In this document: positions 1-36,594 of the stretch, piece by piece
How positions within the stretch are numbered: the stretch's first letter is position 1
How the letters are laid out: the number at the start of each line of letters is the position of its first letter
From: Coriobacteriales bacterium
GTDB lineage: Bacteria; Actinomycetota; Coriobacteriia; Coriobacteriales; UBA8131
Direction of reading: 5' to 3'
Assembly: GCA_031263105.1 (NCBI GenBank)
Contig: JAISGJ010000070.1
Coordinates: forward strand, 1-36,594
Length of the DNA stretch: 36,594 bases
Position numbers and translations under genes: made by a program
The notes under the pieces: model-generated
Seen by the model: the letters and a program-made list of their open reading frames with translations, nothing else
Database searches by the model: none
What the model was told of the DNA's origin: nothing

Positions 1-182
1 GGACGGATTGCCCCGGGTCAAGGCGGGAACAGGTGGCCCTACTTGTGGTAATGCCGCCTGTTCCCAACGCAGAGCCGGGGCAATCTGACCGCAGGATACG
101 TACAAGTTATTGCTTTACAGTTCCTAAAGGACAAACGTGGCAGCCCTTGTCAAAGCGTCGCGGTTGTCAGCCGCATTTTGCC

Positions 183-1685
183 TCATCCCCTGTTGTTGTG
201 CACCAGGTCCAGCAGTTCCTGCTTGGAGTGGACACCGGTCTTGGCGTAGATGCGCTTGGCATGGGTCTTGATGGTGTTGATGGAGACGAACTGCTGTTCG
301 GCGATGTAGGCGTAACTGCGGCCTTGTATCAGGTAGAAGAGCACTTCGGACTCACGCGCCGAGAACGCAAAGCGGGCAGTGAGGTCGCGGCAGACCTCGG
401 ATAGCACGATGTCTGCTGCCTTGCTCGCCAAGACGGGCTGGCGTTGGGTGAGTACGACCATCTGCACCGCCACCGCCACCAGGTAGATCACCTTGAAGCC
501 CAAGTCGGCGGAGCTTGCGCCGTCCGGGCCGAGCTGAGGCCAGATGCCGAACCAGACCAGGAAGACACCGGCGGCAAGGGCGATAAAGAGCCCGTAGACG
601 AACATGGGCGAGAGCCCGTTGCGTACCTCGCTGCTCAGCCGGGACAGGTGCAGGCAGCCGCAGACCGCCGCCGAGAACCCCATCGGCGCGAACGAGAACA
701 CACCGCTGGTCTCGCCCCAGCTGCGCATGAACCAGACCAGCACCATGCTGGCGACACAGACCAGAGGCAGCACGAGATAGAGGATGCGCACAGTCTCGTC
801 ACGCAGCAACCAGACGGCGACCAACAGCAGCACCGCCCCGAGCAAAAAGCCGATGACCGAATCCGAGGTGTCCGGCACGCCCCAGCCTGTTGCGCCCTGC
901 GCAAGCAACGGGTTCCAAACGCCTGCGGCAACGGTGACGCTGAGCAGAAAGCCGCAGACGATCACCCAGTTGCGACCGAGCATCCCTCTCGCCTGTTCCG
1001 GCAGCGGCTCTTTCCTGCCCTCAACTGCTGGCTCGTCGTCCGGCACTGCCAAAGCCGCAGCCGCCGCAGAATCCTTCTCTGCGGCTTCTGTGACGTCAGC
1101 CTCGGCAGTCTGCTGCGTCGGCGCAAAGGTGGAAACCAGCAATGCCAACGGCAGGATCGCCTGCACCGCCAGACCGGAAAACCGAGAGTCGGCGAACAAA
1201 GGCAAAAGCACAATGAGGACTTTGACCGCACCGGCCGCCATGCAGGCGACGGACAGCGACCGCAGAAGCAGCCGTTCCGGCAGGCGGGAGAGGGACAGGC
1301 ACCACGCCAGGCTGACGGCGGCGATGCCGAAGCCGCACGCCATACCACAGACGTCGGCGAGGACTCTGGGGAACCCGACATCAGACAGCGGCCAAGCGAC
1401 GGCAAATCCGACAGCTGCCAGCACCCCGCCAAAGCGCAGCCAGGCAGCCGAAGCTGGCCGACGTTGGCCTGTAAAGGCCCCATAGATGGTGTAGAGCAGG
1501 CAGAGGACGATGATGGACGCTACGGTCGCCACGAAGAAGCTGAGGGCAAAGCCACTGTCCGGCAGCAAGGGAAGCAGCACGTGCACGCCGTCCATGCAGA
1601 CCAGCAGCGCCGCCACCAAGCCACCAAGCGGCAGATATCTGATGATGCTTGCTCCCATTTTTTCCACCCGCTCATCCTTTTCCAC
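183..1685 (-). CDS. Transmembrane LuxR-family transcriptional regulator (multi-TM sensor + C-terminal HTH)
   Basis: About 12 hydrophobic segments followed by the LuxR HTH (FSARESEVLFYLIQGRSYAYIAEQQFVSINTIKTHAKRIYAKTGVHSKQELLDL). The start could be GTG 1685 or ATG 1658. Confidence 0.92.
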   Translation of the reverse strand: MEKDERVEKMGASIIRYLPLGGLVAALLVCMDGVHVLLPLLPDSGFALSFFVATVASIIVLCLLYTIYGAFTGQRRPASAAWLRFGGVLAAVGFAVAWPLSDVGFPRVLADVCGMACGFGIAAVSLAWCLSLSRLPERLLLRSLSVACMAAGAVKVLIVLLPLFADSRFSGLAVQAILPLALLVSTFAPTQQTAEADVTEAAEKDSAAAAALAVPDDEPAVEGRKEPLPEQARGMLGRNWVIVCGFLLSVTVAAGVWNPLLAQGATGWGVPDTSDSVIGFLLGAVLLLVAVWLLRDETVRILYLVLPLVCVASMVLVWFMRSWGETSGVFSFAPMGFSAAVCGCLHLSRLSSEVRNGLSPMFVYGLFIALAAGVFLVWFGIWPQLGPDGASSADLGFKVIYLVAVAVQMVVLTQRQPVLASKAADIVLSEVCRDLTARFAFSARESEVLFYLIQGRSYAYIAEQQFVSINTIKTHAKRIYAKTGVHSKQELLDLVHNNRG

Positions 1686-1871
1686 CCGTTCATCCTACCT
1701 CATCCGCCCTTTCTCGGCAGTGTGAACCCATGGGTTCGCCACAATCACCCGTTTTGGCGACTAGCCTTGACGCCTCTCGCCCGCACGGGCGACAGACCGC
1801 AGGTGCCTGTGGGCGTACATTGCAAGGAATCGGGAGCCGCATGGGCTTCCAGGGAATTGAAGGAGGAGACA

Positions 1872-3560
1872 ATGGAACTCGACCGAAGAATGTTCATCAA
1901 AAGCTCGCTGGCGGCGGGAGCGGCAGCGCTCGCCGGTGGGGCCGTGCTGGCTGGCTGCACGCCACAGTCCGGTGGCGACGGCACGGCGGGCGGCGATGCG
2001 GCAGGTGCAGGCACGGGAGCCGACCCGGGCGGCTCGACATCCACAGAGTACGTCCCCAGCTACATGCGGCGCGATCCTGTGGGCGAGCCAGAGGAGACCG
2101 TTACCGCAGATTTCGTTATCTGCGGCGGCGGCGGCTGTGGTGTGGCAGCCCTGCTGCAAGCCGACGACTTGGGCCTCAACGCCATCCTTCTGGAGAAGAA
2201 GCAGAGCCTGGGCGGCACCTTCGCCTTTGCGGCCGTGGGTTTCTTCCCAAACAACAAGTATGCCATAGAGGTCGGCAAGGAGGTTGACTACAACGACCTG
2301 ATCAAGACCATCATGACCTACAACCATTACATCCCCGACTACACATTGTTGAAGAACTTCATGAACGAATGCCCCGAGACCTTTGACTGGTGTGAAAGTC
2401 TTGGCGGCCAGTTCATGTATATGGCTCCGCAGGAAGGAGCGATGGGGCCCTTCGGCTTGGGCGTGAACGCAATGTATGCCGGCGAATCGGATGGAGCAGG
2501 CACAGGCGGCGGCGCAGCGCTCATCAAGGTCCTGATCGGCGAGGCCGAGAGGCGCGGGCTGGACGTTCGTTGCGACACCCCGGCCAAGGAGCTTGTCCAG
2601 GATGAGAGTGGCGCGGTCACCGGTGTTCTGGCAGTTGACGACAGCGGCAAGGTCATCAAGTTCGAAGCACCGGCAGTGCTGCTCTGCACCGGCGGCTGGG
2701 GCAACAACCCCGACTTCATCCGCGAGCTGGGCCGCGTCGATCCCGATCGCGTCATCTCGCCCGGGTACGACGGAAGGGACGGCGATGGCGTATACATGGC
2801 ACGCAAGGCCGGAGCAGCCTGGGCCCGAGGCGATGGAACCATGATGTTTTACGGCCCACACCTGCCCGGGCCCATATGGGGCGAGGCCGTGAGCAATGGC
2901 GTCTATCAGCCTACACTCTGGGTCAACGAGAAGGGCAGGCGTTTCATGAACGAGGGCTTGGGCAACTTCGCCGAGACCGGCAACGCCATCCGCGACGTCA
3001 AGCGGTTGTTCGTCATCCAGTCTGCTGCCGATATCGACATCATCACAGCCGACAACGGCATAGCCGGCTTCAACGGGCAGGGTGGCAGCGAGGGCCCGCA
3101 AGACAAGTACAAGACCTTGCTGGAGGAGGAGATCGCCCGCGGCAACGACCGCATCTACGTCGCAGACACCATCGAAGCCTTGGCGATGGCCGCTGGCATC
3201 GATGCGGCAAGCCTCCAGGCGACCGTCGATCGTTACAACGAGCTTGTGGCGAAGGGCGTCGACGAAGACTTCCAGAAAGGCCCACAGTACCTGACCGCCT
3301 GCGAGGAAGGGCCCTTCCACGCCTTTGAGTGCGACGACGGCTTCTTCACCACCATCGGCGGCGTGAAAATCGACGAGGATATCTGCGCAATCGATGACAA
3401 CGGCGACGTCATCGAGGGGCTGTATGTGGCTGGCTGCGACACCGGCGCCCTCTGCGGCGATATCTACGACTTCACCTCGGCCCCCGGCGAGCAAAGCTCC
3501 TGGGCCCTGGCCTCCGGCCGCCTGGTGGCAAAGCACGTCGCCGCCAAATTGAAAGGGTAG
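1872..3560 (+). CDS. Tat-exported FAD-binding flavocytochrome c / fumarate-reductase-superfamily lipoprotein, substrate unknown
   Basis: RBS AAGGAGGAG before ATG 1872; twin-arginine DRRMFIK; lipobox LAGC; GGGGCG FAD motif; LCTGGW, TTIGGVKID and GLYVAG motifs. True start lies inside the listed 444..3560 ORF. Confidence 0.9.
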   Translation: MELDRRMFIKSSLAAGAAALAGGAVLAGCTPQSGGDGTAGGDAAGAGTGADPGGSTSTEYVPSYMRRDPVGEPEETVTADFVICGGGGCGVAALLQADDLGLNAILLEKKQSLGGTFAFAAVGFFPNNKYAIEVGKEVDYNDLIKTIMTYNHYIPDYTLLKNFMNECPETFDWCESLGGQFMYMAPQEGAMGPFGLGVNAMYAGESDGAGTGGGAALIKVLIGEAERRGLDVRCDTPAKELVQDESGAVTGVLAVDDSGKVIKFEAPAVLLCTGGWGNNPDFIRELGRVDPDRVISPGYDGRDGDGVYMARKAGAAWARGDGTMMFYGPHLPGPIWGEAVSNGVYQPTLWVNEKGRRFMNEGLGNFAETGNAIRDVKRLFVIQSAADIDIITADNGIAGFNGQGGSEGPQDKYKTLLEEEIARGNDRIYVADTIEALAMAAGIDAASLQATVDRYNELVAKGVDEDFQKGPQYLTACEEGPFHAFECDDGFFTTIGGVKIDEDICAIDDNGDVIEGLYVAGCDTGALCGDIYDFTSAPGEQSSWALASGRLVAKHVAAKLKG

Positions 3561-3601
3561 CCTCCTCTCTGGCGTGACGCTGGGGCTGTCGGGCTGCCTT
3601 C

Positions 3602-5647
3602 CTAGGTCATCAGCTCGCTGACGGCCTGGGCGTAGGCGAGGGGGTCGTCGACGTCGAGGCCTTCGATGAGGAGGGCCTGGTTGTAGAGGATGGTCGCATA
3701 GCGCCCGATCTTCTCCGCATCGCCCTCCGCCTCGGCGGCTACGAGTGTGGAGAAGACCGGGTGCTCGGGGTTGAGTTCCAGCACACGGCTGGTGCGGGGG
3801 AACTGGCCTTCGGGCCCGGCGGAGAGCACCTTCTCCATCTCCAGCGAGAGAGGGCCCTCGGCGCTGATGCCGGCGGCGACGTCGGCCAGCCGTGTGGAGA
3901 CGGTGACTTTTGCGACCTTCTCGCCCAGCGCCTCCCTCAGGGCATCGAGCAGCTTCTCGTGCTCGCTGGCGAGGGTTTCCCGTTGCTGCCTCTCCTCCTC
4001 GGTCTCCAGCCCCAGGTCGCTTGACGCAACGCTCTTCAGCGGTTTCTCGTCGTAGGCGGCCATGACGCTCATGCAGAAGTCGTCGACGTCCTGCGTGCAG
4101 AGCAGCACGTCGTAGCCACGGTCCCGCACGCTCCTGACCATCGGCATCTTGGTCAGGAGCGCCTCGTTGTCGCCGACCGCGTAGTAGATGGCCTCCTGGC
4201 CCGAGGGCGCGGCGTCCAGATACTCGCGCAGCGTGACCATCTTCTCCTCTTTGGCCGAGTAGTACAGCAGCAGGTCTGCCAGCGTCGAGGCCAGTGCGCC
4301 GTAACTGGCGTAGATGCCGTATTTGATGCCGCGACCGAAGCACTCGAAGATGCCCTCGTAGCACTCGCGGTCCTCGCTGCAAAGCGTGCCCAGTTCGCTG
4401 ACGATCTTCTTCTCGATGCGTTTGGCGATGGCGCGCAGCTGGCTGTTGTGCTGAAGCGTCTCGCGCGAGATGTTGAGGTTGAGGTCGGCCGAGTCCACCA
4501 CGCCGCGCACGAAGTTGAAGTGGTCGCTGAGCAGGTCGCCGCACCTCTCCATGATGAGGACGTTCGAGCTGTAGAGCGCGAGGCCCTTCTCGAAATCCTT
4601 GTTGTAGAGGTCGTAGGGCGCGTGCGCCGGGACAAAGAGCAGCGCGTCATAGGACAGGGTGCCCTCGGCCCGCAGCGTGAAGGTCGCGGCCGGTGCCATG
4701 TAGTCGTGGAAGTCGCCCTTGTAGAACTCGGCGTACTCCTCGTCGCTCACGTCGGCCTTGGCGCGCTTCCAGATGGGCGTCATGGAGTTGAGCGTCTCTG
4801 TCTCCTGGTAGTCCTCGTATTCGACCTTGGCATCGGCGGGGGCGGCGGGGGCGGGGGCGCTCTCGTCTGCGGCCTCGACCCCGACCCCGGCCACCGACCG
4901 TGACTTGGTGACCTCCATGCGCACAGGGTAGCGCACGTAGTTGCTGTACTTCCTCACAAGGCGCCGCAGTTCATGCTCGCTCAAAAAGGCATCGTACTTC
5001 TCCTCCTCGGCATCCGGCTTGAGCGTGAGGATCACATCGGTGCCGTGCCCGTCGCGTGTGGCGGGAGCGATGGTGTAGCCCTCGACGCCGTCGCTTTCCC
5101 AGGCCCAGGCCTCGTCGCTGCCATAGGCGCGTGAGACCACGCGCACCTTGGAGGCGACCATGAAGCTGGAGTAGAAGCCCACGCCGAACTGGCCGATGAT
5201 GTCGATGGGGTCGCCTGCGGGAGCGGAGGCGCCTGCGGGGGCGGCAGGGTCGCCGGAGGCGGGCGAGGCGCTGCCGGTTGACGGGCCGCCCTTCTCCCCG
5301 TCCTTCTCCACGGCTGCGCCCGCCGCAGCGCCCGCAAGGCCCTCGCGGAACTCCAGGCTGCCGGAGTGCGCGATGGTGCCGAGGTTCTTGTCCAGCGCGT
5401 CCTTGCTCATGCCGATGCCGTTGTCGCTGACGGTGACGGTGCGCGCCTCGCGGTCGAAGGACAGCTCGATGCCCAGCTTTGAGCGCACGACCCCGATGGA
5501 GGAGTCGGTGAGGCTGGCGAGGTAGAGCTTGTCCGCCGCATCCGAGGCGTTTGAGATCAGCTCGCGCAGGAATATCTCATGATTGGTATAAATTGAATTG
5601 ATCATCAGGTCGAGCAGCCGACGGCTTTCCGTCTTGAACTTCTTCAT
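3602..5647 (-). CDS. htpG: Hsp90 chaperone HtpG
   Basis: IFLRELISNASDA, DNGIGM, NLGTIAHSG, IGQFGVGFYS and LNISRETLQ motifs; two Ala/Pro-rich loop insertions. Confidence 0.97.
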   Translation of the reverse strand: MKKFKTESRRLLDLMINSIYTNHEIFLRELISNASDAADKLYLASLTDSSIGVVRSKLGIELSFDREARTVTVSDNGIGMSKDALDKNLGTIAHSGSLEFREGLAGAAAGAAVEKDGEKGGPSTGSASPASGDPAAPAGASAPAGDPIDIIGQFGVGFYSSFMVASKVRVVSRAYGSDEAWAWESDGVEGYTIAPATRDGHGTDVILTLKPDAEEEKYDAFLSEHELRRLVRKYSNYVRYPVRMEVTKSRSVAGVGVEAADESAPAPAAPADAKVEYEDYQETETLNSMTPIWKRAKADVSDEEYAEFYKGDFHDYMAPAATFTLRAEGTLSYDALLFVPAHAPYDLYNKDFEKGLALYSSNVLIMERCGDLLSDHFNFVRGVVDSADLNLNISRETLQHNSQLRAIAKRIEKKIVSELGTLCSEDRECYEGIFECFGRGIKYGIYASYGALASTLADLLLYYSAKEEKMVTLREYLDAAPSGQEAIYYAVGDNEALLTKMPMVRSVRDRGYDVLLCTQDVDDFCMSVMAAYDEKPLKSVASSDLGLETEEERQQRETLASEHEKLLDALREALGEKVAKVTVSTRLADVAAGISAEGPLSLEMEKVLSAGPEGQFPRTSRVLELNPEHPVFSTLVAAEAEGDAEKIGRYATILYNQALLIEGLDVDDPLAYAQAVSELMT

Positions 5648-5707
5648 AGGTGGTGCCCTTTCTCCTTTTCCGGACGCAGACGTGTCGATGCTTCACATGA
5701 GATTGTA

Positions 5708-6070
5708 CGTTACTGTGGTCACACCCTCCACTGTCATTCCGAGCCCCACTGTCATTCCGAGCCCCACTGTCATTCCGAGCCCCACTGTCATTCCGAGCCC
5801 CGCTGCCGCCCCGGGCCCCGCTGCCATTCCGAGCCCCACTGTCATTCCGAGCCTCGCGAGGAATCTTCGGCTGCGAAGCAGCCGAGCGCGGACAGGTGCG
5901 CCTCCCGATCGCAGTTGATCGCTTCGCGATCAAAGATTCCTCGACAGGCTCGGAATGACAGCGGGGCCCGGGGCGGCAGCGGGGCCCGGGGCGGCAGCGG
6001 GGCCCGGGGCGGCAGCGGGGCCCGGGGCGGCAGCGGGGCCCGGGGCGGCAGCGGGGTGTGACCTGTAACG
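5708..6070. mobile_element. Palindromic MITE/REPIN-like element, copy A, with tandemly expanded arms
   Basis: Termini CGTTAC..GTCACACCC / GGGTGTGAC..GTAACG. Left arm has 7 x 18-nt units (CACTGTCATTCCGAGCCC and variants) from 5729. Right arm is GATTCCTCGACAGGCTCGGAATGACAG plus 5 x 18-nt inverted variant units. Flanked by ATTGTA direct repeats (5702-5707, 6071-6076). Confidence 0.8.
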
Positions 6071-6098
6071 ATTGTATTCACCTTCGCCCCGCTGTCAA
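6071..6098 (-). promoter_or_regulatory. Sigma-70-type promoter for htpG
   Basis: Minus strand reads TTGACA-16 nt-TACAAT, pointing toward htpG. Confidence 0.7.
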
Positions 6099-6119
6099 CC
6101 TGGCGCCTGGCAGAATGAC

Positions 6120-6143
6120 GTTAGTTATGATAGACTAACTTAT
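6120..6143. promoter_or_regulatory. Putative DtxR/IdeR-family metal-repressor operator
   Basis: TTATGATAGACTAACTTAT (6125-6143) matches TTAGGTTAGCCTAACCTAA at 14/19 positions. It overlaps the dyad GTTAGT-N8-ACTAAC and lies upstream of the AraC gene of an Fe-chelate uptake cluster. Confidence 0.5.
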
Positions 6144-6219
6144 GGATACTTCCGGAGGCCGGAGGCCTCGCCAGCGTGAAGAGCGAAAAGGCACCGGTTG
6201 GGGACGTTGGAGAGTGAGT

Positions 6220-7104
6220 ATGACCGTAGACACAGACGAGCTTGCTGAGTACTATGCCAGCACCCAGCCGTCTTTGTGCGACGCGTATGGAGGGGTCGTG
6301 CCGCCAAGGACGGATTTTTCTGACCCTATCACCAGTCCGGTGGGCAGTGGGCTTGTCATACCGCTGCTCGGCAGGGCGCACTATGTGCTCGATGGGGTGC
6401 CTTACGAGCTTAAGCCGGGGGTCGTCCTGCACGCTGGGGCTGCCATGAGCCTGGAGAAGCGGGTTGTGGGTGACGAGGCATGGGCCTGCGTCCTGGTGCA
6501 CTACCGCATCCCCACAGCCGACGAGGGCGGCTTTCCTCTCTACAACTCGCACTTCTGCATCGAGACCGGTCCTGCCATCCGCTTGCAGGAGAGGGCACGA
6601 TGCCTCCACACGAGCGAACGTGCCGACGGGCATCTGGCGTCGTTGCGGTCGCGGGCCCTGTTCGCCGATCTGATCGGGGAGGTGGTGTCGGCGGCGCAGC
6701 GTCACGGCCAGACCGACGAGAGGCTGCTCATGGACGATGCCCTCGCCTTCTTGGGCAGTCACTATGCGGAGGATATAAGCGTCCAGCGGCTCGCGGCCCT
6801 CTACGGGATGAGCGCCAGGCACTTCGGCTACCTGTTCTCCAAGCACGTCGGGGTGTCCCCGCTGCGCCATCTCACCGACCTGCGCATACGCCAGGCCAAG
6901 GAACTGCTCGCCACGGGCCTGTACAGCGTGGGGCAGGTCGCCCAAAGTGTCGGCATCAATGACAGCTACTATTTCAGCCGGCTGTTCAAAAAGCATACGG
7001 GCGAGCGGCCAAAGGCCTTCAAGGAGCTTCGGATGCGCACAGGGCACGGTGGAGATGCAAAGCACGGTGGGCACGGTGGGCACGCAGGGCACGGCGAGCG
7101 CTAA
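6220..7104 (+). CDS. AraC-family transcriptional regulator with His/Gly-rich C-terminal tail
   Basis: N-terminal cupin-like region and AraC double HTH (LAALYGMSARHFGYLFSKHVGVSP...VAQSVGINDSYYFSRLFKKHTG). GGAG precedes ATG 6220; ATG 6142 overlaps the operator-like site. Confidence 0.92.
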   Translation: MTVDTDELAEYYASTQPSLCDAYGGVVPPRTDFSDPITSPVGSGLVIPLLGRAHYVLDGVPYELKPGVVLHAGAAMSLEKRVVGDEAWACVLVHYRIPTADEGGFPLYNSHFCIETGPAIRLQERARCLHTSERADGHLASLRSRALFADLIGEVVSAAQRHGQTDERLLMDDALAFLGSHYAEDISVQRLAALYGMSARHFGYLFSKHVGVSPLRHLTDLRIRQAKELLATGLYSVGQVAQSVGINDSYYFSRLFKKHTGERPKAFKELRMRTGHGGDAKHGGHGGHAGHGER

Positions 7105-7220
7105 GAACGCGAAAACGTCCATTCTCTGCGGGAATCCGTCCATTTACATAACGCCAGCTTCTTACTACACTGCCCTTACCCCGACCCATAGTCATACAAA
7201 CGTGACTCTTGTGCCATAGG

Positions 7221-7236
7221 GTTAGATAACTCTAAC
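7221..7236. promoter_or_regulatory. Dyad GTTAGA-TAAC-TCTAAC upstream of the transporter operon, possible operator
   Basis: Perfect 6-bp inverted repeat sharing GTTAG/CTAAC half-sites with the 6120 site, just upstream of the RBS of 7258. Confidence 0.4.
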
Positions 7237-7257
7237 AAAGGAAAGACGAGGGATCGA

Positions 7258-8295
7258 ATGAGTCGTTTTATCAGAGGTATGCTGGCTGCCCTGCTCGCGG
7301 CAGGGATGCTGGTGGGCTGCGCTGCGCCTTCGGAGCCTTCGGAGCAGGAGCCGCAGAAGCAAACGGCAGACGAGGGGCAGGCGACCGACCGGGCGGCGGC
7401 GCAAACGACGGCTGACGAGCAGACGCAGGAGGATGCGGCGGAGGATGCGACCGCCTGGCCACGCACCTATGTGGACGGGCTTGACAGAGAGGTTGTCATC
7501 GAGGCCAGACCCGAGCGCATCGTTGCGCTGCACTTCGGCTACTCGGAGTACCTGCTGGCACTCGGCATCACGCCCGTCGGCGTGGCGTCGCTGGCAAAGG
7601 CCCAGACCTTCAAGACCCTGGAGCCCTACAGCGCCGAGCTTGCGGCCGCCGTCGACGTGGGCGAGGTCACCGCCCCCGACCTGGAACGCATCCTGGCCCT
7701 GGAGCCCGACCTCATCATCGCGAGCCCGGGCGTGCACGACGATTCCGTAGAGGCGCTTTCGGAGATTGCGCCCACGGTCTTTAAGAAGAACTACACCGTT
7801 TGGAACGAGACCTTGGACGATTACGCACAGATGCTCGGACGCGAGAGCGAGGCGGAAAGCTACACCGAGAGCACCCAGGCAATCCTGGACACGGTTCGCG
7901 CCGACCTTGCCCCCCTCTCGGACAAGACCTTCCTCTTCCTGCGCCCGATGGGCAAATCCGTCTTCTATATCGCGGAATGGCCCGGCTACAGCTACCACTA
8001 CGACCGCGAAACGGGCTTTGGCCTGCTCGCGCCCGAGGGACTGCCGCAGGGCGGGGAACAGATAGCTCTTGAGGCCTTGGCCGCCCTTAACCCCGACTAC
8101 CTCTTCTTGCAGGACAGCGCCGAGAACGACCAGCAGGCCCTCACGGATCTGGAGTCCTCAAGCGTGTGGGCCTCCATCGCCGCCGTGCAGCAGGGCCACA
8201 TAGGCGAGTTGGATATCTCGGTGAACACCGAAAGCCCGCTGGCCGTCCGCCTGGCGGCCGAGCAGCTCACCGAGCAGGTCGAGGGCTGGGATTGA
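7258..8295 (+). CDS. Fe-siderophore/cobalamin-type ABC substrate-binding lipoprotein (FeuA/FhuD-like)
   Basis: Lipobox LVGC; PERIVAL, LLALGITPVGV, PDLERILALEPDLII, LSEIAPT and SSVWASIAAVQQGHI motifs. Confidence 0.92.
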   Translation: MSRFIRGMLAALLAAGMLVGCAAPSEPSEQEPQKQTADEGQATDRAAAQTTADEQTQEDAAEDATAWPRTYVDGLDREVVIEARPERIVALHFGYSEYLLALGITPVGVASLAKAQTFKTLEPYSAELAAAVDVGEVTAPDLERILALEPDLIIASPGVHDDSVEALSEIAPTVFKKNYTVWNETLDDYAQMLGRESEAESYTESTQAILDTVRADLAPLSDKTFLFLRPMGKSVFYIAEWPGYSYHYDRETGFGLLAPEGLPQGGEQIALEALAALNPDYLFLQDSAENDQQALTDLESSSVWASIAAVQQGHIGELDISVNTESPLAVRLAAEQLTEQVEGWD

Positions 8296-10064
8296 GCGCT
8301 TCCGAGCACAACGAGTCCGACGGACGCGGCGGACGCGGCGGACTCCCCAAGCTTCTTAGGCGCTTCGTCCGCTGCTACCGTCCGTACAAGGGGCTGTTCT
8401 TCCTCGACCTGGGCTGCGCGGCAGCTGTCGCGTGCCTCAGCCTGCTGTTCCCCTTTACCGTAAGCGGCATCGTCGACAGCCTGCTGCCCCAGGGCGAATG
8501 GACGCTGATCCTGATGGCCTGTCTCGGCCTCGTCGGCGTCTACGCGCTCAACAGCCTGCTCAGTTTCGTCGTCGGCTACTGGGGCGAGCGGCTGGGGCTC
8601 AACATCGAGACCGACCTGCGCCTGGAGGCCTACAGCCACCTGCAGAAGCTCTCGTTTCGTTACTTCGACAACAACCGCACGGGCAAGCTCGCCTCGCGCA
8701 TCTCCAACGATCTGTTGGACGTAGGCAACATGGTGCACTACGGTCCCGAGCACCTCATCATCGCCGTCAGCACCATACTGGGGGCGACGGTGCTGATGAT
8801 GCGGGTGAACGTCGCCTTGGCGCTCGTGATGGTAGCGCTGACCGTGGCCGTCCTCACCATCAACATCTACTTCATGCGCAGGCTGGTGGCGGCGCGCAAG
8901 CAGCTGTTCAACGCCATCGGGGGCCTCATGGCGCGTCTTGAGGACGGCATCGGCGGCATCCGGGTGGTGCAGGCCTTTGCCAACGAGGACTACCAGCAGC
9001 ACCTGTTCGCCCAAGACAACAGGCGCTTCGGCGAGGCCAAGATATCCGGCTTCCGCGACTTTGCCTTAAGCGAATCGGTGACCTCCCTGCTCACCAACCT
9101 GTTGCCCATCGCCGCCCTGCTCGGCGGCAGCTGGCTTGCGCTGAACGGCACCATGAGCAACGGTGACCTCTTTGGCTTCATCCTGCTCGCCAATGCGGTG
9201 CTCGTGCCCATCAGGCTGCTGGCGGCCTTCTCGGTGCGCTTCCCCAATGGGCTGGCAGGGTTCAGGAACTTCTGCGAACTGATGGACAGAGAGCCGGAGA
9301 TACAGGATGGACCCACTGCCAGCGACATCCGTATTGAGCGCGGGGAGGTGCGCTTCGAACAGGTGAGCTTTTCCTACGACAGCCAAAAGCCCGTGCTGCA
9401 AGGCATCAGTCTCACCGCCGCACCCGGCCAGACCGTGGCCTTTGTGGGCAGCTCGGGCTGCGGCAAGACGACGCTCTGTAGCCTGCTGCCCCGCTTCTAC
9501 GAGCCGAGTTCCGGGCGCATCAGCATCGACGGCGTTGACATTCGCGAGATGACGCTGACCTCGCTGCGCCGGCAGATAGGCATCGTGCAGCAGGACGTGT
9601 TCCTCTTCGCGGGCAGCATACGCGACAACATCCGCTTCGGTCGTCTCGATGCCAGCGACGAGGAGATATGGGAGGCCGCACGGCTGGCGCAGCTGGACGA
9701 GTTCATCGTCCAGCAGGCAGATGGCCTTGACACCGCCATCGGAGAGCGCGGCGTCAAGCTCTCGGGCGGGCAGCGCCAGCGTCTGGCCATCGCGCGCATG
9801 TTCCTCAAGAACCCGCCCATCCTGATACTGGATGAGGCGACCTCATCGCTTGACACCCAGACGGAGGCCGCCATCCAACAGTCCCTGGCACGCCTGAGCG
9901 AGGGGCGCACCACCCTGGTGGTGGCACACCGCCTGCCCACTGTCCGCAACGCCGACCGCATCTTCGTCTTGAGCGAGGGGCGCGTCGCCGAGCAGGGCGA
10001 GCACGGCTCGCTTGTCGCCCTGGGAGGCATCTACCGGCGACTCCACGCATTGCAGGCGGGATGA
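8292..10064 (+). CDS. ABC transporter, fused permease/ATP-binding (exporter fold)
   Basis: 6-TM domain plus Walker A GSSGCGKT, LSGGQRQR and LILDEATS. Likely TTG start at 8292 overlapping the upstream TGA. Confidence 0.93.
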   Translation: MSASEHNESDGRGGRGGLPKLLRRFVRCYRPYKGLFFLDLGCAAAVACLSLLFPFTVSGIVDSLLPQGEWTLILMACLGLVGVYALNSLLSFVVGYWGERLGLNIETDLRLEAYSHLQKLSFRYFDNNRTGKLASRISNDLLDVGNMVHYGPEHLIIAVSTILGATVLMMRVNVALALVMVALTVAVLTINIYFMRRLVAARKQLFNAIGGLMARLEDGIGGIRVVQAFANEDYQQHLFAQDNRRFGEAKISGFRDFALSESVTSLLTNLLPIAALLGGSWLALNGTMSNGDLFGFILLANAVLVPIRLLAAFSVRFPNGLAGFRNFCELMDREPEIQDGPTASDIRIERGEVRFEQVSFSYDSQKPVLQGISLTAAPGQTVAFVGSSGCGKTTLCSLLPRFYEPSSGRISIDGVDIREMTLTSLRRQIGIVQQDVFLFAGSIRDNIRFGRLDASDEEIWEAARLAQLDEFIVQQADGLDTAIGERGVKLSGGQRQRLAIARMFLKNPPILILDEATSSLDTQTEAAIQQSLARLSEGRTTLVVAHRLPTVRNADRIFVLSEGRVAEQGEHGSLVALGGIYRRLHALQAG

Positions 10065-11152
10065 TGAGGAAGGCGGGCGGGGCGGCTGCCTCCAGCGGCG
10101 GCGGCGCAGCAGAAAGCGTGGACAGCGGCATAAAGGCCGCTCGACCGCGTCTCAGCGGCCACCCCCGCATAGCCCTCGCGCTCATCGGCGGCGGGGCGGT
10201 CGTCCTTGTGGCGACGATGGCCTTCTCGCTTTCCCAAGGCTCCTCCAGCGTGCCCCTGCAAACGGTGCTCGACGCCGTGTTCTCCTTCGACCCTTCCCAG
10301 CTCCAGCATCAGGTCGTCATCGACCTGCGCCTGCCCCGCGTCCTGGCAAGCGCACTGGTGGGCGCCTCCTTTGCGGTGGCGGGGGCCATCATGCAAGGCA
10401 CGACGCGCAACCCTTTGGCGGACTCGGGCATCATGGGGCTCAACGCCGGCGCGGGCTTTGCCATCGCCGTCTGCTACGCCTTCTTCCCGGGCTTAAGCTA
10501 CCTGAGCTTGATACTGATGTCGTTCCTCGGGGCGGCGATGAGCACGGGGCTGGTGATGGGCATAGCCTCGCTGCGCGGCGGCGGCAACCATCCCATGCGG
10601 ATGGTGCTGGCAGGAGCAGCGGTCAGTGCGCTTTTGGCGGCTCTTGCCCAAGGCATCGCGCTGTACTTCGACGTGGCCCAAGACATCATGTTCTGGACGA
10701 CGGGCGGCGTGGCCGGCTCCAACTGGGAGCAACTGCGCATCATGGCCCCCTTCGTCCTGCTGGCCCTGCTTGCGGCCTTGGCCCTTTCGCGCTCGGTCTC
10801 CCTCCTGAGCCTGGGCGAGGATGTCGCCCGAGGCCTGGGGCTCAACACCCTGGCAGTGAGCGTGCTTTGCGCCGTGGTGGTGCTGGTGCTGGCGGGGGCC
10901 TCGGTGGCGGTGGTGGGCGCCGTGGGCTTTGTGGGCCTGGTCATCCCCCACCTCGCACGCTTTGCCGTAGGGATGGACTACCGTTGGATCATCCCTGTGT
11001 CGGCGGTGCTCGGCGCTCTGCTCGTGGTGCTGGCCGACCTGGGCGCGCGCATGCTCAACCCGCCCTTCGAGACCCCCATCGGCGCCCTGATCGCCCTGAT
11101 AGGCGTGCCCTTCTTCCTCTACCTGGCCCGCAAGCAGAAACGGGCGCTGTGA
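10061..11152 (+). CDS. FecCD-family iron-chelate ABC permease
   Basis: LRLPRVL, MQGTTRNPLADSGIMG, LGEDVARGLG and GFVGLVIPH motifs. Confidence 0.95.
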   Translation: MMRKAGGAAASSGGGAAESVDSGIKAARPRLSGHPRIALALIGGGAVVLVATMAFSLSQGSSSVPLQTVLDAVFSFDPSQLQHQVVIDLRLPRVLASALVGASFAVAGAIMQGTTRNPLADSGIMGLNAGAGFAIAVCYAFFPGLSYLSLILMSFLGAAMSTGLVMGIASLRGGGNHPMRMVLAGAAVSALLAALAQGIALYFDVAQDIMFWTTGGVAGSNWEQLRIMAPFVLLALLAALALSRSVSLLSLGEDVARGLGLNTLAVSVLCAVVVLVLAGASVAVVGAVGFVGLVIPHLARFAVGMDYRWIIPVSAVLGALLVVLADLGARMLNPPFETPIGALIALIGVPFFLYLARKQKRAL

Positions 11153-12204
11153 TGGGCGCTGTGGTGCCGTCGCCCCCGCACCAGGCGCAACGTTACAAGC
11201 GCAGGCTCCTCATCCGCAACACGGTCATAGTCGCGTCCTTTGCCCTGGTGCTGCTGGCAGCGCTTGCCCTGAGCATGAACTCCGGTTACACCCGCCTGCT
11301 GCCAGGCGACATCGTGCGGATACTGCTCGGCGGCGGCACGCGACAGGAGAACCTCGTCCTCCTTGACTTCAGGCTGCCACGCATCGTCCTGTCGTCCCTG
11401 GTCGGCATGGGGCTTGCCTGTTCGGGCTGCATCATCCAGGGCATCTCGCGCAACGGGCTGGCCGATCCCGGCATCCTGGGCATCAACGCCGGGGCCGGCC
11501 TGATGGTGATCCTGTACGTGCTGCTCTTTGGGACGACCTCCTTCCTCGCACTGTTCACCCTGCCGTTCCTGGCGCTTGTGGGGGCAGGGGCCGCAGCCGT
11601 CGTCATCTATCTCATCGCCTTCAAGCGCGGCGAGGGCGTGGCTCCCATACGCCTGATAATCTCCGGCCTGGCCATGCAGGCGGGCATCGTCGCGCTCACC
11701 ACCCTCCTCGTGGTCAAGCTCGACGAGACGCAGTTCGACTTTTGGGCGACCTGGGAGGCCGGCAGCATCTGGGGGTCCAATTGGAAGTTCGTTCTGACCC
11801 TCCTCCCCTGGCTGCTGGTGCTGCTGCCCTATGTGCTGAGCAAGGCGCGCACGCTCGACATCCTCAACATGGGCGACGACACGGCCTCGGGGCTGGGCGT
11901 GCCAGTGGAGCGGGAGCGCCGCAGGCTCCTCGCTGTCTCTGTGGCGCTTGCAGCCACCTGCGTGGCGGTGAGCGGCTCCATCAGTTTTGTGGGGCTCATC
12001 GCCCCGCACCTGGCACGGCGTCTGGTGGGACCACGTCACGCCATTCTGCTGCCCACCTGCGCCTTGGCTGGAGCCGTGCTGCTCACCGTGGCGGACACCA
12101 TCTCACGTGTCGCCTTCCAGCCGAGCGAGATACCTACCGGCATAGTGGTCGCGGTGGTAGGTGCCCCCTACTTCCTCTACTTGCTGGCGACGAGCAGGCA
12201 ATGA
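11152..12204 (+). CDS. FecCD-family iron-chelate ABC permease (second subunit)
   Basis: FRLPRIV, QGISRNGLADPGILG, GDDTASGLG and SFVGLIAPH motifs; ATG 11152 overlaps the upstream TGA. Confidence 0.95.
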   Translation: MGAVVPSPPHQAQRYKRRLLIRNTVIVASFALVLLAALALSMNSGYTRLLPGDIVRILLGGGTRQENLVLLDFRLPRIVLSSLVGMGLACSGCIIQGISRNGLADPGILGINAGAGLMVILYVLLFGTTSFLALFTLPFLALVGAGAAAVVIYLIAFKRGEGVAPIRLIISGLAMQAGIVALTTLLVVKLDETQFDFWATWEAGSIWGSNWKFVLTLLPWLLVLLPYVLSKARTLDILNMGDDTASGLGVPVERERRRLLAVSVALAATCVAVSGSISFVGLIAPHLARRLVGPRHAILLPTCALAGAVLLTVADTISRVAFQPSEIPTGIVVAVVGAPYFLYLLATSRQ

Positions 12205-12254
12205 GCGCCGAGCCTGTCTCGCGCTCCGCGCCTCTGGCGTGGGATGCCCCGGGG

Positions 12255-12298
12255 CCCACCGCCCTCCGCATCCTGCCCCACCGCCCTCCGCATCCTGC
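12255..12298 (+). repeat. Perfect 22-nt tandem duplication in the intergenic spacer
   Basis: CCCACCGCCCTCCGCATCCTGC x2. Confidence 0.85.
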
Positions 12299-12331
12299 CC
12301 GCCCCTGCCAGCCGACGAAAGGACAAACGCG

Positions 12332-13144
12332 ATGTCGTGCATCGTAACCGAGAGACTGTCCGTGGCCTACGACCGCCGCCTGGTGGTCGACACCCTTGAC
12401 ATGCGGGTGCCCAAAGGCCGGATAAGCGTCATCATCGGTCCCAACGGCTGCGGCAAATCCACGGTGCTCAAGGCGGTGGGACGGCTGCTCAGGCCGCGTG
12501 GCGGTGCGGTCTACCTCAACGGCGATGACATCAGCTCGCTGCCGACCCGCGAGGTCGCCCGTCGAATGGCCATACTGCCGCAGTCGCCCCAGGCCCCGCC
12601 GGGCCTCACGGTGGGCGAGCTGGTGGGCTACGGGCGCTTCCCTCATCGGAACGGCCTCAAGCGCAGCACGGCACAGGACAGGCATGCCGTCAGCTGGGCC
12701 TTGGAGGCGACACGCCTGACCGAGTTCGAGACGGTGGAGATAGACAGCCTCTCCGGTGGACAGCGCCAGCGCGTCTGGATAGCCATGGCACTGGCGCAAC
12801 AGACCGAGGTCATCCTCCTCGACGAGCCGACCACCTACCTCGACCTGGCCTATCAGCTCGAGATACTCGAGTTGCTGCACCACCTCAACCGCACACAAGG
12901 CTGCACCATCGTCATGGTGCTGCACGACCTCAACCTGGCGGCGCGCTTTGCTGACCACATGCTGGCAGTCCGCGACGGCAGCATCGTCTGTCACGGCAGC
13001 CCGCACGAGGTGATGACCCCGCAGACGCTGGGGGAGACCTTCGGCATCCACGCCCACATAGCCGACGACCCCTGTACCGGTCGCCCTTCCTGCATAAGCT
13101 ACAGCCTGCTCGCGCAGCGCGAATGCAAGGAGCAGGCGTGCTGA
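12332..13144 (+). CDS. FecE/FhuC-like iron-chelate ABC ATPase
   Basis: RBS AAAGGA before ATG 12332; GPNGCGKST, LSGGQRQRVWIAMALAQ, LLDEPTTYLD and VLHDLNLAARF motifs. Confidence 0.95.
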   Translation: MSCIVTERLSVAYDRRLVVDTLDMRVPKGRISVIIGPNGCGKSTVLKAVGRLLRPRGGAVYLNGDDISSLPTREVARRMAILPQSPQAPPGLTVGELVGYGRFPHRNGLKRSTAQDRHAVSWALEATRLTEFETVEIDSLSGGQRQRVWIAMALAQQTEVILLDEPTTYLDLAYQLEILELLHHLNRTQGCTIVMVLHDLNLAARFADHMLAVRDGSIVCHGSPHEVMTPQTLGETFGIHAHIADDPCTGRPSCISYSLLAQRECKEQAC

Positions 13145-13833
13145 GGGGAGACGACAGAACGCCCGCCGCAGCGGCACAACCGGCCTTACGGCCGACGAAC
13201 CATTGTCCCCTGCACACCGCCTTGGCCCTTTCCGTGGCGGTCGAGGGGCTCTCCACGCTGGTGGTGGGCTCGGGCGAGTGCGGCTCCTATGGTCACAAGG
13301 TGGTGCAGGCGCACGGCAGCGCCTTGCAGGCAGAGGGCGGCGGTGGGACGGCGGGGCGGGGCAGGGCCCGTACAGCCCTGCGTACAGCCCTGCACTGGTT
13401 TTACGTGCTCGACGAGCAGGAGGTGGTGTTCGGCTGCCGGGAAGGAGTGACGGCCGCCCTCGAGGAGATGAGCGGGAGCGGGGCGGGCGCTATCCTCGTG
13501 ATAAGCACCTGTGTGGCCCACGTGGTGGGCGAGGACTTTGACGGCCTGCTCGGCGAACTCGAAGGGCGGCTCGACGCACGGCTGTTCCACGTGCCCCTGC
13601 CGCATTTTGAAGGGGACGGCCCCGAGGCCGGCTTCATCAAGAGCCTCGAGGTGCTGGTTCCCCATTGGACACGAAGCGAGCGCGGCAAGGATCTCATACG
13701 ACGCATCGAATCGGCGCCGTATGAAGAGATGAAGGCCGCCGCGCACGAGGTGACGGCCGCGCTTGCGGCCCACGGCAGCGCCTTTGAGACACCCGCAGCA
13801 GCGAAGGAGACACCGGATGCCCCTGTATCGTGA
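13138..13833 (+). CDS. Short nitrogenase component-1-like protein (NifD/BchN/CfbD-like, 3 Cys), ~231 aa
   Basis: NHCPL, GSGECGSY, DEQEVVFG and ISTCVAHVVGEDF parallel the NifD Cys62, Cys88, EKDIVFG and Cys154 motifs. AAGGAG precedes GTG 13138. Confidence 0.8.
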   Translation: MLRGDDRTPAAAAQPALRPTNHCPLHTALALSVAVEGLSTLVVGSGECGSYGHKVVQAHGSALQAEGGGGTAGRGRARTALRTALHWFYVLDEQEVVFGCREGVTAALEEMSGSGAGAILVISTCVAHVVGEDFDGLLGELEGRLDARLFHVPLPHFEGDGPEAGFIKSLEVLVPHWTRSERGKDLIRRIESAPYEEMKAAAHEVTAALAAHGSAFETPAAAKETPDAPVS

Positions 13834-14619
13834 GATGCCCCCGCCGACCAGCCGCATGAAGATGCTCTGGGCACTCGCAGGCGTGCGAGGCGCCTTGGTC
13901 CTCGAATACGGCTGCGAGGGCCATATGCTGTACGCCCAGAGTTTCCATGAGCGCGTCGGGCTTGAGAGCGAGGCGCGGCGGCTGCGTTCCACCCATCTTG
14001 AGAATTCCGATATCGTCTTTGGCGGCAGCACGCGCCTCGAAGAGGCTTTGGCGGAGCTGGTCGAGGGCCCTGCGGACACAGGCACACAGGCCGTCTTTCT
14101 GCTGCCTTCCAGCGTGCCCATGGTGATCGGCTTCGACCTTCTTGCCGTTGCCGCCGAAGCACAGGAGCGCTGGCCCGAGCTGCCAATCATCGCACTGGAT
14201 GCCGGGGGCTTCGGCGCAGCGCCGGCCTACGGCACCGAGCAGGCCCTGCTTGCCCTGGCCCGTGGTCTGGCACACGACACGATGCGAACCGAGGGGCCGA
14301 GCGCCAACATCATCGGCATCTGCTCGGAGCCCTTCGGCCCCCGCACCGACACCACCGGGCTTATCGCCCGACTCCGCAGCTCCTTCGGCCTCGATGTGCT
14401 CAACGTGATGACGGCCGACTGTTCGGTGCAAAGCCTCAACGGCATGGGTGCGGCACACCTCAACCTTGCTGCAGGCACCGAGGCCCTCGCCTGTGCCCGC
14501 TACCTCGAACAGCGCTTTGGCACCCCTTGGGTATCGTGTTCCACCGAAGGCGCCCTGCATGAGGGCGTCTTCGAGAACAGAGATGACATCTATAAGGCAC
14601 TTGAGAGAAAGGTAGACCC

Positions 14620-14623
<4 letters not shown>
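13817..14623 (+). CDS. Short nitrogenase component-1-like protein (NifK/BchB-like partner), ~268 aa
   Basis: STHLENSDIVFGGSTRLEEAL, PSSVPMVIGFDL, ANIIG, AHLNL and ARYLEQRFGTPW motifs of the component-1 fold; AAGGAG before ATG 13817. Confidence 0.8.
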
Positions 14624-16619
<1,996 letters not shown>

Positions 16620-17045
16620 ATAAAAGGTTTGGGCGAAACCACACGGGAAGACGGCCCAGGCAGTGCGGTAAGGGAGCAAGAAATAAACACAGGGACGACA
16701 GAGAAGGGCACGTTGCCTCGCGCCATCAGGCGAGCGGGCAGAACTGCGCTGTCGCCCCTTGTGGCAGGCATGACGAATCTCCCGTCAGCTGCGCCAGCAG
16801 GCGCTCACATACAAATAGGAGGGAGGGGGGCGTTTTCGTGGAGAAAACGGCTGGTAATGTAACCACCCCCTCACCGGCTTCTGGCACTGACGTAAGATCT
16901 TATCCAAAACAGCAGAGCTCGAGCAGGGCCCCTCCGGTGCAGGAGCAACAGACGCCAACTCTTATCACAAACCGAAAGCTGCACGGAGACGGTCTGCAAA
17001 AGGCATGCCGCTCGCAGCCAACAGATTCACAGAACGGAGAACAGA

Positions 17046-17393
17046 ATGGATGGCAGGATCAACGACCTGCAACAGACCGCAGGCAAGATACAGAATACGT
17101 ACAGCAAGCTCATAGGGCCGATCATCTCGATCATAGTTCCTATCGCACTTCTCGCTATAGTGGTCTACATCACACTCGGCGGCGCCTTCGACGTCGGTGC
17201 CCTCGCTAACGAGAACGGCGTCGTGCGCATCCCTGTGGTGTTTCTTTTCATCGCCCTGCCCATCGGCTGGCTGATCGACGCCGTGGGCGTCACTGCGGGC
17301 CTGTCCATCATAAGCGCAGTGTTGGGACTCTGGCTCATAGGCGGTATCTTTGGTTTGAGAAAAGCGCTGAAGGGCCTGAAGTCAGCCAGGTAG
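17046..17393 (+). CDS. Small hypothetical membrane protein (about 3 TM)
   Basis: GGAG RBS, three hydrophobic stretches and a basic C-terminus. Confidence 0.65.
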   Translation: MDGRINDLQQTAGKIQNTYSKLIGPIISIIVPIALLAIVVYITLGGAFDVGALANENGVVRIPVVFLFIALPIGWLIDAVGVTAGLSIISAVLGLWLIGGIFGLRKALKGLKSAR

Positions 17394-17670
17394 CTACAGC
17401 TCACACCCCACTGTCATTTCGAGCCCCGCCGAGGAATCCTTGGGTCCGAGTGCCCGGAAAACGCACCGCGTTTTCAGCGAGGACGGCGCGACAGTCCAGT
17501 GGACTGTCGCGGGGCGAAGCTGCGAAGCAGCGGGTGAGCCCATGGAACCGACAGGCCCACGGATCACGCAGTGTCCAACGGCAGGTCGGGGGGCCCTTCG
17601 ACCTGCGGTCGACCGCTGGCGCGGTCGAAGATTCCTCGACAGGCTCGGAATGACAGTGGGGGTGTGAACA
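17392..17670. mobile_element. Palindromic MITE/REPIN-like element, copy B
   Basis: Terminal inverted arms TCACACCCCACTGTCATTTCGAGCC...GGAATC / GATTCCTCGACAGGCTCGGAATGACAGTGGGGGTGTGA; core shared with copies C and E. Confidence 0.8.
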
Positions 17671-17850
17671 CATATGACCTGACGGCCCGGATCTGCCTGC
17701 GCGATCCCTTGCGTGCAATCTGCGGCGGATACCAGTACAATGGCTGTTGACAGGGAAGCGCGGGGCCAGAGGCGGTGCCATCGGCTCTGAGGGTCGGCGC
17801 TTCCAGAATAAAGGCGACACAACGCAGTTCAAACGTACACGGAGGTCTCC

Positions 17851-20800
17851 TTGAGCGCGCAGAAGGCATCTGGCTCGGCCAATCGGAAGAAACAGGCCGC
17901 GACGGGCAGGTCCGGTGCCGCCGCAGGCAGCGGCGGCAAGGGCACGGGCACGGGCGGCCGCAACGCTGCTGCGGGCAAGGCGGCCGCAGGCAAGGCGGCC
18001 GGTCGCAGCGCAGGAGGCGCCACGGGCGGCGGCAGGGCGGCGCAGGCGAGGCACGGGCAGGCGGCGGGCAAGGACACGGCGGGAGGGCGCACCGCCCTCC
18101 CCGACACGCGCCTTCGGCGCGAGATCGTCGGCGTGCTCGTCGCGGTGCTGGCGATCGCGCTGTTCATCGCCGTGGTCTCCCCGGGGACGGCCATCCTCTC
18201 CCGGGCGCTCTCCGATGTGATACTGCACGTCATCGGCTTGGGTGCCTATATCCTCCCCTTCCTCATGCTCGTCTGGGCCGCAAGCTTCTTCGTCGAGCGG
18301 GGCGTCGCGTCCGCTGCGGCACGCCTTGCCCTCGGCATGGCGCTCATCTTCGTGAGCGTCCTTGCGCTTGCAGGCCTCATGACCCCTGACGCGCCTTCGA
18401 GCCCCGACCTCGTCTTCGAGCCGGCGGCCTTGATGGCCCATGGCGGCTATGTCGGCGGCGCCGTTGCCTGGGCGCTGCTTCGGCTGGTGGGCCAGGGCAT
18501 CGCGCTCGTCATCCTCATCGGCCTCGTCCTTGTCGGCGCGGTGCTGGTGGGGTTCTCCATCACGGGGCTCGTCGCCCGCGTCAAGGCCCTGCTCGCCCGT
18601 CGCCGCGTCCCTGAGGCCGCTGACGAGGAGGGCCTGTCGGCGGGGCCCTACGACCTTGGGGGCGGCCCGTCCGGCCCCTATGGGGAGGGGGCGGGCAGGC
18701 GGCAGGCGGCAGGCAAGCTCATCGCGCCTACCGCGCATCTCAGCGTGGGGCTCGACCCCACCCATCGCTTCGACGACGCCCTCTTCGAGGGTGCGCAGGG
18801 ACGCATCCCCTTCGACGCCTTGTGCGACCCGGATGCCCCGGATGCCCCCGGCGCGTCGGGCGACCCGGATGCCCCCGGCATCTCCGGTGCCTCCGACGGC
18901 CTGGGCGACCTCGGCTCGACGCGCCGCAGCCTGGTCTTCGCGGACGCGGCGGCCAGGACGGAGCGCCTCGACCGCGCCGCTCTCGACGTGCGCACCTCCG
19001 ACGCCTTCGGCTCCGACCGCGACGCGCTTGGCGGCCCCGACGGCCCCAACGGCCCCGATGCCCTCCGCTCCGACGCGACGGTCGTCCTCGGGGGCACCGG
19101 CCCCGGCCCCGCCTCCGCCAAGAAGGGCGCCTCCGCAAAAAGAGGGGCGGCCGCGAAGAAGGGAGCCGCCGCACTTCTCCCGCCCGAACCTTCGTTCGAG
19201 CTGCCGGGCATGAGGCTCCTGAAGGCCTCCCGCGCAAAGGCCTCCACCCGGGCAGGCGAGGGCGAGCTGCGGCGCACCGCCGCCGAGCTCCAGGCGACGA
19301 TCGAGGAGTTCGGCGTGGACGCGCAGGTGGAAGGCTGGGTCGCCGGCCCCACGGTCACGCTCTTCAAGCTCTCGCTGGGGGAGGGCGTGCGCCTGAGCAA
19401 GATCAACTCGCTCGCCGACGACATCGCGCTGGCGCTCGCGGCCCCGGCGGTGCGCATCTTCTCCCCCATACCGGGCACCACGCTCGTGGGGATAGAGGTG
19501 CCCAACGCCAGCCGCAGCATGGTGCTGCTCGGCGACGTGCTGCCCGATGCGCCCGCAGGCCCGCTCCAGCTGGCGATAGGCAAGGACGTCGAGGGCGACT
19601 CCATCGTCGCCGACCTCGAGAAGATGCCCCATCTGCTCATCGGCGGCACGACCGGCTCCGGCAAGTCGGTCGCCATCAACGCCATGATCGTGAGCCTGCT
19701 CATGCGCGCCACGCCCGCCCAGGTGCGCATGATCCTCATCGACCCCAAGATGGTCGAGCTCTCGCTGTACAACGACATCCCGCACCTGTACGTGCCCGTC
19801 GTCACCGACGCCCAGAAGGCCGCCGCCGCGCTGGCCTGGGGCGTGCTCGAGATGGAGCGGCGCCTGAAGGTCTTCCAGCAGGCGGGCGTGAAGAACATCG
19901 CGCAGTACAACGCCTACGTGCAGAAGGAGCGGGAGAAGGTCGAGCGCGAGCGGGCAGAACGCGAGAGGGCCGAGCGCGAGGCCCAGGAGGCCCGTGCGGC
20001 CCAGGAGGCCGAGGGCGCGGCGGAGGGCGCGGCCGAGGGCGGCCAGGCCGACGATGCCGAAGGCGCCGGTGGGGGAGGAGGCGCAGGCGGCCCCTTCGGA
20101 CAGCGCCCCGGCGAGGACGGCCCGCGCGGCCCCGGCTTCGGCGAGGACGGCCTGACGGAGATGCCCCTCATCGTCATCGTCATCGACGAGCTCGCCGACC
20201 TCATGATGATAGCCGGCAAGGAGGTCGAGATATCCATCAGCCGCCTGGCCCAGCTCGCCCGTGCGGCGGGGCTCCACCTCATCATCGCCACGCAGCGCCC
20301 CTCGACGAACGTCATCACGGGCCTCATCAAGGCGAACATCGTCAACCGCATCGCCTTCAACGTCGCGTCGGGCATCGACTCGCGCGTCATCCTCGACGGG
20401 CCGGGGGCCGAGGACCTCATCGGCATCGGCGACCTGCTGTTCTCGCGTCCCGAGTACGGGAAGCCGCAGCGCATCCAGGGCTGCTACGTCTCCGAGCCCG
20501 AGATCGAGGCCGTCGTCGACTTCCTCAAGGCGCAGGGCGAGCCCGAGTACCACGAGGACATCCTCGCCACGGCGGTAGGGGGCCTCTCCGTGAGCATGCT
20601 CGGCACCGACGGCGAGGGCGGCGACGACGACCCCCTGGTCTGGGAGGCGGCCGACATCGTCGTCTCCAGCAACCTCGGCTCCACCTCCACGCTGCAACGG
20701 CGGCTGAAGGTGGGCTATGCCCGTGCGGGGCGCATCATGGACATGCTGGAGCACAAGGGCGTCGTCGGCCCGCCGAACGGCAGCAGGCCCCGCGAGGTCC

Positions 20801-20868
20801 TCATCGACGACGTCCTCGACCTCGAGTCCCTCAAGGCCCTCGAACAGGCGGACTCCGCAGACTGGTAG
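17851..20868 (+). CDS. ftsK: DNA translocase FtsK/SpoIIIE
   Basis: GGAGG + TTG start; N-terminal 4-TM domain; PHLLIGGTTGSGKS, IDPKMVEL, VIDELADLM and ATQRPS motifs; gamma domain LQRRLKVGYARAGRIMD. Confidence 0.97.
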   Translation: MSAQKASGSANRKKQAATGRSGAAAGSGGKGTGTGGRNAAAGKAAAGKAAGRSAGGATGGGRAAQARHGQAAGKDTAGGRTALPDTRLRREIVGVLVAVLAIALFIAVVSPGTAILSRALSDVILHVIGLGAYILPFLMLVWAASFFVERGVASAAARLALGMALIFVSVLALAGLMTPDAPSSPDLVFEPAALMAHGGYVGGAVAWALLRLVGQGIALVILIGLVLVGAVLVGFSITGLVARVKALLARRRVPEAADEEGLSAGPYDLGGGPSGPYGEGAGRRQAAGKLIAPTAHLSVGLDPTHRFDDALFEGAQGRIPFDALCDPDAPDAPGASGDPDAPGISGASDGLGDLGSTRRSLVFADAAARTERLDRAALDVRTSDAFGSDRDALGGPDGPNGPDALRSDATVVLGGTGPGPASAKKGASAKRGAAAKKGAAALLPPEPSFELPGMRLLKASRAKASTRAGEGELRRTAAELQATIEEFGVDAQVEGWVAGPTVTLFKLSLGEGVRLSKINSLADDIALALAAPAVRIFSPIPGTTLVGIEVPNASRSMVLLGDVLPDAPAGPLQLAIGKDVEGDSIVADLEKMPHLLIGGTTGSGKSVAINAMIVSLLMRATPAQVRMILIDPKMVELSLYNDIPHLYVPVVTDAQKAAAALAWGVLEMERRLKVFQQAGVKNIAQYNAYVQKEREKVERERAERERAEREAQEARAAQEAEGAAEGAAEGGQADDAEGAGGGGGAGGPFGQRPGEDGPRGPGFGEDGLTEMPLIVIVIDELADLMMIAGKEVEISISRLAQLARAAGLHLIIATQRPSTNVITGLIKANIVNRIAFNVASGIDSRVILDGPGAEDLIGIGDLLFSRPEYGKPQRIQGCYVSEPEIEAVVDFLKAQGEPEYHEDILATAVGGLSVSMLGTDGEGGDDDPLVWEAADIVVSSNLGSTSTLQRRLKVGYARAGRIMDMLEHKGVVGPPNGSRPREVLIDDVLDLESLKALEQADSADW

Positions 20869-20925
20869 CCCGCTCCGTGGCCTCCGTGCACAAGATTGGG
20901 TCTGCGCGGCTGGCTCTTCTCTGCG

Positions 20926-21468
20926 AGCTACAGCTCACACCCCACTGTCATTCCGAGCCCCCACTGTCATTCCGAGCCCCCACTGTCATTCCGGGCCCCC
21001 ACTGTCATTCCGGGCCCCCACTGTCATTCCGAGCCCCCACTGTCATTCCGGGCCCCCACTGTCATTCCGAGCCCCCACTGTCATTCCGAGCCTGCCGAGG
21101 AATCCTCGACCGCGCCAGCGGTCGACCGCTGGTCGAAGGGCCCTCCGGCCTACCGTTGGCTGCTCCGCGTCCCGTGGGCCTGTCGGTTCCATGGGCTCAC
21201 CCGCTCAGGGGCTCACCCGCTGCTCCGCAGCTTCGCCCGGAAACAGCGCAACGCGCTGTTTCCCAACGCAGCCTCGCCCGGAAACAGCGCAGCGCGCTGT
21301 TTCCCAGTCCGCCGGACTGCCGCGCCGTCCTCGCTGAAAACAGACCCGCGGGTCCGCGCAGGTGCCTTACCCGTCCTTCGCTGACGGCGTGCCGCTGGCG
21401 ACCCGTCCGGGCGCTCGGATCCAAGGATCCCTCGACAGGCTCGGAATGACAGCGATGTGAACAGTAAC
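20926..21468. mobile_element. Palindromic MITE/REPIN-like element, copy C (core inverted relative to B and E), with 8 x 19-nt tandem left arm
   Basis: CACTGTCATTCCG(A/G)GCCCC units start at 20943 with period 19. The core is the reverse complement of the copy B core, with internal duplications. Right arm GATCCCTCGACAGGCTCGGAATGACAG. Confidence 0.8.
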
Positions 21469-21627
21469 CTCAGTGGTGAGCGGGTTGCTCGTAGCATGGT
21501 GTGAGTTGCGGCTGAGCAAATGGCAACTTATACTACACAAAGTAGGTTATTTCTACTACAGGTATATTCTCGCATATATGTTTTTGCGGCAAGGGTTTGC
21601 AGGGAAATGGCGATAAGGGAGGCAAGG

Positions 21628-22680
21628 ATGGACAAGCGGCAAAAGCAGGGCATAGACGCGGACAAGCAGGCAGAGACGGGAAGCGAGAAAACGCAAGAAA
21701 GGCCAAGGGGCAAAGCCAAGAAGAGAAAGACGCTTCTGTTCACCGTAGCGGTGCTTGTCGTACTTGCCTGTGCTGTAGGCGTTGTGGTGTTTGTGATGCA
21801 AGGTGCTGGCGGCACCTTGGGGGCATCCTCCCAAGGCGCACAGGCAGCCGATGGCGCTGCAAGCCCGGCAAGCGATCAGAAAGACGGCTCGACCGTCACG
21901 CTTCCGCAAGGTGCTGGCAGCACCCCGGGGGCGTCCCCCCAAGGTGCGCAGACGGCCGATGGCGCCGCAAGCTTGGCCAACGACAAGAAAGGCGACTCGA
22001 TCGCCACGCCCTCAGACAGCACACAGGAGAGCTACTCGGTTGCGCCTAAAAGCAACCTTGACGCTTCTTATGACCTACAGCCGCAAGATGTCGCATCCTC
22101 GATATTCTTCTTCGTGGGCACGATAACAGATGTCAAGGCGGTGCAGGAGTTCACGCCGTCAGCATCCGGTGCCCCCATGTTCTCCGAAGGCTTCATCACG
22201 GTGCGTGTGGAACAGATATATCAAGGCAGCATCCATGAGGCGGGCGACACCGTGGTGCTGTATTGTGCCAAGGCAAACGAGACGGACGCACAGCTCGGGC
22301 CGATGATTGCCGCAGGGCAAAGCGATGCGTTCTTTGCCTTTGCGGTTGATGAGGCCGCCCGTATCCGCTGGGCAAAAGACAATGCGCAATACGCCAAGGA
22401 TTTCTCAAGATGCACACTTGCCCTGGAGAGCACGACAGGCTCAGTGTTTCCCATACGGGAGGGGCTCGTCTGTGCCCCGAAAGGCACCGATGAGACACTT
22501 GCCCCGTCGACAACACTGGAGGCAGATGAGGAGGCAGTCTTTACCAAAGGACTGCGCGCAGACGGCGGCTCATTTGCAAACAGGGTGTATTACACCATTG
22601 AGGACTTTGCTGACATCGCGGCCTTTAGCGCTACGGCCTTAAAGACAAAGGCAGACGAGTACTTGGCTGCACAGGGCTGA
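21628..22680 (+). CDS. Hypothetical membrane-anchored extracellular protein with a 36-aa internal duplication
   Basis: GGAGG RBS before ATG 21628; basic stretch then a single TM; 108-nt imperfect duplication (21799-21906 / 21907-22014). Confidence 0.8.
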   Translation: MDKRQKQGIDADKQAETGSEKTQERPRGKAKKRKTLLFTVAVLVVLACAVGVVVFVMQGAGGTLGASSQGAQAADGAASPASDQKDGSTVTLPQGAGSTPGASPQGAQTADGAASLANDKKGDSIATPSDSTQESYSVAPKSNLDASYDLQPQDVASSIFFFVGTITDVKAVQEFTPSASGAPMFSEGFITVRVEQIYQGSIHEAGDTVVLYCAKANETDAQLGPMIAAGQSDAFFAFAVDEAARIRWAKDNAQYAKDFSRCTLALESTTGSVFPIREGLVCAPKGTDETLAPSTTLEADEEAVFTKGLRADGGSFANRVYYTIEDFADIAAFSATALKTKADEYLAAQG

Positions 22681-22693
22681 GGGGAGGCAGAGA

Positions 22694-23596
22694 GTGGATG
22701 ATGAAGTAACAGGGCAAAAGGTTCAGGCGCAAGAGGCGACGGCACAAGAGGCAACGACGCAGGGGGCTATAGCACAAGGAGCTACGACTTTGAGGCCGCC
22801 CCGCCGCCGCCGACTCGCCATAGTGCTCAGCGTGCTTGCCGCCGTCTTGGCCTTGGGCGCACTGCTGCTCTATGTTGACAGTCAGCTCAGAGGGCCTCGC
22901 TACCCCGACCTGATGATAGAGTCGAGAGCAGTCTATGACGCAAGGATCTATGCCAACAGTAAATTCGTCTTCAAGGGCACGGTACTGGGGATGCGCGAGA
23001 TGCCTTCCGGAGAGGAGATCGAGTATGGCGGCTACGACGGCAACGCCCCCCTCTTCTTCCTTTTGGACATGAGGGTCGACGAGGTCTACGCAGGCGACCG
23101 TTTCCAGGAGGGGGACTCGGCCTCGCTGCTCTATCTGGTTGTCGGAAGCGTCACGAATGGCGGCGCGATAAGCCGACTGGGGCCTGTCGTGGAGGTCGGC
23201 AGGAGCTTCGCGCTTGCCTGCGGGATAAGCGCCGACGCGCAGGCGGGCATACGCTACTACGACCTCATAGCGCAAAGCGACCTGTGCGTGCTCGATGACT
23301 CCTTCTCCTTCCCCGTCAAAGACGGTCTTATCTATGTCTGGTCTGGGCGTGGTTGGAAAAACCTGTTCCCTCCTACCATTGAGCTGGATTTCTTCGAGAG
23401 CAAGGAATTCAATGCGGGACTGTTCTACGGCCTGCTGTTTGACGAAGAGATTCCGGCACCGATTGCCTACTACTACAGCGACGAGGACTTCGCCCGCGCA
23501 ATCGGGTTATTAAGGACGATGGAGCCACAGCCTGCCGTAACCTCTAAGTCTTATGATGCTGGCTATCTCCGCGAAGGTTACCTCATTGATGATTGA
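22694..23596 (+). CDS. Hypothetical membrane-anchored protein, paralog of the upstream gene
   Basis: GGAGG + GTG start; RRRR then a single TM; collinear motifs shared with 21628..22680. Confidence 0.8.
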   Translation: MDDEVTGQKVQAQEATAQEATTQGAIAQGATTLRPPRRRRLAIVLSVLAAVLALGALLLYVDSQLRGPRYPDLMIESRAVYDARIYANSKFVFKGTVLGMREMPSGEEIEYGGYDGNAPLFFLLDMRVDEVYAGDRFQEGDSASLLYLVVGSVTNGGAISRLGPVVEVGRSFALACGISADAQAGIRYYDLIAQSDLCVLDDSFSFPVKDGLIYVWSGRGWKNLFPPTIELDFFESKEFNAGLFYGLLFDEEIPAPIAYYYSDEDFARAIGLLRTMEPQPAVTSKSYDAGYLREGYLIDD

Positions 23597-23662
23597 TGCC
23601 TCTCAAAGAAAGGCTTTGCGTCATCAAATGAACCTGTCGGCATCACCACGTAAGGAGTACCA

Positions 23663-24109
23663 ATGTTAAGACTGAGTAACGAGTCCGGAACCTGCCCTCC
23701 AAAGATATTCGCACTGCTGCTTGCCTGCTTGCTGTTCATATCCTCGCTTACCATCGCAACACCTCCGGCTGCTTATGCCGTTGAGGAGAATGCTCTTTTA
23801 GAGTGGGGGCAGTATTTTGAGAGAACCTACGAGAAGGTCGACGCCTACCACTTCGCGCTCCTTCGCAGAAATGTAAGAGAAAACGGTGAAATAGTAGGGC
23901 AGGTCGTGCCGCACCTTGAGGGTACAATCGTTACCTATGCAATAGAGGACACATCTGGGTGGTCCGACCCGGATGCCCTCAACAGCACGGTGAATCGCCC
24001 CGGGTCTCGTGGAGAGTTTTGCTTCCCTCTTCATGAGACCTTGCGCCTCTTGCGCAGGTCTGCTCCCTCACTATACCATTTCTCCTCGATATATGATGGC
24101 GCCCTGTAG
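23663..24109 (+). CDS. Hypothetical secreted protein, possibly truncated
   Basis: TAAGGAG RBS; signal peptide ending AAYA-VEE; the C-terminal part does not look clearly protein-like. Confidence 0.55.
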   Translation: MLRLSNESGTCPPKIFALLLACLLFISSLTIATPPAAYAVEENALLEWGQYFERTYEKVDAYHFALLRRNVRENGEIVGQVVPHLEGTIVTYAIEDTSGWSDPDALNSTVNRPGSRGEFCFPLHETLRLLRRSAPSLYHFSSIYDGAL

Positions 24110-24204
24110 CTGTTGTACTCTGAGATACGGCAGTTGTTGTACCAGTACACCCATTCTGCGGTCTGCCAGCCCTTCAACTAAGGCAGTGCCGATTCGAACC
24201 CAAA

Positions 24205-24243
24205 GATTCCTCGACAGGCTCGGAATGACAGTGGGGTGCGAAC
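24205..24243. repeat. Solo right arm of the palindromic element (copy D)
   Basis: GATTCCTCGACAGGCTCGGAATGACAGTGGGGTGCGAAC with no left arm nearby. Confidence 0.85.
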
Positions 24244-24331
24244 GGCAGGCGCGTGCGAACGGCAGGGAGTTCCCCGACGGGACGAGGATATAAGGAGGCC
24301 GTGCGAACGGCAGGCGCGTGCGAACGGCAGG
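24236..24331 (+). repeat. Four copies of GTGCGAACGGCAGG upstream of rodZ
   Basis: Exact copies at 24236, 24253, 24301 and 24318. Confidence 0.85.
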
Positions 24332-24400
24332 CATTTCCCCGTATAGCGCTTGCGGGGCGATTGTGAGATACTGGGAGGGTGCTTCTACAGAGGAGAATCT

Positions 24401-25531
24401 TTGGCACAACAGACCTTCGGTAACAGATTGGCTGAGGCACGGAGAAGACGCGGCCTTTCGCTTGAACAGGTCCATGCCCAGTTGCGCATAAGTCCTGCCA
24501 TTCTCGAGGCTTTGGAGACGGAGGACTTCCGTCATATGCCGCTGAAAGGCCATGCGCGCAACATGGTGAGTTCCTATGCGCGCTATCTCGGGCTCGCCCC
24601 CCAGGAGCTCACCGAGCAGTTCCTCGGCGAGTACCACGACTACGAGAACCGCGAGGCCCGCAGGGGCTCGTCCTCCTCCTTCGACATCGACCCTCTCATC
24701 GACCCCGCATCCCCCATCGACCCCCGTATCGACCCCGGGCGGACAGGGAAGTCGCCGAAGGGGCGGGAGGACCATTCGATGTGGAACAAGCCCATCCCTC
24801 CCTCCGAGCTCAATGACCTCCGACGCTCGCCGTACACCCCTGCGGACCCGCGCCGTCCCTCGACCCGGGGAGGGCGAGGGGGCAGCAGGCCCCACGGCGG
24901 CCCGTCGAACGGCAGCAGGCCCCCCAGCAACAGCTACACGACCCCTCCGAGCCTGCCGATGCGGGTGTTCGGCGTCCTGTCCGGGAGCCGGGCGGCGCTC
25001 GTCGTCGTGCTCATCGTCGTGCTCGTCGGCCTGCTCGTGGTCTGGGCACTGGTGTCGAACAGCTGCAAGAAGCAGCAGGACGAGATCATCCCCGTCAACA
25101 CCGGGGCCGTCGTCGAGGTCGACGTGCCGGACGGCACGGCCCCTGAGGACGAGGGTTCCGGCGAGGGCACTGCCGACGGCGACGGCCAGGCCCAGGTCGA
25201 TCCCGACACCCTGCCCTTCGAGCTGGCGGTCGATGTCGCCCCGGGCACCGCGCCATGGACGGAGGTCACCGTCGACGGCGAGTCCGTGCTTGCGGAGACG
25301 CTTGCCGAGCGGAAGACCTGGCAGGTCGCCGAGAGCTGCGTGGTGACGACGGCCCAGCCGGACAACCTCAGCGTGACCCGCAACGGTGCGGCGGTCGAGC
25401 TCACGGTGGACACGGCGACCGGCCTCGCCTCGGTGGAGCTCGAGGTCAAGGCCGCCCCACAGGGCGAGCAGGGCCAACAGGCCCAGCAGAACCAGCAGGT
25501 CGAGCAGGACCAGGAACAGCAAGGGCAATAG
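24401..25531 (+). CDS. rodZ: RodZ-like HTH membrane protein
   Basis: AGGAG + TTG start; FGNRLAEARRRRGLSLEQV...LEALETEDF...SYARYLGL HTH; single TM; C-terminal beta domain (WTEVTVDG). Confidence 0.85.
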   Translation: MAQQTFGNRLAEARRRRGLSLEQVHAQLRISPAILEALETEDFRHMPLKGHARNMVSSYARYLGLAPQELTEQFLGEYHDYENREARRGSSSSFDIDPLIDPASPIDPRIDPGRTGKSPKGREDHSMWNKPIPPSELNDLRRSPYTPADPRRPSTRGGRGGSRPHGGPSNGSRPPSNSYTTPPSLPMRVFGVLSGSRAALVVVLIVVLVGLLVVWALVSNSCKKQQDEIIPVNTGAVVEVDVPDGTAPEDEGSGEGTADGDGQAQVDPDTLPFELAVDVAPGTAPWTEVTVDGESVLAETLAERKTWQVAESCVVTTAQPDNLSVTRNGAAVELTVDTATGLASVELEVKAAPQGEQGQQAQQNQQVEQDQEQQGQ

Positions 25532-25633
25532 GGCCGGCAGGGCTGTCCGGCAGGGCCGCCCGCCAGGGCCGACAGGAACAACGACGGGCCCGGCAGGGCC
25601 CAGCAGGCCCATGGGGCCGGAAGGAAGGACGCA

Positions 25634-26134
25634 ATGGCCAAGGACGAGAGCTTCGACGTGGTCTCAGAGGTCGATCTCCAGGAGGTCGATAACGCCTACC
25701 AGCAGACGCGCAAGGAGCTCGTGCAGCGCTACGACCTCAAGGACAGCAAGGCCACGATCGACTTTGACAAGGGCTCGCAGCGCTTCACGCTCGTCGCGCC
25801 GAGCGAGTTCGTCGCCCAGCAGGTCATCGACGTGCTCAACACCAAGCTCGTGCGGCGCAAGGTCGATCTGAAGAGCGTCAGATGGAGCAAGCCGGAGGCC
25901 GCCTCGGGAATGACGGTGCGCCTCGTCGGCACCCTCGTCCAGGGCATCGACAAGGACACGGCGGGCGCCATCGGCAAAGACATCCGCGCACTCAAGCTCA
26001 AGAACGTGAAAGTGCAGGTAGAGGGCGACAAGCTCCGCATATTCTCGCCGAAGCGCGACCTGTTGCAGGAGGTCATCACCTTTCTCAAGGAGCAGGACTA
26101 CGGTCAGCCCCTGCAATTCGTGAACTACCGTTGA
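25634..26134 (+). CDS. yajQ: YajQ-family nucleotide/cyclic-di-GMP-binding protein
   Basis: SFDVVSEVDLQEVDNA, RYDLKDS, QGIDKD, KRDLLQEVI and LQFVNYR motifs. Confidence 0.95.
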   Translation: MAKDESFDVVSEVDLQEVDNAYQQTRKELVQRYDLKDSKATIDFDKGSQRFTLVAPSEFVAQQVIDVLNTKLVRRKVDLKSVRWSKPEAASGMTVRLVGTLVQGIDKDTAGAIGKDIRALKLKNVKVQVEGDKLRIFSPKRDLLQEVITFLKEQDYGQPLQFVNYR

Positions 26135-27478
26135 GGCCTGCCGTCGCCTTCATAACCCTCGGCTGTGCGAAGAACGAGGTCGATTCCGACAAGATGTGCG
26201 CACGGGCGCTGGCTGCGGGCTACCGCGAGGCCCGAGGCCCCGCCGAGGCCGACGTGGTCGTCGTGAACACCTGCTCCTTCATCACCGAGGCGACCGACGA
26301 GTCCATCGCTGCGATATTCGAGGCGCTTGCGCTCGAGCGCCTGGCTGCGGGCCGGGCCCATCTGGTGGTTGCGGGTTGCATGCCCTCGCGCTACGGCGAG
26401 GCGCTCTCCGCAGGGCTCCCCGAGGCCGCCGCCTTCGTCCCCTGTGCCGACGAGCACGACATCGTCACGGTCCTCGACTCCCTGCCGCCGCTTTGGGCAG
26501 AAGACGGGGGAGAAGGACGGGGCCGTCCCTCCGCCACCCGTCCCCCTGTGTCCTTGGGCCTATGTCAAGATCGCCGACGGCTGCGACCGCCGCTGCACCT
26601 TCTGCACGATCCCGCACATCCGGGGCCGCTATCGCAGCGTGCCGGCCGCCGAGGTCGCCGCCGAGGTCGCGGAGCTGGTGGCCGGCGGCGTGCGTGAGGT
26701 GGTGCTCGTCGCGCAGGACACCGGCATCTGGGGCCGCGACCTCGCCCGCGACGACGACGACGGCGACGGCGCCCGTGGCGCCCGTGACCTCGCCTCGTTG
26801 CTCGACCTTCTCGCCATGCGGTTTCCCACGACGTGGATCAGGGTCATGTACCTCCAGCCGCAGGGCATCACCGACGGGCTGCTCGCCGTCATGGCGCGTC
26901 ATGCGAACATCTGCAACTACCTCGATATCCCGCTGCAACATGCCGATGCGCGCGTGCTGCGGGAGATGGGGCGCACGGGGAGCGCACAGGAGAGCCTGGC
27001 GCTGCTTGCACGATGCCGCGCGGCGCTGCCGGACGTCGCGTTGCGGACGACCGTCATCGCGGGATTTCCCGGGGAGGGGCGCAGCGAGGCCCACAGGCTC
27101 GAGCGCTTCATCGAGGACGCGGCCTTCGACTACGTGGGGGTCTTCCCCTACTCGCAGGAGGAGGGCACCGTCGCAGGGCAGCGCCCCGACCAGGTGCCCC
27201 TGCGCACCCGTCGTGCGCGGGCGCAGCGCCTGCGCGACATCGCGGACGCATGCGGCGCCGCCCGCATCGCCGCACGGGTGGGCACAACCGAGGACGTCCT
27301 TGTCGTCGAGGACGACGCCCAGGAGGGCCTGCTCGGGAGGACGCAGCGCCAGGCCCCCGAGGTCGACGGCATGGTGCATCTCGACAGGGGCGACATCGGC
27401 GAGGTGGTTTCTGCTACGATGTTCGATGCCTGTTGCTACGAGCTGGACGGAAGGGTCACGGACTGTCCCCATGCCTGA
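26131..27478 (+). pseudogene. rimO: Ribosomal protein S12 methylthiotransferase RimO, split by a frameshift near 26490-26556 (real or sequencing error)
   Basis: N-terminal ITLGCAKNEVDS, VNTCSFI and VAGCMPSRY motifs are in the frame starting TTG 26131. The radical SAM AYVKIADGCDRRCTFCTIP and the TRAM domain (APEVDG) are in the +1 frame ending 27478. Confidence 0.88.
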
Positions 27479-28223
27479 CGAAGGACGCTATCGGGAGCTG
27501 ATGACGCCTGCGAACATCGTCACGACGGTGCGCATCGTCCTCATCCCGGTGTTCGTCTTCCTGCTGCTTGCCCCTTGGCCGCAGTGGGTGCCCGATCCGC
27601 TCGTCGCGCAGATGGTCAAGCCCTTGGTCGCGGCGGCCGTCTTCGCCCTGCTTGCGCTCACCGACGGGCTCGACGGCTACCTGGCGCGCTCGCGCAACGA
27701 GGTGACGAACCTCGGGAAGTTCCTCGACCCGCTTGCCGACAAGATACTCGTCACTGCGGCGCTGCTCGCCCTCATCGAGCTCGGTGCGCTGCCTGCGTGG
27801 GTGGCGCTCGTCATCATAGGGCGCGACTTCCTCGTTTCGGGGATACGCATGGTCGCCTCGGTGGAGCGCCAGGTCATCGCGGCGAGCCCCCTCGGCAAGG
27901 CCAAGACCGTGCTGCAGATCGTCGCGGTGATCCTGTTCATCGTCAAAGGAGGCCCTCTCGTCCAAGGCCTGGGTCCCTCGTTCGTGCTGGCGGGCGAGCT
28001 GCTCGCGTGGGGCGTCATGGTCGCTGCGCTGGTGCTCACCCTGCTCTCGATGGCCGAGTACCTCTGGAAGTCCGCATCGCTGCTCGGCCTGCCGCTGAGC
28101 GTCGGCAAGGGGCGCGCCGACAGGGGCACGGGAGGCGGCAGCACGGAAGGCGGCGGTCGGCGCGACGGCGGTCGGCGCGACGGCGGCAAGGGCGCAGGAA
28201 GCGCCGACCGGGAAAAGGAATGA
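27471..28223 (+). CDS. pgsA: CDP-diacylglycerol--glycerol-3-phosphate 3-phosphatidyltransferase
   Basis: [10 protein letters not shown] and [31 protein letters not shown]-alcohol phosphotransferase motif; Gly-rich tail. Confidence 0.95.
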
Positions 28224-28735
28224 GTGCGATGGCAAAACGCGACATGGATGCCCTGACGGGCCTTGCACGGGAGATAGTCGGCCTTGCCGATGCGAAGAAC
28301 GTCTCGCTCGGCACTGCCGAGTCCTGCACGGGCGGCATGGTCTCCGCCGTGCTGACCTCGGTGCCCGGCGCCTCGGAGGTGTTCAAGGGGGCGGTCGTGA
28401 GCTATGCGAACGAGGTCAAGGTCTCCCTGCTCGGGGTGAGGAGCGAGTCTTTGCTGAAGGAGGGGGCGGTCAGCGAGAGGGTCGCCTTGGAGATGGTGCA
28501 GGGCGCGCGCAAGGCGCTCTTTGCCGACTACGCGGTGAGCATCACCGGCGTCGCCGGGCCGGGCGGCGGCAGCGCGCGCAAGCCGGTGGGCACCGTCTGG
28601 ATAGCCGTCGCGAACAAGCGCGAGGAGCGGGCCCTGCTGCACCGCTTCACGGGGACACGCGAGCAGATACGCCTAGGGGCGACCGAGGCGGCGCTGCAGA
28701 AGCTGCTGCTCTTCGTTCAGGACACGGTCAGGTAG
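28220..28735 (+). CDS. cinA: CinA C-terminal domain protein (NMN deamidase PncC-like)
   Basis: [27 protein letters not shown] and [20 protein letters not shown] motifs. Confidence 0.93.
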
Positions 28736-28865
28736 CGTTCAGGTTCGTGGGAGGCCCGGGTCAGGTCTGCGGCAGCCCTGCGGCAGCCTTGTGGCAGTTC
28801 GGGCCGAAGGCCGCCCCCTGCGGCCGTTTTCTGCCGGGTTCTCCCCCGTGTGCCTCCCGATTCGA

Positions 28866-28894
28866 TTGACACCGAACACATGTTCGTATACGCT
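28866..28894 (+). promoter_or_regulatory. recA promoter with a LexA SOS box in the spacer
   Basis: TTGACA (28866-28871), 17 nt, TACGCT (28889-28894). CGAACACATGTTCG (28873-28886) matches the Gram-positive CGAACRNRYGTTCG consensus. Confidence 0.9.
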
Positions 28895-29015
28895 ATAGGG
28901 AGAGGACGAGAAAGGCTTGCAGGGGAGTCGCGCCCATACGTGCGCCTCGGGAGGTTTCCCTCGGCATCGTGGGCAGGCGTTTTCCAAAAGAGCGACGGAC
29001 AGGATTGGAGATCCG

Positions 29016-30044
29016 ATGGAACAGGACAAGGGCAAGGCGCTCGAGCTCACGACCGAGCAGATAGAGAAGAAGTTCGGCAAGGGCTCGATCATGCGCTACG
29101 GCGAGGGCGGCCCCTCCTTGGAGATAGAGGTCATCCCGACAGGGGCCCTTGCGCTCGATGCCGCCCTCGGCATCGGGGGCGTGCCCCGTGGGCGCATCGT
29201 GGAGATATACGGGCCGGAGTCGAGCGGCAAGACCACGCTTGCGCTCCAGATACTCGCGGAGGCCCAGGCGCTGGGCGGCATCGTCGCCTTCATCGACGCC
29301 GAGCATGCGCTCGACCCGGGATATGCCGCCCGCCTCGGGGTGGACATCGACGAGGTCCTCATATCCCAGCCGGACACCGGCGAGCAGGGGCTCGAGATAT
29401 GCGACATGCTGGTGCATTCCAACGCCATCGACGCCATCGTCATCGACTCGGTTGCGGCGCTTGTGCCTCGCGCCGAGATAGAAGGGGAGATAGGGGACAC
29501 GAACGTCGGCCTCCAGGCGCGCCTCATGAGCCAGGCGCTCCGCAAGCTCGCCGGCTCGCTCGCCCGCTCGAACACCACCTGCATCTTCATCAACCAGCTC
29601 CGCGAGAAGATAGGCGTCTCGTTCGGCAACCCTGAGACGACGACAGGGGGGCGTGCGCTCAAGTTCTTCTCCTCGGTGCGTATAGACATACGCAAGATCG
29701 ATCTCATCAAGAAGGGGACGGATCCCATCGGCAACCGCGTGCGTGCGAAGGTCGTCAAGAACAAGGTCGCCCCGCCCTTCCGTCAGGCCGAGTTCGACCT
29801 CATGTACGGCGAGGGCATCTCCAAGGAAGGCTGCATCATCGACCTCGGCGTCGAGGAGGGCATCGTCAAGAAGTCCGGCGCATGGTTCACCTATGGCGAG
29901 GAACGGCTCGGCCAGGGGCGCGAGGCGGCCAAGGAGCTGCTGCGCACCACCCCCGCGCTCCGCGACGAGATCGAGCACAAGGTGCGCGTGGCCCTCGGCT
30001 TGGTCGCCCAGGACGATGCAGAAGCAGAGAAGCTCTCGTCCTGA
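29016..30044 (+). CDS. recA: Recombinase RecA
   Basis: [40 protein letters not shown] and GGRALKF motifs; GGAG before ATG 29016. Confidence 0.99.
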
Positions 30045-30063
30045 CGCGAGGGCGGCGCACGGC

Positions 30064-30633
30064 ATGGAGTCGGCGTCCGGCGTGGGCCCTGTGCCAGCTC
30101 CGGTTCCGGCGCACGGCGTGGAGTCGGCACTCGGTGTGGCCCCTGTGCCAGCCTCAGCCTCGCCTCCGGCATCCCCCTCCGCCGCCTCCGGCCCCACGCC
30201 CGAGGAGCGGCTTCGTGCCGCACGGAGGAAGGCCGAGCGTCTCATAGGCGTGAGGGAGCGCTCCGTAGCGGAGCTGGGGCTCCGCCTCGCGCAGGCGGGC
30301 TTCGAGGAGGCGCTCGTTGCGCAGGTGGTCGGCGAGGCGCAGGCGGCAGGCCTCGTCGACGACGGGCGCTTCGCCCGCCTCTACATCGAGGGGAAGAAGC
30401 GGAGCGGCTGGGGCCGCTCCCGTATCGAGCAGGGGCTTGAGCGCTTCGGCATCGAGCCGGGCTGCCACGAGGGCTGCCCGGCGGCCTCCTTCAGCGACGA
30501 CGACGAGCTCGAGCGGGCACGCGCCTGCCTTGAGCGCTTCCGCTCGCGAGCGAAGGACCCCCAGGCAGCCCGCTACCGCCACCTCCTCTCCAAGGGATTC
30601 TCCCCCCAGATCGCCCGCCGGGCAGTCCTGTAA
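30064..30633 (+). CDS. recX: Regulatory protein RecX
   Basis: RERSVAEL, GLVDDGRFA, GWGRSRIEQGLERFGI and RHLLSKGFS motifs directly after recA. Start uncertain; the N-terminus contains a 54-nt duplication. Confidence 0.85.
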   Translation: MESASGVGPVPAPVPAHGVESALGVAPVPASASPPASPSAASGPTPEERLRAARRKAERLIGVRERSVAELGLRLAQAGFEEALVAQVVGEAQAAGLVDDGRFARLYIEGKKRSGWGRSRIEQGLERFGIEPGCHEGCPAASFSDDDELERARACLERFRSRAKDPQAARYRHLLSKGFSPQIARRAVL

Positions 30634-30671
30634 AGCGCCCGCACGCAGCGCGAGGCTGCGCCCAGGGAGCG

Positions 30672-30955
30672 CGTTGCTGCCCGCGCCCCACTGTCATCCC
30701 GAGCCTGCCGAGGGATCCTTGAACCCGAGCGCCCGGAAAACGCACCGCGTTTTCAGCGAGGACGGGCCGACAGGCCCACGGGACCCGAGCGCCCGGAAAA
30801 CGCACCGCGTTCTCAGCGAGGACGGGCCGACAGGCCCACGGAACCCGCAGTGTCCAACCGCAGGTCGGGAGGCCCTTCGACCTGCGGTCGACCGCTGGCG
30901 CGGTCGAGGATTCCTCGGCGGGCCTCGGAATGACAATAGGGTGTGAACGGCAACT
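30672..30955. mobile_element. Palindromic MITE/REPIN-like element, copy E, with an internal 60-nt tandem duplication
   Basis: Arms CCCCACTGTCATCCCGAGCCTGCCGAGGGATC / GATTCCTCGGCGGGCCTCGGAATGACAATAGGGTGTGA; core as in copy B; ACCCGAGCGCCCGGAAAACGCACCGCG... repeated at period 60. Confidence 0.8.
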
Positions 30956-31064
30956 ACGGAGGTGGCGTGAGTGCACTAATTCTCAATTTCCAGTAGACCT
31001 CGGCGCAAAAACAGTGATAATGGGGAACCTGCAAAGTCTCACTGTGAAAGGATGTGGTATCGAC

Positions 31065-32633
31065 ATGGTCATCGGTATTCCCCTGGAATCTGAGCCGAGG
31101 GAGACGAGGGTCGCCGCAACGCCGAAGTCGGTTGCGCAGCTTGTCAAGCTCGGTTATGAGGTGCGCATCGAGGCCGGGGCAGGGGCGAAGGCGGCCTTTC
31201 CCGACGATGCCTATGTCGCTGCCGGGGCCGAGGTCGCAGACCGGGCAACGACATGGGCCAGCGACGTCGTGGCGAAGATAAACCCGCCATCCGACGAGGA
31301 GCTTGCCGCCATGAAGGCAGGCGCCTTCCTTGTCAGCCTCATCGCCGCGCCGCGCTCGCCGGAGCTTCTGGAGAAACTGGCGGCCGCGAGGCTGACCGTC
31401 CTTGCGATGGACTCCGTCCCCCGTATCTCGCGGGCCCAGTCCCTCGACGTGATCTCCTCGATGGCGAACATCGGCGGGTACCGGGCCATCATCGAGGCCG
31501 CCCATGAGTTCGGCTCCTTCTTCACGGGCCAGGTCACGGCGGCGGGCAAAGTGCCTCCCGCCAAGGTCTTCGTCTCCGGGGCCGGCGTCGCCGGCCTCGC
31601 CGCCATCGGCACGGCGCGCGCCCTCGGGGCCATCGTGCGCGCCACGGACATCCGCATCGAGGCGGCCGAGCAGGTGGAGTCGATGGGCGCCGAGTTCGTC
31701 GCCGTCCAGTCAGCCGACCAGCAGCGGTCCACCGACGGCTATGCCAAGGAGGCATCCGAGGACTACGCCGCCGCCGCCGCCCTCATGTATGCCGAACAGG
31801 CACAGGACGTCGACATCATCGTGACGACCGCCCTCATCCCCGGCAGGCCCGCACCCCGCCTCGTCACCGAGGAGATGGTCGCCTCGATGAAGCCGGGTTC
31901 CGTCATCGTCGATATGGCGGCCGCCGCAGGCGGGAACGTCGCCGGCTCCAAGCCCGACGAGATCGTGGTGACCAAGAACGACGTGAGGATAATCGGCTAC
32001 ACGGACCTGCCGGGGCGTCTGCCCACGCAGTCCTCGCAGCTGTTCGCCACGAACATCGTCAACCTCATGAAGCTGCTCACGCCTGCCAAGGACGGCAGCC
32101 TCGTGCTCGACTTCGAGGACGCCGTGCAGCGCGGCATGACCGTCGTGCGCGACGGGGAGGTGACCTGGCCGCCCCCGCAGGTCGCGGTCTCGGCCGCCCC
32201 CGCGCAGGCGCAGGCGCAGGAGGCCCCCGTGCCCGCGAAGAAGGAGAAGAAGCCGCCTGACCCCAAGGCCACCTATGGCCTCCTGGCCCTTGCCGCCGCC
32301 GCCCTGCTGGCACTGTTCTTCTTCTCGCCCGCAGGGCTGCTCGGCCACTTCATGGTGTTCATGCTGTCGGTCGTCATCGGTTTCTATGTCATCGGCAACG
32401 TCTCCCATTCGCTGCACACGCCGCTGATGAGCGTCACGAACGCCATTTCCGGCATCATCGTCGTCGGCTGCCTTGTGGGCCTGACGATGGTCGATAAGGG
32501 CGGGTCCGTGACGGACGGCATGAACCTCCCCATCGTCGTCCTGTCGGTTGCGGGCATCCTGCTCGCCTCCATCAACGTCTTCGGCGGCTTCACCGTGACC
32601 GACCGCATGCTCAAGATGTTCAGGAAGGGGTGA
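31065..32633 (+). CDS. pntA: NAD(P) transhydrogenase subunit alpha
   Basis: [47 protein letters not shown] and [14 protein letters not shown] motifs. Confidence 0.98.
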
Positions 32634-32637
32634 GAAC

Positions 32638-34065
32638 ATGAGCGTCTCTTTGATAAACGGCTCCTTCATCGTCGCGGGCCTGCTCTTCATCCTCGCGCTG
32701 GCCGGCCTCTCGAAGCATGAGACCTCCAAGCGGGGCAACATCCTCGGCGCCCTCGGCATGGCGCTCGCGCTCGTCTTCACCGTACTCGGTGTCGTCTTCG
32801 GCACTGCCTCCGGCGCATTCCCTGTGGCGCCGGCCGCTCCCCCGTGGGCGATCGGTGCCATCCTTGTCGCGGTGGCCGTCGGCGGCGTCATCGGCGTGAT
32901 GCGCGCCCTGCGCGTCGAGATGACAGGGATGCCCGAGCTCATCGCCCTGTTCCATAGCTTCGTCGGCCTGGCGGCCGTGCTCGTCGGCTGGACGACCTAT
33001 GCTGCGGCCTTTGCCAAGGGGCACTTCGACCCGCTGCACTCGGGCGAGCTCTTCATAGGGGTGTTCATCGGCGCGGTCACGTTCACCGGCTCGATCATCG
33101 CCTATCTCAAGCTGTCGGCCAAGATGAGGTCCGCCCCCCTGATGCTGCCCGCCCATAACCTGCTGAACCTCGGCGCCCTCGTGGCCTTTGTCGTCCTGAC
33201 GGTGCTGTTCGTGCTGTACCCCGCAGGGACGGGCGGCCTCGTCCTTTTGTCCGTCATGACGCTCCTCGCGTTGCTTCTGGGCCTTCACCTGGTCGCCTCC
33301 ATCGGCGGTGGCGACATGCCCGTGGTCGTCTCGATGCTCAACTCCTATTCCGGTTGGGCCGCCGCCGCCGCCGGCTTCACGCTGGACAACGACCTGCTCA
33401 TCATCACGGGGGCCCTGGTCGGCTCGTCGGGCGCCTACCTGTCCTACATCATGTGCAAGGCGATGAACCGCTCCTTCATCTCCGTCATAGCGGGCGGCTT
33501 CGGCTCCGACGGCGCGGTCGTCGGCGAGCAGAAGGACTATGGGGAGCACCGCGAGATCAGTGCCGCCGATGCCGCCGACCTGCTCAAGGGCGCCTCGTCG
33601 GTCATCATCGCGCCGGGCTACGGCATGGCGGTCGCCCAGGCCCAGGGGACGGTCGCCGACCTGACGAGCAGGCTGCAGGCGCAGGGCGTCAACGTCCGCT
33701 TCGGCATCCATCCGGTGGCGGGGCGCCTGCCCGGCCACATGAACGTGCTGCTCGCCGAGGCCAAGGTGCCCTATGACATTGTGCTGGAGATGGACGAGAT
33801 AAACGAGGACTTCGCCGAGACCGACGTCGTGCTCGTCATCGGCGCCAACGACACGGTCAACCCTGCAGCCTCCGAGGACCCCGCCTCGCCCATCGCCGGG
33901 ATGCCCGTCCTCGAGGTATGGAAGGCCGCCCAGGTCATCGTGTTCAAGCGCTCGATGGCCACAGGCTATGCCGGTGTGCAGAACCCCCTGTTCTTCAAGG
34001 AGAACACCACCATGCTCTTCGGCGATGCCAAGGAGCGGGTCGCGGACATCGTCAGCGCGTTGTAG
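32638..34065 (+). CDS. pntB: NAD(P) transhydrogenase subunit beta
   Basis: [61 protein letters not shown] and GANDTVNP motifs. Confidence 0.98.
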
Positions 34066-34124
34066 CCGGGGCGCAACCTGTCCCGTCGCCCCGACAGGCC
34101 GCCCCAGCTTGCAAGGAGCCTCGT

Positions 34125-36434
34125 TTGCCCATACGCACGGTACAGTCAAACTGCCACTACTGCGGCTACCTTTGCGGCTTCTGGGCCACGGTCGAGGACG
34201 GGCCTTCCGGCCAGCGGCTTGTCGGCCTTGCCCCGGACCCCTCGCGCTACCCGTACAGTGAGCGCATCACGAACGGCTGCCTGCGCTGGCGCATGAACCT
34301 CGAGCAGATAGACGCGCCCGAGCGTGTGAACCACCCGTTGCGCCGGGCAGGGGAGCGCGGCGGCGGCCAATGGGAGCGTGTCGGCTGGGACGAGGCCCTC
34401 GACGACATCGCGGCCCGTCTCCAGGACCTGGCCCGCAGGCACGGCCCCCAGACGCTCGCCTCCGCCATCGGCGGGCCGCACGCGACGTACTGGCCTCTGC
34501 ACCGCTTCCTCAACCTCTTCGGCACGCCCAACAACATGGGCATCGGCCAGATATGCTGGAACACCCGCATCTGGATGGACTGCCTCGCCTACGGCTGGCC
34601 CATCGAGGTCGCCTTCGACCCTGCGGTGACCGGTGCGCTCTTTTTGTGGGGCACCAACCCTGCCGAGAGCGACAACCTGCTGTTCTGGCGCACCCTGCTG
34701 ACGATGGACAAGGAGCGGACCCCCCTCGTCGTCATCGACCCGCGCACGACGCGCACCGCCCGCATCGCCACGCTGCACCTCGCACCGCGCCCCGGCACGG
34801 ACTGCACGCTGGCCCTGGCGCTCATCCGCCAGATCGTCGCGACGGGCCGCACCGACCGCGCCTTCGTCGAGCGCTGGTGCCACGGCTACGACGAGCTCGT
34901 CGAGCACGTGGACCCCTACACCCTGGAGCGCGCCGAGGAGGTGACGGGCGTTGCCGCCGCAGACGTCGCCGAGGCCGCGCGCCTGTTCTCCGAGCCCGCC
35001 CCCACGGCCCTGCTCTCCGGGCGCGGCATCGACCAGCTCGGGCCGAACACCGCGCCCACGCACCGTGCGCTCTCCATCCTGCGCGCCGTCACCGGCGACG
35101 TCGACCGTGCGGGGGCCTGCCTCGTCGAGGGCATGAGCGACTTCGTCCCCGAGATAGACCTGGAGATGAGCGCGTGGCTTGCCCCCGAGCAGCGTGCCGC
35201 CCAGCTCAACATCGGGCATAGCGCGTTGCAGAGCTATCCCGGCTACGAGGGGGCCTCGCTGCTCACGGGGCGCTTCGGTAAGCGCCTCCCGATGCGCTAC
35301 CTCACCTCCGCCCATCCCAACCTGGTCTGGCGGGCGATGCTCACGGGCGAGCCCTATCCCGTGCGCGCCCTCATCTGCATGGCGGCGAACCCGCTCGTCA
35401 CCTATGCCGACGCCCATCTCGTCCACGAGGCGCTGGCCTCGCTCGATCTGCTCGTCGTGCTCGAGTACTACCTCACGCCCACCGCCCAGATGGCGGACTA
35501 CGTGCTGCCGAGCGCCGGTGCCTTCGAACGGCCGCTCATCCAGGCGCACGGAGGGGTCGCGAACTTCTGCTACGGCGGGGCGGCGGCCGTGGAGCCCTAC
35601 CACGAGCGCAAGGCGGACTACGACGTCTTCCGGGCCCTCGGCATCCGCCTGGGGCAGGAGGAGCACTGGCCGGACGAGACCCTGCAACAGGCTATCGAGC
35701 GCACCCTGGCCCCCGCCGGAATCACTTGGGAGCAATGGCGCACACGCGGCATCTACGTCCCTTCGCCCCACTTCGCCAAACACGAGTTCCCCAGTGAGCC
35801 CCCGATTCGCCCCGCCCTGCGCGAGCAGCACCCCGTAGGGGACGGCGTCCTCGACGTCCCGCCACAAGCCAATCAAGGAAACGGAACCAATGCGGGCGCT
35901 CCCGGCACCCTCCGAGGCTTCTCGACCACGACAGGCAAATTGGAGCTTGCCTGCGAGTACCTCGATTCCCTCGGCGGCGGAAGGCTGCCCTCACCCGTTC
36001 CCCTCCCCTCCGACGCCCGGCGCCCCTACACGATGATAACCGGCGCACGCACACAGCCCTACTGGGCCTCCTCGTACTTCAACAACCCGCACTTCCGCGC
36101 CCTGCACCCCGAGCCCACCGTCCAAATGAGCGCAGCGACACTCGCCGCCGCCGGCCTCGCAGAGGGCCAGTGGGTCGAGCTCTCCACCGAGCGCGGATGC
36201 GCCCGCTTCAAAGCCGAGCCCGCCGAAATCCTCGACAACGTCCTCAGCGTCGAGTACGGCTGGTGGTACCCCGAACACCCACAAGGCGAGCCCCACCTCT
36301 CAGGCCTCTGGCACTCGAACATAAACGCCCTCACAAACGCCGACATCGAACACTGCGAGCCCCTCATCGGCTCCTGGTCCTACAACGCCATCCCCTGCGC
36401 CATGGCCCCCGCAGCCTCTCCCCAAGGCGCGTAG
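34125..36434 (+). CDS. Cytoplasmic bis-MGD molybdo/tungstopterin oxidoreductase (DMSO reductase family, acetylene-hydratase-like branch)
   Basis: AAGGAG + TTG 34125; N-terminal CHYCGYLC...C 4Fe-4S motif; WDEALDDIA, WGTNPAES, VVIDPR, PRPGTD and TPTAQMADYVLP motifs; C-terminal molybdopterin dinucleotide domain; no Tat signal. Confidence 0.92.
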   Translation: MPIRTVQSNCHYCGYLCGFWATVEDGPSGQRLVGLAPDPSRYPYSERITNGCLRWRMNLEQIDAPERVNHPLRRAGERGGGQWERVGWDEALDDIAARLQDLARRHGPQTLASAIGGPHATYWPLHRFLNLFGTPNNMGIGQICWNTRIWMDCLAYGWPIEVAFDPAVTGALFLWGTNPAESDNLLFWRTLLTMDKERTPLVVIDPRTTRTARIATLHLAPRPGTDCTLALALIRQIVATGRTDRAFVERWCHGYDELVEHVDPYTLERAEEVTGVAAADVAEAARLFSEPAPTALLSGRGIDQLGPNTAPTHRALSILRAVTGDVDRAGACLVEGMSDFVPEIDLEMSAWLAPEQRAAQLNIGHSALQSYPGYEGASLLTGRFGKRLPMRYLTSAHPNLVWRAMLTGEPYPVRALICMAANPLVTYADAHLVHEALASLDLLVVLEYYLTPTAQMADYVLPSAGAFERPLIQAHGGVANFCYGGAAAVEPYHERKADYDVFRALGIRLGQEEHWPDETLQQAIERTLAPAGITWEQWRTRGIYVPSPHFAKHEFPSEPPIRPALREQHPVGDGVLDVPPQANQGNGTNAGAPGTLRGFSTTTGKLELACEYLDSLGGGRLPSPVPLPSDARRPYTMITGARTQPYWASSYFNNPHFRALHPEPTVQMSAATLAAAGLAEGQWVELSTERGCARFKAEPAEILDNVLSVEYGWWYPEHPQGEPHLSGLWHSNINALTNADIEHCEPLIGSWSYNAIPCAMAPAASPQGA
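35835..35860 (+). repeat. GTAG-type REP-like hairpin inside the oxidoreductase CDS
   Basis: GTAG followed by the imperfect palindrome GGGACG-G-CG-TCCT-CG-A-CGTCCC. Confidence 0.6.
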
Positions 36435-36594
36435 CGCCGCCCTCCTACGACCTCCATACCCGCCACGACCAAGGCGCCTAGTAGTCTGATTCAACTAAGT
36501 ATCAGGATATAGTCTATGGAGATGCACCCTCGCATCCTCTGCGGTGAACTGCCACTTGACCGCGCCCTTGGCATTGTTGCGGTCATCCTGCCAG

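Follow-up and report, generated by a model that had tools for sequence, protein, structure and literature searches.

To our knowledge, all characterised catalytic components of the nitrogenase superfamily (NifDK, NifEN, DPOR, COR, CfbD, and MAR) have three domains per subunit. DPOR, the dark-operative protochlorophyllide reductase BchN/BchB, holds one [4Fe-4S] cluster by three Cys of one subunit and a non-Cys ligand of the other. ABC-transporter-linked NifEN-like proteins of unknown function are described from Clostridium botulinum (CLM_0808/0809) and Alkaliphilus oremlandii (Clos_0313/0314), with genes that follow those for a NifH-like protein and an ABC ATPase, in the relevant section of Dos Santos et al. 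(2012; PMC3464626). We analyzed a 36,594-nt stretch of DNA, hereafter the window, in which two adjacent genes encode proteins of this kind, here called D-short and K-short. The layout of the clostridial genes is the same in 34 loci of our comparison, and the window pair shares with their products, as that section characterizes them, three P-cluster-type Cys in the alpha subunit, none in the beta subunit, and no FeMo-co ligands. In contrast, the D protein of the window has 231 instead of ∼400–440 aa and the K protein 268 instead of ∼383–425 aa, the gene order is ATPase-D-K-SBP-NifH rather than ATPase-NifH-D-K, and the Fe protein belongs to the canonical NifH type. Because description and layout agree, the window family appears to be the clade reported in that section in 2012. 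The asymmetry of three Cys in one subunit and none in the other extends, to judge from the sequences, across the entire transporter-linked NFL family and includes its full-length members. Given that it was already described in 2012, apparently for the same family (Dos Santos et al., PMC3464626, in the same section), it is not new; what is new is the size of D-short and K-short.

On sequence grounds, D-short and K-short belong to this uncharacterized NFL family, which is always part of a Fec-type ABC importer operon. They share 44–54% (D) and 36–43% (K) identity with family members, and both place among them in unrooted trees. The window, 13 metagenome loci, 21 genome loci, and a paralogous operon of the source genome, located on contig C221, all had the gene set of FecCD permeases, ABC ATPase, PF01497 substrate-binding protein (SBP), NifH-like protein, D, and K. 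Complete D genes encoded 422–441 aa in 12/12 cases in the metagenome loci and 398–443 aa in 18/18 cases in the genome loci. K proteins had 407–422 aa in 10 of 12 metagenome loci, the exceptions being L020, with a frame break, and L022, with 322 aa, and 383–425 aa in all 21 genome loci. In the paralogous operon, D has ∼493 aa and K 516 aa; this full-length system could make the window copy dispensable, an observation that speaks against a working module. The literature, surveyed mostly at abstract level, held nothing relevant on short natural forms of D or K.

Table 1. Features of the locus, in window coordinates.
Feature	Position	Strand	Description
19-bp imperfect palindrome	6125-6143		Ahead of AraC-family regulator gene
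AraC-family regulator	6142-7104	+	HTH_18/HTH_AraC
SBP1	7258-8295	+	PF01497
ABC exporter-type half transporter	about 8292-10064	+	PF00664 and PF00005
FecCD-type permease 1	10061-11152	+	PF01032, E 1e-92
FecCD-type permease 2	11152-12204	+	PF01032, E 1e-92
ABC importer ATPase	12332..13144	+	PF00005; 65–70% identical to ATPases of the family's other loci
D-short, component-1-like subunit	13138..13833	+	231 aa; domain I, two tail helices, disordered end
K-short, partner subunit	13817..14623	+	268 aa; domains I and II plus linker helix; without canonical Cys
SBP2, lipoprotein binding protein, siderophore/heme/B12 class	14620..15642	+	PF01497; between K-short and NifH
Fe protein, canonical-type NifH	15738..16562	+	274 aa; P-loop and both cluster Cys motifs

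What the preliminary description observed for the two genes, including both open reading frames, was confirmed; its interpretation was supported in part. The D-short frame is intact from its GTG (13138) to its TGA (13833); a Shine-Dalgarno site, AAGGAG at 13127–13132, precedes the GTG by 5 nt, and the D-short start and the ABC ATPase stop (13142–13144) overlap. The K-short frame, likewise intact, runs from ATG (13817) to TGA (14623) and has its Shine-Dalgarno site, GAAGGAG at 13803–13809, 7 nt ahead. The K-short start is located inside the D-short stop region, the K-short stop overlaps the ATG of the next gene (14620), and D-short and K-short are translationally coupled. The ribosome-binding sites and coupled junctions previously noted for both genes are intact. 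The PF00148 profile, whose full architecture is three domains over ∼399 positions, matched D-short with 75.5 bits (E 4.9e-21) at positions 1–143 of 399 and K-short with 114.8 bits (E 5.5e-33) at positions 7–223. Given that the gathering threshold is just 28.6 bits, both scores are far beyond chance, but neither protein has the three-domain architecture, in agreement with the claim that both are about half size. The alignment of K-short with full-length K stops ∼25 residues past FGTPW. The AlphaFold2 model of D-short (pLDDT 80.4, pTM 0.77, residues ∼21–170 above 90) is a single alpha/beta domain with tail helices, and D-short is confidently predicted to fold as domain I alone. Its best structural matches were domain I of BchN, NifD, and NifE (Z 16.2–16.4; for the BchN structure, Z 16.4, rmsd 3.8, 170 residues aligned). 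The ESM Atlas model of K-short had a pTM of 0.84, a pLDDT of 0.80, and a TM of 0.85 to a 402-aa cluster, and both proteins are thus predicted to fold.

The cluster Cys of D-short are C23 (HCPL), C48 (GEC), and C125 (STC). Among family sequences covering each site, Cys was found at the C23 position in 32/32, at C48 in 36/36, and at C125 in 36/36, and C48 and C125 align to the cluster cysteines that NifE/NifD have in HGPxxC and xTC. The first subunit indeed has all three cluster Cys and ends past domain I, as had been proposed. When the D-family and K-family profiles were aligned to each other (probability 99.6%), D C48 was paired with K H36 and D C125 with K S99, and the same offset paired D C23 with K T11, so that the equivalences assigned earlier to PTSR, EYGCEGH, and PSSV are correct. 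The site-2 equivalent of K holds E30, C33, and H36. The Cys of EYGCEGH sits 3 residues ahead of the canonical position, Glu30 is invariant, and the His36 position, occupied by His in 21 of 23 family members, is exactly of the NifK-Cys95/BchB-Asp36 type; that BchB Asp36 occupies the NifK-Cys95-type position is taken in part from the text of a 2026 review (PMC13474568). The invariant Glu30 and the placement of His36 make the previous analogy with DPOR, of three Cys plus a non-Cys ligand, a reasonable one. The cofactor-binding region (alpha Cys275/His442 type) is absent, with the corresponding domains missing in both proteins. Because neither protein has domain III, no FeMo-co ligand region is present, as the first reading of the sequence had stated.

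The window pair thus resembles several known systems in part. With DPOR it would share an asymmetric single [4Fe-4S] cluster, next to an ATP-dependent Fe protein and the lack of a complex cofactor, but BchN and BchB have all three domains and enclose a tetrapyrrole, and the fourth ligand of DPOR is Asp where the equivalent position of K-short has His36. D-short did not match the DPOR models TIGR01279 and TIGR01278 at E ≤0.001, and K-short scored 50.7 bits against TIGR01278, with a cut-off of 490. CfbD, the Ni-sirohydrochlorin a,c-diamide reductive cyclase of group IV-B, is likewise a small nitrogenase-like component with a [4Fe-4S] cluster only and no NifB-dependent cofactor; however, it is a homomer of at least ∼350 aa with three domains and a symmetric cluster, while the window has two different subunit genes, and the CfbD model TIGR03282 gave 20.3 bits for K-short (cut-off 268) and no match for D-short. 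NifEN and NifDK share the fold and the alpha cluster-Cys positions with the window pair, and among the sequences matched by the family profile NifE ranked first (E 2e-38). Unlike these enzymes, the pair has no P-cluster, the beta Cys being absent, and no cofactor site; domains II and III are absent from D-short and domain III from K-short. D-short and K-short missed every cut-off of the nif, vnf, and anf equivalog models by hundreds of bits. The domains lost from the pair form the substrate pocket in every characterized relative, which in itself weighs against a working module.

Could the genes be falsely short because paralogues collapsed or a chimeric contig was assembled? The source genome is a bin of 250 contigs with 6.5% contamination and three component-1-like pairs, which would favor such an artefact. 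However, an independent 11,429-nt contig from run X1, which may be the source sample, matches 12900–16700 without a single difference, contigs of a related strain in sample X2 bridge the D/K and K/SBP2 junctions, and a separate 8,674-nt contig also carries a short D and a short K, of 199 and 255 aa. The X2 and window strains are ∼5–8% apart in DNA, with no frameshifts or stops in D or K. Assembly error is therefore unlikely, and we give an artefact of this kind hardly any credence.

Homologue lengths and selection, by which the preliminary description proposed to test the half-size reading, gave a different picture for D and for K. The 4/4 closest relatives of D-short are short, at 187–230 aa, and the three best of 131 matches among 1.84 billion representatives had 187, 230, and 187 aa. 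In a tree built on domain-I columns only, five short D sequences formed one clade (SH-aLRT 99.9). Its stem branch is long and the rates beyond it are normal, with inner branches (0.3–0.8) akin to those of full-length members. Identity within this clade is 48–58%. D-short retains 41 of 47 family-conserved positions, compared with 81–98% in full-length members. It differs from a 94%-identical relative at 12 positions, 2 of them inside the structured domain I, and the indel that separates strain X2 from the window is 12 nt long and hence in frame. Domain I of D is normally constrained. Beside the cluster Cys, TCV[A/S]H replaces TCVPE in 5/5 short forms, and the HFKC Cys is gone from 4/5. At their C terminus, the short forms have D-A-[PST]-[VL], which is encoded by the overlapping K start (ATG CCx CTx...), indicating that a K gene follows D-short in every lineage. 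The tail may correspond to the C-terminal helix of full-length D, a suggestion based on one match of a short form (P0003 vs. L018, E 0.002 in a tiny database); the window tail itself gave E ∼5. A pattern scan of species genomes for D-short returned no match. Altogether, D-short reads as a conserved one-domain form that selection has kept in a small clade.

K-short looks more degraded than D-short, and its lineage shows signs of accelerated change. Its short relatives amount to just one sequence, 87% identical, while all others have at least 383 aa. In the K tree, the K-short stem branch has a length of 1.41, compared with a median of 0.15 for end branches. Of 67 conserved positions, K-short retains 45; 19 of the 21 full-length members retain more. 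The 32 differences between K-short and its relative mildly avoid conserved columns (mean conservation 0.56 vs. 0.64), and the invariant K positions 218, 245, and 251 are changed between the two. Rough dN/dS was ∼0.4–0.6 for K and lower for D, estimates derived from mismatch counts and assuming that strain X2 encodes P0002/P0007. Word-based K-short searches for the K partners of P0003, P0004, and P0012 matched P0007 and full-length K only. P0008 and P0009 were considered as K partners in the other short-D lineages and rejected, P0009 grouping with L046, whose D is full-length. A same-class sample of 400 genomes contained no K relative at E ≤1e-20 except in the window's own genome, and 34 genomes of the family yielded distant full-length matches only.

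The surrounding genes point to iron. The SBPs of the operon are of the Fe-chelate class; SBP2 had weak matches to FecB, FhuD, and FepB models, and its translation shows a LAAC lipobox. The genes for SBP1 and the exporter-type half transporter recur in the paralogous operon on C221. A Fur-box-like site (15–18 of 19) preceded the first SBP gene in 10/11 Bacillota loci, a count limited to Bacillota loci with at least 400 nt of upstream sequence (n = 11), and such sites totaled 13 in 316 kb vs. 2.0 in shuffled sequence. Upstream of the window operon, C221, and 4 metagenome loci, the best Fur-box candidates reached 11–13 of 19, equal to background. The literature, again surveyed mostly at abstract level, offered nothing relevant on whether Fur or iron controls NFL operons of this kind. 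The palindrome ahead of the AraC-family regulator gene shares 17/19 positions with one site of the paralogous operon, and nowhere else in the genome was there a match at ≥15/19. An IdeR/DtxR-box reading of it was rejected (8 genome-wide matches at ≥14/19 vs. 14–19 in shuffles). No Rfam riboswitch, the B12 riboswitch included, was detected in the window and 6 loci, promoter and terminator scans were not above shuffles, and no conserved maturase genes follow K. GC3 is lowest in the operon for D (0.78) and K (0.76), the other genes having 0.80–0.86; the low GC3 of D and K, the weak support for K-short, and the lack of a Fur-like box before the window operon are further observations against a working module.

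The Fe protein gene behind SBP2 is also unusual for the family. Its product scored 440.2 bits against TIGR01287 (positions 1–270 of 275; cut-off 394.35) and 438 bits (E 1e-130) against NifH of C. pasteurianum (1cp2), while family NflH proteins scored 274–335 bits against TIGR01287 in 4/4 tested, under the cut-off. Family Fe proteins have ∼245–255 aa, and the 274-aa window NifH is not of the family type; its docking to the pair is consequently uncertain, a further point against a working module.

We tentatively interpret the pair as a reduced, possibly working single-[4Fe-4S] electron-transfer module derived from the NFL reductase family, a reading that we consider slightly less probable than an even chance. 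D-short would have arisen once, when domains II and III were lost in frame long ago and the overlap with the K start was retained. Domain I, the part that binds the cluster, would have remained with a tail of helices and been kept by selection in the small clade since. K-short would have lost domain III much more recently, and the rearrangement that truncated K may also have placed the second SBP gene and the canonical-type nifH behind it. For the heterodimer, its cluster, the electron flow, and the substrate, we infer that D-short and K-short could pair through domain I of each and share one [4Fe-4S] cluster. Its ligands would be D C23, C48, and C125 and, in the manner of DPOR, one residue of K other than Cys (His36 or Glu30). 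NifH would dock at the cluster face and spend ATP to deliver low-potential electrons one at a time. With the substrate-enclosing domains lost, the cluster might pass electrons only outward, to an imported iron chelate or another protein; the open face for a bulky substrate suggested in the preliminary description would be compatible with this anatomy. A stronger version, in which a one-domain D and a two-domain K with an open-face, three-Cys-plus-His/Glu [4Fe-4S] cluster make up a naturally minimized nitrogenase-like enzyme that, driven by a canonical NifH and ATP, passes single electrons of very low potential to an imported ferric chelate and so frees the iron, seems improbable to us.

Decay in progress would instead make the operon a transporter with an orphan nifH, and K-short, perhaps also D-short, non-functional leftovers whose frames are still open, the deletions having been clean and recent mutations not having disrupted them so far. 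The accelerated change in K-short, with a third of family-conserved positions lost, fits this, as do the stepwise truncation of D and then K, the full-length paralogous operon in the same genome, the swap of the Fe protein for a different type, and the GC3 minimum at D and K. On the other hand, decay does not readily account for a D-short clade that diversified to 48–58% identity while keeping all cluster Cys and a normally conserved domain I, for two strains ∼5–8% apart that are free of frameshifts and stops and differ by an in-frame indel, for the intact Shine-Dalgarno sites and overlapping junctions, or for two proteins that are both predicted to fold; we regard it as less likely than a working module, yet as a serious rival, above all for K-short. 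The pair, or D-short alone, might also have taken up a non-catalytic role, as an Fe-S carrier or sensor or as an adaptor that cooperates with the full-length D/K of the paralogous operon or tunes the transporter. That only the cluster-binding and Fe-protein-facing parts were kept would suit such a role, and so would the derived changes beside the cluster Cys (TCVPE to TCV[A/S]H), the loss of the HFKC Cys in 4/5 short forms, and the coexistence of a full-length system in the genome; the long stem branch, with normal rates beyond it, also fits a functional change. D-short and K-short nevertheless still have the place in the operon and the coupling of a D/K pair, and this role appears rather unlikely as well.

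For uncharacterized groups, the same 2026 review, where it treats them, indicates little help from gene context (PMC13474568). In the NFL family, the context is consistently that of an iron-chelate importer, with Fur-like boxes in 10/11 testable Bacillota loci, and offers a testable idea on function. If K-short is decaying, the locus shows the stepwise loss of such a system. If the minimized-enzyme reading were true, the whole transporter-linked NFL family would be an ATP-driven iron-release system, and the Fe-protein docking and cluster module would work without substrate-enclosing domains. A selected one-domain D, if true, would be the smallest natural unit for holding an inter-subunit cluster and facing an Fe protein, and would bear on the origin of the superfamily and on the engineering of small ATP-driven low-potential reductases.

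The half-size nitrogenase component-1-like pair, D-short (231 aa) and K-short (268 aa), proved real both on re-reading the genes and in independent contigs, and is a genuine, rare variant of its family, the nitrogenase-like (NFL) D/K genes within Fec-type ABC importer operons. The two genes lie in a ten-gene operon, carry good Shine-Dalgarno sites and each overlap the neighboring gene at both ends; their PF00148 scores far exceed the threshold, yet the profile is covered in part only. Re-reading and the PF00148 search reproduced all coordinates, lengths and motifs given for the pair in the preliminary description. An artefact behind the half-size genes is highly improbable, given that run X1 (possibly the source sample) yielded an independently assembled 11,429-nt contig identical over 12900-16700, and that a second sample, X2, contained, from a related strain, contigs across both the D/K junction (13207-14131, 46 mismatches and 12 gap letters) and the K/SBP2 junction (14332-14723, 31 mismatches). 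On a separate 8,674-nt contig, too, both genes are short (D 199 aa as called, K 255 aa). The region 3' of nifH (16563-17850) is a lower-GC stretch without family match, where a search for a nifD-type gene remnant detected none; a 115-aa ORF within it (17046-17393) resembles a small membrane protein and had no Pfam hit.

Genes of the operon holding D-short and K-short (SBP, substrate-binding protein)
Feature	Position	Strand	PF00148 positions matched (of 399)
AraC-family regulator	6142-7104	+	
Binding protein SBP1	7258-8295	+	
ABC exporter-type half transporter	about 8292-10064	+	
FecCD permease 1	10061-11152	+	
FecCD permease 2	11152-12204	+	
ABC ATPase	12332-13144	+	
D-like gene (D-short)	13138-13833	+	1-143
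K-like gene (K-short)	13817-14623	+	7-223
Lipoprotein binding protein SBP2	14620-15642	+	
NifH	15738-16562	+	

Protein-based scans recovered 13 metagenome loci and 21 loci from species genomes (Lacrimispora, Anaerocolumna, Hungatella, Mobilisporobacter, Hathewaya, and other Bacillota), and every one of them has a single layout: SBP, in some loci an ABC gene of exporter type, a pair of FecCD genes, the ATPase, then NifH-like, D, and K. Complete D proteins had 422-441 aa in metagenome loci (12/12) and 398-443 aa in genome loci (18/18, excluding L047, which had no D hit, and two loci truncated at their edge), while K had 407-422 aa (10 of 12) and 383-425 aa (21/21), respectively. K was frame-broken in L020 and 322 aa long in L022, and in L030, on the Lacrimispora xylanisolvens chromosome, the SBP, a FecCD gene and the ATPase each appeared in two tblastn pieces; these could be pseudogenes or sequencing errors. 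Given that the genes 3' of K were mutually unrelated in six loci, the module ends at K, without a maturase.

The cysteine asymmetry highlighted in the preliminary description is present as claimed, but is a normal feature of the family and had been published before. The three cluster Cys of D were invariant wherever covered (36 D sequences), while the K equivalents were Ser in 21/22 sequences for the first (Thr11 in the window), His36 in 21/23 for the second, and Ser, Ala or Thr in 23 K sequences for the third (Ser99 in the window). Glu30 and Ser98 were invariant in these 23 sequences, and Cys at K position 33 occurred in only eight. Dos Santos et al. (2012; PMC3464626) reported the same Cys pattern for NifEN-like genes, of what appears to be this family, that come after genes for NifH and an ABC ATPase in C. 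botulinum and A. oremlandii, and likened related clades to DPOR. According to a 2026 review (PMC13474568), group VI and several clades of group IV are uncharacterised.

That D-short is a maintained one-domain form is well supported. Its closest relatives were all short: P0002 (199 aa as called, 94% identical over aligned residues), P0003 (187 aa, 58%), P0012 (187 aa, 56%, an N-terminal fragment), and P0004 (230 aa, 48%). From rank 4 on, the representative search returned mostly full-length proteins (24 of 27 at ranks 4-30 with at least 390 aa), and two of the three shorter ones ended mid-domain like contig-cut fragments. In a tree restricted to domain I (140 columns, 36 sequences, leaving out some long-branch representatives present in the first tree), the five short D forms were a single clade (SH-aLRT 99.9) on a long stem (1.09), and its inner branches (0.3-0.8) were of similar length to those of full-length members, whose end branches had a median of 0.45. 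D-short retained 41/47 positions at least 80% conserved in full-length members, within the 81-98% range of those members themselves. All five short forms had TCV[A/S]H, versus TCVPE in full-length members; the HFKC Cys, present in 20/36 sequences, was missing from four of the five short forms. The 12 differences from P0002 in 199 residues comprised five in the Gly/Ala/Arg-rich loop (71-83), two elsewhere in domain I, and five in the tail, and the 12-letter gap of the X2 strain was in frame, corresponding to the 4-residue deletion of P0002. The Gly/Ala/Arg-rich insertion (residues about 60-85, 13315-13392) was absent from full-length relatives, had low model confidence, and carried this in-frame 12-nt indel between strains.

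Short D forms end in D-A-[PST]-[VL], encoded in the D frame by the overlapping K start (ATG CCx CTx ...), so that in every lineage D-short is followed by a K gene beginning MPL... The tail bears a weak resemblance to the GYER...LL..R helix at the C-terminus of full-length D and may derive from it; if so, the domain loss would be an internal in-frame deletion. The AlphaFold2 model of D-short (pLDDT 80.4, pTM 0.77) showed a four-stranded alpha/beta domain at about residues 21-170 (pLDDT above 90), helices at 181-191 and 196-211 (about 76), and a disordered end, and best matched BchN (Z 16.4), NifD (16.2) and NifE (16.2) over about 170-180 residues. The ESM Atlas contains 66 clustered archaeal proteins, about 188 aa long, that superpose on the D-short model (TM 0.59 query, 0.71 target), and also clusters of PF00148 proteins of 160-176 aa; as a lead, these may be other stand-alone one-domain forms or fragments.

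K-short differs: the only other short K was P0007 (87% identical, 255 aa as called), and the next relatives were ordinary full-length K. It ends about 25 residues past the FGTPW motif, so that domains I and II are retained together with the next helix. Its ESM Atlas model is confident (pTM 0.84, pLDDT 0.80) and could be superposed on a Bacillota cluster of 402 aa (TM 0.85, 254 residues). The K-short/P0007 stem was 1.41, versus a median end branch of 0.15, and K-short retained 45/67 conserved positions, with 19 of 21 full-length members retaining more. The 32 differences from P0007 avoided conserved columns only mildly and hit invariant positions. These comparisons show signs of accelerated change in the K-short lineage. 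A rough dN/dS, estimated from amino-acid counts and X2 mismatch counts rather than at codon level and assuming that X2 is the P0002/P0007 strain, was about 0.3 across D and the beginning of K and about 0.5-0.6 in the remainder of K, values below 1 but relaxed.

The window Fe protein is, by profile score, a canonical-type NifH, different from the family's own NflH: it scored 440 bits against TIGR01287 (cut-off 394) versus 274-335 bits for NflH (4/4 tested), had 274 aa versus about 245-255 aa, and was 54-60% identical to NflH, which share 69-73% among themselves. It matched the solved C. pasteurianum NifH at 438 bits. In the simplest history, D would first have lost domains II and III in the common ancestor of the short forms. 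A subsequent rearrangement in the lineage of the window would have replaced K domain III and the Fe protein gene formerly present by SBP2 and a canonical-type nifH. The layout of strain X2 is the same.

The same genome has a second, paralogous family operon on contig C221 (L003, L004, L050; SBP, exporter-type ABC, FecCD x2, ATPase, D, K, NflH). Its D and K are full-length, at about 493 aa (counted from the first start) and 516 aa, respectively; this K contains long insertions of low complexity and is extended at the C-terminus by a Gly/Arg/Asp-rich segment. Transporter proteins are equally conserved in the window and in C221 (63-74%), which does not hold for D and K. Contig C113 (L001, L002) carries a third, different component-1-like pair: two full-length PF00148 genes, below all nif/vnf/anf cut-offs, with a NifH-like gene (405 bits, TIGR01287), of a different NFL group. 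Canonical nifDK were not found in this genome (86% complete), where PF00148 matches were the three NFL-type pairs only.

K-short and the mismatched Fe protein cast doubt on whether this operon still has a working reductase. A working reduced module, close to the minimal module of the preliminary description, is the likeliest, if tentative, reading, to which we give somewhat less than an even chance. Decay of the pair, raised there as deletion-eroded remnants, is less likely but a serious rival: homologue lengths argue against it for D-short, whereas the relatives of K-short are full-length except P0007. Recruitment of the pair to a new, non-catalytic role seems improbable.

The binding proteins of the operon are of the ferric-chelate/heme/B12 class. 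Scanning with a Fur-box consensus gave 13 Fur-box-like sites of at least 15/19 in 21 Bacillota loci versus 2.0 expected from shuffles, a count over related and so not independent loci. Ten of the 13, with scores of 15-18 of 19, preceded the first SBP gene by at most 400 nt (44-69 nt in six cases, 120-247 nt in the others), in L028, L035, L037, L039, L040, and L042-L046, that is, in 10/11 Bacillota loci that include 400 nt of upstream sequence. This suggests that this uncharacterised NFL family is under iron control. A Fur-like box was absent upstream of the operon in the window, C221, and four metagenome loci, and no riboswitch was found in the window or in six loci. The window (6125-6143, directly preceding the AraC regulator gene) and C221 (11085-11103) have in common a 19-bp imperfect palindrome, 17/19 identical and found at 15/19 or better nowhere else in the genome; its likeness to an IdeR/DtxR box (14/19) was not above chance. 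Our literature search found no paper stating an iron-acquisition role for this NFL family. From this context, we infer that the family acts in iron acquisition by using ATP to drive the low-potential reduction of iron chelates brought in by the transporter, for which a siderophore would be likelier than heme, and a corrinoid least likely.
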